A model generated the notes under the pieces. The model was given only the letters and a program-made list of their open reading frames with translations. It made no database searches and had not been told where the DNA came from. A stretch of DNA of 64,000 bases from Eubacteriales bacterium (GTDB taxonomy: Bacteria > Bacillota > Clostridia > Oscillospirales > CAG-272): contig JAZRDI010000021.1 in NCBI GenBank assembly GCA_045660185.1, forward strand, positions 8,870 through 72,869. Reading direction: 5' to 3'. Each line of letters starts with the position of its first letter. Positions within the stretch are counted from its first letter, which is position 1. The position numbers and the translations under genes are program-made. Positions 1 to 64,000 of the stretch are shown here, piece after piece.

Positions 1-3000
1 GCCAACTTTGTCGGCGGCAGCTCCGTGACCCCTGACACTCCTGACACCCCCGACACTCCCGATACTCCTGCAAAGGAGAATTACGCAAAGAAGGCTATCA
101 ACTATCTTAACATAATTTATGGTGAGGTAGATGCAAAGACCGGAACTAACTATGACCTTATGTCTAAGTACACAGTTCCCGGCACAGACGTAACACTCAC
201 AATCGTTTGGACCACCAACGTTGAGTCTGTTACTATCACTGAATCCACAACTGACGGTTACGTAACCGTAAACCTTCCCGCAGCTGCTGACAGTGATCTT
301 AACTACACCATCACTGCAACCGTTACCGATGAAAACGGCAACACCGAAACAAAGTCCTTTGACCGTGTAGTTCCTTCTGCAAACAATTACACCACTATTG
401 AAGAGTACTACGCATTGAACGTAACCAAGAACGACAACGTAACAGTTATCGTTAAGGGTATCGTAACAGGTATCGTAAATACTTCTAACGGCCAGAATTA
501 CAACCAGCTCTTCCTTCAGGACGAGAGCAATAAGGGTGGTTACTACGTATATGACATCGTAAGCGCACCCATGGATGATATTAAGGTTGGTATGACCGTT
601 AAGGTTACCGGTATTAAGAACGTAAACTGGGGCGTTGACAGAATCGAAGCAGCTACAGTTGAGATTCTTGATACTACCATCAAGACAGTTACTCCCGTAG
701 ATTACACCGATGCTTATCTTAATGCTGAAACTCTTACCGATGCAGCTCTTAACCAGTATGACGGTCTTCTTGTTACCATCAAGGGCGTAGAGATTACCGG
801 TCAGACCCTTTCCAACGGTTACTATCACTTCAAGCTTGGTGATAAGGAATCCTACGTAAGAATTTCTTCCTCTACTTGCTGCATTTATGGCACAGATCTT
901 GAAACGTTCAAGAAGAATCACACCGATAACAAGGGCAGCACTGCTGACGTAGTTGGTGTTATCACTTCTTACAGCAACGCGTTCTATCTTATCCCCGTAA
1001 GCGTTGACGCTATCTCTAACATTAAGACAGTTACCCGTACCGATGCTGAAAAGGTTCAGTATGAGCTTGATTCTCTTACCGTAACCGATACAGTTAAGAA
1101 GGACGGCGATCTTGATCTTGTTGTTGCAGGAAAGATGTACAACGACGTTGTTATCACTTGGACCTCTAACGATACTTCTGCAGTAGTAAGTGCTGACGGA
1201 AAGGTTGTTACCTTCACTCTTGGCGACAACGTTAAGTACGTAACTCTTACCGCAACTGCAAAGCTTGGCGACGTAACCTTGACCAAAGATTTCACCATCA
1301 AGGTATCCGCAAAGTCAAAGATCGTTGTAAATAAGGTTACCAACCCCGTAGTTGGAACTGCTTACAAGCTTTACCTCTATCACGCAACAAAGGTACAGGA
1401 TATGTTCCTTACCGGTAAGTTCGATTCTACTTACAACTACAACCTTGGCACTTCCGGCCTTGCAGAGCAGGCTGCTGACTTCTATCTTGAGGATGCAGGC
1501 GACGGTATGTACTACCTTAGCGTAACAGTTGATAACGTTAAGAAGTACGTAAACCTTGCAGTAGATGGTAAGTATCTCGATATAACCATCGATATGGATC
1601 CTATCACCACCTATAAGTTCGATACAGAAGTAAACACTATCGTTTCCACACAGACTACCAGCGATGGTACTTCCGATTACTACTTCGGTACTTACGCTAC
1701 TAACAGCAAGACAGGTGTTACTACATCGAAGACCTCTTACATCACCGGCGGCAATGCTGCAAACGTTGGTGTAAGCCAGTTCGTTATATACCTTGTAACC
1801 GTTTCCAACGTTGACGATATGTCCGATGCTGATAAGGTTGCAACCGAGAAGGGCAATATCAACGTTGATACTAACGTTTCCGGTGATAAGGAAATCGTTC
1901 TTCCCGGCGCTACTCTTGCAGGCGTAACTGTTGAGTGGAGCGTAACCGATAACGCAGCTATCAAGGACGGTAAGCTCGTTATCACTCAGGGAGCAGAGGC
2001 TCTTACCGTAGTTCTTACCGCAACAATTAAGTCCGGTGAGGCTACCGATACCAAGACCTTCACCTTCGAGGTTCCCGCAAAGTCCAACAAGGTTCTTACT
2101 CCTATGTACACCTTTGAAGAAGGCGTAGCATACAAGATTGTTGGTAAAAATGCTAATGGCTTCATTTACTTCGAAGGCACTATCAAGAGCGGAAGAATCA
2201 ACGGTACTTTTGATGTAAATGCAAGCGTTGACGTTTACGTTAAGTTTGTAGATAAGGCAGCAGGCACATTCCTTCTTTACTTCATGGAAGGAGATACTGT
2301 TAAGTACATAGACAGCTATGTAAACGAAAGCACCAAGACTGCAGGCTTCAAGATTGTAACCGAAGCTGAACTTTCAGATGCAACTTGGTCCTTGAATACC
2401 GAGAAGAAGGCTATCGTATCTTCTGCAAACGGCAGAGCAATTTCTACCCAGCTCACCAGCACTTATACTAACTTCAGCACATATGCGCTTTCTAACATCG
2501 GTACTGCTGATTACTTCACATCTTACCTTGCAGCTTTCGTTGATGAGGGCACAATTCCCGAAATCACCGATGAGGATATGGTAAAGGAAGAGGCAGAAAA
2601 CGTTAAGTTCGATACTACTGTTGTTGAGAATGATGCGAAGATTGAGCTTCCCGCTCCCAAGAACTACGCAGATAAGGTTACCTTCAACTGGACTGTAACC
2701 GGTGAATGCGCAGCTATCGCTGACGGCAAACTCGTTATCGCTCTTCCCAAGGAGAGCACAACTGTAACTCTTACTCTTGTAATCGTATGCGGCGAAGTGA
2801 AAGATGTTAAGACATTTGAAATCGCTGTTAACGTTCCTGTTTACAAGGTAACAAAAGTAACTGCTCCCGTGGTAGATAAGGCTTACAAGCTTTATCTCTA
2901 TCAGGTACAGAAGGCTACCAATATCTTCTTCAGCGGCGCTATGTCCGGAAATTACTTCGCTATTACTACCAATGCGGCAGAAGCTGTAGATGTATATCTT

Positions 3001-4131
3001 GAGGCTACCACCGGCGGATATTACCTCTACATGAAGAACGAAGACGGCACCAAGACATACCTCGATATGAACGAGTATGCAGCTGATAAGGTAGGCGTAA
3101 GACTTTCTGATACTCCCGGTTGTGTTTATTTCTTCAGCGAAGAGTACGGCACAATTCTTTCTAACATCAAAACTGCTAAATATGACAATGATTACTATTT
3201 CGGCAGCTATGATGGAAATATGTACATCAGATGTAACTCTACTTATTACATCACCGGCTCTAATGCAAACAAAGTAGGCGTATCTCAGTATATCGCTTAT
3301 CTTGCAGAGGTTAATTGCAACCACGATTACACATCTGATTGCGATACCGTTTGTGATTACTGTGGCGCAACCCGTACCACAGAGGTTGATCACAAGTGGG
3401 AAAACGAGTGCGACGAGGATTGCGTAATCTGCTTCGAGAAGAGAGAAGCTCCCCACAAGTACGTTTCCGATTGTGACACTACCTGTGACTGCGGCGCAAC
3501 CCGTACCACAGAGGTTGACCACAAGTGGGAAAACGAGTGCGATGAGGATTGCGTAATCTGTTTCGAGAAGAGAGAAGCTCCCCACAAGTACGTTTCCGAT
3601 TGTGACACTACCTGTGACTGCGGCGCAACCCGCACCACAACCGTTGACCACAAGTGGGAAAACGAGTGCGACGAGGATTGCGTAATCTGCTTTGAGAAGA
3701 GAGAAGCTCCTCACAAGTACGTTTCCGACTGTGACACCACCTGTGATTGCGGCGCAACCCGCACCACAACTGTTGACCACAAGTGGGAAGACGAGTGTGA
3801 CAGCGACTGCGTAATCTGTTTCGAGAAGAGAGAAGCTCCTCACAAGTACACATCTGATTGTGATGACACTTGCGATTGCGGTGCTACCCGTGAAGCGAGC
3901 GCGCACGTTTACGATAATTGCGAGGATACCGATTGTAATGTTTGCGGTACTACCCGTGAGCCTGTAAATCACGCTTATTCTTCTGTTTGCGACACCACCT
4001 GCAACAACTGCGGTGAAGAGCGCGTAGCAGAACAGTGCAAGGACACCAACGGCGACAGCATCTGCGATAACGACGGATGCGGCAAGGAAATGGGCTCTGA
4101 TGGACCTATGACCGACGTTGTTGTTGAGTAA
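1..4131 (+). CDS. Large multidomain cell-surface protein, 5'-truncated by window edge (PDT linker, Ig-like repeats, OB-fold-like region, duplicated beta-rich domain, C-terminal Cys/His repeats)
   Basis: Frame is open from base 1 (ANFVGGSSV-TPDTP...), so the true start is upstream. Recurrent Ig-like units (TDAEKV.., SDADKV.., TDEDMV..) and a duplicated KVTxPVVxxAYKLYLY domain; ends TAA. Confidence 0.85.
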   Translation, partial: ANFVGGSSVTPDTPDTPDTPDTPAKENYAKKAINYLNIIYGEVDAKTGTNYDLMSKYTVPGTDVTLTIVWTTNVESVTITESTTDGYVTVNLPAAADSDLNYTITATVTDENGNTETKSFDRVVPSANNYTTIEEYYALNVTKNDNVTVIVKGIVTGIVNTSNGQNYNQLFLQDESNKGGYYVYDIVSAPMDDIKVGMTVKVTGIKNVNWGVDRIEAATVEILDTTIKTVTPVDYTDAYLNAETLTDAALNQYDGLLVTIKGVEITGQTLSNGYYHFKLGDKESYVRISSSTCCIYGTDLETFKKNHTDNKGSTADVVGVITSYSNAFYLIPVSVDAISNIKTVTRTDAEKVQYELDSLTVTDTVKKDGDLDLVVAGKMYNDVVITWTSNDTSAVVSADGKVVTFTLGDNVKYVTLTATAKLGDVTLTKDFTIKVSAKSKIVVNKVTNPVVGTAYKLYLYHATKVQDMFLTGKFDSTYNYNLGTSGLAEQAADFYLEDAGDGMYYLSVTVDNVKKYVNLAVDGKYLDITIDMDPITTYKFDTEVNTIVSTQTTSDGTSDYYFGTYATNSKTGVTTSKTSYITGGNAANVGVSQFVIYLVTVSNVDDMSDADKVATEKGNINVDTNVSGDKEIVLPGATLAGVTVEWSVTDNAAIKDGKLVITQGAEALTVVLTATIKSGEATDTKTFTFEVPAKSNKVLTPMYTFEEGVAYKIVGKNANGFIYFEGTIKSGRINGTFDVNASVDVYVKFVDKAAGTFLLYFMEGDTVKYIDSYVNESTKTAGFKIVTEAELSDATWSLNTEKKAIVSSANGRAISTQLTSTYTNFSTYALSNIGTADYFTSYLAAFVDEGTIPEITDEDMVKEEAENVKFDTTVVENDAKIELPAPKNYADKVTFNWTVTGECAAIADGKLVIALPKESTTVTLTLVIVCGEVKDVKTFEIAVNVPVYKVTKVTAPVVDKAYKLYLYQVQKATNIFFSGAMSGNYFAITTNAAEAVDVYLEATTGGYYLYMKNEDGTKTYLDMNEYAADKVGVRLSDTPGCVYFFSEEYGTILSNIKTAKYDNDYYFGSYDGNMYIRCNSTYYITGSNANKVGVSQYIAYLAEVNCNHDYTSDCDTVCDYCGATRTTEVDHKWENECDEDCVICFEKREAPHKYVSDCDTTCDCGATRTTEVDHKWENECDEDCVICFEKREAPHKYVSDCDTTCDCGATRTTTVDHKWENECDEDCVICFEKREAPHKYVSDCDTTCDCGATRTTTVDHKWEDECDSDCVICFEKREAPHKYTSDCDDTCDCGATREASAHVYDNCEDTDCNVCGTTREPVNHAYSSVCDTTCNNCGEERVAEQCKDTNGDSICDNDGCGKEMGSDGPMTDVVVE
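31..69 (+). repeat. Coding (Pro-Asp-Thr)n linker microrepeat
   Basis: cct gac act cct gac acc ccc gac act ccc gat act cct. Confidence 0.9.
3322..3906 (+). repeat. 129-bp (43-aa) coding tandem repeat, about 4.5 copies, Cys/His-rich
   Basis: cacaagtggga recurs at 3391, 3520, 3649, 3778; unit HKWENECDEDCVICFEKREAPHKYVSDCDTTCDCGATRTT(E/T)VD. Confidence 0.95.
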
Positions 4132-4176
4132 TCATCACTATTCTTAAATGCAATTTGAATAAAATAGCATAAAAAT

Positions 4177-4206
4177 GGACGAAGAGGCTTTATGGCTTCT
4201 TCGTCC
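4177..4206 (+). terminator. Hairpin terminator after the surface-protein gene
   Basis: ggacgaagaggc-tttatg-gcttcttcgtcc. Confidence 0.7.
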
Positions 4207-4369
4207 TTAAATTTTATGGTTAAATACCGCTTAATTTTTCGATTTATTTGACTTAAGCTATAATCTTCGATTGGAGAGCGGTTTTAATTGATTTTTGATT
4301 TGTTTGCTTTTTGTAAAGCTTTAACTATTCAATTGGGATAAGCTCGAAATGCGCAAATCGCTAATTGAT

Positions 4370-6946
4370 TTACGGCTCGAAAACCGTTAGTGCTTCGATC
4401 TCTTTTATAAACTCTTTCGGTGTGACTCGTATTCCGCCTGCGCCGAGAACGACGAGCTGTTCGTCATAGTCGGAGGTTACAACGCGAACCGAGTTTTTCT
4501 CACCGAGCGCGTACGTTGTTTTTTCGATATACGCATCTGCGGTTTGGCGCTCCTTGGTATAGACGACGGTAATACCGCCAATCTCTTCTACAGAGCCTCT
4601 GTTCTCCTGCCTTTTGTAAGCGTCAAAAACGAGGATTATGTTCGCGCGGGTGAATCCATTGTAGTTTGAAAGGATATTAATTAGCGTATCGCGTGCGTGA
4701 GAAAGTTCGCGTTTTGCGAGATTGTTAAGATTCTCCCATGCGAAAATGAGATTATATCCGTCGATAATAATATAATCGTCACCGCGAACGGTGGCTTTTT
4801 TGCGTTTTTCACGCGTATCTGTTGGAGCGGAATTTTCGCGTTTTTCGGGCGCGGAGCGTTTTTTGATTTTGCCGTAGGTGCTTTCAAAAATACGCATAAG
4901 CTCCTTATCCTCTTCGACCGTTCCTCTGTAACGCTGCGCTTTTGCTCTTTCGGGAACGACGTATTCGCTATCATCGCTATCCGATGTCTGCGAGTCCTCT
5001 TCGTGATTTTCCGTATGCATTTTTTCGTCGGCTTCATACCATGGAACAGAATGTCCGACCCCGCCTTTGCAGAATATTGAGTCTGCGCTTACGCTTGAAT
5101 CAAGCTCGGGGGCGTAAGCTATGTTGGCTATAATCTCGTCTGCGTTGTGGCAGGGCTCGTAGCCCGAGAGTGTAAGAGTTATTTTCCCCTTTCCATGAGA
5201 GTATGCGCGAAGCTCCTTGGAGTAGCTTCGCATTGTGTAAACCGGGCAACTTCCTGTAATCTTTGCGTTATCTCCTATAAATTCGGGCGCGTTACATTCG
5301 CCGTGCATATTAGCTATGTCGGTCATAGCGCGACCGAGAAGGTCGCCTGGAAGTTCGATTTCAAAATCGAATATCGGCTCTAAAAGCACGGGCTCGGATT
5401 TCATAAGACCTTGCCTTAAGGCTCTGAAGGTAGCTTCACGGAAATCTCCTCCCTCTGTGTGCTTTGGGTGTGCTCTTCCGGCGATAAGAGTTATCCTCAT
5501 GTCGGTAATCGGAGAGCCTGTAAGAATTCCTTTATGCGCTCGTTCTTCAAGGTGGGAAAGAATAAGTCTTTGCCAATTTGAACGAAGCCTGTCGGTAGGA
5601 CAGTCGGATGCGAAAACGAGTCCCGTGCCGAGCGCTAACGGTTCAAGACGGAGCCTCACCTCTGCATAGTGCATAAGAGGTTCAAAGTGTCCTGCGCCCC
5701 AGCACTTTGAGTTTATAGTTTCTTTATACAGTATACTGCCTTCTCCAAATGAAACGTCATATCCGAAGCGATCTTTTATAACACGGGTTAGTACTTCTGT
5801 TTGAATATCTCCCATAAGCTTGACCTTTATTTCACGCGTTTCGGAATCGAAGCGAAGTGATAGTGCGGGATCTTCGTCTGCTAATGGTAGAATTTCAAGA
5901 AATGCGCGATGCGTGTCAACTTTTGCATCGTCAAAAGTCATTTTGTATTCAAGAGCCGGCTCAAGAGTCATCTCGCTTGACATCTCCGAGCCTATGCCCA
6001 TTCCGGCGCGAGCTTCGGAAAGTCCGGTTACTGCAACGACCATACCAGCCTCGGCGGTTTTTAATGATTTGTATTTTTCTGCAGAATAAAGACGGATGCT
6101 TTCTATCTTTTCAGATACGAGAGTTCCGTTCTTGCCAATGTAGTTTACTGTATCCTTTATTGCAATTTTTCCGCCCGTAACCTTGAGATATGTAAGACGC
6201 GCTCCCGAAGAATCCGAGCCTATTTTGTAAACCTTTATTCCCAAAAATGACTCCGAATACTGTCTTGGAAGGGTGTAACGGTCTATTGCTGAAAGCAGAG
6301 CTTTTATTCCTTCGCACTTAAGGGCGGAGCCGAAAAGCGCGGGAATGATACGCCTTTTGCGTATTGAGTTTTGTATTTTCTCGCTTGCGATTTCTCCGTT
6401 CTCAAAGAAGTCAGCCATAAGATTCTCATCGGCAGACGCGCACTCCTCGAAAAACCTCGACTTATCATCCGCCTCAAGATTGAAATCGGTAACTGCAGAT
6501 CCGAAAGCGAGCTTTAATTCACCTACAAGCTCACGTCTTGCTCTTCCGGCAATATCGGTTTTGTTAACAAAGATAAACGTAGGTATTTTGTTCCTTGAAA
6601 GTATGCCGTAAAGAGTCATCGTATGCGCGGTAACCCCCTCTGCAGCGCTGACTACGAGAATGGCATAATCTTGCACGGATACGGCTCTTTCGGTTTCGCA
6701 GGAGAAATCCACGTGGCCGGGCGTGTCAATTAAAGTAATTTCGGTATTTTCAAGTTGAAGCTGGGCTTGCTTTGAAAAAACGGTTATTCCGCGCTCACGT
6801 TCGATAGTGTGCGTGTCAAGAAATGAATCCTTTTTATCTACTCTGCCGAGTTTATCTCTTGTTCCCGAAGTGTAAAGCATCGCTTCGGAAAGCGTTGTTT
6901 TTCCGGCGTCAACATGGGCGAGGATTCCTATGATTGAACGTTTCAC
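4370..6946 (-). CDS. TetM/EF-G-like translational GTPase with C-terminal NYN (YacP/Rae1-like) domain
   Basis: AHVDAGKTT, RERGIT, DTPGH and NKTD GTPase motifs; EF-G domains IV/V; C-terminal IIDGYN..VFD..TADAYIE..VVTSD. GTG start at 6946 after gaaaggag RBS. Confidence 0.9.
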   Translation of the reverse strand: MKRSIIGILAHVDAGKTTLSEAMLYTSGTRDKLGRVDKKDSFLDTHTIERERGITVFSKQAQLQLENTEITLIDTPGHVDFSCETERAVSVQDYAILVVSAAEGVTAHTMTLYGILSRNKIPTFIFVNKTDIAGRARRELVGELKLAFGSAVTDFNLEADDKSRFFEECASADENLMADFFENGEIASEKIQNSIRKRRIIPALFGSALKCEGIKALLSAIDRYTLPRQYSESFLGIKVYKIGSDSSGARLTYLKVTGGKIAIKDTVNYIGKNGTLVSEKIESIRLYSAEKYKSLKTAEAGMVVAVTGLSEARAGMGIGSEMSSEMTLEPALEYKMTFDDAKVDTHRAFLEILPLADEDPALSLRFDSETREIKVKLMGDIQTEVLTRVIKDRFGYDVSFGEGSILYKETINSKCWGAGHFEPLMHYAEVRLRLEPLALGTGLVFASDCPTDRLRSNWQRLILSHLEERAHKGILTGSPITDMRITLIAGRAHPKHTEGGDFREATFRALRQGLMKSEPVLLEPIFDFEIELPGDLLGRAMTDIANMHGECNAPEFIGDNAKITGSCPVYTMRSYSKELRAYSHGKGKITLTLSGYEPCHNADEIIANIAYAPELDSSVSADSIFCKGGVGHSVPWYEADEKMHTENHEEDSQTSDSDDSEYVVPERAKAQRYRGTVEEDKELMRIFESTYGKIKKRSAPEKRENSAPTDTREKRKKATVRGDDYIIIDGYNLIFAWENLNNLAKRELSHARDTLINILSNYNGFTRANIILVFDAYKRQENRGSVEEIGGITVVYTKERQTADAYIEKTTYALGEKNSVRVVTSDYDEQLVVLGAGGIRVTPKEFIKEIEALTVFEP

Positions 6947-6986
6947 TTTTTTCTCCTTTCTTGTTGGGCTTTGCAATTTTTAAAAT

Positions 6987-7016
6987 AGGCTGCCTCAATG
7001 TAACTTGAGACAGCCT
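6987..7016. terminator. Hairpin between the MTase-like gene and the GTPase gene
   Basis: aggctgcctcaa-tgtaac-ttgagacagcct. Confidence 0.55.
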
Positions 7017-7066
7017 TAAAGGTGAGAATCAAGGTATAAACAGCGCGTTTACCTTGTGCTAAATGA

Positions 7067-8587
7067 TTATTTAACCTTAATATGAAGGGTGGGGTTAACT
7101 ATGTTATCGCAGGCGGTAACCGAATTATCTCTGCCTGCCATAAGACGCATACCCATATTTTCTATAAGATTTCTCGGGGGAAGTCTTAAATTCTTCATTT
7201 CTTTAGAATTGATCTGCTTTGATTTTGAAACTATAGAAACGTATCTATCGTATATGGTGGAGTTAAGAAGCGCGAAAAGACCGAAAACGAGTCTTGCGCA
7301 CATTTCTTCCTTACTGTCCTTCATATCTATGAAGTTTATCTTGTTGTGTGTGGATATATACTGATTTTGCGGACGTTGACCTGCAAAGTAAACCGCAGAG
7401 TTGATAAACCTGTCGTCACTCTTTGCGGGAACGCGCTTAACTATAATCATGTTTTTGTTTCTCTGGAAGAGAGATGTTTCTGTTGGCATAAGATATTGCT
7501 TTTTAACACGAGGCATAGGGAATTTTATTCCGCCGGACATCATAGCCGCCGGACGAATAACCGGAATAGTCCCGGGTGCTTCCTCGTCATAAAGCATTTC
7601 TGAGCATTTAGAGTCTATAACGAGTCCTGTGCTCATCTTAAGTCCAAGCGAGGAAAGCGTTTCGGGGAATCCGCCGATATATTTAACTATTCTCGTTTCC
7701 TCAAGACTCTTGGGGAGTGTGAGCGTTCCGTCATTTTCGTCAACAACGAACGAATAGGGGAGCTCCGGAAGAAGCGTGGTTTTCTCGGGTGAGCCGTCGT
7801 CGGTTGAGGTGGAGATCACAACGCTCTCCTTTACTTCGTTGTTCTCAAATGAGAGAGCTATGGATTTCTTAAGCGGTATTGCGCGCTTAAGATTCTTTTG
7901 CTTACCGACGAAAAGATGTATCTTGTTAAGAGAAAGTCTTTTTACAATATCACGTCTAATTGCCGTGATGGAGGACGCACTTGCAACGGTTGTGGGAAGC
8001 ATTATAACGAGCTTTCCGCCTGCCTCAAGATGTTCCGATGCTACCTTGAAGAAGAGAAATGCCGCGCTGACCTTAAGCATCGTAACGCAGCCGACCGCAT
8101 TTGCTTCGTATGAGCCCTTTTCTATAAGCTCGGTGGGTGGATTGCAAATAATTATATCAAACTTATCTTCAACTGTGTCAAAAAACGTTACCGTATAGTG
8201 ATTTTTTACGTCAACGAGATAGTTCTCGTCATAAACCGTAACGAAAAGTCTTACGTCATAATCGTGACGGCACTTTTTTCTTATTCTCTCGAGATTGTCC
8301 TCAAGCATGGGGAGAAAATCGGGATCATTTTCGTAGCAGGTGAGGAAGATCTGCTTGCACTTGGGCGCATTTTTGCAGATGTGCTCAACTGCTGCTGCAG
8401 CTAAAATACCCGTTCCCGCACCGGGATCGAGAATTGTGTACGCCGTCTTTTCGGGATCAAGCTTTATCATATCCGCCATAAGACGCGCAGTATTTTTCTT
8501 TGTAAACAGTCTGCCAAGACGAACGTTTTCGGTCTTGGATTTTTCTCTTATGAGCTTACTCGTGTTTCTTACGGCAAGATTAAGCAT
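7067..8587 (-). CDS. N6-adenine DNA methyltransferase-like protein (gamma class, BsuBI/PstI-like) with degenerate catalytic motif
   Basis: Motif I LDPGAGTG intact; motif IV reads NPPT, not NPPY; C-terminal LLNSTIYDRY..QIN..LRLP resembles the BsuBI/PstI MTase tail. Confidence 0.8.
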   Translation of the reverse strand: MLNLAVRNTSKLIREKSKTENVRLGRLFTKKNTARLMADMIKLDPEKTAYTILDPGAGTGILAAAAVEHICKNAPKCKQIFLTCYENDPDFLPMLEDNLERIRKKCRHDYDVRLFVTVYDENYLVDVKNHYTVTFFDTVEDKFDIIICNPPTELIEKGSYEANAVGCVTMLKVSAAFLFFKVASEHLEAGGKLVIMLPTTVASASSITAIRRDIVKRLSLNKIHLFVGKQKNLKRAIPLKKSIALSFENNEVKESVVISTSTDDGSPEKTTLLPELPYSFVVDENDGTLTLPKSLEETRIVKYIGGFPETLSSLGLKMSTGLVIDSKCSEMLYDEEAPGTIPVIRPAAMMSGGIKFPMPRVKKQYLMPTETSLFQRNKNMIIVKRVPAKSDDRFINSAVYFAGQRPQNQYISTHNKINFIDMKDSKEEMCARLVFGLFALLNSTIYDRYVSIVSKSKQINSKEMKNLRLPPRNLIENMGMRLMAGRDNSVTACDNIVNPTLHIKVK

Positions 8588-8725
8588 ATCACTCGTCCTT
8601 TCTAAAGATTTACGCGCGGTCGCTTCAGCGATGTTTTACCAAAGCGCCAAGCAATTAAAAAGCGGTAGAATGCAAAAGCCTTTTAAATTGAGGTGTTTTT
8701 ATTCTGCCACAAATTATTTTATATT

Positions 8726-8754
8726 ATTGTAGCATATTTTTACTCTTCTTTCAA
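8726..8754 (-). promoter_or_regulatory. Sigma-A promoter of the MTase-like gene
   Basis: Minus strand TTGAAA-17-TACAAT with extended TG. Confidence 0.7.
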
Positions 8755-8783
8755 GTGATTTTGCATATTTTTTTAAAAAAATG

Positions 8784-8812
8784 TTGCAAAAGGTTGATTT
8801 TAATGGTATACT
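8784..8812 (+). promoter_or_regulatory. Sigma-A promoter of the SbcD-like gene
   Basis: TTGCAA-17-TATACT with extended TG. Confidence 0.7.
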
Positions 8813-8855
8813 TACTATAGTGAAAGTTATATCTATATACAAACGGAGGTTTGAC

Positions 8856-10007
8856 ATGAGTCAGACAACTGAAAAAAAACACATCAAATTCTTGCAATGC
8901 GGGGATATTCATCTTGATACGCCGTACACGGGGCTCACCGCAGAGAAGAGCGAAGAGAGAAGACGAGAGCTTCGTAATTCGTTTAGCCGTATGATGCAGT
9001 ACGTGCGCGATAGAGGCGTTGACGTTGTTTTGATGTGCGGTGATATATTCGATACCGTATATGCCACGAATACGACTGCAGAGGTTCTTATAAGAGAGTT
9101 TAAAAATTGTCCCGACGCTATTTTCGTAATCGCTCCGGGGCGCTCGGATTCTTATGAGAACAATCCTATATATACTTCGGGACGTTTGCCTGAAAACTGT
9201 CGCGTTATTATGAGCGAGAATCTTTCAAGAGTTGATTTAAACGAGCTTAACGTTACGGTTTACGGTTGGGGATTCAAAAACGGAAAGATGACCGAAAATC
9301 CTCTCTACGATCGCCAGGTTGATGACGTTTCGAGAATAAACATAGTTTGCGGATATGCAGATCTTGACGGCGCACTTGACTCGAATATTTGTCCTATATC
9401 CACGCAGGACCTCAAGAAGTTCGGCGCAGATTATTACGCATTCGGTTCTCGCCACGAGGCAAGCGCAACAGAGCGTGTCGGTGCTTCATTCTATACTTAC
9501 TGCGGTTCTCTTGAATGCACGGGCTTTGATAATCCCGGTATCGGCGGCGCTAATCTCATAATCGTTGACGACCGCAACGGAGGTATCTCCATAGACGTTA
9601 GAAAACTTACATTCGGTCACCTTGCTTTTGAAACAGAGCAGATTGAAATAACCGGTGTTGATTCTTATAACGAGGTTATTAACCGTATAAGTCATCTTAT
9701 AAGCGATAAAAAATACGGAATCGAAACTGCGCTTCGCGTAGAGCTTACGGGTGAGCTTGACCCGAGATTCGTTGTTCCCAAAAATCTCGATTCCGAGGCG
9801 TTCGGCCTTTACTCGTTCGATATGATAGATAAGACTGTTCCGCTCTATGGAACCGATAAGCTTCGCCGTGATATGAGCGTAAAGGGTGAGCTTTTCAGAA
9901 ATCTTCTCCCAATGCTTGAGAGCGAGGATGAAGAGGATAGGCTTGTGGCATCGAGAGCATTCCGCGTAGGACTTGCGGCGTTAGAATCCCGCGAAATCGA
10001 CTTCTGA
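8856..10007 (+). CDS. SbcD/Mre11 (YhaO-like) metallophosphoesterase-fold protein with degenerate metal-binding motifs
   Basis: GDIHLD and GDIFD present; GNHD replaced by GRSD and GHxH by GSRH. ATG at 8856 after ggaggt RBS. Confidence 0.8.
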   Translation: MSQTTEKKHIKFLQCGDIHLDTPYTGLTAEKSEERRRELRNSFSRMMQYVRDRGVDVVLMCGDIFDTVYATNTTAEVLIREFKNCPDAIFVIAPGRSDSYENNPIYTSGRLPENCRVIMSENLSRVDLNELNVTVYGWGFKNGKMTENPLYDRQVDDVSRINIVCGYADLDGALDSNICPISTQDLKKFGADYYAFGSRHEASATERVGASFYTYCGSLECTGFDNPGIGGANLIIVDDRNGGISIDVRKLTFGHLAFETEQIEITGVDSYNEVINRISHLISDKKYGIETALRVELTGELDPRFVVPKNLDSEAFGLYSFDMIDKTVPLYGTDKLRRDMSVKGELFRNLLPMLESEDEEDRLVASRAFRVGLAALESREIDF

Positions 10008-10018
10008 TTTTGGGTGGA

Positions 10019-10444
10019 GATTTTTGGGATAACCGTAAATAAAAAGGTGTGGAGTTGGTTGTTAAGTCCACACCTTTAACTTTTTTGCAAATTCGTAGGC
10101 AAAAGATTTAAGGTTGAATTTCTGCGAAATTCTTCCGTTTTTATTGTATTTTTATTTACTATCTCCGTTTTCGAGCCTCAGCGTACCTTTGTACGCTTCT
10201 CGCCTCGAAGAACGAAGATTTCTCCACAAAACTCTCCTACCCAAAATGATACCGTCATAAGCTCCCGTGAGCCAAGGACACGGAGCGCTTATGAGAGAGC
10301 TTTATGGTATGATTTTTGGGATAACCACAAATGAAATAGAGGTACATAGTTAAACTGTGTGCCTCAATTTTTGTTTAGTGGAAATGTAAAAAAATTTAAG
10401 GTTGAATTTCTGCAAAATTCTTCCGTTTTTATTGTATCTTTATT
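10019..10444. repeat. Duplicated intergenic module flanking a structured REP-like insert
   Basis: gatttttgggataacc at 10019 and 10311; 51-bp block at 10106-10156 and 10394-10444 (49/51 identical); hairpins 10043-10077 and 10339-10365; central agcgtac-cttt-gtacgct hairpin. Confidence 0.85.
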
Positions 10445-10472
10445 ATATTTTTATTATATTTTAATAAAACAC

Positions 10473-10501
10473 TTGACAAACACGCGTTTTTTTGATAAAA
10501 T
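10473..10501 (+). promoter_or_regulatory. Sigma-A promoter of the pheST leader
   Basis: TTGACA-17-TAAAAT with extended TG. Confidence 0.8.
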
Positions 10502-10509
10502 CCTTATGT

Positions 10510-10998
10510 TGTTTAAAAGCGTTTGAGCAGAAAGTAGTAGCCGTTTTATCCGCTCAAATTGAAAATTTGTTTTTTGATTTGTGGCTGGGCTTGTTTTCAG
10601 AGAGCTGCCGTTTGGTGCGAGGCAGTAACGGGGATTCGGTGAATTCATTCTGCGAGCTGATGGTTGAAGATAACAGAGAAATATGCGGAGCGTTTTTTAT
10701 GCAGAATGCGAAATGCAGAATGCAGAATGCGGAATGCAAAATTGGCAAGGATTTGGAAACAGAATAAAAGCGGGGCTTTTATAAAAAGCAACCGCAATCG
10801 TTCGGTCTCATCATTCGCTGCTTCTCTTGTTTTTGTGTAGGCTTTTCCGGGTTGGCGGCCGTTATGCGCTATGGGTGTGTTAGCACCCGATGAGGCTCTT
10901 TGCCGTGAGGTGAGAGTGAAGCAGAGTGGTATCACGGTAATAAAATTATCGTCCCTGCATTTTCCTTTTTTCGGAGAATGCGGGATTTTTTGTTTTTT
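10510..10998 (+). promoter_or_regulatory. T-box riboswitch (Phe specifier UUC) with terminator
   Basis: Stem I gcagaa-agtagta-gccg / cggt-gaaUUCa-ttctgc (UUC 10644-10646); AGAGA and GGUGCGA motifs; T-box gcagagUGGUAtcacg at 10921; terminator tccctgcattttcc..ggagaatgcggga plus T-run; lies upstream of pheS. Confidence 0.92.
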
Positions 10999-11133
10999 GC
11001 GGTAAATATCACAAAAAGTAAACAAAGGTTTGTTTCTTCTGCTTGTTTTTTGATTTTCGAGATGGAAAAAGAAATATTTTAATTTGCAACTAATTAGGAA
11101 TAAAAATAAATTTTATATAAAGAGGAAAGAAAA

Positions 11134-12171
11134 ATGAAAGAAAAGTTAGAAGCGTTGCTTAAAGAAGGCGCGGCTAAAATTGCGGCTGCGGCATCAGAGA
11201 GCGAATTGCAAGAAATCAAGGGCGCGCTCCTTGGAAAGCAGGGAAGCGTTACCGAGCTTATGAAAGAAATTCCCAAGCTTGACGTATCTCTTCGTCCCGA
11301 AATGGGAAAGGCTGTCAACCAGGTTAAAAACCTTCTCAGCGAGCAGATAGAGGGCAAGCGCGAGGAGCTTAAATTTAAGGCTTCCGAGATTCCCGCAGAC
11401 TTTGACTGCACTATCCCCGGCTTCGAGCCTAAAATTGGCGGACTTCACCCCATAACACAGATGTGCTACGACCTCAACGATGCATTCCGTTCGATGGGCT
11501 TCGAGGTGTTCAGCGGTCCTGAAATTACGAGCGAATACTATGCGTTCGATAACCTTAACTTCCCGCCCAACCACCCCGCAAGAGAAAGTATGGATACTTA
11601 TTGGCTTGAGGGACACGATTCGGGAGATGCTGCGGACAAGCTCTGCCTTCGTCCTCACTTGACGGGTGACAGTGTTCGCTATATGCAGACTCATAAGCCC
11701 CCTTATAGATTCGTTTACCCCGGCCGCGTGTATAGAAATGAAACCACCGATGCTCGTCACGAGAGAGCGTTCTTCCAGTACGAAGCGCTTATCGTTGACA
11801 AGGACTTTACCTACACTGCAGGTAAGGTTATGATAAAGAGTATTCTTCAAAAAGTATTTGGCCGCGACGTTCCTGTTAGAATGAGAGCTGGCTTCTTCCC
11901 CTTCGTTGAGCCCGGATTTGAAATTGATATGGGTTGCCTTGTTTGCGGCGGTAAGGGCTGCAGCGTGTGCAAGCACGTAGGTTGGATTGAGATTATGCCC
12001 GGCGGTACGCCTCATCCTAACGTTCTTCGCGCAGCGGGACTTGACCCCGATGAGTACACGGGATTCTACGTTAATATAGGTCTTGACAGACTTGTTATGA
12101 TGCGTTACGGTGTTGATGACGTGCGTTTGTTCCATAGCGCAGATCTTAGATTCTTGAAGCAGTTCCGTTAA
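11134..12171 (+). CDS. pheS: Phenylalanine--tRNA ligase alpha subunit
   Basis: GGLHP, HPARESMDT, FPFVEPG and GLDRLVM motifs; Phe T-box upstream. Confidence 0.97.
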   Translation: MKEKLEALLKEGAAKIAAAASESELQEIKGALLGKQGSVTELMKEIPKLDVSLRPEMGKAVNQVKNLLSEQIEGKREELKFKASEIPADFDCTIPGFEPKIGGLHPITQMCYDLNDAFRSMGFEVFSGPEITSEYYAFDNLNFPPNHPARESMDTYWLEGHDSGDAADKLCLRPHLTGDSVRYMQTHKPPYRFVYPGRVYRNETTDARHERAFFQYEALIVDKDFTYTAGKVMIKSILQKVFGRDVPVRMRAGFFPFVEPGFEIDMGCLVCGGKGCSVCKHVGWIEIMPGGTPHPNVLRAAGLDPDEYTGFYVNIGLDRLVMMRYGVDDVRLFHSADLRFLKQFR

Positions 12172-12192
12172 TGGCGTGAAAGGAGATTAAAA

Positions 12193-14625
12193 ATGAAATT
12201 ATCACTTAATTGGATAAAGGATTACGTTAACATTCCCGATGATATGGACCTCTCGCGTCTTTCCTACGACCTTACAATGTCTACAGTTGAGGTTGAGGGT
12301 GCGGAAGACCTTGCAGAAGGATATAAAAATATAATCGTTGGTGAAATAAAAGAGGTTCTTCCTCATCCTAACGCAGATAAGCTCCGCGTTTGCCGCGTGG
12401 ATATTGGCGGAGAGGTTAAGGAAATCGTTTGCGGCGGCTCTAACCTTGAGCCCGGTATGAAGGTTGTTGTTGCTTGTCCCGGTGCTATGGTACGCTGGCA
12501 TGGCGAGGGCGAACCCGTTGAAATTAAAAACACCAAGCTCCGCGGTGTTGCAAGCTTTGGTATGATATGCGCTGCGGTTGAGGTTGGCATGGCTGATCTT
12601 TTCCCCGCGAACGATGATCACGAGATCATGGATCTTTCCGCGTTTGACGCTCCCGCCGGAACACCCCTTGCAGATGCGCTTGGGCTTAACGATATAATTC
12701 TTGAAATAGATAACAAGTCTATGACAAATCGCCCTGATCTTTGGGGTCACTACGGTATTGCTCGTGAGCTTGCAGCGCTTTACGATCTTCCTCTCAAGGA
12801 GTTCGATAAGTACGTACCCGTGGAAGACGTCGCAGAGTATGACGTAAGAATAGACGATGCTGACCGTTGCCCTCGTTACATCGGAGCAAAGCTTGAGGGA
12901 CTCGGCATAAAGCCTGCTCCTTTTGAAATGCAGTCGAGAATTTGGAGAGTTGGTATGCGTCCTATAAACGCGCTCGTTGACGTTACCAACTACGTAATGC
13001 TTGCAACCGGTCAACCCACACACGTGTTTGATTCTACACATATTATAGACCATATTTGCGTTCGTCGCGCAAATGAAGGCGAGAAGCTTCAGCTTCTTAA
13101 CGAGAAAGAGCTTTCTCTTTCGAATGACGATCTTGTAATCTCTGATGCCGAGGGCGCAGTTGCGCTTGCGGGCGTTATGGGCGGAGCAAAGGATTCGGTT
13201 CTTCCTACTACGAATAGCGTTATTCTTGAAGTTGCTAACTTCGAGTCCCGTGGCGTGCGCAGAACCGCGCAGAGATATGATAACAGAACAGAGGCTTCCG
13301 CAAGATATGAAAAGGCTATAGATACCGAAAGATGCGACCTTGCGCTTTCACTCTCTATGAAGCTCTTCTCCGAGCTTTATCCCGATATGAAGCTCACCGC
13401 GTTTAAGGATCTTTATATCAAGAAAACAGAGAAAAACGAAATCGACGTTGAGCTTGATTGGCTTGACAGGAGACTTGGCATGCGTATCCCTGCAGACGTT
13501 GTGGCAAAGAAGCTCGGCGCTATGGGTTACGAGGTGAGCTTTACCGAAACAAGTATGCATATCGTAGTTCCCACTTGGCGCTCTACCGGCGACGTTTCAA
13601 TTAAGGCAGACATTATGGAAGAGGTTGCTCGTATGTACGGATATGAGAACTTCGAAGCTACCTCTATTACTACCTCGTTTGATGCTGCAATTAACCAGCT
13701 TGACTACGATTTGATTAGAAAATGTAAAGAATACCTTGCATTTAAGGCTAATATGCAGGAAATTTTCACTTATCCTTGGATGAGCGAAGAGTGTGTTAAG
13801 GCAATGCTTCCCACTGCCGATGGAATACTTGCTCTTGCAACTCCCCCATCGCCTACGGAGAAGTACGTTAAGTCCTCGCTTCTTCCCAACTTGGCTCGCG
13901 CTATAGTCAAGAACGAGCGTAACTTCGACGAGTTTGACATCTTCGAGGAATCTCTTGTGTTTATGGATAAGGATTATACCGAGAATTACAAGGGTGAGAA
14001 GCTTCCCAAGCAGGAGCGTCATCTTGGCTGCGCATTCGTTGGCAGCGCGGATAACATCTCCGAGCTCTTCAGAAGAGCAAAGGGAACTATTGCTTCTATG
14101 CCGAGATATACTCACATGGAGCCCTTCACGTTCGCTAAAAATGAGAAGCCTTACTACGCAGATGAGGTTGTGTGGCAGAATATTTACATTGGCGATAAGT
14201 ACGTTGGAGATATTGCGCTTCTTTCCAAAAAGTGCGCGCTCGGATGCGGTATCAAAGTGCTTTCCGCAGTTCTCGTTGAGCTTAATATCGATGCGTTCGT
14301 ACCCTTCAAGTCGAGAACCAATAAGTTCGAGAAGCTTGCAGAGTATCCTGTGAACGATTACGATATTTCCTTCCTTGTTGACTCTATGCTTAAGTGGGAA
14401 GAAATTTACACGGCTGCTATGGAAAAGGCTAAAGGAGGACTTCTTCGCGGCGTAAACTTCGTTGACGAATATAAGGGCAAGCAGGTTCCTGAGGGCAAAA
14501 AATCCCTCACCATCCGTCTCGCTATCGGCTCTGACGAAAAGACTCTCACCTCTCAAGAAACAGAAGAGGTTGCAAATGGCGTTATGAAGAAGCTTGCAAA
14601 GACCTTTGGCGCAGAGAGAAGATAA
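12193..14625 (+). CDS. pheT: Phenylalanine--tRNA ligase beta subunit
   Basis: MKLSLNWIKDY, HPNADKL, NRPDL and PTWR..D motifs; C-terminal FDX-ACB domain; follows pheS. Confidence 0.97.
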   Translation: MKLSLNWIKDYVNIPDDMDLSRLSYDLTMSTVEVEGAEDLAEGYKNIIVGEIKEVLPHPNADKLRVCRVDIGGEVKEIVCGGSNLEPGMKVVVACPGAMVRWHGEGEPVEIKNTKLRGVASFGMICAAVEVGMADLFPANDDHEIMDLSAFDAPAGTPLADALGLNDIILEIDNKSMTNRPDLWGHYGIARELAALYDLPLKEFDKYVPVEDVAEYDVRIDDADRCPRYIGAKLEGLGIKPAPFEMQSRIWRVGMRPINALVDVTNYVMLATGQPTHVFDSTHIIDHICVRRANEGEKLQLLNEKELSLSNDDLVISDAEGAVALAGVMGGAKDSVLPTTNSVILEVANFESRGVRRTAQRYDNRTEASARYEKAIDTERCDLALSLSMKLFSELYPDMKLTAFKDLYIKKTEKNEIDVELDWLDRRLGMRIPADVVAKKLGAMGYEVSFTETSMHIVVPTWRSTGDVSIKADIMEEVARMYGYENFEATSITTSFDAAINQLDYDLIRKCKEYLAFKANMQEIFTYPWMSEECVKAMLPTADGILALATPPSPTEKYVKSSLLPNLARAIVKNERNFDEFDIFEESLVFMDKDYTENYKGEKLPKQERHLGCAFVGSADNISELFRRAKGTIASMPRYTHMEPFTFAKNEKPYYADEVVWQNIYIGDKYVGDIALLSKKCALGCGIKVLSAVLVELNIDAFVPFKSRTNKFEKLAEYPVNDYDISFLVDSMLKWEEIYTAAMEKAKGGLLRGVNFVDEYKGKQVPEGKKSLTIRLAIGSDEKTLTSQETEEVANGVMKKLAKTFGAERR

Positions 14626-14741
14626 TTTGAAAAAACTTTGAGGTTTTCAACAAATGCGTCATTTTGATTCACTGAGATTTGATTTTGTCGAGAACTATTA
14701 AAAATTGTATAACGGATTAAAACAAAAAAGAGATAATGGCT

Positions 14742-15042
14742 TGTTGCACAAGTCCGTAAAAACGGACAATTGAAAAAAGAGCCTCCTATGGTAGAATTAA
14801 ATTGCTACCATAGGAGGTTTTTGTTATGGCAAGAAAATACCAAAAAGTAAGCGAATTGCTTCCCGTTATCAAAGAACTAAGCGCACAAGGGAAAAACCAA
14901 GAACAAATAGCAAAAACGAACGTATTCAACTAAAAACAAAACTGACACCACTCGAAAAGCGATGCCAGTTCGTCTCTTAAATTTAATATTTTCTACCAAG
15001 AGTTTCTTTTTTTGTGCTGCCTGTACATTTTGGAGCAGTTCA
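14742..15042 (+). mobile_element. Internally deleted IS3-family remnant
   Basis: RBS-sequestering hairpin then MARKYQKVSELLPVIKELSAQGKNQEQIAK (14826-), joined out of frame to NERIQLKTKLTPLEKRCQFVS* (typical IS3 OrfB end); right end tgtacattttggagcagttca (TGAACTGC.. on minus strand). Left end uncertain. Confidence 0.7.
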
Positions 15043-15094
15043 TGTAGGTAATGTGAGCTATTATCTCTTTTTTGAGGTTGTTTAGCTTTTAAGT

Positions 15095-15880
15095 TTATAT
15101 GTTCTCGGTGTTTATGATGTCGCCGACGCCATTGAAAATGTACTTGGGACGGAATGGGAAATTGTCTATATCTTCCTTTGCGGTAACTCCGCTTAATACG
15201 AGGATGGTGTCAACGTTAGACTCTATTCCTGCGATAATGTCGGTGTCCATTCTGTCACCAACGAAGGCGATGTCTTCACTGTGGCAGCCGAGCTTGCGAA
15301 GTCCGTGACGAATCATAACGGGGTTGGGTTTTCCTACGAAATACGCTTTTTTGCCGGTAGCGATTTCTATAGGTGCAACGAGCGAGCCTGTGGCGGGCAT
15401 TATGCCTGTTTCGGTTACGCCGACAGTATCGGGGTTCGCGCCAATGAGCTTTGCGCCTTTGTTTATAAGCTCGATGGCTTTTTCTATCTTTTCGAAGCAA
15501 TAAGTGCGCGTTTCTCCGATAACCACGTAATCGGGGTTGATGTCATTCATGTATATCTTTTGATCGTAAAGAGCTTTTGAGAGAGCCGCCTCTCCTATAA
15601 CGTATGCGGTGCATCCCGGTGTTTGACTATGAAGAAATTCTGCTGTTGCCATTGCGCTTGTGTAGAAGTGCTCTGCGGGAACGGAAAGTCCCATTCTTTC
15701 AAGCTTCATGCTAAGCTCGTGGGGTGTTCTTTCGGGACTGTTGGTGAGAAATACGAATTTTTTATCATTCTGCATCATCCAATCCACGAATTCCTTTGCG
15801 CCGGGAAGAATCTTTTTTCCGTGATAGATAACTCCGTCCATATCACAGATAAAGCCCTTCTTTTCGAGTATTTTGTTCAT
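15095..15880 (-). CDS. HAD-IIA family hydrolase (NagD-like)
   Basis: DMDGVIY, LTN, GKP and GDRMDTDI motifs. Confidence 0.92.
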   Translation of the reverse strand: MNKILEKKGFICDMDGVIYHGKKILPGAKEFVDWMMQNDKKFVFLTNSPERTPHELSMKLERMGLSVPAEHFYTSAMATAEFLHSQTPGCTAYVIGEAALSKALYDQKIYMNDINPDYVVIGETRTYCFEKIEKAIELINKGAKLIGANPDTVGVTETGIMPATGSLVAPIEIATGKKAYFVGKPNPVMIRHGLRKLGCHSEDIAFVGDRMDTDIIAGIESNVDTILVLSGVTAKEDIDNFPFRPKYIFNGVGDIINTENI

Positions 15881-15947
15881 TTTATACTACCTTTCCGCGT
15901 GCGCGCAACACTTCCGTACGTGAGCGCGCGTATTTTACTTTGGAAGA

Positions 15948-15976
15948 ATTATAACACGCGGTCGTTAGTTTGTCAA
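15948..15976 (-). promoter_or_regulatory. Consensus sigma-A promoter of the NagD-like gene
   Basis: TTGACA-17-TATAAT on the minus strand. Confidence 0.8.
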
Positions 15977-16098
15977 GTAAAAGCTGTATTCGAAGAGAGG
16001 TATTTTGCGAATAATTTTACAGTAAGGCGTTAAGGCAGAGAAATTCCTTATTATAATAAAATCTATCTGCGGTTGTTTTTTAAAAGCAAAAAATAACG

Positions 16099-16195
16099 GT
16101 GATGTCTTTTGCCATCACTTGCGGAAATCAAAGATTTTCTCACATTCCCTGAAATATAGTCTTTCGTGCTTGCTTGCAAGCAGACAGACACGAAC
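16099..16195 (-). repeat. Dispersed 97-bp structured repeat, copy 1 (candidate sRNA/REP)
   Basis: Reverse complement matches 63828-63924 at 82/97 positions without gaps. Confidence 0.9.
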
Positions 16196-16311
16196 TTACT
16201 ATATTATTATATAACGCAATGCGGGCGCGTTAAAAACTTGATTACAAAGATAGAGATAAAGATTAGAACAAAGCGAAAAAGAGAACAAAATATTTAAAAT
16301 ATGCATTATGC

Positions 16312-16476
16312 AGTGAATAAAATGCATAAATATTCATATTATTCACCACATAATTGCCAAAATATTCATACATAACTATTGGTATTGTATAAAAAATTAA
16401 CAAAAATAATTTTTTTTGCGTAAAACTATTGCATATTTATTTGCATAGTGGTACAATATGTGCATATTAATTCACA
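16312..16476 (+). promoter_or_regulatory. arg operon promoter with ARG boxes (ArgR/AhrC)
   Basis: aaTGCATaaatATTCAta 16321-16338 and tgTGCATattaATTCAca 16459-16476; TTGCAT-17-TACAAT at 16429-16457. Confidence 0.75.
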
Positions 16477-16585
16477 AAACCACGGAAAACATCGTCTTCC
16501 ACCCACGCTAAAATGTGCGCGGCTTTATGTCATAGCTTGCTTGGTTGATTTTTAATTATCCGTCGGTTAATCAGAGGAGAATAAA

Positions 16586-17812
16586 ATGGATAAATCACAA
16601 ATCAAAAAAGTTGTCCTTGCTTACTCGGGCGGACTTGATACTTCAATCATCATTCCGTGGTTGAAAGAAAATTACAATAACTGTGAGGTTATCGCAGTTT
16701 CCGGTAACGTTGGTCAGGCTGACGAGCTCGAGGGCCTTGAAGAAAAGGCAATAAAGACCGGCGCCTCTAAAATCTACATTGAGGACCTTACCGAAGAGTT
16801 TGTTGACGATTACGTAATTCCCACGGTTAAAGCGGGTGCGCTTTACGAAGAATATATGCTTGGAACTTCATTTGCTCGTCCCGTTATCGCAAAGAGAATC
16901 GCAGAGATTGCTCTTGCAGAAGGCGCAGATGCAATCTGCCACGGTTGTACCGGTAAGGGTAACGACCAGGTTCGTTTTGAGCTCACCATTAAGGCGTTCG
17001 CCCCCGATATGCCCATCATTGCTCCTTGGAGAGAATGGAGCATTAAATCCAGAGAAGAGGAAATTGAGTACGCAGAGGCGCACAACGTTCCCCTTAAGAT
17101 AAACAGAGAAACTAACTATTCGAAGGATAAGAACCTTTGGCACCTTTCTCACGAGGGACTTGACCTCGAGGATGCAGGCAACGAGCCTCTTTACGATAAA
17201 GAAGGATTTCTTGAGATGGGTGTTTCTCCCATCACCGCTCCCGATACTCCTACATACGTAACTCTCGATTTCGTTAAGGGTGTTCCCACCGCAATCAACG
17301 GAGAGGCTATGAGCGCAAAGAATATTATTCTCGAGCTTAACAAGCTTGGCGGAGCAAACGGTATCGGACTTCTTGACATTATTGAGAACCGTCTTGTTGG
17401 TATGAAGTGCCGTGGCGTGTATGAAACTCCCGGCGGAGCAATTCTCTATGCAGCTCACAATTATCTCGAAACTATGTGCCTTGACAAGATGACAATGCAC
17501 GAAAAACAGAAGCTTTCCATTACCTTCGCAGAGCTTGTTTATAACGGACAGTGGTTCACACCTCTTCGCGAGGCTCTCTCCGCTTTCGTTGACAAGACGC
17601 AGGAAAACGTTACCGGTAAGGTTAAACTTAAGCTCTACAAGGGTAACATAATCAAGGCGGGCGTATGGAGCGATTGGTCGCTCTACTCCGAGGAGATTGC
17701 AACGTTTGGTGAGGATAACGTTTATAACCAGGCCGACTCTGCAGGATTTATTAACCTCTTTGGTCTTCCTATCAAGGTTCAGGCTCAGGTTAACGCAAAG
17801 AATAACAAGTAA
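16586..17812 (+). CDS. argG: Argininosuccinate synthase
   Basis: [31 protein letters not shown] and YETPG motifs. Confidence 0.97.
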
Positions 17813-17886
17813 TTAATTAGCGTAATTGAAAACTAAAGTTTACAAAAACAGCAGTTTTATCAAATAGCATAGAAATTAGGTGTAAT

Positions 17887-19272
17887 ATGAATAAGATGTG
17901 GGCGGGAAGAACCGCAGGCTCACTTGATAAAATAGCCGACGATTTTAACTCGTCGATACATATTGACTCCGTGATGTACAAGGAAGATATTTTAGGCTCT
18001 ATGGCGCATGCCTCGATGCTTGCCGAAGCGGGTATTCTTACCGCAGAGGAAGCCGAAAAAATTACATCGGCTTTGGCGAAAATATCTTCCGACATCGAGT
18101 CGGGGGTTCTTGAAATAGATCCCGATGCGGAGGACGTGCATATGTTCGTTGAAAAGGTCCTCACCGAAAGGGAAGGGGAGCTTGGCAAAAAGCTTCACAC
18201 AGCTCGAAGCCGAAACGATCAGGTTGCCGTTGACACAAGGCTCTATATGAGGTCGAAAACTTACACGGTGCGTAGGCTTCTTTTGAATCTTATAGAAGCT
18301 ATCGCTGAGGTTGCCGAGGCGCATAAAACTGACATTATGCCGGGATATACTCATCTTCAAAGAGCACAACCGATAGTTTTCGCGCATCACCTTTTAGCTT
18401 ACGCAGAAATGCTTAAGCGTGACGTATCAAGACTTGATGATGCAAGGGCAAGAATGAACTATTCACCCCTCGGAGCGTGTGCGCTTGCAGGCACTACTTA
18501 CCCGATTTCGAGATCGTTTACCGCCGAGGCGTTAGGCTTTTCGGGATACACCGAGAACTCGATTGACTCGGTTTCGGACAGAGATTTCGCGGTCGAGCTT
18601 CTCTCGGTATTCTCAATTATAATGATGCATCTTTCGCGCTTCTCTGAGGAGATTATCCTCTGGTCAAGCTGGGAGTTTTCATTCGTTGAGCTTGACGATG
18701 CTTATACAACAGGCTCGTCTATAATGCCGCAGAAGAAAAATTCGGATATGCCAGAGCTTGTCCGAGGAAAGTGCGCCAGGGTTTAGGGCGACCTTATGGG
18801 AACGCTTACGATGCTGAAGGGACTTCCGCTTGCGTACAACAAGGATATGCAAGAGGATAAGGAATCTCTCTTCGATGCGCTTGAAACCGTTATAAAATGT
18901 CTTGAAGTATTCTGCCCTATGGTGAAGACCATGAAGGTCAAGAGCGAAAATATGTACCGAGCTGCGCAGCGAGGATTTATCAACGCTACCGACCTTGCAG
19001 ATTACTTAACCAAGAAGGGCGTACCCTTCCGAAGTGCTTATAAGACGGTTGGCGAGATAGTCGCTCACTGTATCGAGGCAGGCTACGTTCTTGACAATAT
19101 GCCCCTTGAAGAATACAAAAAATACTCCGATGTTTTCTGTGAGGATTTATACTCGGAAATTTCTCTTGAAGCTTGTATAAAAAAGAGAATTTCCGCAGGT
19201 TCTACAGGATACGATTCGGTTGATATACAAATTAAAAACACAAAAAAATATTTAAAAACGAAAGGTAATTAA
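17887..19272 (+). pseudogene. argH: Argininosuccinate lyase interrupted by a single in-frame TAG (18784-18786)
   Basis: HTARSRNDQ and [10 protein letters not shown] motifs; both ORF halves share one frame (RV*GDLMGTL..LPLAYNKD); 461 codons in total. Confidence 0.85.
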
Positions 19273-19276
19273 GAAA

Positions 19277-20044
19277 ATGAAAAAGATTATTTCACTCATC
19301 CTCGCGCTCACGCTTCTCTGTGGAGCAATGTTCACACTTGCATCCTGTAACAAGGATGAAAAAACCGGCTATGATGGCACTCTCACCATGGCAACCTCTC
19401 CTGACTTCCCCCCCTTCGAGAACCTTGAAAACGGCGAAGTTGTTGGTATCGAGATCGATATCATCAAGGCAATTTGCAAGGAACTTAACTATGAACTCAA
19501 GATAGAGCAAATCGACTTTGATTCCGTAATTCCCGGTGTTCAGGAAGGCAAGTATGATTGCGGTGTTTCCGGTATCACCGTTAACGATGACAGAAAGAAG
19601 AACGTTCTCTTCTCTGAGGTATACTATGTAGCAGCTCAGGCTATCGTAGTTAAGGCAGGAAGCGGTATCAACTCTAAGGCAGATCTTGAAGGAAAGAAGA
19701 TTTCCGTTCAGGAAGGAACGACCGCTGAAGACTTCTGCTCCGGCGAAGGCTATGCAATCATGGGCTTCAAGGCCAACCCCGATGCTAAGAATGCGCTTCT
19801 TACCGATAAGGTTCAAGCTTGGGTTGTTGACGACCTTACCGCAAAGCAGATGGTTGCCGAGGGCGACGGACTTGTAATTCTCGAGGAGAAGATGACCGAA
19901 GAGCCCTATGCATTCGCATTCAACTTCGAGGACGAGGAGCTTGTTGAGAAGATCGACGAAGTTCTTGTAAAGCTCATCGAAAACGGTACTGTAAAGAGCA
20001 TTTTCGAAAAGTACGGTGAATCTTACGAGGCTCCTAAAAAGTAA
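19277..20044 (+). CDS. Polar amino-acid ABC transporter substrate-binding lipoprotein (probably arginine)
   Basis: Lipobox LASC; SPDFPPFE; located in the arg operon. Confidence 0.9.
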   Translation: MKKIISLILALTLLCGAMFTLASCNKDEKTGYDGTLTMATSPDFPPFENLENGEVVGIEIDIIKAICKELNYELKIEQIDFDSVIPGVQEGKYDCGVSGITVNDDRKKNVLFSEVYYVAAQAIVVKAGSGINSKADLEGKKISVQEGTTAEDFCSGEGYAIMGFKANPDAKNALLTDKVQAWVVDDLTAKQMVAEGDGLVILEEKMTEEPYAFAFNFEDEELVEKIDEVLVKLIENGTVKSIFEKYGESYEAPKK

Positions 20045-20053
20045 TTAAATATT

Positions 20054-20092
20054 AAGGCTTGGGGGTGTCCTAAAAAGGTGCACCCCAACCTT
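20054..20092 (+). terminator. Intra-operon hairpin after the binding-protein gene
   Basis: aaggcttgggggtg..caccccaacctt plus T-run. Confidence 0.6.
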
Positions 20093-20184
20093 TATTTTAA
20101 TAGGCCGTATATTAGCAGAGATAAAAAGGTGAGATATGCCTTTTTGCTCTTATATATTCATTCCAACCGACAACGGAGAATTTT

Positions 20185-21267
20185 ATGAAAAGAATTTTTG
20201 CATTTTTCTTGCTTGTTCTTGTAACCCTTTCTGTTATGCTTTCGCTCTCGTCATGTCAGAGCGTCGAGGATATCAAGGGCGTAAGACAGACTGAAAGTAT
20301 TCTAAAAACAAACTATTACGAAACTGTAATATTTACAGAAAAGAAAGAGCTTGAGACGATTGGCGCTGCGGATCATCTTAAATCCTTTCTCACGGCTGAA
20401 AACGAAAAGGGCGAAAAAATTATGATCTGCTACTGCAAAACTGCAGCTGCGGCAGACACGGTTCTCGTCGAGTTTGAGAAAATGGCTGATGAAAGTGATG
20501 ATGAGCTCATTTATGAGAAAAACGATAAAACGGTTTTTCTTGGTACAAAAAAAGCACTCAAATGTGCTACCAAAAAGATTTGGGTAAATCAACTTAAGCA
20601 GACGTTTATTGAAGAGAATAACTATAAGTACGTTATAGAAGGACTTGGAAATACTCTTCTTATTACTCTCGGTGCGCTTGTTATAGGAGTTATTCTCGGT
20701 GTTCTTATAGCGGTTGCTAAATATTATTCCGAGGACAATCCTAAACTAAAATTTGTAAATTTCTTATGCGATTTTTATACGACGGTTATAAGAGGTATTC
20801 CAATCACCGTGCTTTTGCTTATATTCTTCTTCGTTATAATGGTAAGCGCGGAAGGTATAATAGTTGCTATTATTGCGTTTGGTATTAACTCGGGTGCCTA
20901 TATGGCGGAACTTGTGCGAAGCGGTATTAACGCTGTTGATAAAGGACAAATGGAAGCTGCTCGTTCTTTAGGTATGTCAAAGTGGCAGGCTATGAGAACG
21001 ATTATATTCCCTCAGGCTATAAAGAACATTCTTCCTGCAATAGGAAACGAATGCATAGCACTTCTTAAGGAAACATCGGTTGCGGGATACGTTGCCGTAG
21101 TTGACCTTACAAGAGGTGTTAACCTCATAAGAAATAACACCTACGATGCGTTCAATCCACTTATGCTTTCTGCGCTCATATATCTGACGCTCGTTATAGG
21201 TATGACCCAGCTTCTCAAAGTATTTGAAAGGAGGCTCAAGAAGAGTGACAGACGTATTAACAAATAA
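20185..21267 (+). CDS. Amino-acid ABC permease with an extra N-terminal lipoprotein-like domain
   Basis: IRGIP and EAA motif ([10 protein letters not shown]); N-terminal signal with LSSC. Confidence 0.88.
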
Positions 21268-21997
21268 TGAAGTTTTAATCAGCGTATCCGGGCTTGTAAA
21301 AAGCTTTGATGATGTCGCGGTTTTAAAAGGAATAGATATAGATATTCGTAAGGGTGACGTGCTTTGCGTTATAGGCGCATCGGGCTCCGGAAAGTCCACT
21401 TTTCTTCGTTGCCTTAATCTTCTTGAAAAGGCCAATTCGGGAAGCATCGTATTTGACGGTGAGGATTTAATGGCTAAAGATGTAAACCTTAATTTACATA
21501 GACAGAAAATGGGAATGGTTTTCCAGCAGTTTAACCTCTTTCCTCATCTCACGATTTTGAAAAATCTTACTATAGCTCCGATGATGCTTAAGGGCGTTTC
21601 TAAAGAGGAAGCCGATGCGAAAGCAATGAAGCTTCTCGAAAGAGTCGGACTTGCCGACAGAGCAGATGATTATCCCAATATGCTTTCGGGTGGACAGAAG
21701 CAGAGAGTTGCTATCGTAAGAGCGCTTGCTATGAATCCCGACGTTATGCTCTTTGACGAACCCACGTCGGCGCTCGATCCCGAAATGGTAGGAGAAGTTC
21801 TTGACGTTATGAAGGAGCTTGCCGCAGAGGGTATGACTATGATCGTGGTTACTCACGAGATGGGATTTGCAAGAGAAGTGGCTAACCGTGTTATATTCCT
21901 TGATGAAGGCGTTATAGCAGAGGAAGCTTCTCCAAAGGAGTTGTTTGACAACCCCAAGTGCGAAAGACTTAAGACCTTCTTGTCAAAGGTTTTGTAA
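21245..21997 (+). CDS. Amino-acid ABC transporter ATP-binding protein (GlnQ-like)
   Basis: [16 protein letters not shown] and FDEPTSALD; start codon uncertain (GTG 21245). Confidence 0.92.
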
Positions 21998-22027
21998 GTT
22001 AAGAATTGAAAATCGAAGGTTGATGAT

Positions 22028-23014
22028 ATGATAAACTTAAAAGGAAGAGATTTTTTGAAGCTTTTAGACTACACGCCTGAGGAGATAGAGTATCTTCTTG
22101 AACTTGCGGCGGAGCTTAAAGCAAAGAAAAAAAGCGGTGTTCCTCACAAGATGTGCGAGGGCAAAAACATAGCTCTTATTTTTGAAAAGACAAGCACTCG
22201 TACACGTTGCGCCTTCGAGGTTGCAGCGTACGATCTCGGTATGGGTGTTACCTATCTTGATCCTACCGGTTCGCAGATAGGAAAAAAGGAAACTATTGCG
22301 GATACGGCTCGCGTTCTTGCGGGAATGTATGACGGAATAGAATACCGCGGCTTCGGTCAGGAAATAGTTGAGGATCTTGCAAAATATTCAAAGGTTCCTG
22401 TTTGGAACGGACTCACAAACGAGTTCCACCCCACGCAGATTCTTGCAGATTTCCTTACTATCAAGGAGCATTTTGGAAAGCTTAAGGGAATAAACTTTGT
22501 TTATATGGGCGACGCGCGTTACAATATGGGTAACTCGCTTATGGTTGGATGTGCAAAGATGGGCGTGAACTTCACTGCTTGTGCTCCCGAGAAGTATTTC
22601 CCCGACAAAGCTCTCGTTGAAGAGTGCAAGAAGCTTGCCGAGGCAAGCGGAGCAACGCTTAAATTCGAAACCGATCCTATGAAGGCTACCGAAAACGCTG
22701 ACGTTATCTATACTGACGTTTGGGTTTCCATGGGTGAGCCCGCAGAGGCTTGGAAGGAGAGAATTGACGAGCTTTCTCCATACGCGGTAACCAAGGAAAT
22801 TATGGCAAACGCTGACACGGGTGCCGTGTTTATGCACTGTCTCCCCGCATTCCACGACCTCGGAACGACAATAGGAAAAGAGGTTGGAGAGAAGTTCGGT
22901 CTTGAATATCTTGAGGTTTCCGATGAGGTGTTCGAATCGGAGCAGTCGATTGTTTTCGAGGAGGCCGAAAACAGAATGCATACGATAAAAGCTGTAATGG
23001 CGGCTACCTTGTAA
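22028..23014 (+). CDS. argF: Ornithine carbamoyltransferase
   Basis: STRTR, HPTQ, SMG and HCLP motifs. Confidence 0.96.
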
Positions 23015-23191
23015 AATGGGCAGAGTGAATTTAAGCTTTTGATTAATATCGATAAAAGGTGCTGTTTTATCACAGTGCCTTTTTTCTTTAAAAAACAAAG
23101 AAATTGATTCGTTATGAGTTTTGAGTTTTTGTGCCAAAAATTATAAAAGCGCAAAATAATTAAATAAAAAATGTAAAAGAATTAAAATCTC

Positions 23192-23220
23192 TTGACTCGA
23201 TTATAAATTTGTGTCATAAT
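23192..23220 (+). promoter_or_regulatory. Sigma-A promoter of the oxidoreductase operon
   Basis: TTGACT-17-CATAAT. Confidence 0.6.
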
Positions 23221-23287
23221 ATATAGGTATATTTTGCGTGCGTGTTTGCACGCATATAATTACGAAAGTAGCAAATAGGAGATTGTA

Positions 23288-24718
23288 ATGAAGGATGTAG
23301 TAATCATAGGCGCAGGTGTTATAGGCGGCGCCGTTGCAAGAGAGCTTTCAAAATATCAGCTTGACGTATGCATTGTTGAGAAATGTTCTGACGTTGCCAT
23401 GGGAGCAACACGCGCAAATAGCGCGATAGTTCATGCCGGATTTGATGCAAAAGAAGGAACTCTCAAGGCAAAAATGAACGTTCGCGGTTCGAAAATGATG
23501 GAGGCTTATGCTACGGAGCTTGGCGTTAAATATAAGAAAAACGGCTCGCTTGTAGTAGGTTTTTCCGATGAGGACAGAGCGACACTCGAGGAACTTCTCG
23601 TTCGAGGAAATAAAAACGGCGTTGAAGGACTTGAAATTCTTGACAGAGATGAAATCCTTAAAATAGAACCTTCCATAGGAGATAACGTAACGGTTGCGCT
23701 TCACGCTCCTACAGGCGCAATTATTTGCCCTTACGAGCTTTGTATGGCGGAGATTGGAAACGCCATGGATAACGGCGCAGAGCTTAAGCTTGACTTTGAG
23801 GTTAAGAGCATAAAGCGCGTGGCGGGCGGTTATGAAATTTCGTCGGATAATGAAACTGTTACGGCAAAATACGTTATAAACTGCGCGGGCGTGTATTCCG
23901 ATGATATGGCGAAGCTTGCGGGTGACGACAGCTTCAATGTAATCCCCAGACGCGGAGAATATATGCTTCTTGATAAGGAGTGCGGTTCTCTCGTTTCGCA
24001 TACTATATTCCGTTGCCCATCCAAAATGGGTAAGGGAATTCTCGTTTCTCCTACCGTTGACGGAAACCTTCTTCTCGGACCTACGGCGGAAAATATTGAG
24101 GACAAGGAAGATAAATCCACCACAATTGACGGACTTAACGCAATTAAGGCGCGCGCGTCCGAGCAGGTTCGCGGTATAAATCTTGGAAAGACTATAACCT
24201 CCTTCACCGGACTTCGAAGCGTTGGCTCTACCGGAGATTTTGTTATAAACGAGCGTGACGGATTTGTGAACTGCGCGGGAATAGAAAGCCCCGGACTTTC
24301 ATCTGCTCCCGCAATTGCAGAGTACGTAAGAGAGCTTCTTGAGGCTTCGGGCGCGGCTCTTGTAAAAAAGGACAAGTTTGTTGCTACGCGCCGTCCTATG
24401 CACTATTTCAAGGAATGCTCCGACGAAGAGAAAAACGCAATAATCGCCGAAAGACCTGAATATGCTCACATTATTTGCAGATGCGAGATGACGAGCGAGG
24501 GCGAAATCATTGATGCCATTCACACTAACCCGGGAGCGCGCGACGTTGACGGAGTTAAGAGAAGAACGAGATCGGGAATGGGACGTTGTCAAGGTGGATT
24601 CTGCTCGCCGTACGTTGTTGAAATTCTTGCCCGTGAGCTTGGTGTGGATTATACACAAATAACCAAGTTTGGCGCTAACTCCTATATAAACGTAGGAAAG
24701 ACAAAGGAGGTTAAGTGA
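23288..24718 (+). CDS. FAD-dependent oxidoreductase with C-terminal BFD-like [2Fe-2S] domain (GlpA-like)
   Basis: IIGAGVIG, NSAIVHAG and CRCE..GRCQGGFC. Confidence 0.9.
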   Translation: MKDVVIIGAGVIGGAVARELSKYQLDVCIVEKCSDVAMGATRANSAIVHAGFDAKEGTLKAKMNVRGSKMMEAYATELGVKYKKNGSLVVGFSDEDRATLEELLVRGNKNGVEGLEILDRDEILKIEPSIGDNVTVALHAPTGAIICPYELCMAEIGNAMDNGAELKLDFEVKSIKRVAGGYEISSDNETVTAKYVINCAGVYSDDMAKLAGDDSFNVIPRRGEYMLLDKECGSLVSHTIFRCPSKMGKGILVSPTVDGNLLLGPTAENIEDKEDKSTTIDGLNAIKARASEQVRGINLGKTITSFTGLRSVGSTGDFVINERDGFVNCAGIESPGLSSAPAIAEYVRELLEASGAALVKKDKFVATRRPMHYFKECSDEEKNAIIAERPEYAHIICRCEMTSEGEIIDAIHTNPGARDVDGVKRRTRSGMGRCQGGFCSPYVVEILARELGVDYTQITKFGANSYINVGKTKEVK

Positions 24719-25986
24719 TGAATACTAAGGCTTTAAAGGAAATAAATTGCGACCTCGTTATCGTTGGCGGTGGACCTGCAGGTATGGCAGCTGCCGTTGC
24801 GGCTTACGAGGAAGGACTTCGAGATATACTCATTCTTGAGCGTGACGATAAGCTTGGCGGTATTCTCCGTCAGTGCATACACAATGGATTCGGACTTCAC
24901 CGCTTCGGCGAGGAGCTTACCGGTCCCGAATATGCCGCAAGATACGAAAAGCTCGTTATGGAATACGGCATTCCCTTTATGACAGATACAATGGTAACCG
25001 CTATTTCTGCCGACAGAGTTGTCACAGCGCAAAATACAAAAGAGGGTATTTTTAAAATCAAAGCGGGCGCGGTAATACTTGCTATGGGTTGCCGCGAGCG
25101 TCCTAAAGGCGCGCTTAATATCGCAGGACACAGACCTGCGGGAATTTACACTGCGGGAACTGCGCAGAAATTCGTAAATATGAAGGGCTATATGCCGGGT
25201 CGCGAGGTTGTTATTCTTGGTTCGGGCGATATTGGTCTTATAATGGCAAGAAGAATGACGCTCGAGGGCGCGAAGGTTAAGGCGGTTTGTGAGCTTATGC
25301 CTTACTCCGGCGGTCTTGCAAGAAACATTGAGCAGTGTCTTAATGATTTCGGCATTCCGCTTATGTTAAGCCATACGGTAGTTGAGATTCACGGAAGAGA
25401 AAGACTTGAGGGCGTTACGATAGGAAAGGTTGACGATAAAAGACAGCCGATTCCCGAAACGTTTGAATATATTCCTTGTGATACGCTTTTACTTTCTTGC
25501 GGACTTATTCCCGAAAACGAGCTTACCAAGGATGCAGGTATTACGCTTGACAGAATTACAAGCGGCGCAGTTGTTGACGGCGACAGAGAGACCGAAATCG
25601 ACGGAGTTTTTGCTTGCGGTAACGTGCTTCACGTTCACGATCTCGTTGACTACGTTTCCGAGGAATCCGCTATAGCCGGAAAGGCTGCGGTAAGATTCAT
25701 AAGAGGCGAAAGAGTCAAGAGTGTTTCCGTTTCGGTGGAAGCGAAGGGCGGCGTAAGATATACCGTTCCGCAGAGAATCACCGAAATCAAAAACACAAGA
25801 GTATATTTCAGAGTTGCCGATGTTTACCGTGATAAAAAAATCGTGGTAAGAGTAGGAGATAACGTTCTTTATGAAAAGAAAAAGCAGAAGCTTGCTCCCG
25901 GTGAGATGGAAACCGTAGAGATTACCGAAAAGATGATAAGCGACGCAAATACAATTGGTGACGCGCTTACTGTTGAGCTTGTGTAA
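24718..25986 (+). CDS. NAD(P)/FAD-dependent oxidoreductase (partner of the GlpA-like protein)
   Basis: GGGPAG, GGILRQCIH and GSGDIG; overlaps the upstream stop. Confidence 0.88.
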   Translation: MNTKALKEINCDLVIVGGGPAGMAAAVAAYEEGLRDILILERDDKLGGILRQCIHNGFGLHRFGEELTGPEYAARYEKLVMEYGIPFMTDTMVTAISADRVVTAQNTKEGIFKIKAGAVILAMGCRERPKGALNIAGHRPAGIYTAGTAQKFVNMKGYMPGREVVILGSGDIGLIMARRMTLEGAKVKAVCELMPYSGGLARNIEQCLNDFGIPLMLSHTVVEIHGRERLEGVTIGKVDDKRQPIPETFEYIPCDTLLLSCGLIPENELTKDAGITLDRITSGAVVDGDRETEIDGVFACGNVLHVHDLVDYVSEESAIAGKAAVRFIRGERVKSVSVSVEAKGGVRYTVPQRITEIKNTRVYFRVADVYRDKKIVVRVGDNVLYEKKKQKLAPGEMETVEITEKMISDANTIGDALTVELV

Positions 25987-26000
25987 TGGAGGAGTAAAAA

Positions 26001-26354
26001 ATGAAAAGAGAACTTATTTGTATCGTATGCCCCAGAGGTTGCTCTCTTTCTTGCGAGCTTACGGAGGGAGGAGAATTTATCTCGGTTTCGGGAAATCTCT
26101 GTCCGAGAGGGAAGACTTACGCGGTTAACGAATGCACGAATCCGCAGAGAGTTGTAACCAGCACGGTAAGATGCGCTGACGGAGAGGTTGTCAGCTGCAA
26201 GACAGCGGGTACAGTTCCAAAGGGACTTATGTTCGACGTTATGAAGGCAATAAATACAATTATCGCGCCAAGCGACGTTAAGATAGGTGACGTGCTTATT
26301 AAAAACGTACTCAACACTGGTGTGGATATAGTCGCTACTTCAGATAAACAATAA
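26001..26354 (+). CDS. DUF1667 family Cys-motif protein
   Basis: CIVCPRGC..CPRG; third gene of the conserved trio. Confidence 0.88.
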   Translation: MKRELICIVCPRGCSLSCELTEGGEFISVSGNLCPRGKTYAVNECTNPQRVVTSTVRCADGEVVSCKTAGTVPKGLMFDVMKAINTIIAPSDVKIGDVLIKNVLNTGVDIVATSDKQ

Positions 26355-26439
26355 ATGTGTGTTCGTAAAGAGAGTATTGATAAATCTATTGCGAATAAGC
26401 GGAAAAAGAAATTAAAACTCAATGTAAAAGGAGATTTTT

Positions 26440-27312
26440 ATGGTTAACGTATATTTTACAAGAGAAATTACAGCAGAGTCTTGCAAAAAACTTTATGATC
26501 TCGTAGTTGAAGAGCGTGGCGGAGTTCTCAAGACTCCCGTTGCAGTTAAGGTTCATTCCGGAGAGGTTGGAAATCAGAACTTTATAAAACCTGAGTTTTT
26601 CGCGCCCACCATTAAGGCTTCGGGCGGAATAGTTACAGAATGTAACACCGCTTATGACGGTGGAAGAAACACCACCGAGCGTCACGTGAAAACGCTTAAA
26701 AAACATGGTTGGAGTGAGTATTTTGATGTGGATCTTCTCGATGCCGAGGGACCGGATATGGTGCTTGACATTCCCGAAGGACAAGTTATCAAAAAGAATT
26801 ACGTTGGCAAAAATCTTGAAAATTATAAATCCACTCTTGTTCTTTCTCATTTTAAGGGACACCCTATGGGTGGATACGGCGGAGCCTTGAAGCAGCTTTC
26901 TATAGGCTTTGCTTCTTCCTTTGGAAAGAAGTATATTCACGGTTCGGGTGATCCCGTGTTAAGCTTTAACGGAGATCACGATAGTTTCCTTGCCTCTATG
27001 GCTGATGCCGCAAAGAGCGTTGCGGATTACTTTGGAGGCGAGGCTATTTACATCAACGTTATGAAGAATATGTCGGTTGACTGCGACTGCTGCGCGGTTG
27101 CAGAAGATCCTTGTATTGCAGACATAGGAATTCTCGCATCTGTTGACCCTGTTGCTATAGATAAGGCTTGTCTTGATCTCGTTTATGAGTGTGACGATAA
27201 GGGAAAGGGACATCTTATTGAAAGAATAGAATCCAGAAACGGCAAATATACTGTGGAGTGCGCAGTCAAGCTCGGAATAGGTACAACGGAATATAATCTT
27301 ATCGAAATATGA
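26440..27312 (+). CDS. DUF362 domain Fe-S protein
   Basis: VKVHSGE, SHFKGH..GGALK and DCDC. Confidence 0.85.
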   Translation: MVNVYFTREITAESCKKLYDLVVEERGGVLKTPVAVKVHSGEVGNQNFIKPEFFAPTIKASGGIVTECNTAYDGGRNTTERHVKTLKKHGWSEYFDVDLLDAEGPDMVLDIPEGQVIKKNYVGKNLENYKSTLVLSHFKGHPMGGYGGALKQLSIGFASSFGKKYIHGSGDPVLSFNGDHDSFLASMADAAKSVADYFGGEAIYINVMKNMSVDCDCCAVAEDPCIADIGILASVDPVAIDKACLDLVYECDDKGKGHLIERIESRNGKYTVECAVKLGIGTTEYNLIEI

Positions 27313-27857
27313 AAACAAAAGTTTACAAAAGAAAAGAATTAACGATTAAAATATGCCTTGCGGCAATGTGCTTGGCTTTGGCATTTGTTCTACCTTTCGT
27401 AACGGGAGCGATACCTGAAATAGGCGGTATGCTTTGCCCGATGCATTTGCCCGCATTTCTTTTGGGAATAGTAATAGGTCCGTATTTTGGGGCAGGTCTT
27501 GCTTTTCTTTCTCCTATATTGAGGTCGCTTCTATTCGGCTCGCCCCTTCTTTTCCCGAGAGCGTTTACTATGGCATTTGAGCTTATGGCTTACGCATTTG
27601 TCTTTGGACTTCTCTATAAGCTTCTTCCAAAGAAACTTCCGCATTTCTATGTTTCTCTTGTTTCGGCAATGATTGTGGGAAGAGTAGTTGGCGGAATTGT
27701 AAAGACTGTTCTTTTTGAGTTGGGGGCTATGGGAAAATGGAGCTACGCGCTCTTTATAAGCGGCTATATTACCGAAACAATTCCCGGCTTAGTAATACAG
27801 CTTTTGATTATACCGCCGCTTGTTATGGCGCTTCGAAAGGCTAAAATAACAAACTAA
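27309..27857 (+). CDS. ECF transporter S component
   Basis: Hydrophobic; LCPMHLP and MAFEL motifs. Confidence 0.82.
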   Translation: MKTKVYKRKELTIKICLAAMCLALAFVLPFVTGAIPEIGGMLCPMHLPAFLLGIVIGPYFGAGLAFLSPILRSLLFGSPLLFPRAFTMAFELMAYAFVFGLLYKLLPKKLPHFYVSLVSAMIVGRVVGGIVKTVLFELGAMGKWSYALFISGYITETIPGLVIQLLIIPPLVMALRKAKITN

Positions 27858-27958
27858 TTTTGCCGAATTTATGGCAAATTCAAGACGTTTAATTTTCTCG
27901 AATTTACGGAAATCTCCGTAAAGAAATTTATAACGAAAAAATAAAGAAAGGAGCGAAT

Positions 27959-30061
27959 ATGAAAAGAACGAAAAAATTGCCCGAGCTTTTATCTCCCGCG
28001 GGAGATATGGAAGCTTTAGCGGCGGCTATACTTGGCGGCGCAGATGCAATTTATGTTGGCGGTAAGCGCTTTGGCGCGAGAGCTTATGCGAAAAACTTTG
28101 ATACTGAAGAATTGAAGCTTGCGGTAAGACTCTGCCACGTGCATGGCGTAAGACTTTACGTTACGCTTAATACGCTTGTTTTTGACAAGGAAATCGACGA
28201 TGCTCTTGAATATGCAAAGCTCCTTTATGAAATAGGAGTTGACGCGTTGATAGTCGCGGATATCGGCGTTGCTGCGCTCATAAGAGAGCGAGTGCCTAAT
28301 CTTGAGCTTCACGCTTCAACGCAAATGGGTGTGCATAATACCGAGGGTGTTAATTTTGCAAAAAAGCTCGGAATAACACGAGTGGTTTTGGCAAGAGAAT
28401 GCTCCTACCGCGATATAAAGAATATAACTGCAGAATCGGATGCCGAGTGTGAGGTGTTTTTACACGGCGCGCTATGCGTATGCCATTCGGGGCAGTGCTT
28501 ATTCTCCTCAATTGTAGGCGGAAGAAGCGGAAACCGCGGAGAATGCGCCCAGCCATGCAGACTTCCTTATAACAAAGGAAAATACATACTTTCTCTCAAG
28601 GATTTATCACTCGCAAATCACGTCAAAGAGCTTATAGACAGTGGTGTTTCTTCTCTTAAAATCGAGGGAAGAATGAAATCGCCCGAATACGTTTACGAGG
28701 TTACAAGAATATACCGTAAGCTTCTTGATGAAAATAGAAATTCCGACATAGAGGAAAATAAACGCTTGGCATCGGTCTTTTCGAGGGGTGGATTTACAGA
28801 CGGATATTTCACCGAGAAGCTGTTTTCGGAAATGACGGGCATTAGAAGTGATGAGGATAAAAAGGCATCTCGCGAGATCAAAAGAGATTCTTTAACGCTG
28901 CCTAAAGTTCCTATCAAAGCAAGTGCACTCTTCAAAGTTGGCGAAAAATGTCAACTTTCATTTACAGCTACGCCTGTTTCACGTTGGGGTAACAGCATAT
29001 CAGAGCCTATTACGGTTCACGCATTTGGTGAAATTCCAAATGAGGCACAGAACGCTCCATTGACAAAAGACGGACTTTTTGAAAGGCTTTCTAAAATGGG
29101 AAGCACGCCCTTCGCTTTTGGCAGAGAAGATATAGAGATAGAGCTTGATGATGGAATAAATCTTCCCCCGTCGCAAATCAACGCGTTAAGGCGCGAGGCA
29201 TCCGAAAAGCTTCTTTCGAAGTATTCGTTATCGCTAAAAAAGCTTGTTAGTGATGAGTGCGAAATTGATAGTGCCAAAAGTATTGAAATAGATTTATCGA
29301 AAAGGCTTAAAAGCCTCAACACCGCCATCTTCTTCAAGAGTGATGTTCTGCTGGAATTGATGAGGAAAAACAGTGCTTGTCTTTCGGGTATTGACGTGCT
29401 GTTTGTACCGCTTGAAGATTATAGCTCTCTTCCTGAAAACGCGCGTAAAATCATCACGGGGGTGTACATACCGCCAATTGTTATGCAACGCGAGTGGAAT
29501 GAGGTACACGATTTGATAATCAATGCCGAGGTGCTTGGCGCAAAGCACGCTCTTATCGGTAATATTTCGCATTTATCACTGATAGCGAATACGAAGCTTG
29601 TACCCGTGGCAGATTTTAGACTTAATACGGCTAATAGATACACCGCATCGATATACGCTTCGCTCGGCGTTGAATACGTCATACTTTCTCCGGAGCTTAC
29701 GCTTCCGCAAGCGCGAGATATAGGCGGCTCGGTTATAACCCTCGGAAGAATTCCTCTTATGATAACCGAAAGATGCTTCACGAAGGAAAACTTCGGTTGC
29801 GATAAATGCGGTAGCGCATGCCTTACGGATAGACTTGGAATGAAGTTCCCAATGCTTCGCGAATATAAGCATAGAAATATTATCTTCAATTCTTCGCCTA
29901 CGTATATGGGCGATAAAGGCGCGGAGCTTAAAAGTGCTCGCATAAGAAGCGCGCATTTTGTATTCTCCTCGGAAAATGCAGATGAGTGCGCAAACTTGCT
30001 CTCTTCATACAAAAAAGGCGCTCCGCTTAACACGCCTCACAGAAGAGTTGGAAAAAGATAA
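27959..30061 (+). CDS. U32 peptidase family protein (RlhA-like RNA hydroxylation factor)
   Basis: PELLSPAG, HASTQ, HGALC..SGQC..NRGECAQPCR and KIEGRMK; long C-terminal region. Confidence 0.9.
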   Translation: MKRTKKLPELLSPAGDMEALAAAILGGADAIYVGGKRFGARAYAKNFDTEELKLAVRLCHVHGVRLYVTLNTLVFDKEIDDALEYAKLLYEIGVDALIVADIGVAALIRERVPNLELHASTQMGVHNTEGVNFAKKLGITRVVLARECSYRDIKNITAESDAECEVFLHGALCVCHSGQCLFSSIVGGRSGNRGECAQPCRLPYNKGKYILSLKDLSLANHVKELIDSGVSSLKIEGRMKSPEYVYEVTRIYRKLLDENRNSDIEENKRLASVFSRGGFTDGYFTEKLFSEMTGIRSDEDKKASREIKRDSLTLPKVPIKASALFKVGEKCQLSFTATPVSRWGNSISEPITVHAFGEIPNEAQNAPLTKDGLFERLSKMGSTPFAFGREDIEIELDDGINLPPSQINALRREASEKLLSKYSLSLKKLVSDECEIDSAKSIEIDLSKRLKSLNTAIFFKSDVLLELMRKNSACLSGIDVLFVPLEDYSSLPENARKIITGVYIPPIVMQREWNEVHDLIINAEVLGAKHALIGNISHLSLIANTKLVPVADFRLNTANRYTASIYASLGVEYVILSPELTLPQARDIGGSVITLGRIPLMITERCFTKENFGCDKCGSACLTDRLGMKFPMLREYKHRNIIFNSSPTYMGDKGAELKSARIRSAHFVFSSENADECANLLSSYKKGAPLNTPHRRVGKR

Positions 30062-30310
30062 AAGATAGGAAAAAAGAAATGGTAGAAAAAATTAAGTTTG
30101 CAATATTCGATAATCAAGTGTAAACGAGTCTGTGCTTGCACAAGCGAGACACACGCAGATTGCTCCGCGACGATTCGACAGAGTCGAATGGAGTGCGCAG
30201 CACCAAAGATTAAAAAATCTTTGCGTCGCAAAGGAGTATATGGATGGAAAGCAAAGAAAAAGATAGGAAAAAAGAAATGGTAGAAAAAATTAAGTTTGCA
30301 ATATTCGATA
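30060..30310. repeat. Perfect 53-bp direct duplication flanking a 145-bp hairpin-rich element
   Basis: aaaagatagg...caatattcgata at 30060-30112 and 30258-30310; inner hairpins tgtgcttgcaca, attcgac-aga-gtcgaat and caaagatt-aaa-aatctttg. Confidence 0.92.
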
Positions 30311-30942
30311 TGGACGGCACCCTCGTTGATTCCCTTGGATATTGGGATTATTTTTGGGAGGAGTTTGGCAAAAAGTATTTTCCAGGTCAGAAGCTTGAGA
30401 AAAACGAGGATATAGACAGGGCGATAAGAACGATTACTATGCGTGAGGCGAGTGTGCTTATCCGCGACAAGTGTTTACCCGGCGGCTCGGCTGAGGAAAT
30501 TTTCGAGCTTGCTACGGGTATGCTCTCGGAGCATTATAGCACAAGAGTTGACGTTAAGGGCGGAACGAGAGAATTTCTCAATTATCTTAAGTCGCGAGGG
30601 GTTAAAATGTGCGTTGCGAGTGCGACTGTTCCGGCGTACATTAAGACAGCTCTTGAAAGACACGGCCTTTACGGATATTTTGAATTCAGCATATCCTGTG
30701 ACGAGGTTGGCGCTGGCAAGGAAAAGCCCGACGTGTTCCTTGAAGCACTGAAAAGACTCGGCGGAAATCTTGCCGAGGCGTGCGTTTTTGAGGACTCGTT
30801 CATAGCTCTCGAAACCGCAAAGAAGGCAGGCTTTATGACGGTTGGAATTTACGATAAAAACAATTATTGCCAGGATAGACTTGCCGCTGCGTCTGATTTT
30901 TACGTTGCAGAAGGTTCAACTCTCCTCGACATTCCACAGTGA
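30277..30942 (+). CDS. HAD family phosphatase
   Basis: FDMDGTL, KPD and FEDS; ancestral ATG 30277 (alternative ATG 30244 supplied by the inserted element). Confidence 0.9.
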   Translation: MVEKIKFAIFDMDGTLVDSLGYWDYFWEEFGKKYFPGQKLEKNEDIDRAIRTITMREASVLIRDKCLPGGSAEEIFELATGMLSEHYSTRVDVKGGTREFLNYLKSRGVKMCVASATVPAYIKTALERHGLYGYFEFSISCDEVGAGKEKPDVFLEALKRLGGNLAEACVFEDSFIALETAKKAGFMTVGIYDKNNYCQDRLAAASDFYVAEGSTLLDIPQ

Positions 30943-31121
30943 TATACAAAAAACAGATAATATGTTATATATAAATGAGGCTTCCGCTTTTATCGGTGGC
31001 CTCTTTTTTATTTTTGAGTTAATAGTCTTTACATATACCGAATTGTTATTGCTTCAAACGGAAAAATATGTGATAAAATACGACATGCTATAATAATTAA
31101 AAAACAAAAAGGAGTAGTATT

Positions 31122-31976
31122 ATGAAGAAAATAACGTCGGAGCAAATAGCAGAATTTCAAGAACATCTTATTCTTGAGGAGAAATCCAAGGCTACGGTGG
31201 ATAAGTATGGAAGAGATATAGAAGCGTTTGCTAAATGGGCATCCAAAAATGAGCTTAACAAGGCAATCGTGTTAAGTTATAAAGCGTATTTGTGCGAAAA
31301 ATATGCAGTTTCAAGTGTTAATTCGATATTATCATCAATGAATAGCTTTTTTAATTATTTCGAATGGTTTGAGCTTAGGGTAAAGACAATAAAAACGCAA
31401 AGACAAATCTTTGCGCAAAACGAGAAGGAAATAAGCAAAGCAGAGTATGAAAGACTTCTTATATGCGCTCGATCAACACAAAATGAAAGATTATATCTTT
31501 TGCTTCAAACGATATGCTCCACCGGCATTCGTGTTTCGGAATTAAGGTTTATAACAGTTGAAGCCGTGTCTTTATTTAAAGCGGAAATTAATTGCAAGGG
31601 AAAACAAAGATATGTGTTTTTGCCAATAAAACTTTGCAAAATGTTGCAAAAATATGCTGCAGAGAGAAAAATAAAAAGCGGTCCCATCTTCATTAGTAAG
31701 AACGGAAATCCGCTTGATAGATCGAATATATGGTGCGAAATGAAAAAGATTTGCCGCCGGGCAAACGTTGCCGAGAGCAAGGTTTTTCCTCATAATTTGC
31801 GACATCTGTTTGCAAGAACTTATTACACTATGCAAAAGGATATAGTGCGTCTTGCAGACATTCTTGGTCACAGTAGTGTTAATACAACTCGCATTTATAC
31901 GATGGAAAACGGTGCGATTCATCAAAAACAAATCCAAAATCTTGGTTTGGTTGATGACTTGTGCAGCATAATATAA
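31122..31976 (+). CDS. Tyrosine recombinase (putative DNA invertase)
   Basis: TGIRVSE, GK, HNLRH, LGH and TRIY: complete catalytic set; aggag RBS. Confidence 0.93.
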   Translation: MKKITSEQIAEFQEHLILEEKSKATVDKYGRDIEAFAKWASKNELNKAIVLSYKAYLCEKYAVSSVNSILSSMNSFFNYFEWFELRVKTIKTQRQIFAQNEKEISKAEYERLLICARSTQNERLYLLLQTICSTGIRVSELRFITVEAVSLFKAEINCKGKQRYVFLPIKLCKMLQKYAAERKIKSGPIFISKNGNPLDRSNIWCEMKKICRRANVAESKVFPHNLRHLFARTYYTMQKDIVRLADILGHSSVNTTRIYTMENGAIHQKQIQNLGLVDDLCSII

Positions 31977-31987
31977 AAAACCGCGCT

Positions 31988-32194
31988 ACATAATTAATAT
32001 TATGTGGTGCGATGATAAAATATTTTAAACCCCAAAAAGTGTAAAGTCAAGCACTTTTTGAGGTTTTTATTAAATAAGTAAATTTAGTTTAGTAAACAAA
32101 TACAAAAAAGTTAATAAAATTTGTATAAATTGTTAAATAGCACTTGGTTCTGTTCGTTTTCTATATTGAAATTACAACATAATATTAATTATGT
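31988..32194. promoter_or_regulatory. Putative invertible promoter segment bounded by 18-bp inverted recombination sites
   Basis: ACATAAT-TAAT-ATTATGT (31988-32005) and ACATAAT-ATTA-ATTATGT (32177-32194) are exact reverse complements; internal minus-strand TTGACT-17-TAAAAT at 32050-32022. Confidence 0.85.
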
Positions 32195-32221
32195 GGTAAA
32201 AAACAAGGAAGGAATCTAAAA

Positions 32222-35200
32222 ATGAAAGTCAATTTTAAAACCACAGTTAAGAAGCTTTTCGGTGTTTTGGTTTTGGCGACAATGATAATTTCCGTTTTGA
32301 TATCTTGTCAAACAACACAAACGCCTAATCCCGAAAAGTTAACAGCTCCCACGGTAGTGTTAAATGAAAACGAAGCTACCTGGGAAGCAAATCCAAAGGC
32401 GGAGCGCTTTGAGATAAGCGTTAATAACAATCTGTCGTATATCGAAAATTCGATCACGAGTAAACTTTTGGAGGATGGACAGACCTTCAAAATCCGTGCA
32501 ATCGGTGATGGAACGAATTACTCAAGCAGTGAATGGAGTAATGCTGTAACTTATTACGGAGAAATCTGTACGCACAATTTGATGCATAGCGCAACCAAAA
32601 ATGCCACTTGTACGGAAGTTGGACAGATTGAATTTTGGTATTGTGAACTCTGCGGAAGAATTTACAGCGACGAAGCTTGTAATACGCAAATAAGCAGACA
32701 AGAAATAATTGTTCCGGCAGTAGGACATAGCGTGGTGATTGACCCCGCTGTTGACCCCACTGACATGACGCCCGGCTTAACCGAAGGGTCCCATTGTAGC
32801 GTGTGCAATCAAGTGTTCGTTGCACAGCAGGTAATTTACAAAACCGAAGGATTTTCCATTACATATTCCATTGTGGGATCAGATACGTATTTGGCACAGC
32901 AGACGATTGTAAACTCTAATCCGACATCTTATCATTATGGTCAAGAAACCATTGTTTTGAGTGATCTTTCTGCTCCCGCAGGATACGAATTTCTTGGATG
33001 GTATGATGCTCCGCAAGCCGCAGGGGGAACTCGCGTAACGGAGATTGCCAAAGGAACTTCCGGAAACAAGTCACTGTATGCTCACTGGAAGGAAATAGTG
33101 TATGATATCACCTACAAACTGTATCAAACTCCACTTGGAGCGATCACAGAGGAAAGATATCTCCACTATACTGTGAGCAAAGGGCTTAAAGACCTGCCTA
33201 ATCCTGAAATTAACAATTATGTATTTTTGGGTTGGTATACCGATAACGGAGAAGAGATGGATAAGATTCCCGTAGGTATAACAGGAGATATTACGCTTAA
33301 TGCTTATTGGACGAGTAAACGCAATCTTACCAAGGTGGTTAAGTCTCTTGGTGATCCTATTATAATTGAAGATAGCGACAGTGGAGTGCTTTACTTCACC
33401 TACGAACTTGGTTCTATTGAAAACGTACCTCTGTCTGATGCAATTTGGACGATTCAAAGTGTTTCCGGTTTGGCACAGCAGAAGTCGGAAACTGTTTCTA
33501 TAACGATCTCACAAGAAAAAGCAATGGAAATCGCAGATACAATTTCAAAATCTACGGTTGATTCTGCAACGTGGACTCTATCCGAAGATTGGAATGATGT
33601 TACCAGTGTAAGTGAGGAGTGGGCAGCGCAGCAAGGAATGACTGTTGAAGAAGCGAATCAGGTGACTAAATCCGAATCCGGTACAATTAGCATAACAACA
33701 GGTAACGGTGGCTGTAGCACCACTACCGAGACGGACGGTACTACGACAGTTACCTATGATAGCAAGAACGAAACGCGTGGTAATAGTGCTGAATTTAATA
33801 TTAAAGTAAATGGTAGCTATAGTGCCGAAGCGCATGCAGATCTTAATCTGGAAGTAGTACCAGGCGCAAGTTTAGATGTTGGTGCTAGCAGTAAGTGGGA
33901 AATTGGTGGAGAAGTCGGTGGCGGCTACGAGCAGCACAAAGATAGAAATGAACACACCGGCACAGATACCACTAAGGTTGATAGCAAAGTTACAACCGGT
34001 AGCACGTCATGGAACAATTCCAAGACCTCCTCTGAAACAAAATCGGCAAGCCAAAGCGAATCCGTTAGTAAGGCTCTTTCCGAAATTATTAGTAATACAA
34101 AGGGCTATGGAAAATCCTATACCTCCGGTGGTGAGAATAGCGAGTCTCAAGCCTTTAGCTCTACAGATAGTAAGAGCGTAAGCTCCAGCTCGTCACTGAC
34201 TTACTTCTCATCCGAGACCAAGACAACCACAACTACATACTCCACAGACGGAAAGAGCGAGGGATGTTACAGACTTGTGATTGCCGGTACCGTCCACGTG
34301 TTTGGTGTTGTGGGATATGACGTTGCAACACAGTCTTATTTTACCTACACGTTTAATGTGTTGGATGATAAGACATATGAATTTCTTGATTATTCCCCCA
34401 CGTTGAGCTTCGATGATTACGAGAATGGCGCACTGCCTTTTGAAATCCCTTATTTTGTACACGAGTACGTAACCAGTAAGACTGTTGTAACTGAGAGCTT
34501 GACATATACTACAGATTCTACAACGGGTACGGCTGTTGTTACTAATTTTGGTGAGAACGTTGGAACTAAGGAAGTTCCCAATTGGGTATATCCTACCTTA
34601 GATGTCGTAGTTCCTTCTTACATTTCATCCGGTGGTAATGCATACAAGGTTACCGGTATTGCTTCAACCGCTTTTTCCGGAAAGCCGATTCGTTCTATTA
34701 TTCTTAGTGATTATATCACCGACATTCCTGCCAATGCGTTTAAGAATTGCACTTCGTTGGAACAAATTTCCGGTCGCTTTACAACAATAGGGGATAATGC
34801 ATTTAGTGGTTGTACCGCATTGGAAGGCTTTACGGTTTCCGGTCGCACAACATCAATTGGTAAAAATGCATTCTATGGTGTTACTACGTTGAAGGTTAAT
34901 GCCTTAAATGTAGAGTATGCACCGACAAACTCTTCTGAGATTACACAGAATGTGGTTCAGAGCGCTGTGGAATCCGGCGCGAAAAATGTGATAATAAACA
35001 TTTCAAAAATTGCAACAAATACGATACTTACATTAAATGTACCGGCAATCGATAGTTTTGAATTGATTGGTGACAAGACGGTTACGTATACGGATTTGAA
35101 GATTGTTTCTCTTGCGCGAACCATAAAAATACGCAATTTAACGGTCGCGAATTGCACAAGAATTCCTCTTGAAATCAAGGATGGAGATATAATTCTGGAT

Positions 35201-36622
35201 ACGGTTAATATCACTGCTCCCAGCTTTGTGTTATTACTTGCGAAGGATAGTGCAACAATTTCTCTTTTGAGAGACGGCAAGTTAACATCGGAAAGCGGAA
35301 ATACAGTTGTTGCAAAAAATCCGCAAATTGAATCTCTAAAGGATGAAAATGTTTGGGGCAGCTTGCGTATATCCGGTAATTTCTATTACTGTGGAAATGA
35401 GCCTGATACAACCTATATGACAATAGATAACGGAAATTTAATTTCTTTAACCGAAACAGAGTTTGCCGGTTATATTCAGGGTTGTTTCAAGATTACTTTC
35501 AACCCTAATGGGGGAAGCGTTAATACGTCTGAAAAAACGGCATTTGTCGGTCAACGTCTCGGCACACTCCCCACGCCAACAAGAGAAAACTATTCCTTTA
35601 CAGGATGGTATGATGAAAATGGGCATCGCATAGATGATTCCACTGTTCGCGGTTCTGCTACAAGCTTTACCGTGTATGCGCAATGGGCACCGAAACAATT
35701 TACTCTTACTTATAACGCAAACGGTGGCTCCGTATCGACAACATCTAAAACACTAGCGTTTGGTGATACTTTGGGAACTCTTCCTACGCCTACAAGAGAT
35801 TATTATAATTTCCTTGGATGGTTTGATGCAAATGGCCATGAAGTAACAAGCGCTACTAAACCGTCAAGCGCTACCAATCTAACAATAACAGCAAAGTGGC
35901 AAAAGAAAGAAGCGGTTTGGGGAAAAGCGTCTGAGTTACCTTCAGGTGCAGAAGTTCTTGAAAGAAAGTGGAAATATACTAAGACTGAAACAAAAGAGTC
36001 TTATGAGACGTCACTTGACGGATGGACTCAAACCGGAAGCCGTTGGGTTGAGGTTGGTTACGGCACTTCGGAATATGCATCGTTCCCGACCGGATACTTG
36101 ACAACCAATTCATTCTATACATCAATGAATAAAGCTGCTTATGAAGCTTATGAAACTGCGACAACTAAAAGAGTTGTTGTGAATACTTGGGCGGGATATA
36201 TTTATTGGCATTATATGTATAATACTGAAGCAAAAGCATATTATAGATGTATACGTGATAAAGCGGGAACTGCAACAGATTACAATAATTATGTTTACAA
36301 AAACGAGTATTTTAGAGCTTTTAAGGATACGGTATCGTATACTAAACTTGGCAAATACTATGATTATGGATCGGGAACCACTTTGGTTAGCTGTGGAGTA
36401 TATGGTTATAATACATATTTAGCTAAATTAAATGAATCGAACAGTAAAACATCCGGTTCTTGTTTCTGGTATAGATTTGATTATTATACGAGTACATATA
36501 CTGATTATCAGAAAGTTTTCACTTATCAAAAAGTGACGAACAATCTTGAGTCAAAAACTGCTATTACAAACGGCGGTGAGTATTCTAATGTAGTTGAATG
36601 GGTGAAGTATATACCCAAATAA
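32222..36622 (+). CDS. 1466-aa surface lipoprotein: InlB B-repeats, Ser/Thr-rich beta region, BspA-type LRRs, Tyr-rich C-terminal domain
   Basis: Lipobox LISC; GYEFLGWY..YAHW and NPNGG..LPTPTRENYSFTGWY repeats; IPANAFKNCTSL and IGDNAFSGCTAL LRRs. Confidence 0.9.
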   Translation: MKVNFKTTVKKLFGVLVLATMIISVLISCQTTQTPNPEKLTAPTVVLNENEATWEANPKAERFEISVNNNLSYIENSITSKLLEDGQTFKIRAIGDGTNYSSSEWSNAVTYYGEICTHNLMHSATKNATCTEVGQIEFWYCELCGRIYSDEACNTQISRQEIIVPAVGHSVVIDPAVDPTDMTPGLTEGSHCSVCNQVFVAQQVIYKTEGFSITYSIVGSDTYLAQQTIVNSNPTSYHYGQETIVLSDLSAPAGYEFLGWYDAPQAAGGTRVTEIAKGTSGNKSLYAHWKEIVYDITYKLYQTPLGAITEERYLHYTVSKGLKDLPNPEINNYVFLGWYTDNGEEMDKIPVGITGDITLNAYWTSKRNLTKVVKSLGDPIIIEDSDSGVLYFTYELGSIENVPLSDAIWTIQSVSGLAQQKSETVSITISQEKAMEIADTISKSTVDSATWTLSEDWNDVTSVSEEWAAQQGMTVEEANQVTKSESGTISITTGNGGCSTTTETDGTTTVTYDSKNETRGNSAEFNIKVNGSYSAEAHADLNLEVVPGASLDVGASSKWEIGGEVGGGYEQHKDRNEHTGTDTTKVDSKVTTGSTSWNNSKTSSETKSASQSESVSKALSEIISNTKGYGKSYTSGGENSESQAFSSTDSKSVSSSSSLTYFSSETKTTTTTYSTDGKSEGCYRLVIAGTVHVFGVVGYDVATQSYFTYTFNVLDDKTYEFLDYSPTLSFDDYENGALPFEIPYFVHEYVTSKTVVTESLTYTTDSTTGTAVVTNFGENVGTKEVPNWVYPTLDVVVPSYISSGGNAYKVTGIASTAFSGKPIRSIILSDYITDIPANAFKNCTSLEQISGRFTTIGDNAFSGCTALEGFTVSGRTTSIGKNAFYGVTTLKVNALNVEYAPTNSSEITQNVVQSAVESGAKNVIINISKIATNTILTLNVPAIDSFELIGDKTVTYTDLKIVSLARTIKIRNLTVANCTRIPLEIKDGDIILDTVNITAPSFVLLLAKDSATISLLRDGKLTSESGNTVVAKNPQIESLKDENVWGSLRISGNFYYCGNEPDTTYMTIDNGNLISLTETEFAGYIQGCFKITFNPNGGSVNTSEKTAFVGQRLGTLPTPTRENYSFTGWYDENGHRIDDSTVRGSATSFTVYAQWAPKQFTLTYNANGGSVSTTSKTLAFGDTLGTLPTPTRDYYNFLGWFDANGHEVTSATKPSSATNLTITAKWQKKEAVWGKASELPSGAEVLERKWKYTKTETKESYETSLDGWTQTGSRWVEVGYGTSEYASFPTGYLTTNSFYTSMNKAAYEAYETATTKRVVVNTWAGYIYWHYMYNTEAKAYYRCIRDKAGTATDYNNYVYKNEYFRAFKDTVSYTKLGKYYDYGSGTTLVSCGVYGYNTYLAKLNESNSKTSGSCFWYRFDYYTSTYTDYQKVFTYQKVTNNLESKTAITNGGEYSNVVEWVKYIPK

Positions 36623-36646
36623 TGCACGAATAATACAATTTGTGTG

Positions 36647-36678
36647 GACGACGGAGTGAAATATCTCCGTCGTCTTTT
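36647..36678 (+). terminator. Intrinsic terminator of the lipoprotein gene
   Basis: gacgacggag-tgaaatat-ctccgtcgtc-tttt. Confidence 0.7.
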
Positions 36679-36754
36679 CAACAATTGCCTGATGTAGTTC
36701 AATAAAACGATCACAACAAAAATAGGGTAGAACACATAAAAATCACACAAACTA

Positions 36755-36815
36755 AACAAAAAGCATAACAACCCGCGGATTCGTAGTGAGAAACGGGTTG
36801 TTATGCTTTTTGTTT
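36755..36815. terminator. Long bidirectional hairpin
   Basis: aaacaaaaagcataacaacccg / cgggttgttatgctttttgttt. Confidence 0.75.
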
Positions 36816-36943
36816 TTTGTTGAGCATCACTCAAACATTTATTATAGAACTATGTTTTTTTGAATTGGAAAATTGTTTTTTAAAGGAATGTTGATTTTAT
36901 AAAACGCCTCTTAAGGAGTTTGATTTTTTAAAGCTTGCTTGTT

Positions 36944-37849
36944 TTATAAAACTCCTTTAAGGAAGTTTATAACGTTTTCACCTGCAATTTTTTCAACAAT
37001 GCGGGTAGGATAGCGCGAGAGGAGGAGGTCTATCACTTGGTCGTGGATAGAGGACTCGGTGTTTATTCCGAGGGGATATTTGCCGTCGGTGCCGTCAATG
37101 TCAAAGCCAAACGAGAGGGAGTTCTCGTCAAAATGCTCGAGGTGGTACTCAACATGAGGAATGATATCCTCTATATGAGCGTTTTCGCTTTTCACAAAAT
37201 CGGGATAAAGATTAAGTCCGATAACACCACCGCGATTTACGATTTTTTTTGCCATATCGTATGTGAGATTGCGCTTGTGCGGGCAGACGTCGCGGAAGTT
37301 GGAATGCGTTGCAATGACTGGCATGGGATAGTGATTTAAAAGGTCGTAAAAGCTCTTATCTGAAAGATGCGAAACGTCAACTGTGATACCAAGCTCGGCG
37401 CAACGGCGCGCCATTCTTATGCCCTCGTCAGTGAGTCCTGTGTCGTTTTCGTCATTCGCGCCTGCGGCAAGCTCGTTTGAGTCCCAGGCGAAGCCCATAA
37501 TGCGAAGCCCGGCTTTGTAAAGGGTGAAAAGCTCGTCGGAGTCGGCAAGCAGGCCACCACCACCTTCAAGGGTGAACATTGCGGAGGGCAGAGAATTGTC
37601 CGTCGCGTAGCAAAGTCCTCTGACGTCCTCAACTTTTATAAGTCCAAGTCTTTCGCATTCGTATGCATAGACGTTGAGAAAATGCATTACTTCCTTTTTG
37701 CGCGTTTCCAAGGAGCGCGCTTTGAATGGCGTGAACGCCGCAAAAAACTGCAAGAATGGGTGCTTTTTTGAGGTGTTGTATTCGCTTATAAGTCCGTTTT
37801 CGGCATTGACGGTCAAAAGACTGTCCGAATGCATATCCGCTACGTACAT
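36944..37849 (-). CDS. Membrane dipeptidase family (M19) protein
   Basis: DMHSD, LEG, DVSH, ATHSN and GFDIDG. Confidence 0.88.
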   Translation of the reverse strand: MYVADMHSDSLLTVNAENGLISEYNTSKKHPFLQFFAAFTPFKARSLETRKKEVMHFLNVYAYECERLGLIKVEDVRGLCYATDNSLPSAMFTLEGGGGLLADSDELFTLYKAGLRIMGFAWDSNELAAGANDENDTGLTDEGIRMARRCAELGITVDVSHLSDKSFYDLLNHYPMPVIATHSNFRDVCPHKRNLTYDMAKKIVNRGGVIGLNLYPDFVKSENAHIEDIIPHVEYHLEHFDENSLSFGFDIDGTDGKYPLGINTESSIHDQVIDLLLSRYPTRIVEKIAGENVINFLKGVL

Positions 37850-37880
37850 AATTATCTCCTAACGATTGTTTCTTTTATTT

Positions 37881-38004
37881 ATTTTATACTATTTCCGCAA
37901 ATTTGTCAATCTTTGAAAAGATAATAACTGTACGTAATTATTTTGACAAATGCCTTAAAAAGAGAAAAAGAAGTATTGACAAATCGCTAAAATAAATATA
38001 TAAT
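37881..38004. promoter_or_regulatory. Divergent sigma-A promoters
   Basis: Minus strand TTGACA-17-TAAAAT (37909-37881); plus strand TTGACA-17-TATAAT (37976-38004). Confidence 0.75.
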
Positions 38005-38073
38005 ATATGCATATACTTTATTTTATAAAAGCACTTTTAAAAATATGATAATATTCCTTGGGAGGATTTAAAA

Positions 38074-38562
38074 ATGGACGCAATTGATAGAAAAATACTT
38101 AAGCTTCTTGAAAAGAACGCGAGAATGGAAAACGCAGATATAGCTACGGTTTTGGATATTACAGATGACGAGGTCGCGTGCAGAATTACCGCGCTTGAAA
38201 AGTCGGGCGTGATTTGCGGATATAAGAGTGTTATAGATTGGGAGAAGGTTGATACCGATAGCGTTAGTGCTATGATAGAGCTTAAGGTTACGCCTAAAGC
38301 GGGATTCGGCTTCGAAGAGGTTGCGGCAAGGGTTGCAAAATATCCCGAGGTTGAATCGGTTTATCTTATGTCGGGTGGATATGATCTTAACGTTATAGTG
38401 AAGGGAAGAACCTTCCACGAGGTTTCAAACTTCGTTTCGCGCGAGCTTGCAATGATAGATTCCGTTACCTCGACGGGTACGCAGTTCGTTATGAGAAGAT
38501 ATAAGGAATATAACGTTGAGCTTATTGGAGATGAGGACGAAAGGGGTAATATTTCTTTATGA
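38074..38562 (+). CDS. Lrp/AsnC family transcriptional regulator
   Basis: N-terminal HTH (LEKNAR..IA..L) and MSGGYDL. Confidence 0.92.
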   Translation: MDAIDRKILKLLEKNARMENADIATVLDITDDEVACRITALEKSGVICGYKSVIDWEKVDTDSVSAMIELKVTPKAGFGFEEVAARVAKYPEVESVYLMSGGYDLNVIVKGRTFHEVSNFVSRELAMIDSVTSTGTQFVMRRYKEYNVELIGDEDERGNISL

Positions 38563-39743
38563 TAGATTATTCCAAGGTTTTATCGGGCGTTGTTCGTGAG
38601 ATGAAGCCGTCGGGGATACGTAAATTCTTTGACATTGCTAACACGATGGAAGACGTTATTTCCCTCGGTGTCGGAGAGCCCGATTTCAGAACTCCCTGGC
38701 AGGTTAGATCCGCAGGCATACGTTCGCTTGAAAACGGCGCAACGAGATACACCTCAAACAGAGGTCTTGAGCCTCTTCGCGATGAAATTTCAAATTACGT
38801 TGAGCGTAAATACGGCGTCAAATATGATGCCAAGGACGAAATTCTCGTTACCGTTGGCGGCAGCGAGGCTATAGACGGCGCAATCAGAGCCATAACAGAG
38901 CCGGGCGATGAGATTATTATTCCCCAGCCGAGCTACGTTTGCTACGAGCCTATAGTAAGGCTTGCGGGCGGCGTTCCCGTTATAATAAATACCAAGGCGG
39001 AAAATGACTTTAAATTAACACGCTCCGAGCTTCTTGAGGTTATGAGCGAGAAAACTAAAGCCATAATTTTGCCGTATCCCTGCAACCCCACAGGCGCGAT
39101 TATGGAGTACGAGGACATTCTCGCAATCTCCGAAACGATAAAGGATACCAATATAATCGTAATTTCCGACGAGATATACGCAGAATTGACGTACGGCGGT
39201 AAAAAGCACGTTAGCGCGCCAAGCGTTCCCGGTATGAAGGAGAGGACGATTCTTATAAACGGATTCTCAAAAGCATTTGCTATGACGGGGTGGCGACTTG
39301 GCTATGCCTGCGGACCGTGTGAAATTATGAACATGATAACGAAGATACATCAGTATGCTATCATGTGCGCTCCAACAACGTCGCAGTATGCTGCCATTGA
39401 GGCGCTTCGCAATTGTGATTCCGAGGTTGAGAAGATGCTCGAAGAGTATGATATGAGAAGAAAAATCATAGTTTCGGGCTTTAATAAGATAGGACTCGAA
39501 TGCCGTGAGCCGAAAGGCGCGTTCTATGCATTCCCGTGTATCAAGAGTACGGGGCTTAAGAGCGAGGAATTCTGCGAAAGGCTTCTTGAGTCAAAACACG
39601 TTGCCGTTGTTCCCGGAACTGCGTTCGGAGAATCGGGCGAAGGTTTCGTTCGAACCTCTTATTGTTATTCCACCGCTCATATAAAAGAAGCTCTCAAAAG
39701 AATTGAAAGCTTCCTCGAAGAATTGAAGGCGGAAAAGAAATAA
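38559..39743 (+). CDS. Class I/II PLP-dependent aminotransferase
   Basis: GEPDF, NPTG, SDEIY and SKAFAMTGWRLG. Confidence 0.93.
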   Translation: MIDYSKVLSGVVREMKPSGIRKFFDIANTMEDVISLGVGEPDFRTPWQVRSAGIRSLENGATRYTSNRGLEPLRDEISNYVERKYGVKYDAKDEILVTVGGSEAIDGAIRAITEPGDEIIIPQPSYVCYEPIVRLAGGVPVIINTKAENDFKLTRSELLEVMSEKTKAIILPYPCNPTGAIMEYEDILAISETIKDTNIIVISDEIYAELTYGGKKHVSAPSVPGMKERTILINGFSKAFAMTGWRLGYACGPCEIMNMITKIHQYAIMCAPTTSQYAAIEALRNCDSEVEKMLEEYDMRRKIIVSGFNKIGLECREPKGAFYAFPCIKSTGLKSEEFCERLLESKHVAVVPGTAFGESGEGFVRTSYCYSTAHIKEALKRIESFLEELKAEKK

Positions 39744-39771
39744 AATTTTGATAATGCAAACAATTATATAC

Positions 39772-39800
39772 AAAAAGCGGTGTTTTTAGCACCGCTTTTT
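39772..39800. terminator. Bidirectional terminator
   Basis: aaaaagcggtg-tttttag-caccgcttttt between convergent genes. Confidence 0.8.
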
Positions 39801-39818
39801 AATTATTGTTATTTGTAA

Positions 39819-40988
39819 TTAAAGGCTTTTGAGGGTTTCCATTACGTAGTTTCCGAAGTCCTCGCAGGTTGCTCCGGTATCTCTTCCTGTGATGGTGAGC
39901 TTCTTTTCTTCGAAGGAGCAGATGTCAAGCGCTCTTTCGAGCTTTGCCGCATACTCTCCGTAGCCGATGTGGTTAAGGAGCATTACGCACGCGCGGAGCA
40001 TTGAGCAGGGGTCTGCGTAAATAGCTCTGCCTTCGCGCACCATTCTCGGGGCAGAGCCGTGAATGGCCTCGAACATTGCGTATTTTTTACCGATATTAGC
40101 GCATCCCGCGGTACCTACGCCGCCCTGGAATTCGGCAGCCTCGTCGGAGATTATATCGCCGTAAAGGTTGGGAAGAAGAAGCACCTGGAAGTCGCGTCTG
40201 CGCTTCTTGTCAACGAGCTTTGCCGTCATAATATCCGCGTACCACTCGTCAGTGGTGATTTCGGGATAGAGGTCTGCAACCTTGTGGCAATCCTCGAGGA
40301 AGTTTCCGTCTGTGGTTTTGATAACGTTCGCTTTGGTAACGAGCGAAACTCTCGTCATATTGTTCTTTCTTGCAAAATCGTATGCGAGGCGGGCAATTCT
40401 GTCAGAGCCCTGCTTGGTAGTGATGGTAAAGTCAACCGCGAGGTCCTCAGTAACGTTGAAGCCCGAAGAGCCTACCGCGTAGCCACCCTCGGTGTTTTCG
40501 CGGAAGATTACCCAGTTTATTCCTTCCTCAGGAACTTTAACGGGGCGAATGTTCGCAAAGAGGTCAAGCGCCTTTCTCATAGCAACGTTTGCCGATTCAA
40601 TGTTGGGCATACCGTCGCCCTTTTGGGGAGTGGTTGTAGGTCCTTTAAGGATAACGTCGCAAGCTTTGAGCTTTTCCATAACGTCATCGGGGATTGCTTT
40701 TCCTACTGCGATTCTGTTTTCTATGGTGAGTCCGTCAATGGTGATGAATTTTATGCGTCCTTCGGCTTCTTCCTTTTGAAGAATGAACTTCAAAACGCGC
40801 TCCGCTTCACTCGAAATTGTAGGGCCTATGCCGTCACCGCCGCAGATACCGATTTTTATCGTATCGAGTGATGCGTAGTCGGTGAAATCGCCCTGGGACT
40901 TCATATCTTCAACTCTTACGAGCTGCTTTTCAAGAATTTTTCTGAATTTTTCACAAGCTAAATCAAGCTCTTTTTCATAACCGCTCAT
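39819..40988 (-). CDS. Isocitrate dehydrogenase (isocitrate/isopropylmalate dehydrogenase family)
   Basis: GDGIG, KGPTTTP, RENTEG, KANV, NLYGDI and FEAIHGSAP; operon with aconitase. Confidence 0.88.
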   Translation of the reverse strand: MSGYEKELDLACEKFRKILEKQLVRVEDMKSQGDFTDYASLDTIKIGICGGDGIGPTISSEAERVLKFILQKEEAEGRIKFITIDGLTIENRIAVGKAIPDDVMEKLKACDVILKGPTTTPQKGDGMPNIESANVAMRKALDLFANIRPVKVPEEGINWVIFRENTEGGYAVGSSGFNVTEDLAVDFTITTKQGSDRIARLAYDFARKNNMTRVSLVTKANVIKTTDGNFLEDCHKVADLYPEITTDEWYADIMTAKLVDKKRRRDFQVLLLPNLYGDIISDEAAEFQGGVGTAGCANIGKKYAMFEAIHGSAPRMVREGRAIYADPCSMLRACVMLLNHIGYGEYAAKLERALDICSFEEKKLTITGRDTGATCEDFGNYVMETLKSL

Positions 40989-41033
40989 TTTTATTTCCTC
41001 TTTTGTAATGTAAATTAGTTTGTAAGTGTATAG

Positions 41034-42959
41034 TTATGCATTTTCCTTCGTGTAGTTGAGGAGTCCGCCTGCGAGAAGAATTTTTCTCTGTCTTTCGGTG
41101 AGGTTGAGAAGAAGCTTGATTTCTTTCTCTCCCGCCTTGAGAATTACGGAATCGCTTTCTGCGATGGCATTTTTAAAGTTGTCTATAGTTATATCTTCAT
41201 TTTCCGAGATAAGCTCGTAATCGTCGGGATTTTCGAGAGTAAAGGGAACTATGCCGAAGTTGATAAGGTTGGCAACGTGGATTCTTGCGAAGCTCTTTGC
41301 GATAACCGCTTTGATTCCGAGGTAAAGAGGAACAAGCGCCGCATGCTCACGCGATGAGCCCTGACCGTAGTTAGTACCGCCAAGAATTATACCGCCGCCC
41401 TCGCGCTTTGCGCGTTCGGGGAAGTCCGCATCGCATACGGTGAAGCAGAATTCGGAGAGCTTCGGAACGTTGGAGCGGTAGGGAAGAATTTTAGTTCCCG
41501 CCGGCATAATATGGTCGGTGGTGATGTTATCTCCAACCTTAAGTATAATTTTAGTTGCAAGATTTTCTTCGGGGGCAACGCCCTTGGGAATGGGCTTGAT
41601 ATTAGGACCTCTTTCAACAATCACGCTATCAGCTTCATCAACCGACGCGGGAAGCTCGATGAGATTATCGTTTATAAGGAAGCTTTCCGGTAAATCGATT
41701 TTGGGAGCTTTTCCGAGCGTTGTGGGGTCGGTGAATACTCCTGCGATTGCCGATGCCGCCGCAACCTCGGGTGAAACGAGATAAACGTTCGCATCCTTGG
41801 TGCCGCTGCGCGCCAAGAAGTTACGGTTGAAGGTACGTAAGCTGATTCCGCCGCTTCCGGGGGAGAAGCCCATACCAATACAAGGTCCGCAAGCGCATTC
41901 GAGGATTCTTGCGCCCGCAGAGATAAGGTCGGCAAGAGCACCGCACTTGGCAAGCATTGTGTAAACCTGCTTTGAGCCGGGAGAAATCGAAAGGCTTACG
42001 TCGGGATGAACCGTTTTTCCTTTAAGGATAGCCGCAACTGTAAGAAGATCGCGCAGAGAAGAGTTTGTGCAAGAGCCGATACATACTTGATTTATCTTCA
42101 TTCCCGCAAGCTCTTTTGCGGATTTGATATTGTCAGGTGAATGAGGACAAGCGGCAAGGGGCGCGAGCGTGTCAAGATTTATCGTGTATTCTGCATCGTA
42201 TTTTGCATCTGCATCGGAAGAGAGGGGTGTGTAATCACTCTCTCTGCCCTCCGCCTTGAGGAAGGCTCTCGTGATTTCGTCGGAGGGGAAAATGGAGGTT
42301 GTTGCGCCAAGCTCTGCTCCCATATTCGTGATGGTCGCTCTTTCGGGAACGGAAAGCGTATTCACGCCCTCGCCCGCATATTCAACGATAGCGCCTACAC
42401 CGCCCTTTACGGAAAGTAAACGGAGAACCTCGAGGATAACGTCCTTTGCGCCAACGTAGTCGCGGAGCTTGCCCTTGAGGTTGACTCTAATCATTTTGGG
42501 CATAGTAATGTAGTATGTTCCGCCGCCCATTGCAACGGCAACGTCGAGTCCGCCCGCGCCCATAGCAAGCATACCGATACCGCCCGCGGTGGGGGTGTGG
42601 CTATCCGAGCCGATAAGCGTTTTTCCGGGTACGGCAAAGCGTTCAAGATGCACCTGATGGCAAATTCCGTTTCCGGGACGGGAGAAGCGAAGTCCGTGTT
42701 TTTTTGCCACGGTCTGTATGTAACGGTGGTCATCTGCGTTCTCAAATCCCGCTTGAAGTGTGTTGTGGTCAATGTATGCTACAGAAAGCTCGGTTTTTAC
42801 TCTGTCAATCTCCATAGCTTCGAGCTGAAGATACGCCATAGTACCCGTCGCGTCCTGCGTTAATGTTTGGTCTATTCTCAATCCTATCTCGTTTCCGGTT
42901 ATCATTTCGCCCGAAACAAGATGGGATTTAATTATTTTTTCGGCAATTGTATATCCCAT
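41034..42959 (-). CDS. Aconitate hydratase
   Basis: QDATG, DSHT, GSCTN, CGPCIG, NRNF and GSSREH. Confidence 0.93.
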   Translation of the reverse strand: MGYTIAEKIIKSHLVSGEMITGNEIGLRIDQTLTQDATGTMAYLQLEAMEIDRVKTELSVAYIDHNTLQAGFENADDHRYIQTVAKKHGLRFSRPGNGICHQVHLERFAVPGKTLIGSDSHTPTAGGIGMLAMGAGGLDVAVAMGGGTYYITMPKMIRVNLKGKLRDYVGAKDVILEVLRLLSVKGGVGAIVEYAGEGVNTLSVPERATITNMGAELGATTSIFPSDEITRAFLKAEGRESDYTPLSSDADAKYDAEYTINLDTLAPLAACPHSPDNIKSAKELAGMKINQVCIGSCTNSSLRDLLTVAAILKGKTVHPDVSLSISPGSKQVYTMLAKCGALADLISAGARILECACGPCIGMGFSPGSGGISLRTFNRNFLARSGTKDANVYLVSPEVAAASAIAGVFTDPTTLGKAPKIDLPESFLINDNLIELPASVDEADSVIVERGPNIKPIPKGVAPEENLATKIILKVGDNITTDHIMPAGTKILPYRSNVPKLSEFCFTVCDADFPERAKREGGGIILGGTNYGQGSSREHAALVPLYLGIKAVIAKSFARIHVANLINFGIVPFTLENPDDYELISENEDITIDNFKNAIAESDSVILKAGEKEIKLLLNLTERQRKILLAGGLLNYTKENA

Positions 42960-42997
42960 TTGTTTTACCTCTTTTGTCGTTTTATGACAATAAATAT

Positions 42998-43654
42998 TTA
43001 CATATCGTTGATTTTGTTTTCGAAATTGAGAAAGGCTTGCTCAACGTGAACCGAGGTTAAACGCTCGGCCTCGTCAGCGTCTTCTTTTAATATTGCTTCG
43101 AGAATTTCTCTATGCTCGGAGATGGACTTCTCGGCTCTGTTTGTGTTTTTTAGTGAAAGCTTTCTGTAAGCTTTAATGTTTTTGTGTAAATCCGAGAGAA
43201 TCTTGTTTAAATGGCGCGAGCCTGAGGCTTTGAATATTGCATTGTGAAATTCCGAGTCAAGCTCTCCGCGTTTTTCGTCATCACCGCGCTTTAAGTAAAA
43301 TTCGGATAGCTCGACTATTTCGGTAAGATGAGTTTTATCTTCATCGCTCATTCTTTCCGTGGCGAGTCTTGCGGCAAGTCCTTCAAGGCGCATACGAACG
43401 GCGTATATATCCTTTATATCCTCACGCGTTATACCTATAACGGTAGCGCCGCGGTTTGCGGATAACTCGACGAGTCCCTCTTCCGAAAGTCTATGAAGGG
43501 CGGCGCGAATTGGTGTTCGGCTTACGTTGAGTCTTGCTGAAAGCGCAACCTCGCGTAATTGCTCTCCGTCTTTAAGCTTTCCTGTAAGTATTTCCTCTTC
43601 AAGAAGTAGGTAAACCTTTTCCTCTAAAGAAATAGAATTGATATTGACCGTCAT
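42998..43654 (-). CDS. GntR (FadR/FCD) family regulator
   Basis: VSRTPIRAAL HTH; D..FH and EH..I FCD motifs. Confidence 0.92.
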   Translation of the reverse strand: MTVNINSISLEEKVYLLLEEEILTGKLKDGEQLREVALSARLNVSRTPIRAALHRLSEEGLVELSANRGATVIGITREDIKDIYAVRMRLEGLAARLATERMSDEDKTHLTEIVELSEFYLKRGDDEKRGELDSEFHNAIFKASGSRHLNKILSDLHKNIKAYRKLSLKNTNRAEKSISEHREILEAILKEDADEAERLTSVHVEQAFLNFENKINDM

Positions 43655-43664
43655 TTGCTTATCC

Positions 43665-45047
43665 TCAATATCTGCTTTTCTTGAATATCCCGTTTGACGC
43701 GCGCTCTGCTATTTCTTCGAGCTCGTCGTCGCCCATTATTGTGGTACGTCCGTCGGCGTAAGCCTTGTCGATTTCTTCCTTCATAATGGAGATAACCGCA
43801 TCCTGCTTGGTGAGCATTGCATCGCCCATAAGGTGATAGTGGTTGTTCATCCAATAAGCGATACCTGCAAGACCGGACGTGTTGGTAATGGACACCTCTG
43901 CGGGACGTGCGAGAATTTTTTCTGTATCGAATATGTTGTAAATTTCAGCATCCTTCATAAGACCGTCGGCGTGTATTCCCGCGCGAGTCAGATTGAATGA
44001 CGAGCCGACGAATGGAGTCATCGGCGGAATATCGTAGTTAAGCTCGGTCTTGTAGTAATTTGCAATCTCGGTGATTACCGTGGGGTCCATGCCGTCAAAC
44101 GTACCCATAAGAGAAGCGTATTCGATCACCATTGCCTCAAGAGGAATGTTTCCGGTTCTTTCGCCTATGCCAAGAAGCGAACAGTTAACGCTCGATGCAC
44201 CGTGAAGCCACGCTGTAGTTGCGTTTGCAACCGCCTTGTAGAAGTCGTTATGTCCGTGCCATTCAAGCATTTCTGAGGTAACGTCGGAATAGTGGTGCAA
44301 ACCGTAAACTATACCCGGAACGCTTCGCGGAAGCGCTACACCCGAGAAGGGAACTCCGTATCCGAGAGTGTCGCACATACGGATTCTTATCGGTATTCCA
44401 GATTCCTTCGAAAGTTCGGTAAGCTCGTTTACGAAGGGAACTACGAAGCCGTAGAAATCGGCTCTCGTTATGTCTTCAAGGTGGCATCTCGGACGTATGC
44501 CTGCGTCAAACGCTTGCTTGATAACGCTCAAATAATGATTAAGTGCCTCCGAACGCGTCATGTGTAATTTTTTAAATATGTGATAGTCGGAGCAGGAAAC
44601 CAAAATACCCGTTTCCTTAATTCCGATATCCTTGGCGAGAGCAAAGTCTTCTTTTTTTGCTCTTATCCAGGTGGTTATTTCGGGGAACTTGTAACCAAGC
44701 TCCATGCACTCGTAAATAGCGCGTCTATCTTTCTCGGTATAGACGAAGAACTCACTCTGGCGAACCAAGCCCTTTGGACCTCCGAGTCTTGCAAGCATTT
44801 TGTAGAGGTCTACTATTTGCTTCGTCGTATAAGGAGCGCGGGACTGCTGACCGTCACGGAATGTGGTGTCTGTCATCCAAATTTCTTCGGGCATATTGAG
44901 GGGAACTCGTCTATGGTTGAACGCGATTTTTGGAATCTCGTCATAGGGATAAACGTCGCGGTATAAATTAGGCTCTGCAACGTCCTGGAGCGAGTACTTA
45001 TATTGCGACTGCTCAAGAAGATTGCTGGCGGGATTTTTTAAAAGCAT
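43665..45047 (-). CDS. Re-citrate synthase (DRE-TIM, 2-isopropylmalate synthase family)
   Basis: DTTFRDGQQ, HGHND and GERTGN; heads the aconitase/IDH operon. Confidence 0.85.
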   Translation of the reverse strand: MLLKNPASNLLEQSQYKYSLQDVAEPNLYRDVYPYDEIPKIAFNHRRVPLNMPEEIWMTDTTFRDGQQSRAPYTTKQIVDLYKMLARLGGPKGLVRQSEFFVYTEKDRRAIYECMELGYKFPEITTWIRAKKEDFALAKDIGIKETGILVSCSDYHIFKKLHMTRSEALNHYLSVIKQAFDAGIRPRCHLEDITRADFYGFVVPFVNELTELSKESGIPIRIRMCDTLGYGVPFSGVALPRSVPGIVYGLHHYSDVTSEMLEWHGHNDFYKAVANATTAWLHGASSVNCSLLGIGERTGNIPLEAMVIEYASLMGTFDGMDPTVITEIANYYKTELNYDIPPMTPFVGSSFNLTRAGIHADGLMKDAEIYNIFDTEKILARPAEVSITNTSGLAGIAYWMNNHYHLMGDAMLTKQDAVISIMKEEIDKAYADGRTTIMGDDELEEIAERASNGIFKKSRY

Positions 45048-45080
45048 ATATTTTTGCTCCTTTTGAATAGAGTATTTTAA

Positions 45081-45149
45081 TTGTCAACAAAATTGTATAC
45101 AAGAATACAATTGTGAAATCATTATACACTAAATAAATTAATTTGTCAA
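45081..45149 (-). promoter_or_regulatory. Consensus promoter with downstream GntR-type operator
   Basis: TTGACA-17-TATAAT (45149-45121); palindrome TTGTATACAA 45093-45102 and near-copy TTGTCAACAA 45081-45090. Confidence 0.75.
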
Positions 45150-45254
45150 GTTCTTTAGTAAAACAAATTGAAAAAATAAAAAAATATTTTCAACTTAAAT
45201 TCATCGATGATATTAAATTAATATTGATATAAAATTTTATTATGTGAGCGGTGC

Positions 45255-46595
45255 TTATTCGGTTAGATTTTTTGCCCATTTGAATTTATTGATTTTAATA
45301 AATGCCGGTATGCATTTCAGTATTTGGTCGGATTTCAGTGCTAAAAACACAAGCCATAATGGAGCGTTAAGCTTTAAAGTGAGCGCAGTAAATGGGATAA
45401 CAACGAGAAAAATAAAGAATGCATCGTTCTTTAAAATGAACGAAGTATCTCCTCCTGCGCGAACTATTCCCATAAGACACGCAGATTGATATGACGTACC
45501 GATAATTGTAAAAGCTAACACGGATATTAGTGTTTTTGCAAAATCCGAAGCTTCCTTGGATATATTGTATAGTGAAACAAACGGATTTTTAGTGATAAGA
45601 AGGGTAACGGAAGTGATTACGCCGAGAATGACGAACATAATCTGCGTTGTATATGCATATTCTTTGAGTTGCCGTTCATCTCCCTTACCAACCGTTTTGC
45701 CGATGATTATTCCAACGGCACTCGAAAGTCCGTTCATCACGATATAAGAAAGAGAGTTTAGAGTGTTTGCTACCGAAAGCCCCGTTATGACGGAGGCGGA
45801 GTCGAACGAGGAAAAAACAAATGAAGAAAATAGTGTATTTATAATCCATATAATTTGACCTAAAAGTATGGGAGAGGTGTACCAAAAGAAGTCTAAAGCG
45901 ATTTTTTTATCAAATACCGGTAAGTCACAAAGCTTGAATTTTATTTTTTTATCCTTAAACAAAAGATATAAAACAAGGATGGAAAGCTCGCCTGCGCGAG
46001 CGACAATTGTAGCAATTGAAGCACCATTAACTCCTAATTTTGTAAATCCAAGTTTACCAAAAACGAGCAAAATATCTAATGCGAGGTTTATAACGAAGGC
46101 TGTAAAGGATGCGAATGTAGCTATTTTCGGCGACTCCACTCCGCGCAAGGCAGAGCTTATAGCTCCCGAAAACGCAAAAAGAGGAAACGAGAATGATAAC
46201 GTTTTTAGGTATGAGGCAGAGTCTTTTGTGTTTTCAACGAGTAAGCTTGATATTTTATCGGGCATAAAAAAAGAAAGCGCAAAGGCAACGATGCCAACGG
46301 AGAAAATAAGACCCGTTCCCAAAGAAAAAATTCTTTTAATCGGAGCTATTTCTCCTTTGCCCCAATATTGTGATATTCCAACTGTTACGCCGCCTTCGAT
46401 TCCGGAAATGAACATTTGAAGCGTTGTGGCGACGAGTCCTCCTGCGAAAACTGCCGACGTGGCTTCGTCACCCATTTTGCCAACGACGATGCTGTCCGTA
46501 AGCGTGATAAGAAAGGTTACGAGATTACCAAGCGCCATAGGCAAGCATAGAGATTTCAGAGAAGAGTAAAAGCTCTTATCCTTTGTGAAAATCAT
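45255..46595 (-). CDS. MATE family efflux transporter
   Basis: About 12 TM segments; D..VGKMG, SQYWG and GVNGASIAT motifs. Confidence 0.88.
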   Translation of the reverse strand: MIFTKDKSFYSSLKSLCLPMALGNLVTFLITLTDSIVVGKMGDEATSAVFAGGLVATTLQMFISGIEGGVTVGISQYWGKGEIAPIKRIFSLGTGLIFSVGIVAFALSFFMPDKISSLLVENTKDSASYLKTLSFSFPLFAFSGAISSALRGVESPKIATFASFTAFVINLALDILLVFGKLGFTKLGVNGASIATIVARAGELSILVLYLLFKDKKIKFKLCDLPVFDKKIALDFFWYTSPILLGQIIWIINTLFSSFVFSSFDSASVITGLSVANTLNSLSYIVMNGLSSAVGIIIGKTVGKGDERQLKEYAYTTQIMFVILGVITSVTLLITKNPFVSLYNISKEASDFAKTLISVLAFTIIGTSYQSACLMGIVRAGGDTSFILKNDAFFIFLVVIPFTALTLKLNAPLWLVFLALKSDQILKCIPAFIKINKFKWAKNLTE

Positions 46596-46856
46596 AAAAC
46601 CACCCAAAATTCTATTTTTTACTTGTATGTAAATTTTTTACCGACGGTATTGAAAACTGAGCGTATATGTGTTAGTATAGCATATAAACAAATTTCACGG
46701 TGATAATACTATAACCATTACAATTATTATATGCAAATTGATATAAGGCGACTGTTGAGAGAGGACATTTTTATGTTGCTCTCTTTTTGTTTTACTATGG
46801 GTGCGTGTGTGATTTTGCGAGTTTTATTGAATCAAATTTGCTCTTAAGGTGATATT

Positions 46857-48419
46857 ATGAAAAAATTTTTGAATTTTATGTTTTCGCGCTACGCCTTGTC
46901 TGCGGTATTTATATTGGCGGAGCTTGCCATTCTTATATACTTTCTTTTTTACGGATATACGTACTCAACCCTTCTCGTTATTTTGACGGGGATTATAGAC
47001 GTGCTCGTTATAGTTAGTCTTATAAACCGCGACACAAATCCCGAATTTAAGCTCACTTGGCTTGCGGTAGTTACCACGCTCCCGGTTATTGGCGGCGCGC
47101 TTTATATAATCTTTTCGCACAGACGCTTATCAAAGCGTGAGTCAAGATTGTTTTCGGGTATAGCAAGCGGACTTTTGGAAAATAAAAAAATCTCTTTAGA
47201 TGACACGCGCTCCATTGAAAATCTTAACACGTTATCAAGCATTTCCGACCTTGGCGGCGGGCGCGCGCTTTCGATATTGAAGGATGATGGGCTCTCATCC
47301 CTTTACTCCGGGTGCGAGGCTCATTATTACGATAGCGGAGAAACGTTTTTCGAAGCTATCGTTGAGAGAATAAAGGGAGCAAAAAGTTTCGTTTTTCTCG
47401 AATATTTCATAGTTGAGGAAGGCGCGCTTTGGCAGAGGATATACTCGGCGTTAAAGGAAAGAATAAGCGACGGTGTTGAAGTCAGATTGCTTTATGACGA
47501 TATAGGCTCTATGAGAACTCTTCCCGAAAGCTTTGATAGAAAAATGAGAAGCGAGGGGATTAACTGTTATCGCTTTGCGAAGGTGAACGCTCGACTGACA
47601 TCGTCGCATAACAACCGCGACCATAGAAAAATTTGCGTTATCGACGGAATCTATGCATTTACCGGCGGTGCGAATATTGCCGACGAATATACGAATGAAA
47701 AGGTGAGGTTTGGGCATTGGAAGGACGGTGGTATCGAGGTTATTGGTGATGCTGCTCGCGGATTTACGCGTCTGTTTCTGTTGCTTTACGATTTCACAGC
47801 GGGCGCGGTCAGCGATTACGAAAGATTTTTATCCTTGCCTTCAGCGGTTGAAGAAAAGACAAAATGTGACGGATATATGATTCCATTCGGTTCAGGGCCG
47901 TCTCCTGCTTATTTGGAGCCGGTAGGGAAGAACGTTTTGATGAGCTTGATTGAAATGTCGAATAAATATCTATACATCACAACGCCGTATTTAATAATAG
48001 ATTACGATCTTACCGAGGCATTGCGAAGCGCGGCAAAGCGAGGTGTTGACGTTCGCATAATAACTCCCTACGTTCCCGATAAGAAGCTTATTAAAATTAT
48101 GACGAAGGGCTCGTATCCTTATCTTTTGCAATCGGGGGTAAGAATATTCGAATATACTCCGGGCTTCATACACGAAAAGCTTGCGGTCTGCGATGATATA
48201 TGCGCGGTTTCGGGAACTGTAAATCTCGATTATCGAAGCCTTGTTCATCATTTTGAGGACGGCGTTTGGTTGTTTATGCATTCTGAAATTGAAAAAATGA
48301 GAGATAGCTTTTTGAAAACCGAAAATTCTTCTCACGAAATATTGGCGGAGGATGCGAGGCTTGGACCTGTTGAAAAAGCCGTGAAGAATCTCGTTAAAAT
48401 TTTCGCTCCGCTTTTATGA
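46857..48419 (+). CDS. cls: Cardiolipin synthase
   Basis: N-terminal TM segments; two HKD motifs (HRKICVID, HEKLAVCD). Confidence 0.9.
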   Translation: MKKFLNFMFSRYALSAVFILAELAILIYFLFYGYTYSTLLVILTGIIDVLVIVSLINRDTNPEFKLTWLAVVTTLPVIGGALYIIFSHRRLSKRESRLFSGIASGLLENKKISLDDTRSIENLNTLSSISDLGGGRALSILKDDGLSSLYSGCEAHYYDSGETFFEAIVERIKGAKSFVFLEYFIVEEGALWQRIYSALKERISDGVEVRLLYDDIGSMRTLPESFDRKMRSEGINCYRFAKVNARLTSSHNNRDHRKICVIDGIYAFTGGANIADEYTNEKVRFGHWKDGGIEVIGDAARGFTRLFLLLYDFTAGAVSDYERFLSLPSAVEEKTKCDGYMIPFGSGPSPAYLEPVGKNVLMSLIEMSNKYLYITTPYLIIDYDLTEALRSAAKRGVDVRIITPYVPDKKLIKIMTKGSYPYLLQSGVRIFEYTPGFIHEKLAVCDDICAVSGTVNLDYRSLVHHFEDGVWLFMHSEIEKMRDSFLKTENSSHEILAEDARLGPVEKAVKNLVKIFAPLL

Positions 48420-48613
48420 TTAAAAAACTGTTACTTTATTCCGTTTTGTTAAAATGTTTTTGCTCGATGCATTTTAAAGAGTAAAATGACTACTCAACGC
48501 TTTCAGATGAAGAAAAAACGGTCATTTGATACCGTTTTGGCAAAATAAAAAACGGTTGCTCAATACATTAGGTAAAGAACAACCGTCTTTTATTTATTGT
48601 GAGTAATTTTGTT

Positions 48614-49303
48614 TTATATAGATTCTATAGCGTAAACCACGCTCGGATATTCGTTGAGCTTTTTGATAACTTCGGGTAATGTTGTCTTGTTTTTGCGAGG
48701 TACAATTACTATTGCTTCTATTCCGACGTTGCCGGAGATTCCGCTTCTGGGAACTGTAACCTGTATATCGTGCGCTTGGTAATTTTTCTTAAGATAGTCA
48801 ATGCATTCGCGCACTGCGTTATCCTGTTTGATTTCAAGATAAACGCCGTAGTTTGAGCGATGATCGTTTATATGACGCTCAACTTTGCTTAAAATGATAA
48901 CTGTAAATAGTGAAATAAGGAAGGCCGCGATAGCGCCCTCATAGAAGCCCGCACCTGCCGAAAGGCCGATTGCGGCAGTAACCCAAAGTCCCGCGGCTGT
49001 TGTAAGACCTACTATTTGGAATCTTCCTTTAAGCATAATAGTTCCCGCGCCGAGGAAGCCTATTCCCGATATTACCTGCGCGCTGACACGAAGCGGATCG
49101 GAAATTTCAATTCCCAACTCGTAGCGTACAAAGAAACCTACCATTACCGTGAGCGCAGAGCCTATGCAAACGAGAATGTGCGTACGAAGTCCCGCTGCTC
49201 TTCTTTGTCTGCCTCGCTCAAGACCGATAAAGCCTCCAAGCACTGCTGCAAGGAAAAGACGTATCATTATTGTCCATATATTAAATTCTCTGAGCCATTC
49301 CAT
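48614..49303 (-). CDS. MgtC/SapB family protein
   Basis: GLER..AGLRTH, QVISGIGFLGAG and GLTTAA. Confidence 0.93.
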   Translation of the reverse strand: MEWLREFNIWTIMIRLFLAAVLGGFIGLERGRQRRAAGLRTHILVCIGSALTVMVGFFVRYELGIEISDPLRVSAQVISGIGFLGAGTIMLKGRFQIVGLTTAAGLWVTAAIGLSAGAGFYEGAIAAFLISLFTVIILSKVERHINDHRSNYGVYLEIKQDNAVRECIDYLKKNYQAHDIQVTVPRSGISGNVGIEAIVIVPRKNKTTLPEVIKKLNEYPSVVYAIESI

Positions 49304-49746
49304 AAGAATACCTCCTTTTTATTCGTAGTGGTTATAGTATATATAAAAAGGTAAATTACCTTTTCGCAGCATATTTTTCGGTTGGTTGAAAAGTTTTAGC
49401 TGTTTTTGATATTGTATATTCGTTTATGTACACAATAAATTGCAGTATAAGAACTTTAAAGTTTTTGTGCGTTTTTGGCTACTAAAAACTATATGCTGCA
49501 ATCACTATGCTATGCATGGCGATAATATATTGTATCACCTATTGTCAAAAAAGTCAACTTGAAATAATTTATTCTTAAAAAGAGAGCGTATTTTGATTAA
49601 AACACGAGCAGTTTTGTAGATTATTTGCCAATTGATATGTATTGACTTTTTTCGCGGTTTAAGTTATATTATTTGTAAAGTATATACGTTGGTTGAATTG
49701 TTATAAAGAATATATGCAGTTTAACGCTTTAAGATTGGAGAAGAAT

Positions 49747-50406
49747 ATGGTAACTTATAAATTGATAAAGGAAAACGAAGCGATTAAAACCTATATAGAG
49801 CGCGCAGATGCTTCGCTAAAGGCGCTTGGATACACCGAGCATTCCTATGCTCACGTTGGTATTGTTGCAAAAAGATCTTCGGAGATTCTTTTTGGGCTTG
49901 GATATGTCGAGAGGGAGCTTGAGCTTGTCAAAATAGCTGCGCATTTGCACGATATAGGAAACGTAGTAAACAGAGTTGATCACTCACAGTCCGGAGCGCT
50001 TATCGCGTTTAGAATACTCGATAATCTTGGTATGGATGCTGACGAAATAGCCGAAATTGTGACCGCGATAGGAAATCACGATGAGGGAACCGGAGTTCCC
50101 GTAAGTCCACTTGCGGCGGCTCTTATAATAGCAGACAAGTCCGACGTGCGCCGAAGCCGTGTGAGAAATAACGATTTTTCAACCTTTGACATTCACGATA
50201 GGGTGAATTATTCTGTAACCGATTCAAGTCTTTTGTTAAATGCAGATACAAAGGTGATTTCGCTTTATTTAACAGTTGATACGAACATTAGCTCAATAAT
50301 GGATTATTTTGAAATATTTCTCGTCAGAATGAAGCTTTGCAGAAAAGCCGCAGATGCGCTCGGACTTGAATTTGAGTTGGTCATAAATGGGCAAAAGTTT
50401 TTGTGA
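49747..50406 (+). CDS. HD domain phosphohydrolase
   Basis: TEH..H, LHDIGN, NHD and ADK; ATG 49747 after ggag; promoter TTGACT-17-TATATT at 49642-49670. Confidence 0.88.
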   Translation: MVTYKLIKENEAIKTYIERADASLKALGYTEHSYAHVGIVAKRSSEILFGLGYVERELELVKIAAHLHDIGNVVNRVDHSQSGALIAFRILDNLGMDADEIAEIVTAIGNHDEGTGVPVSPLAAALIIADKSDVRRSRVRNNDFSTFDIHDRVNYSVTDSSLLLNADTKVISLYLTVDTNISSIMDYFEIFLVRMKLCRKAADALGLEFELVINGQKFL

Positions 50407-50527
50407 TGTTAAAGATTAAAGTTTGGAAAACGTTTTTGTCTGTTTTGCATTAGACATATTATATAGATACTCGTTGTGTCATCCTTTTTCGAAAAGCGTA
50501 TAATGAAAAGAGAATAAAGGAGAAAGG

Positions 50528-51217
50528 ATGATATATATGAAGCTTGGTAAAATAAATTTTGGAAAAAACTTTGAGAATAGGAGATACCGAAGTTCTTTTC
50601 ATCGCAATGAATCGGCAGCGTGTAACAGCAATGCGAGCAATATAAGTGGTGATACGTGTCAAAAAAACAACTGTTCCGACATGGGCGGTAATTGCAACGG
50701 AGGATGCGGATGCTCTAAAAACGGTTGGTATAACCCTCAACATAACGCGCAGATGAAAAGCACTGACGGTTCGCCTATGCCAAATTCTTGGCGTGATAAT
50801 CAAAACGCTCCGAAATGCACCTCGGGCGCAATGCGTGACAGAGGAAACGAGCCGATAGTGTTTGATATACGAAAAGAAGCTTATATGACGCCTGATTTTA
50901 GAACTGCTCTTTGGACAGGCGGAAATCTTCAGTTAGTATTAATGACCATACCCGTGGGAGAAGAAATCGGGGTTGAAAGGCATGAGGGGATAGATCAGTT
51001 AATAGGTGTGATTTCGGGCACGGGCGAGGTTGTGTTCGGAAATCGCGAGAATTTTTTTGCGCCACCCTTGCCTCTTGATGCTCATAGCGTGATTTTGATT
51101 CCTTCCGGTACGTATCATAACGTTAAAAACGTTGGAATGACTCCGTTGAAGCTTTATTCCGTTTACGCGCCGAAGGCTCATAAGTTTGGAACTGTAGATA
51201 AAACAAAAGCGGAATGA
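50528..51217 (+). CDS. Cupin domain protein with Cys/Asn/Gly-rich N-terminal extension
   Basis: FRTALWTG..IGVERH..DQ and IPSGTYHNV..KLYSVYAP. Confidence 0.82.
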   Translation: MIYMKLGKINFGKNFENRRYRSSFHRNESAACNSNASNISGDTCQKNNCSDMGGNCNGGCGCSKNGWYNPQHNAQMKSTDGSPMPNSWRDNQNAPKCTSGAMRDRGNEPIVFDIRKEAYMTPDFRTALWTGGNLQLVLMTIPVGEEIGVERHEGIDQLIGVISGTGEVVFGNRENFFAPPLPLDAHSVILIPSGTYHNVKNVGMTPLKLYSVYAPKAHKFGTVDKTKAE

Positions 51218-51240
51218 AATGTAATAAACAGTAAAAATAA

Positions 51241-51272
51241 AAGCAGAGATGTCGGTTGCACCTCTGCTTTTT
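51241..51272. terminator. Bidirectional terminator
   Basis: aaagcagag..ctctgctttt between convergent genes. Confidence 0.7.
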
Positions 51273-51293
51273 GCTGTATATGGAAACTAAAGT

Positions 51294-52139
51294 TTACTTA
51301 TTTTGTGGTTTTTTGAATAAAAGTCCTTTTTCGTTAAGGTAGTTTGTCATTGGGTACACCCAATCGGTTTGAATAAAATCGAATCCTTTTCTTGCAAGCC
51401 AGCCCCAGCTTCCGTCGGGGTCTCCGCAGATTGCGGTGTCATCAGAATGCCCTGCGGCAATCTGAGCCTTGTAGTTGTAAATTATAGAGTTTGCCCAAAC
51501 GAGAATTCCGTCGTTGTGCATGCGCTCGATGAATGCCTCGCTGCAGACCTCGTCGTCATCGTCGAAGAAAAGACATTCTGTTCCAACGTAATTAATACCG
51601 CTCTCCAAAAGCTCGCGGTGGCGAGGATGAGTCTTTTGAACTATCGGCATATAGGCGATATCAGGGGCGAGATTTTTAAGAACGCTTATAACGTTATCGT
51701 CTATTGCGGATTTAACGAGGATTTGGTCCGTCATATTATGACGCTTTATCTGTTTGTAAATTTCTTCCGGATGCCCCCAAAATTTATCGACGTTTATAAA
51801 GCACCTGCCCTTAAATTCTTCAAGAACCTCTTCGAGCGTGTTAACTTTAAACTGTGTTGGAGTATTATCGTAGTTGATATATCTTAAAGTGCTTATTTCT
51901 TCTGCGGTTAAATCGGGAAGTCTTGCTTTTACGCCTAAAAACGGAGACTCCATTCCGGGATGAAAAATCAAAAGCTTTCCGTCGCGGCTCATTTCAACGT
52001 CTATTTCTATCATATCCGCGCCCGCGGTTAACGCGGCGTTATATGCAGGAATAGTGTTGCAAGGGATGTTTCCGCCAAACATACCTCTGTGCGCGACTAC
52101 TATGATTTTTTCTTTGGCTTTTTCTCTTAAGTCAAACAT
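51294..52139 (-). CDS. Glycerophosphodiester phosphodiesterase family protein
   Basis: VAHRG, EIDV..SRDG..H and IQTD; ATG 52139 after gaggag. Confidence 0.88.
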   Translation of the reverse strand: MFDLREKAKEKIIVVAHRGMFGGNIPCNTIPAYNAALTAGADMIEIDVEMSRDGKLLIFHPGMESPFLGVKARLPDLTAEEISTLRYINYDNTPTQFKVNTLEEVLEEFKGRCFINVDKFWGHPEEIYKQIKRHNMTDQILVKSAIDDNVISVLKNLAPDIAYMPIVQKTHPRHRELLESGINYVGTECLFFDDDDEVCSEAFIERMHNDGILVWANSIIYNYKAQIAAGHSDDTAICGDPDGSWGWLARKGFDFIQTDWVYPMTNYLNEKGLLFKKPQNK

Positions 52140-52193
52140 TTTTGTTCTCCTCGAATCAAAGGTTTTACAACGCAACTCGGTTTTTATTAGAGG

Positions 52194-52739
52194 TTATCTG
52201 AAAAGCTCGATAAAATCGTGAGTTTCGTAAATTTCGCCCTCGCCCGTGTTGCTTCCTCTTGAAAGCTCTACTCGTTCACCGCCAACGCTTCTCGTAATTT
52301 TCGCAGGAAGAGGAGTATTTAAGAGTATAACTCTTGCCTGCGGAAGCTTTCTATATTCTTCGGGAAGCTTATACTTAAAATTGTAAGGCTTTTTCTTTTT
52401 TTTCGTGTAGTTTACGTTAGGGGTGTTTAAAGAATCTTTTTTTCCAAACGTTTTTATCTCGTACGTGCTTTTGTCCACAAAATTGAGAAACACTCTCGAG
52501 GACATAAGGCTTATAACTCTTACGGAAATTATTCTTCCGTCGTAAAGAACGTGAAAATCGCAGTTGGGGTTTCCTATATCGCTCACGTACCAGAACGTGC
52601 GCGTGGGGATAAGCTTACCGCCCGCTTGCTCAATAGCGCGTCGCATTGCCGCGCCCTCGGACCCCTTTTTTGTTATCGTTATGAGCAACGGAAGCGAGCT
52701 GAATATCATAACGAGCACGAATATGTATAAAAGAAGCAT
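52194..52739 (-). CDS. Hypothetical membrane-anchored protein
   Basis: N-terminal hydrophobic helix, ggag RBS, co-oriented in operon. Confidence 0.7.
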   Translation of the reverse strand: MLLLYIFVLVMIFSSLPLLITITKKGSEGAAMRRAIEQAGGKLIPTRTFWYVSDIGNPNCDFHVLYDGRIISVRVISLMSSRVFLNFVDKSTYEIKTFGKKDSLNTPNVNYTKKKKKPYNFKYKLPEEYRKLPQARVILLNTPLPAKITRSVGGERVELSRGSNTGEGEIYETHDFIELFR

Positions 52740-52788
52740 GGTTTACTCCGTTTTTAAAATTTTTTTAAGATGCTTTGATTGGGTTGTT

Positions 52789-53373
52789 TTATCCGAAGAA
52801 GAAAATCTTGAATCCTATAGCTATAAGAACCGAGCCGCCGAGTATTGCCGCTTTGTCTGCAAGCTTTGTGCCGAATCTCTTACCTATCTCTATTCCGGCA
52901 TAGCATATTGCAAGAGTGAGCGCGGCTATTAATGACGATTCGAGAAGTGCCTCGCCGAAATTAAGCTCTGAAATGGTAAGACCTACGGATAAAGCGTCTA
53001 TAGAGGTTGCTATACCCTGAACTAAAAGAGCGGGTATTGTGAGATTGTGGTCACAGCCGCAATCCTCTTCATCGTCCTCGCACTCGCATGGTTTGAGTCC
53101 TTCGAGTAGCATTTTGCCTCCGATGAAAATAAGAAGCGCGAGCGCCGCCCAAGGAATGAAGCTTTGTATCGCGTTAAATACCGAAGTGAGTCTTGTTACC
53201 AAAAACCAGCCTATCAAAGGCATAACACCTTGGAAGAGTGCAAAGGTTCCTGCCACTGCAAGCATTTTTTTCTTGTTCATTTTTGGCTCGTTAAGTCCGT
53301 TTGCCAAGGATACCGAGAAGGCGTCCATAGCAAGTCCAAATCCGAGCATACAACCATTTACGATAATTTTCAT
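52789..53373 (-). CDS. mntP: Manganese efflux pump MntP family protein
   Basis: LAMDAFSVS and ATSIDALSVG duplicated DUF204-type motifs. Confidence 0.88.
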   Translation of the reverse strand: MKIIVNGCMLGFGLAMDAFSVSLANGLNEPKMNKKKMLAVAGTFALFQGVMPLIGWFLVTRLTSVFNAIQSFIPWAALALLIFIGGKMLLEGLKPCECEDDEEDCGCDHNLTIPALLVQGIATSIDALSVGLTISELNFGEALLESSLIAALTLAICYAGIEIGKRFGTKLADKAAILGGSVLIAIGFKIFFFG

Positions 53374-53386
53374 TTTTTCTCCTGTA

Positions 53387-54115
53387 TCAGTTGTTTTTTA
53401 AAATGTCACTTATAATGTCACGAACAACCTCTCCCGCAATCAATAGTCCTGCCACTGATGGAACGAAGGATATACTTGCTGGTATTGGCTTGCTTGAAAG
53501 GCCGGGACCTTCGCTCGATTTTAAAGGCTTTATCGGTTCTTCTTTGGAATAAAGTACCTTAAGACTCTTTATTCCGCGCTTTTTTAATTCCGCGCGCATT
53601 ACGCGAGCTAACGGGCAGACCGACGTTTTGTATATATCTGTTATTTCGAATTTTGACGCATCAAGCTTGTTTCCCGTACCCATTGAAGCTATGATGGGAA
53701 CACCCGCTTCTTTGCATTTTTCGACAAGCGCAATTTTTGCGGATACCGTATCTATCGCATCAACGACATAAGAATATTTTGAAAAGTCGATTTTTTCTGC
53801 GTTCTCCTTCGTTACGAAAAACGTGTGCTTCGTGATCTTGCAGTCGGGGTTAATTGAAAGTATTCTTTTTTCAAAGGCGTCGGTTTTGTATTGACCAAGC
53901 GTTTCATAGGTCGCGATCATTTGTCTGTTGATATTTGATTCCGCTACCGTATCGCTATCGAATATTGAAACTGCACCCACTCCTGCTCTGACAAGCGCGT
54001 CTAAAGCGTGTCCTCCGACTCCGCCAAGTCCGAATATGGCAACGTGAGCGTTGTGTAGCTTGCTTACCGCATTCTCACCGATAAGCATCAGTGTTCTGTT
54101 TTCGCGTTCTGACAT
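53387..54115 (-). CDS. tcdA: tRNA threonylcarbamoyladenosine dehydratase (ThiF family)
   Basis: GLGGVG, SNINRQ, DAID and MGTGNK..T..CPLAR. Confidence 0.88.
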   Translation of the reverse strand: MSERENRTLMLIGENAVSKLHNAHVAIFGLGGVGGHALDALVRAGVGAVSIFDSDTVAESNINRQMIATYETLGQYKTDAFEKRILSINPDCKITKHTFFVTKENAEKIDFSKYSYVVDAIDTVSAKIALVEKCKEAGVPIIASMGTGNKLDASKFEITDIYKTSVCPLARVMRAELKKRGIKSLKVLYSKEEPIKPLKSSEGPGLSSKPIPASISFVPSVAGLLIAGEVVRDIISDILKNN

Positions 54116-54175
54116 AGAACTCCTTTTATGAGGGTTTTGCCCGAAAATTTGTAATTATATGAAAATCACCTGTAT

Positions 54176-54241
54176 ATTTTAACACTTCGACGCGATATTG
54201 TCAATAAAGAGCTTGATTTATTTTATCGAATGTGTTAAAAT
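54176..54241. promoter_or_regulatory. Back-to-back sigma-A promoters (tcdA and comM)
   Basis: Minus strand TTGACA-17-TAAAAT 54204-54176; plus strand TTGATT-17-TAAAAT 54213-54241. Confidence 0.7.
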
Positions 54242-54282
54242 CTTAAGGTAACTACTTAAATATATTGCGAGGAGTGACTTTT

Positions 54283-55827
54283 ATGCTTTCAACAATTTAT
54301 TCGTCCGGTGTTGTCGGTATTGACGGATTTGAAATAGTAGTGGAGTGTTGTACGTGGAACAGACTTCCAAAATTTGAGCTTGTCGGACTTCCCGATACTG
54401 CCGTTAAAGAGGCAAAAAACAGAGTTCAAAGCGCATGCGAGAACAGCGGGATAAAATTTCCCTCACTTGATATTATGATAAATTTAGCGCCTGCAGATTG
54501 CAAAAAAGAGGGAACTGCGTTAGACCTTGCAATACTTTGCTCAATTTTGCACAGTGATGGAATAATCCCGAGAGACGTGGATTTTTCGGATAAATGCCTT
54601 GTAGGCGAGCTCTCGCTGTCGGGCGAGCTTCGAGGTGTAAGGGGTGTTTTGCCTATGACGGTATCTGCGAAAGAGGCGGGCCGACGTGAGATTTACGTTC
54701 CAAAGGAGAACGCGGGTGAGGCTGCTGTGGTAAGCGGTATAAAGGTGTTCGCAATTGACACGCTTCGTGACTTAATAGAGCATTTTAAAGGTAAAAAGCT
54801 TATTGCTCCCGAACCGGAGGGCGCAGGACTTTATAACTTGTCCGAGAGAACGTTCTCGGGGGATTTCTCAGAGGTCAGAGGTCAGCTGAAGGCAAAGCGC
54901 GCGTTGGAAATAGCTGCCGCGGGCGGTCATAATATTCTTATGATAGGACCTCCCGGCGCAGGAAAATCCATGCTTGCGAAAAGAATACCGTCGATTTTGC
55001 CCGATTTAACGCTTGACGAGGCTATAGAAACAACTAAGGTTCACTCGGTTGTTGGAGCACTTTCAAAAAATCTTATTACAGAGCGTCCTTTCCGTTCCCC
55101 ACATCACACGGTAACGCCCATCGGCTTGGTTGGCGGTGGATTGCATCCCGCCCCGGGCGAGATTTCTCTTGCTCATAACGGTGTTCTTTTTCTTGACGAA
55201 TTTCCCGAATTTCCCAAAAAGGTTACCGACGCTATGCGTCAGCCGATAGAAGACGGAAAGGTGACTGTTATTCGTGCTTTGGCGAAGGTTACATTCCCTT
55301 CGAGGTTTATGATGGTTTGCGCGATGAACCCGTGTAAATGCGGATTTTTCGGTTCTCCCGACAAGATGTGTACTTGCACACCCGCATCGCGAAAGCAATA
55401 TCTCGATAGAATAAGCGGTCCGATGCTTGACAGAATAGATATAGAAATTGAGCTTCCCGCAGTGTCTTACGCTGAAATCTCCGGAAAGACAAAAGAAGGC
55501 GAGCCTTCGAAAAACATCCGTGAGCGTGTTAATTCTGCGCGTGAATTTGCTAAACAAAGACTTCTTAAGCTTGGAGTTACTAAAACCATTCTCAACGGAG
55601 ATCTGGAGGGCGATCTTTTCAGAAAGACATGCACTCCTTCGGAAGAGGGGCAGGAATTGATGAAGGAAGCGTTCGAAACTCTCGGTCTTTCGGCAAGAGG
55701 ACACGATAGAGTTCTTAAAGTCGCAAGAACGATAGCGGACCTTGAAGGAGCAGACGTTATTGGAGAGGATCACATAGCCGAAGCAATTATGTACCGTTCG
55801 CTTGATAGAAAATATTGGAAAAAATAA
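54283..55827 (+). CDS. comM: YifB/ComM Mg-chelatase-like AAA+ ATPase
   Basis: VGLPD..VKE, GPPGAGKS, RPFRSPHH, LFLDE and ARTIADL. Confidence 0.92.
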   Translation: MLSTIYSSGVVGIDGFEIVVECCTWNRLPKFELVGLPDTAVKEAKNRVQSACENSGIKFPSLDIMINLAPADCKKEGTALDLAILCSILHSDGIIPRDVDFSDKCLVGELSLSGELRGVRGVLPMTVSAKEAGRREIYVPKENAGEAAVVSGIKVFAIDTLRDLIEHFKGKKLIAPEPEGAGLYNLSERTFSGDFSEVRGQLKAKRALEIAAAGGHNILMIGPPGAGKSMLAKRIPSILPDLTLDEAIETTKVHSVVGALSKNLITERPFRSPHHTVTPIGLVGGGLHPAPGEISLAHNGVLFLDEFPEFPKKVTDAMRQPIEDGKVTVIRALAKVTFPSRFMMVCAMNPCKCGFFGSPDKMCTCTPASRKQYLDRISGPMLDRIDIEIELPAVSYAEISGKTKEGEPSKNIRERVNSAREFAKQRLLKLGVTKTILNGDLEGDLFRKTCTPSEEGQELMKEAFETLGLSARGHDRVLKVARTIADLEGADVIGEDHIAEAIMYRSLDRKYWKK

Positions 55828-55926
55828 ATTCAGCAAAAAAGCAAAGACTTTTGGAGCGCGGTAAATCACTGTTCTTTAATTCTGCCGCTCTCTAACTAAT
55901 ATACAAAAGACTTTGTAAATAAACAC

Positions 55927-55965
55927 AAAATCCGTTTTTGTTCGTATTGGCAAAAACGGATTTTT
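55927..55965. terminator. Hairpin downstream of comM
   Basis: aaaatccgtttttg..caaaaacggatttt. Confidence 0.6.
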
Positions 55966-56248
55966 CTTTTGAAAAGCAAGAAAAAGAAAACAATTATTTA
56001 CAAAAAATAGCGTTATTTTGATTAAAAACTTGCTTAAGAGCCTTAAAACTGAGATAAAAAACGAGAGCAAAACACAAAATTGTTGGTGATTTTATTCTGA
56101 TTTTTACTCAAATTTAGCTGTTTGTTTGCGTTAAACAATCCAAAGGAAAGGTGATTATGTCCGATTTTTTTGATCTTTTACCTACAGGTTCATTTTTGTG
56201 CTAAAAGTAGAATTTTATGGTCAAAATAACCAAAATAATTAAAAAGCA

Positions 56249-56277
56249 TTGAAAGTATATAAAAATAATGGTATAAT
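56249..56277 (+). promoter_or_regulatory. Sigma-A promoter of the two-gene surface protein operon
   Basis: TTGAAA-17-TATAAT with extended TG. Confidence 0.75.
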
Positions 56278-56318
56278 ATTGGCAGTCATAAAATTTTTGA
56301 TATTTCTAAGGAGGAATT

Positions 56319-59300
56319 ATGAAAAACACAAAGAAAATTTTGATGATTTTCTGCGCAATGTCAGTTTTGTTTGCAACCGTTTTTGCGATTGCGGCTTCGG
56401 CAGTTGTAGCAGGAGAAAACACATCCATCAATGAGTATGCGTCGATGAAAATAACCGCATCTCACGGATTCGAGGATGGTAAGTCCTCGGCTATCTTTGG
56501 CGGAATTGCTAATGCCGACCAAAGCGGTAGCTCCAAAACTGCATGCGGAGGCGTTTTCGTTCAGAACAACGGCGTGCGTTTGGCGGCTGCACCGATTTAC
56601 GGCAATGACACCTCAATTAGGTATTACGCCATTAATTACGATGCGAATAAGAATGCTGCTGACCTTTACATTCAGCCCAAGCTTGGTGTTCTTGACCAGG
56701 CTGAGAAGACACCCGTTAACGGATTCGTAGCGGAGTTTGATATTGCTTTCATGTCGCCCGTTATTATTGAACAGGAGCAGCAAGTTGATGAGAACGGAGA
56801 TCTCGTTTGGGAGATAGAATCAATTGATCCCGAAGGAAATCCTATCTATTTGCTTGATGAAAACGGCGAAAAGATTCCCGTAATGGTAAACGTTATGGAG
56901 CCTCTCCTTACCGATAAAATCAAGGTTGACTATGATGGCAACATTGTATATAAAGTTAAGGAATATGTTCAAGACACTAATGAGGATGGTTCTCTCAAAT
57001 GGGAAGAGGACGAAACCGGCGGTCTTCAGGCTGTTATGATTCCTATCTATGAGCAGGCTATTGATGCAGAGGGTAATCCTCTTTGGGAAGTAGATGAAAA
57101 CGGTGATTTTAAATACGACGAAAAGGGAGAAAAAATCCCTGTTCGTATTCCCGAATATCAGGAAGTTATTGATGAAAACGGCGAAGTTGTTATGGTAGAG
57201 AAGGTCAAGGTTCAGGAGTGGACAGGACTTTCCACATCTTTCGGTATAGGTATGTACAATACTCATACGTATAAAGAGGGTAAGGTTGATCTTCTTAACT
57301 TGGTAACAAATTCAGATACGAAGACTGTAAAGCTTGACAAAATTTCCGGTAATCTCCTTACGGATCCTCCCACAGTTTCCTTTGGAGCAGACGAGTGGTG
57401 CCACTTCACTATTCAGTTCGATGCTAAATCTCTTGATACATACGTTTACGTAGGAAGAGATGACAGCGAATTCGATTTGGATGAGGACGGTGTGACCGAC
57501 GTTTACGGAAGACTTCTCGTTGCAAAGAAAAAGTGTAACTACACAGTTGAGTCCGGTGACATTGTTGATGTTTATCCTCTTCAGTTGCGTCTTGGATGCA
57601 AGTCCACAATGGGCGTAGTTGCTTTTGATAACTTTATCGGATATCAGGGTACTACTATTCATGACCCCACACTTCTTAACAACAAGCTTCCTTATGAGAA
57701 GTATCTCTACCTTGCAGACATTCTCGCTGACGATACTCAGTATCAGACCGTCAAGGATGCGGAAGGTAACGTTGTATATCAGGTTGTTACCGATGAGAAC
57801 GGTGAGACTGTTTGGGAAGTAGATGAAAATGGCGAATATAAGCTTGATGACGAAGGAAACAAGATTCCCGTTTACGTTCTTGATACCTTTGGTGAGAAGG
57901 TTCCCGAGTTCGTTCTCGACGCGAAAGGAAATAAAATAGTAGAAGTTAACGGTGCAAAGTTCGTTGACAGATACCATTCCTTCAACCTTCTTGCTACCGA
58001 CGAGGAGTTAAGAAAGGTTTATACCAAGGAAAACTTCGGCGGAGAGCCTGACGTTGATGAAATGGAAGCTCTTGAGCGCGCATTCCAGCTCTATGAGGCT
58101 TACGCAAACGATAAGAAAAATAATACCGGAAGCACAGCAAGCTTCTATAGCCATTACTATGAAATGGTTCAGAATGCAAAGCTTGAAAACGCCGCAAACT
58201 ATCTTTCTTATGCAGAAGAAGTTCTCAACACGAAGAGAGAGCTTTCGAATTACTCCGACAGATATGATAAGATACTTAAAGCCGAAGAGTTCTACAACTC
58301 GGTAGGTAGCCTTATCGAAAGAGATTCTAACGGTGATTACGGTAAAGCAACCGAGATTCTTAAGCAGATGTCCGTTATCGTAGCAGGCGACGAGGCTGCT
58401 TACAACTTCGTAAATGCGATGAATATATTCAACAATAGCGTTGCATACGGAGCTACCGCATCCAGAATTAAGCTTCACTACGATAATGCAAGCTATTATT
58501 ATCCCAACATCTGCACAGATTACGCAGATCCCGATACTACTCTTGATTCGATCAGCGCGGAAAATCTTATCGCGGCTGTTTCATCATATCTTGCCTCCTC
58601 CGATATAGTTAGTAACAATATTAAAGAGTATAATTCCGCTCGATTCGTTGGTATCGTTGGTATGATGCAGAAAAAGTCATCCGGAGCTTGGGCTCAGGAC
58701 GGAGCGGAAGTTGAAGCGCTTTGGCTTCGTGCGCTCGATATTATTTTGGATGGTAACTACGATGATTCTAACGATGATTTCGCAGTTGCAAAGATAATGT
58801 TCGATTCCGCTCATAAGTACTTCTGGACCAAGATGCAGAAGAATCACCTTCAGGTTATTAGCGACAAGCTTGATTCTTACAATGACCCTGATATGACTTA
58901 CATCGACAAAGCGGGTGTATGTACGTACGTTGAGCGTTACATTCAGCTTAATGCAAGATACCTTGACCTTGACAGTATCGAAATCACAAGAGAGCTTGCA
59001 AGAAACGATGCTTATAAGCTTCAGCTTGACACTCTCGTAGGCGACTACAAGAAGCTTCTTGTTGAAAACGCTCCCAAGTTCATAAGCGTTATGAGGATGT
59101 CTAAACATTACAGCTCTTACGCTGATCTTAAGCCGCTTTACGATGAAGCTACTAAATATTATTACACGATGAACATCGAGGGTGACGGAATTGAAGAGTG
59201 CCTTGCTGATTACGAGGATCTCCGAGCTCTTATTACCTCAATTGAAAACGATTCCAAGGCTTACATCGACATTATTTATGGTAACGTAAAGGACGCTGAC

Positions 59301-59585
59301 GGAAACGCAATATTTAACCCTATGTCCAAGATTACCGATAAGAAGGAGCTTTATGCTTCTCTTAAGGAAGCTTACCTTTGCTTCGAGAACCTTGATATGA
59401 CCTATCCCGGTGCGAAAGAGGCTAAGGCTATCTACGATGCGAAGTACCAGGAGTATAACGGTGCTACCACTACGATTAACACAGAATTGGCAAACGGAGA
59501 AGCAGTAGTTTACGCTACCCGTGGAAACTGGTCCTTTGATACCGTTGTTATATTCGTTAAAAAACTCATTAATGTGAAGGGGTAA
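56319..59585 (+). CDS. Large secreted hypothetical protein with DENG hairpin repeats and helical C-terminal half
   Basis: Signal peptide (..AASA); many D[EA][NE]G repeats; aaggagg RBS. Confidence 0.85.
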   Translation: MKNTKKILMIFCAMSVLFATVFAIAASAVVAGENTSINEYASMKITASHGFEDGKSSAIFGGIANADQSGSSKTACGGVFVQNNGVRLAAAPIYGNDTSIRYYAINYDANKNAADLYIQPKLGVLDQAEKTPVNGFVAEFDIAFMSPVIIEQEQQVDENGDLVWEIESIDPEGNPIYLLDENGEKIPVMVNVMEPLLTDKIKVDYDGNIVYKVKEYVQDTNEDGSLKWEEDETGGLQAVMIPIYEQAIDAEGNPLWEVDENGDFKYDEKGEKIPVRIPEYQEVIDENGEVVMVEKVKVQEWTGLSTSFGIGMYNTHTYKEGKVDLLNLVTNSDTKTVKLDKISGNLLTDPPTVSFGADEWCHFTIQFDAKSLDTYVYVGRDDSEFDLDEDGVTDVYGRLLVAKKKCNYTVESGDIVDVYPLQLRLGCKSTMGVVAFDNFIGYQGTTIHDPTLLNNKLPYEKYLYLADILADDTQYQTVKDAEGNVVYQVVTDENGETVWEVDENGEYKLDDEGNKIPVYVLDTFGEKVPEFVLDAKGNKIVEVNGAKFVDRYHSFNLLATDEELRKVYTKENFGGEPDVDEMEALERAFQLYEAYANDKKNNTGSTASFYSHYYEMVQNAKLENAANYLSYAEEVLNTKRELSNYSDRYDKILKAEEFYNSVGSLIERDSNGDYGKATEILKQMSVIVAGDEAAYNFVNAMNIFNNSVAYGATASRIKLHYDNASYYYPNICTDYADPDTTLDSISAENLIAAVSSYLASSDIVSNNIKEYNSARFVGIVGMMQKKSSGAWAQDGAEVEALWLRALDIILDGNYDDSNDDFAVAKIMFDSAHKYFWTKMQKNHLQVISDKLDSYNDPDMTYIDKAGVCTYVERYIQLNARYLDLDSIEITRELARNDAYKLQLDTLVGDYKKLLVENAPKFISVMRMSKHYSSYADLKPLYDEATKYYYTMNIEGDGIEECLADYEDLRALITSIENDSKAYIDIIYGNVKDADGNAIFNPMSKITDKKELYASLKEAYLCFENLDMTYPGAKEAKAIYDAKYQEYNGATTTINTELANGEAVVYATRGNWSFDTVVIFVKKLINVKG

Positions 59586-59589
59586 TGAA

Positions 59590-62500
59590 ATGAAGAAAAG
59601 AATAAATAAGCTCATTTCTTCAATCCTTGTTTTGGCATTTCTTGTTTCGGCGTTTTCCGTGCTCACCTTTGCGAGTACGGAAAGCTCCTCCGCAGCAAGC
59701 GGTGCGAAAACAACCGGTACAGATGAAATTGAGTTAATAATCAACAGACAGTTCGATGATGGTTGGAGCTATATCAACGGTTTTAAGAGTGGTATGCTTG
59801 GAAGACATAAGTACACCATCGAATACGAGGAAGACGAGAATTATGATTACAACTACTTCTGCCGTCTTGACTCTAACGGAACAGCGACCGGATATTTGGA
59901 GCTTTCCTACGGAGATTACTCTCCTGAATATACCTACACAACCTTTGAAATTGACCTTAAAACAGATGACCTTTGTAACTTCGGTTCTCCGGTTATATAC
60001 TTTACAACGACGGATAGCGAAGACGCTGTTCATAAGATTGCTCTTGCAGGCATAACAAATAACAGCTTGGTGCTTGCTCCTATGGGAGATTTGAGTTCCT
60101 CTATTAAGCCTTCCTACACCGTAGGAGCTCTTGATAACGAGTGGGTTCACTATGCTTTCACAACTCGTGTTGACAGAAGAAAGTGCCCTGAATGCCGTAC
60201 TATTTACGATCTCGTTCCGGAGAACAAGAACACTCTTGAGTGTAACTGCACGGTAGATCCCGAAAATCCCGAAGAAACCTATCCTGTCGCCGTTGGCGAA
60301 ATGGATAGAATAATGGAAGCTCGCATATACTTCTCGTATAGTGACAGCTTCAATCCTCAAAATGCACTTAAGGCTCCCGGAAGAACCGATAAGATCGATC
60401 TTAATAATACCTATTATTATGATGTGACACTTGAAAACGTTTCAACCGTTACCTCCTTCTTTATCGGTATTCCCGCTAATAGCAAGACTGTTGGACATAG
60501 CTATTGCATTGATAACGTAAAGCTTTACAACAACGCTTCCATTCCCACCTCTATCCCCGCTCACCTCGGCTACGGCTCTAACGTTGACGTAACGATGGCA
60601 AAGACAGAGGAAATCGTTGGTTCTGAAAACGGAAAGACTACAGTTCAGTATATGAGCGAAGGTCTTATTATGAAGGTTGACTTTGATTACTGCATTGATG
60701 CAGGTGAGAGAAGAGCTATCCTTACCAACTCCGGTGCAGTATATGGCGCTCCCGTTAAGATTGACAATGAGGTTTACGTTCCTCTTCAGGCAATTCTTGA
60801 CTGGATTGGTTATCCCCTTTATCAGCATGATGACGGTCTTTCGTTTGATATTTCTACCGATAAGGGATCTACCTTCATCGCGATAGGAAGAAAAACCGCT
60901 ACGGTTAACGGCAATCTCGTAGAGCTTAACGCAGCTCCCGGCATTGCTACTGATTCCGAAACCGGTCTTAGCTACATAGTTATCTCAAAGGATGACGTTG
61001 CTAATATCTTCTCCGGTTATTACGTAACCTATGACGATATGGGTCTTATCGCAATCTCTGAGGGCGAAAATCTCTTCAATAGAGAATCCGACCTTACCCT
61101 TATGCTTGATGAAATGAAGAGCTTGCTCTTCACCAATCTCTCTGCGCAGTCCTACTATGACTTTGCAAAAGAGAATACAAACAACTTCAAGCACCCCTAC
61201 ATTTTAGTAGATCAGGAACAGTTCGATGCTCTTAAGGAAACCTACGTTAATGCGGATGACGAAGCATTGAAGGCTTACCTTGAGGAAGTAATGGCTGACG
61301 CCATTGCAATATTTGATGAGTACACTAATCCTCCTGTTGTTGAAGACACCGAGGAAGAAGGTGGAGTTGTTCCTCAACCTCCGGTTAAGAACAATATGTA
61401 TGAATACTTGTTCGATACCATTAATAATCCTTATGCAAATATCGGTAACAACGGTTACGATGGCGGTGGACGCAACCCATTCCTCGTTGACGTTACAGAG
61501 GATATGAAGCTTCTTGCTTTTGCATATCAGATTACCGGAGAAGATAAGTACGCAGTTCTTGCATACGAAATGTTCTCTTGCATCTCTCTTTGGGCTCACT
61601 GGGCTCCCGCTTACTTCCTTGACGTTTCCAAGGTTTCGGCTAACGTATCTATTGTTTACGACTGGCTTTACAACGTTTGGAGCACAATGGGTTACGACCT
61701 TAAGGAAGTAGAAGCAACTATTTACAGAAACGGTCTTCTCATTGGTTATAACTACACCAACGAAATTGGAATTAACGAAAGCCTTCTCAGTAACCAGGGT
61801 ATATATAAGATGTATAATACCGCTACTGACAGCTGGAATATCATCGGTACTTCCAATATGGCTATTACCGCTCTCGCTCTTCTTGGTACAGACTTCCTTA
61901 ACAACGGACTCGTGTATGATGCAAGCGCAACCGAAGCGGAAATGGAGAACAAGAATACTACCGAGCTTGGCTACGTAAAGGGCGCTCTTAATATTCTTAC
62001 CAATAACGTTTACAACGCAACGCAGATAGGTCTTGATATGTACGCTCCTGACGGAACGTTCGTAGAGTCCGCTACTAAATGGAGCGAAGCTACCGAGGCT
62101 TTGATGCTTCTCTCTTGGGCATTCAATTACACCTTGGGAGACGATTTCGGTCTTTCTGACACTTGGGCATTGGATAAGACGTTCTACTATGCTTATCAGG
62201 TTGAATACAAGGTTACAGACGGATACAAGTACTGGAATTATCACGATGCTACAGGAGATTATATCTCCACAAGCTTGGCATACTATGCAGCGTCGGTTCT
62301 TGGTGATATGACTATAGCTGCAATGCGTACCGAGCAGATTGGATTTAAGCCCGTAACTATTTGGGACGTTCTTGCTTACAACCCCGATTACGTTACTGCT
62401 GAATTCGAAAAAGTTGGTCCTAACTTCACTCTCGATTATACTCTCGCATCCTGCGAAGGCGTAATCAGCCGTTCCGATTGGTCCGAAAAGGCGCTTTACA

Positions 62501-63639
62501 TAGGTGTTATGGGTAATGCTAACGATGCGCCCGGCGGACAGCTTGATGCAGGTAACTTCGTATATGCTAACAAGGGCTTCACTTGGTTTGGAGATCTTGG
62601 CGCAGAAACTCATACCGTATATGGATATACCGATCTTGCATATAGATACGGATATTATAGACATACCGCAGAAGGTGCTAATACCGTTATTCTTACAACT
62701 AAGGTTAACGAGCAGGTTATGCCCTTCGGTCAAGCAACAAGCGGCGGCGGTTATATCACTGATTACTACTCTTCCGAGTACGGAATGTACACAATTATTA
62801 ACAATTCCTCGGCTTATCTCGATAAGGTTTCTTCCGCAAAGCGTGGAGTTCTCCTTACAAACGATCGTAAGACAGTTGTTATTCAGGATGAAGTAATCTT
62901 TAAGGATACAGAAGAATGCGCTTGGATTGCTCAGGCTACATACGATAGCATCAGCTTCTATGATGATAACAGAACTGCTATCCTCAGACAGAATACCGCT
63001 AATGGTTTTGTAACTGTTAGAGCTACCTTGTTGGATTCCACAGGCTTGCTTAAGTTCAGCACAAGAAACGCATACGATAACATTCTCAGCACCGTTTACA
63101 AGAAGGGTGACTCCAAGAAGGGTGGAGAAATGTACACTGACGAGCTTGACAGATCCAGTCTTAAGAGACTCGTGGTAACCCAGCCTCTTGCCTCTTCCTT
63201 CACCATTGCGGTCGTTTTGGAAGCTGTAGGAACTACTAGCGCTCCCGTTGAGTACGAGTTCAAATCTCTTGACAAATGGGGTCCTCAGATGGTAACTGAT
63301 AAGTTCGTTGCAGAGGAAGTAAATAACGACGCATTTACAACTCCCTCTATCAAGGACGTTGTTGCTTACACCAAGGAAGCAGAGGGATACATTAACAGTG
63401 GTTCTGCTTTGTATTCCACAGGTCTTAATTCCTTCTTCCGCGCTTTGGCTCGTGTATATAACTGCGAGTTCTGGCTTGGTGTTGAAGACGGTATCTACAA
63501 GGATGCCGACGCACAGAGAGCTTACAAGTTCCAGTACGTCACTTATAAAGAGCAGTACGATAAGTTCCAGACTGAAGTTAACTCTTATATCAACGATACA
63601 AAGAAGATGACGGCTCACATGTGCGGTTACGAAAAATAA
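59590..63639 (+). CDS. Large secreted protein with copper-amine-oxidase-N-like stalk and degenerate heparinase II/III-like domain
   Basis: Signal peptide; APVKIDNEVYVPL..ATVNG; HPY, WAPAYFLD..YDWLY, PDG..E, LDAGNF..W..DLG and EGANT. Confidence 0.78.
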   Translation: MKKRINKLISSILVLAFLVSAFSVLTFASTESSSAASGAKTTGTDEIELIINRQFDDGWSYINGFKSGMLGRHKYTIEYEEDENYDYNYFCRLDSNGTATGYLELSYGDYSPEYTYTTFEIDLKTDDLCNFGSPVIYFTTTDSEDAVHKIALAGITNNSLVLAPMGDLSSSIKPSYTVGALDNEWVHYAFTTRVDRRKCPECRTIYDLVPENKNTLECNCTVDPENPEETYPVAVGEMDRIMEARIYFSYSDSFNPQNALKAPGRTDKIDLNNTYYYDVTLENVSTVTSFFIGIPANSKTVGHSYCIDNVKLYNNASIPTSIPAHLGYGSNVDVTMAKTEEIVGSENGKTTVQYMSEGLIMKVDFDYCIDAGERRAILTNSGAVYGAPVKIDNEVYVPLQAILDWIGYPLYQHDDGLSFDISTDKGSTFIAIGRKTATVNGNLVELNAAPGIATDSETGLSYIVISKDDVANIFSGYYVTYDDMGLIAISEGENLFNRESDLTLMLDEMKSLLFTNLSAQSYYDFAKENTNNFKHPYILVDQEQFDALKETYVNADDEALKAYLEEVMADAIAIFDEYTNPPVVEDTEEEGGVVPQPPVKNNMYEYLFDTINNPYANIGNNGYDGGGRNPFLVDVTEDMKLLAFAYQITGEDKYAVLAYEMFSCISLWAHWAPAYFLDVSKVSANVSIVYDWLYNVWSTMGYDLKEVEATIYRNGLLIGYNYTNEIGINESLLSNQGIYKMYNTATDSWNIIGTSNMAITALALLGTDFLNNGLVYDASATEAEMENKNTTELGYVKGALNILTNNVYNATQIGLDMYAPDGTFVESATKWSEATEALMLLSWAFNYTLGDDFGLSDTWALDKTFYYAYQVEYKVTDGYKYWNYHDATGDYISTSLAYYAASVLGDMTIAAMRTEQIGFKPVTIWDVLAYNPDYVTAEFEKVGPNFTLDYTLASCEGVISRSDWSEKALYIGVMGNANDAPGGQLDAGNFVYANKGFTWFGDLGAETHTVYGYTDLAYRYGYYRHTAEGANTVILTTKVNEQVMPFGQATSGGGYITDYYSSEYGMYTIINNSSAYLDKVSSAKRGVLLTNDRKTVVIQDEVIFKDTEECAWIAQATYDSISFYDDNRTAILRQNTANGFVTVRATLLDSTGLLKFSTRNAYDNILSTVYKKGDSKKGGEMYTDELDRSSLKRLVVTQPLASSFTIAVVLEAVGTTSAPVEYEFKSLDKWGPQMVTDKFVAEEVNNDAFTTPSIKDVVAYTKEAEGYINSGSALYSTGLNSFFRALARVYNCEFWLGVEDGIYKDADAQRAYKFQYVTYKEQYDKFQTEVNSYINDTKKMTAHMCGYEK

Positions 63640-63658
63640 CTTATAACCACAAATAATT

Positions 63659-63690
63659 AACGAGGGCAGAGAAATCTGTCCTCGTTTTTT
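63659..63690 (+). terminator. Intrinsic terminator
   Basis: aacgagggcaga-gaaa-tctgtcctcgtt-tttt. Confidence 0.8.
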
Positions 63691-63792
63691 GCTCTATGGC
63701 AATGTTTCGGGTAACAACCATGTTTATAATTATAAGTTTTTGACACTAAAAGATTTAAAACGCTCAATTTATTATAATAATTATTTCTAAAG

Positions 63793-63821
63793 TTGAAATT
63801 TAATGAAATTTATGTTATAAT
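63793..63821 (+). promoter_or_regulatory. Sigma-A promoter directly upstream of repeat copy 2
   Basis: TTGAAA-17-TATAAT with extended TG. Confidence 0.65.
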
Positions 63822-63827
63822 ATTCTC

Positions 63828-63924
63828 GTTCGTGTCTGTGTGCTTGCAAGCAAGCACGAACGAGAATATTTCAAGGCATGTGCGAAAATCTTTGATTTTC
63901 GTAAGGGATGACGTTAGTCATCAC
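63828..63924 (+). repeat. Dispersed 97-bp structured repeat, copy 2
   Basis: gttcgtg..TGCTTGCAAGCA..cacgaac, gcgaaaatc-ttt-gattttcgt and gatgac-gtta-gtcatc hairpins; matches 16099-16195 (minus). Confidence 0.9.
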
Positions 63925-63977
63925 TTAATTAATTTTCATTTTCGAAAATTAATAACACATAGATTATAATATCCAAA

Positions 63978-64000
63978 GTTCGCATCTGTCTGCTTGCAAG
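63978..64000 (+). repeat. Start of a third repeat copy, cut by the window end
   Basis: gttcgcatctgtctgcttgcaag, 150 bp after copy 2, preceded by TATAAT at 63965. Confidence 0.8.

Follow-up and report, generated by a model that had tools for sequence, protein, structure and literature searches.

A putative phase-variation cassette with a dif-like invertible promoter ahead of a large lipoprotein gene in a Clostridia genome

Closest described systems

In the fimS system of E. coli, a tyrosine recombinase gene adjoins a short invertible promoter segment that switches a surface structure ON and OFF. The fim recombinase gene reads into the switch, an arrangement that permits orientation-dependent control of the recombinase. 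The repeats of fimS are 9 bp long and accompanied by accessory-protein sites, and FimB and FimE are enzymes of about 200 aa from a different subfamily than the recombinase described below. Short regulatory segments upstream of surface-protein genes are also flipped by tyrosine recombinases in bacteria of the low-GC Gram-positive type, as in the RecV switches of C. difficile and the Xer-like promoter or gene inversions of Mycoplasma; the gene for RecV does not adjoin its several targets.

We analyzed a 64-kb stretch of DNA from a Clostridia genome (hereafter, the window) that contains a recombinase gene, two inverted sites enclosing a predicted promoter, and a gene for a 1466-aa predicted surface lipoprotein. 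As in fimS, the recombinase gene reads into the switch, but the sites here and at related loci are 26–28-bp dif-like palindromes with a variable centre and, in contrast to RecV, each switch has its own adjacent recombinase. By sequence, the closest relatives of the recombinase are those of the XerC/XerD–dif and XerA–dif systems. The family's sites share with dif, as tabulated in PMC2731167, the 11-6-11 layout and the inner bases CATAA-N6-TTATG, a likeness in layout only; such a layout fits an Xer-like enzyme. While dif is a single site for dimer resolution, the window family has two inverted sites around a promoter, and several cassettes are possible per genome. Both arms of its sites are the same half-site, unlike the C/D pair of XerC/XerD–dif, which implies the action of one recombinase rather than a C/D pair.

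A 2025 read-based survey using PhaseFinderDC linked inverton group 139 to tyrosine invertase group 35 in gut Clostridia (PMC11892184). According to the portions of the paper available to us, 32 of the 33 invertons in the group are from Clostridia, a tyrosine recombinase gene adjoins nearly every inverton, and in two examples with read-supported flipping, segments of 228 and 206 bp are bounded by inverted repeats of 13 and 25 bp. Group 139 and invertase group 35 are probably the window's family, a match judged on taxon and dimensions alone, both of which agree. The visible text of PMC11892184 gives no site anatomy, dif link or biochemistry for group 139, and no strain named there is the window's organism. 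Our literature search found no biochemical characterization of this recombinase/site family and no paper pairing the site motif with an invertase; matches to the letters of the motif were dif papers and unrelated primers. An earlier reading of the window, made from its sequence only, had considered the family uncharacterized. This holds for biochemistry in the literature searched but probably not for cataloguing, since group 139 of PMC11892184 is probably this family.

Anatomy of the cassette

The features of the locus are collected in Table 1. The recombinase ORF is intact, with its stop codon at 31974–31976, and the product combines an N-terminal SAM-like domain (Pfam) with a Phage_integrase domain (PF00589; 6.3e-29, 101 bits against a cut-off of 27). 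All six catalytic residues (R137, K159, H224, R227, H250 and Y259) are invariant among the 21 homologues aligned. Judged by domain and residues, the enzyme is a member of the tyrosine recombinase superfamily (PF00589), in agreement with the sequence-only reading. The best NCBIfam models were XerA (143 bits, cut-off 220), XerD (125 bits, cut-off 330) and XerC (117 bits, cut-off 335), all under their curated cut-offs, and the FimB/FimE models NF007370 and NF007371, which have cut-offs of 221 and 222 bits, gave 29.8 and 28.6 bits; by these scores the enzyme is Xer-like, not FimB/E-like. Its matches in the PDB were 4a8e, 5hxy and 1a0p, and databases name its relatives XerD. A better XerD-like gene is found elsewhere in the genome (contig C58, 191 bits), and a recombinase of 98% identity is present in other assemblies.

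Table 1. Features of the candidate cassette, in window coordinates
Feature	Position	Strand	Basis
Terminator-like hairpin and T-run after HAD hydrolase gene	30984..31009	+	Terminator scan
Candidate recombinase promoter	31066..31097	+	Sequence inspection and scan
Xer-like tyrosine recombinase, 284 aa, presumed invertase	31122..31976	+	Pfam, catalytic residues, NCBIfam
Left recombination site	31988..32005	+	Inverted-repeat and pattern searches, family consensus from 72 site pairs
Predicted invertible segment, 171 bp, with promoter and hairpin	32006..32176	.	Bounded by the two sites
Predicted sigma-70-type promoter TTGACT-17-TAAAAT	32022..32050	-	Consensus scan, 10/12
Hairpin overlapping -35 box and spacer, terminator-like on both strands	32027..32066	.	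Repeat search, terminator scan, folding
Right recombination site	32177..32194	+	Inverted-repeat and pattern searches
Ribosome-binding site AAGGAAGGA	32205..32213	+	Sequence inspection; 8 nt before ATG
Cargo: predicted surface lipoprotein, 1466 aa	32222..36622	+	ORF list, Pfam

Upstream of the recombinase, the candidate promoter has an extended -10 element TGCTATAAT at 31086–31094 and a weak -35; the promoter scan called GTGATA-16-AATAAT at 31070–31097 (9/12). Farther upstream lies a HAD hydrolase gene (30244–30942, Pfam), and the hairpin after it, with a stem at 30984–30999 followed by CCTCTTTTTT, marks the putative left edge of the cassette.

The left site reads ACATAATTAATATTATGT, with the layout ACATAAT-TAAT-ATTATGT, and starts after 11 bases (31977–31987) from the recombinase stop codon. 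The right site, ACATAATATTAATTATGT (ACATAAT-ATTA-ATTATGT), is its exact reverse complement: in both, palindromic arms ACATAAT/ATTATGT surround the centres, which are inverted (TAAT/ATTA). The two sites are 189 bp apart with the promoter between them, and a repeat search that continued into the segment lengthened the inverted repeat to 21 nt (31988–32008 and 32174–32194, with 95% complementarity). The coordinates, inverted cores, palindromic arms and 11-bp spacing given by the sequence-only reading were thus all recovered, as were its ribosome-binding site and ATG just past the right site. Allowing at most one mismatch, ACATAAT-N4-ATTATGT has two matches in the 64-kb window against 0.02 expected, and two matches were reached in none of 100 shuffles; a chance palindrome was rejected on the excess over expectation. 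With its flanks (about 31984–32009), the left site spans the family's 26-bp consensus, tACCACATAAT-NNNN-ATTATGTGGTa (derived from 72 site pairs), and its outer arm departs from it at 2 of 10 positions. In a collection scan, the 18-base site was found in at least 118 stretches, nearly all of them single chance matches from unrelated habitats.

Within the segment, the leftward promoter proposed earlier was recovered as a consensus match: TTGACT-17-TAAAAT agrees at 10 of 12 positions, with 16 bp between the end of its -10 box and the left site. As assembled, the predicted promoter faces the recombinase gene's 3' end and points away from the gene for the 1466-aa protein. Weak plus-strand promoter matches (9/12) are also present in the region and could give basal expression. 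We additionally detected a hairpin, absent from the sequence-only reading, that holds the -35 box in its loop. It received a terminator call on the plus strand, with the tail AGGTTTTTAT, and folds at -16.6 kcal/mol (z -5.2) on the plus and -18.1 kcal/mol (z -7.0) on the minus strand, with none of 200 shuffles folding as well. A U-rich tail is found on each strand, the T-run being better on the plus than on the minus strand, and the structure looks like a bidirectional terminator. The window segment lacks the AGACCAATG...CATTGGTCT hairpin found in most relatives and is shorter than any relative's (171 against 190–399 bp), and its -10 box lies nearer to the site, at 16 bp where relatives mostly have 26–39 bp. 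A 29-base sequence taken from within the segment had no exact match in metagenome contigs.

The cargo product matches the Pfam families Flg_new (6.7e-37, four stretches) and LRR_5 (1.3e-14), combining BspA-type leucine-rich repeats with Listeria–Bacteroides repeats (TIGR02543), and its translation suggests a signal peptide with a lipobox ending in ...VLISC. The ATG is 27 bp past the right site, and because this gap is so short, the gene has no room for a promoter of its own. We searched 60 genomes of the same genus for a lipoprotein-gene orthologue that lacks the cassette and found five distant partial matches (38–50% identity), none with upstream sites.

Related loci and evidence for inversion

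A single-protein search of genome contigs returned no relative of the recombinase; a profile search confirmed at least 591 relatives among 600 candidate stretches, and 80 loci from gut Clostridia genomes were drawn from these for analysis. At least one ACATAA-N6-TTATGT site was present in 76 of the 80 loci and, in 74 of these 76, lay at most 64 bp past the end of the matched recombinase (the exceptions being L047 at 157 bp and L092 at 483 bp). A second, inverted site with an exact reverse-complement centre was found right after the recombinase in 66 of the 80 loci, enclosing segments of 190–399 bp; the pair search demanded reverse-complement centres, and that property is therefore partly built into the count. 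The survey of homologues for site pairs and cargo genes suggested by the sequence-only reading thus showed the architecture to recur widely. Across 72 site pairs the arms are constant and the centres take 46 different forms. One locus, L012, has two sites with non-matching centres, so locked copies may exist.

A near-consensus, outward-pointing promoter similar to TTGACA-17-TATAAT is present in almost every relative's segment, usually 26–39 bp from one site. Classified by the end at which this promoter lies, 42 of the 66 paired loci are OFF (recombinase end), 16 are ON (cargo end) and 8 are ambiguous. In 62 related loci, a TetR-family regulator was the commonest product of the first ORF downstream; SPFH operons and domains of surface, envelope-modification and defence-like proteins were also seen. 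Surface proteins, envelope modification and defence-like proteins are classes typical of phase variation. Giant surface proteins follow the switch both in the window and in a Pusillibacter record.

Several cassettes may occupy one genome: G030 has four readable loci, and four metagenome-assembled genomes (MAGs) have two or three. Among the six multi-cassette genomes that could be compared, the centres differ in four, are the same in one and are partly shared in G030. The genome of the window is itself such a case. In its 2.77-Mb assembly, CATAA-N6-TTATG has nine matches but forms only two pairs in inverted orientation, both immediately downstream of a recombinase gene. The search for further genomic sites, proposed by the sequence-only reading, thus turned up a second pair, on contig C97. 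This cassette has the layout of the window's, the centre TCTC, and a perfect TTGACA-17-TATAAT aimed at its recombinase, the OFF state, and sits ahead of an SPFH/zinc-ribbon operon.

Evidence for inversion comes from L064 and L071, loci of two assemblies with different isolate labels and flanks about 97–99% identical (47/1712 and 19/2187 mismatches). Their 255-bp segments are identical at 254 of 255 positions as reverse complements only, and at 27% in direct register. As read from these near-identical assemblies, a homologous switch is naturally inverted and present in both orientations. The public data located for the window locus were low-depth contigs from four DNA runs of one study, with no RNA data set listed. 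None of these contigs contained an inverted junction, and one of 219 nt crosses the right site as in the reference. Because a minority orientation is invisible in contigs, this result is neither for nor against flipping at the window locus. The earlier proposal of inversion is thus backed by the structural parts, by the 66 paired relatives and by the opposite orientations of L064 and L071, while the window locus itself appears in the low-depth contigs in the reference orientation only. We consider it very probable that the locus is a self-contained phase-variation cassette, now OFF; the flipping of this copy, the recombinase as its agent and the activity of the promoter are inferred.

Alternative explanations, proposed mechanism and significance

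The locus could instead be a frozen relic that retains the anatomy of a switch but has lost flipping, its lipoprotein gene being permanently silent or expressed from elsewhere. The single orientation seen in the low-depth contigs, the off-consensus left outer arm, the atypically short segment and the mismatched centres of L012, indicating that locked copies may exist, are all compatible with this. Against it, each 18-bp site is the exact reverse complement of the other, the recombinase is encoded by an intact ORF that keeps every catalytic residue, and its 98% identical counterpart occurs in other assemblies; moreover, a MAG consensus shows the majority orientation only, and most of the paired relatives are likewise OFF. 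We regard a relic as unlikely. If, on the other hand, the locus does flip, the decisive element might be the hairpin, its orientation gating read-through from the recombinase promoter while the promoter-like hexamers are incidental. Terminator-type switching is known for C. difficile cwpV, and this precedent, the strength of the fold on both strands (z -5.2 and -7.0) and the better T-run on the plus strand speak for such gating. Yet the hairpin forms on both strands with a U-rich tail on each, so inversion would not clearly open it, and the most constant element of the relatives is precisely the near-consensus outward promoter, hard to explain if incidental. A terminator switch therefore seems very improbable.

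A reading without any switch would make the sites a chromosomal dif or the ends or attachment sites of an Xer-mobilized element, and the recombinase a housekeeping Xer. The resemblance of the sites to dif and the name XerD given to relatives in databases fit this reading, but in place of a single site there are two copies in inverted orientation, 189 bp from each other and enclosing a promoter, and this arrangement occurs twice in the genome and at several loci in some of the other genomes searched. The recombinase is also far under the XerC, XerD and XerA cut-offs, contig C58 carries the better XerD-like gene, and L064 and L071 show an inverted, not an excised, state. We give this reading hardly any credence.

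For the phase-variation cassette, we propose that the Xer-like recombinase would bind the two dif-like sites and invert the 171-bp segment that they enclose. In each site, a 6-bp crossover region, the four central bases of which are specific to the locus, is flanked by palindromic arms of about 11 bp. As assembled, the promoter would be directed leftwards and transcribe the end of the recombinase gene in antisense, and the hairpin would separate the recombinase transcript from the lipoprotein gene; with the promoter pointing away and the hairpin in between, the lipoprotein gene would be OFF. After inversion, the promoter would lie 16 bp before the right site, and the resulting ON mRNA would have a leader of some 54 nt, including the site and the ribosome-binding site of the BspA/LRR lipoprotein gene.

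More tentatively, and with the balance of our judgment somewhat against it, the cassette may be a horizontally spread plug-in module derived from Xer/dif machinery, in which the 4-bp centre serves as a locus address and the orientation provides feedback. The address would keep cassettes of the same genome from recombining with each other. In the feedback, the OFF promoter, running antisense into the recombinase gene, would lower recombinase levels and stabilize the OFF state, and the ON orientation would lift the brake; such a brake would explain the bias of 42 OFF to 16 ON. Neither the address nor the feedback is described in the literature passages that we examined.

The invertible promoters of gut Bacteroidota are well mapped, while those of gut Clostridia are mostly entries in read-based catalogues. 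The cassette and its relatives provide a clear anatomy for one large Clostridia family: an Xer-like recombinase, two dif-like sites with variable centres, and a promoter and a terminator between them. Given this regularity, switches of the family can be recognized by their sequence only, metagenome bins included. The list of cargo genes points to traits varied within populations of poorly cultured bacteria, and in the organism studied here, probably only a subpopulation expresses the 1466-aa BspA/LRR lipoprotein and the SPFH operon of contig C97.

Composition of the window cassette

Re-reading 30900-32400 bore out the positions that the sequence-only reading had assigned to the recombinase gene, both sites, the promoter and the ATG, but that reading had overlooked a hairpin around the -35 box (see table). 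The left site begins 11 bases past the end of the recombinase ORF and the ATG lies 27 bases beyond the right site, and a repeat search lengthened the inverted repeat on its inner side, to 21 nt with 95% complementarity. With a free four-base centre, the site pattern is found at two places in the window where 0.02 would be expected, and none of 100 shuffles contained two. The looser CATAA-N6-TTATG occurs nine times in the entire assembly (2.77 Mb, 103 contigs), with only two inverted pairs having reverse-complementary centres.

The window recombinase is a tyrosine recombinase (Pfam Phage_integrase, 6.3e-29, plus an N-terminal SAM-like domain) with R137, K159, H224, R227, H250 and Y259 invariant in a 21-homologue alignment. 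Among curated models it scores best against XerA (143 bits, cut-off 220), XerD (125, 330) and XerC (117, 335), and it reaches only about 30 bits with the FimB/E-type invertase models (cut-offs about 221); among solved structures, those of XerA- and XerC-like proteins and of XerD are nearest. As contig C58 of the same genome carries a better XerD-like gene (191 bits), we consider the window enzyme an extra Xer-like paralogue and not the housekeeping enzyme. For the 1466-aa ORF across the switch, a lipoprotein-type signal peptide (in the translation, ...VLISC) together with a BspA-type LRR and Listeria-Bacteroides repeats in four stretches (both from Pfam) suggests a large surface protein.

The overlooked hairpin has a folding energy of -16.6 kcal/mol (z -5.2) on the plus strand, where UUUUUAUU follows, and of -18.1 kcal/mol (z -7.0) on the minus strand; none of 200 shuffles folded equally well. 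As now oriented, it would form the predicted end of the recombinase transcript ahead of the lipoprotein gene. Terminator-like sites in the switch region number four against 0.9 expected. Two terminator-like hairpins on the antisense strand of the recombinase ORF, downstream of the promoter in its OFF state (facing the recombinase gene; ON faces the cargo gene), might curb antisense transcripts. A strong promoter-like match within the stretch of the lipoprotein gene that encodes the signal peptide faces the switch and may be due to chance.

Features of the window cassette and of the second cassette of the same genome
Feature	Location	Strand	Details
Recombinase ORF	31122-31976		284 aa
Left site	31988-32005		ACATAATTAATATTATGT
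Right site	32177-32194		exact reverse complement of left site
Segment promoter	32050..32022	-	TTGACT-17-TAAAAT, 10/12 consensus positions
Hairpin	32027-32066	both	loop holds -35 box of segment promoter
Ribosome-binding site	between right site (32177-32194) and ATG (32222)	+	AAGGAAGGA, read from sequence
Lipoprotein ORF start	32222		ATG
Promoter-like match	32282-32311	-	TTGACA-18-TATCAT, 11/12
Antisense terminator-like hairpins	31749-31766; 31395-31416	-	
Contig C97 switch sites	L005 6306-6330; 6528-6552		centre TCTC

Anatomy of the cassette family

Scanning one genome per species with a recombinase profile confirmed at least 591 relatives among 600 candidate stretches. The best 80 loci were kept; by title, these are gut Bacillota/Clostridia-type bins, except one labelled Gastranaerophilaceae. 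At least one ACATAA-N6-TTATGT site (one mismatch or fewer) is present in 76 of the 80, lying within 64 bp past the matched recombinase end in 74 loci, 157 bp past it in L047 and 483 bp in L092. The survey of homologues for such pairs, as the sequence-only reading had proposed, placed a second, inverted site with an exact reverse-complement centre after the recombinase gene in 66 of the 80 loci, a trait partly built into the count by our pair rule; the enclosed segments span 190-399 bp. The contig stops less than 400 bp after the gene in 10 of the 14 pairless loci, while L038, L089, L096 and L103 have enough sequence yet no pair under the reverse-complement-centre rule. Across 72 pairs (the 66, the window, C97 and further relatives), 46 distinct centres occur within the consensus tACCACATAAT-NNNN-ATTATGTGGTa.

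Nearly every segment contains a near-consensus outward promoter, usually 26-39 bp from one site. With orientation called where the best promoter score reached 10 and exceeded that of the opposite strand by more than 1, 42 of the 66 paired loci were OFF, 16 ON and 8 ambiguous; among relatives from the genome search, L008, L010, L011 and L020 were OFF and L007, L009 and L012 ON. The 399-bp segment of L080 has consensus outward-facing promoters at both ends and would drive cargo and antisense direction in either orientation.

Upstream of the promoter, most family segments form a strong hairpin (median of the best, -18.7 kcal/mol versus -11.8 for shuffles; -15 or lower in 56 of 66). A recurrent stem, AGACCAATG...CATTGGTCT, is found in most segments of L024-L101 (e.g. 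L064, L026, L042 and L073), and in some loci both halves have changed in pairs, giving GACCGGT/ACCGGTC and GACTAATG/CATTAGTC. The stem, in many cases with an A-run and a T-run at its sides, looks like a bidirectional terminator; a site for an accessory protein is possible. The window segment lacks this stem and has its own, different hairpin instead.

Cargo was chosen crudely, as the first downstream ORF to start inside 450 bp and reach 60 aa. For 62 loci these ORFs represent 35 Pfam families, of which TetR_N (8), YpsA (4) and SPFH/Band_7_1 (3) are the commonest. Among the families seen once are BspA LRR, subtilase, SLH, collagen repeats, Wzy_C, acyltransferase 3, a CAP12/Pycsar TIR domain, MACPF and an AbiEii-like ATPase. 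Monoglobus pectinilyticus carries a typical OFF-state cassette. The isolate Pusillibacter faecalis MM59 has a 47.6% identical recombinase, annotated only as "tyrosine-type recombinase/integrase", ahead of a 1500-aa SLH protein, with inverted repeats unlike the family sites in sequence.

Several loci depart from the simple pair. A third site copy in direct orientation is present in L031, L033, L045, L048, L051, L061, L063, L073, L082, L084, L088, L098, L007, L008 and L010, and a fourth in L048; the extra site lies ~32 bp from one end in most and 63-118 bp in L007, L048 and L088. Arrangements of one left and two right sites and the converse both occur, as expected if the outermost sites recombine too. 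In L012 (genome G031), the sites at 2382 and 2656 have unmatched centres, TCTTCA versus TACAAA, with the promoter ON; this may be a locked-ON copy. Genome G030, of the same order, has seven recombinase copies (L015 and L018-L023; 38-44% identity) with the variant site ACATTA-N6-TAATGT and one centre common to three readable loci. Five of its contigs stop inside the recombinase gene or within ~125 bp past it (for L023, ~580 bp past its partial match); repeats or mixed orientations could underlie these ends. Two loci of one metagenome assembly (L114 661-846 and L144 4767-4952) contain the identical 18-mer as inverted pairs 150 bp apart, with longer arms, TGACATAAT...ATTATGTCA. Tblastn gave no homologue of the window recombinase in L114 (1.4 kb) or L144 (8.6 kb), and Pfam no integrase among four ORFs neighbouring the L144 pair; the pairs may be orphan switches served in trans.

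Inversion and its proposed mechanism

Relatives in opposite orientations were found in L064 and L071, loci of two assemblies that carry different isolate labels. Mismatches between their flanks amount to 47 in 1712 bases to the left and 19 in 2187 to the right, while the 255-bp segment between identical sites matches at 254 of 255 positions only as the reverse complement (27% in direct register). The difference is a natural inversion, precisely from site to site, ahead of a TetR-family regulator. This switch differs from the window's own, its recombinase being 61% identical to the window recombinase.

For the window locus, public runs provided four low-depth contig sets from one study, in which a minority orientation is undetectable; the right junction is present in them in the orientation of the reference, and none of their joints is inverted. 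An exact 29-mer from the window segment had no matches in the metagenome contigs scanned. Because these data are low-depth contigs, the claim that the window copy flips rests on its intact parts and the behaviour of the family. Against a working switch stand a left outer arm that departs from the consensus twice, a segment shorter than in any relative and a -10 box unusually near the site. Given the family anatomy and the L064/L071 inversion, we nevertheless judge it very likely that the window cassette is a working phase switch, in agreement with the original reading of a recombinase-linked invertible promoter.

In the mechanism we propose, the recombinase would bind four half-sites, as Xer does at dif, and exchange strands across the 6-bp T-NNNN-A region; as the asymmetric centres face opposite ways, the outcome would be inversion. 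In the ON state, assuming a start ~7 nt past the -10 box, the leader would be roughly 54 nt, made up of ~9 nt from the segment, 18 nt of site and the 27 nt before the ATG. In the OFF state, the promoter would aim at the 3' end of the recombinase gene. The OFF-biased counts lead us to hypothesize that antisense transcription may lower the recombinase and stabilise OFF, an effect akin to the orientational control of fimE.

Proposed spread of the cassettes and relation to known systems

A search for further sites in the genome, also suggested from the sequence, gave one second inverted pair, on contig C97 (L005 5443-7759). There, a 279-aa recombinase with 67% identity to the window recombinase is followed by TACCACATAATTCTCGTTATGTAGT and, 198 bp further, its exact inverted partner; a perfect TTGACA-17-TATAAT aims at the recombinase (OFF), and the cargo operon starts with an SPFH/Band-7 protein with zinc ribbons, followed by three further genes. 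Other assemblies contain a protein with 96% identity to the C97 recombinase, and the window recombinase has one 98% relative, the next closest being 73%, while only 5 of 24 same-genus genomes have relatives, at just 48-51%. From this identity pattern and patchy occurrence we infer horizontal movement of cassettes. The G+C content of the cassette region (34%; 34-38% over 31000-32999) versus 41-45% in five upstream 1-kb bins, together with the patchy distribution, suggests that the window cassette was itself acquired horizontally. A contig from run X2, with 94% identity over the recombinase gene (window 31128-31956) and another site, ACGTAAT-TGAT-ATTATGTGGT, past 31956, is by its sequence a close relative of the cassette with a different centre. 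The unannotated 10-kb record MT836497.1 ('Bacteriophage sp.', human faeces) has a 44% identical recombinase near its end.

The family consensus shares the 11-6-11 layout and inner bases of the chromosomal dif of E. coli and many proteobacteria (accessible text of PMC2731167), whereas both arms of the cassette sites are one identical half-site. According to the accessible part of PMC11892184, inverton group 139 comprises 33 invertons, 32 of them from Clostridia, and its link to tyrosine invertase group 35 is the strongest of all pairs; read-supported shifts are given for Clostridium sp. D5, with 206 bp between 25-bp repeats, and for Intestinimonas butyriciproducens, with 228 bp between 13-bp repeats. 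Group 139 fits our family in size and taxon, the two properties compared. Many Firmicutes invertons are also predicted from human metagenomes in PMC11602134, whose accessible text gives no motifs. In the literature searched, we found no paper with this site, its likeness to dif or its biochemistry; the family is uncharacterised, in line with the sequence-only reading, although probably already catalogued (PMC11892184, in the part accessible). The window cassette belongs to a large, probably catalogued Clostridia family, the anatomy of which is laid out by the present analysis.
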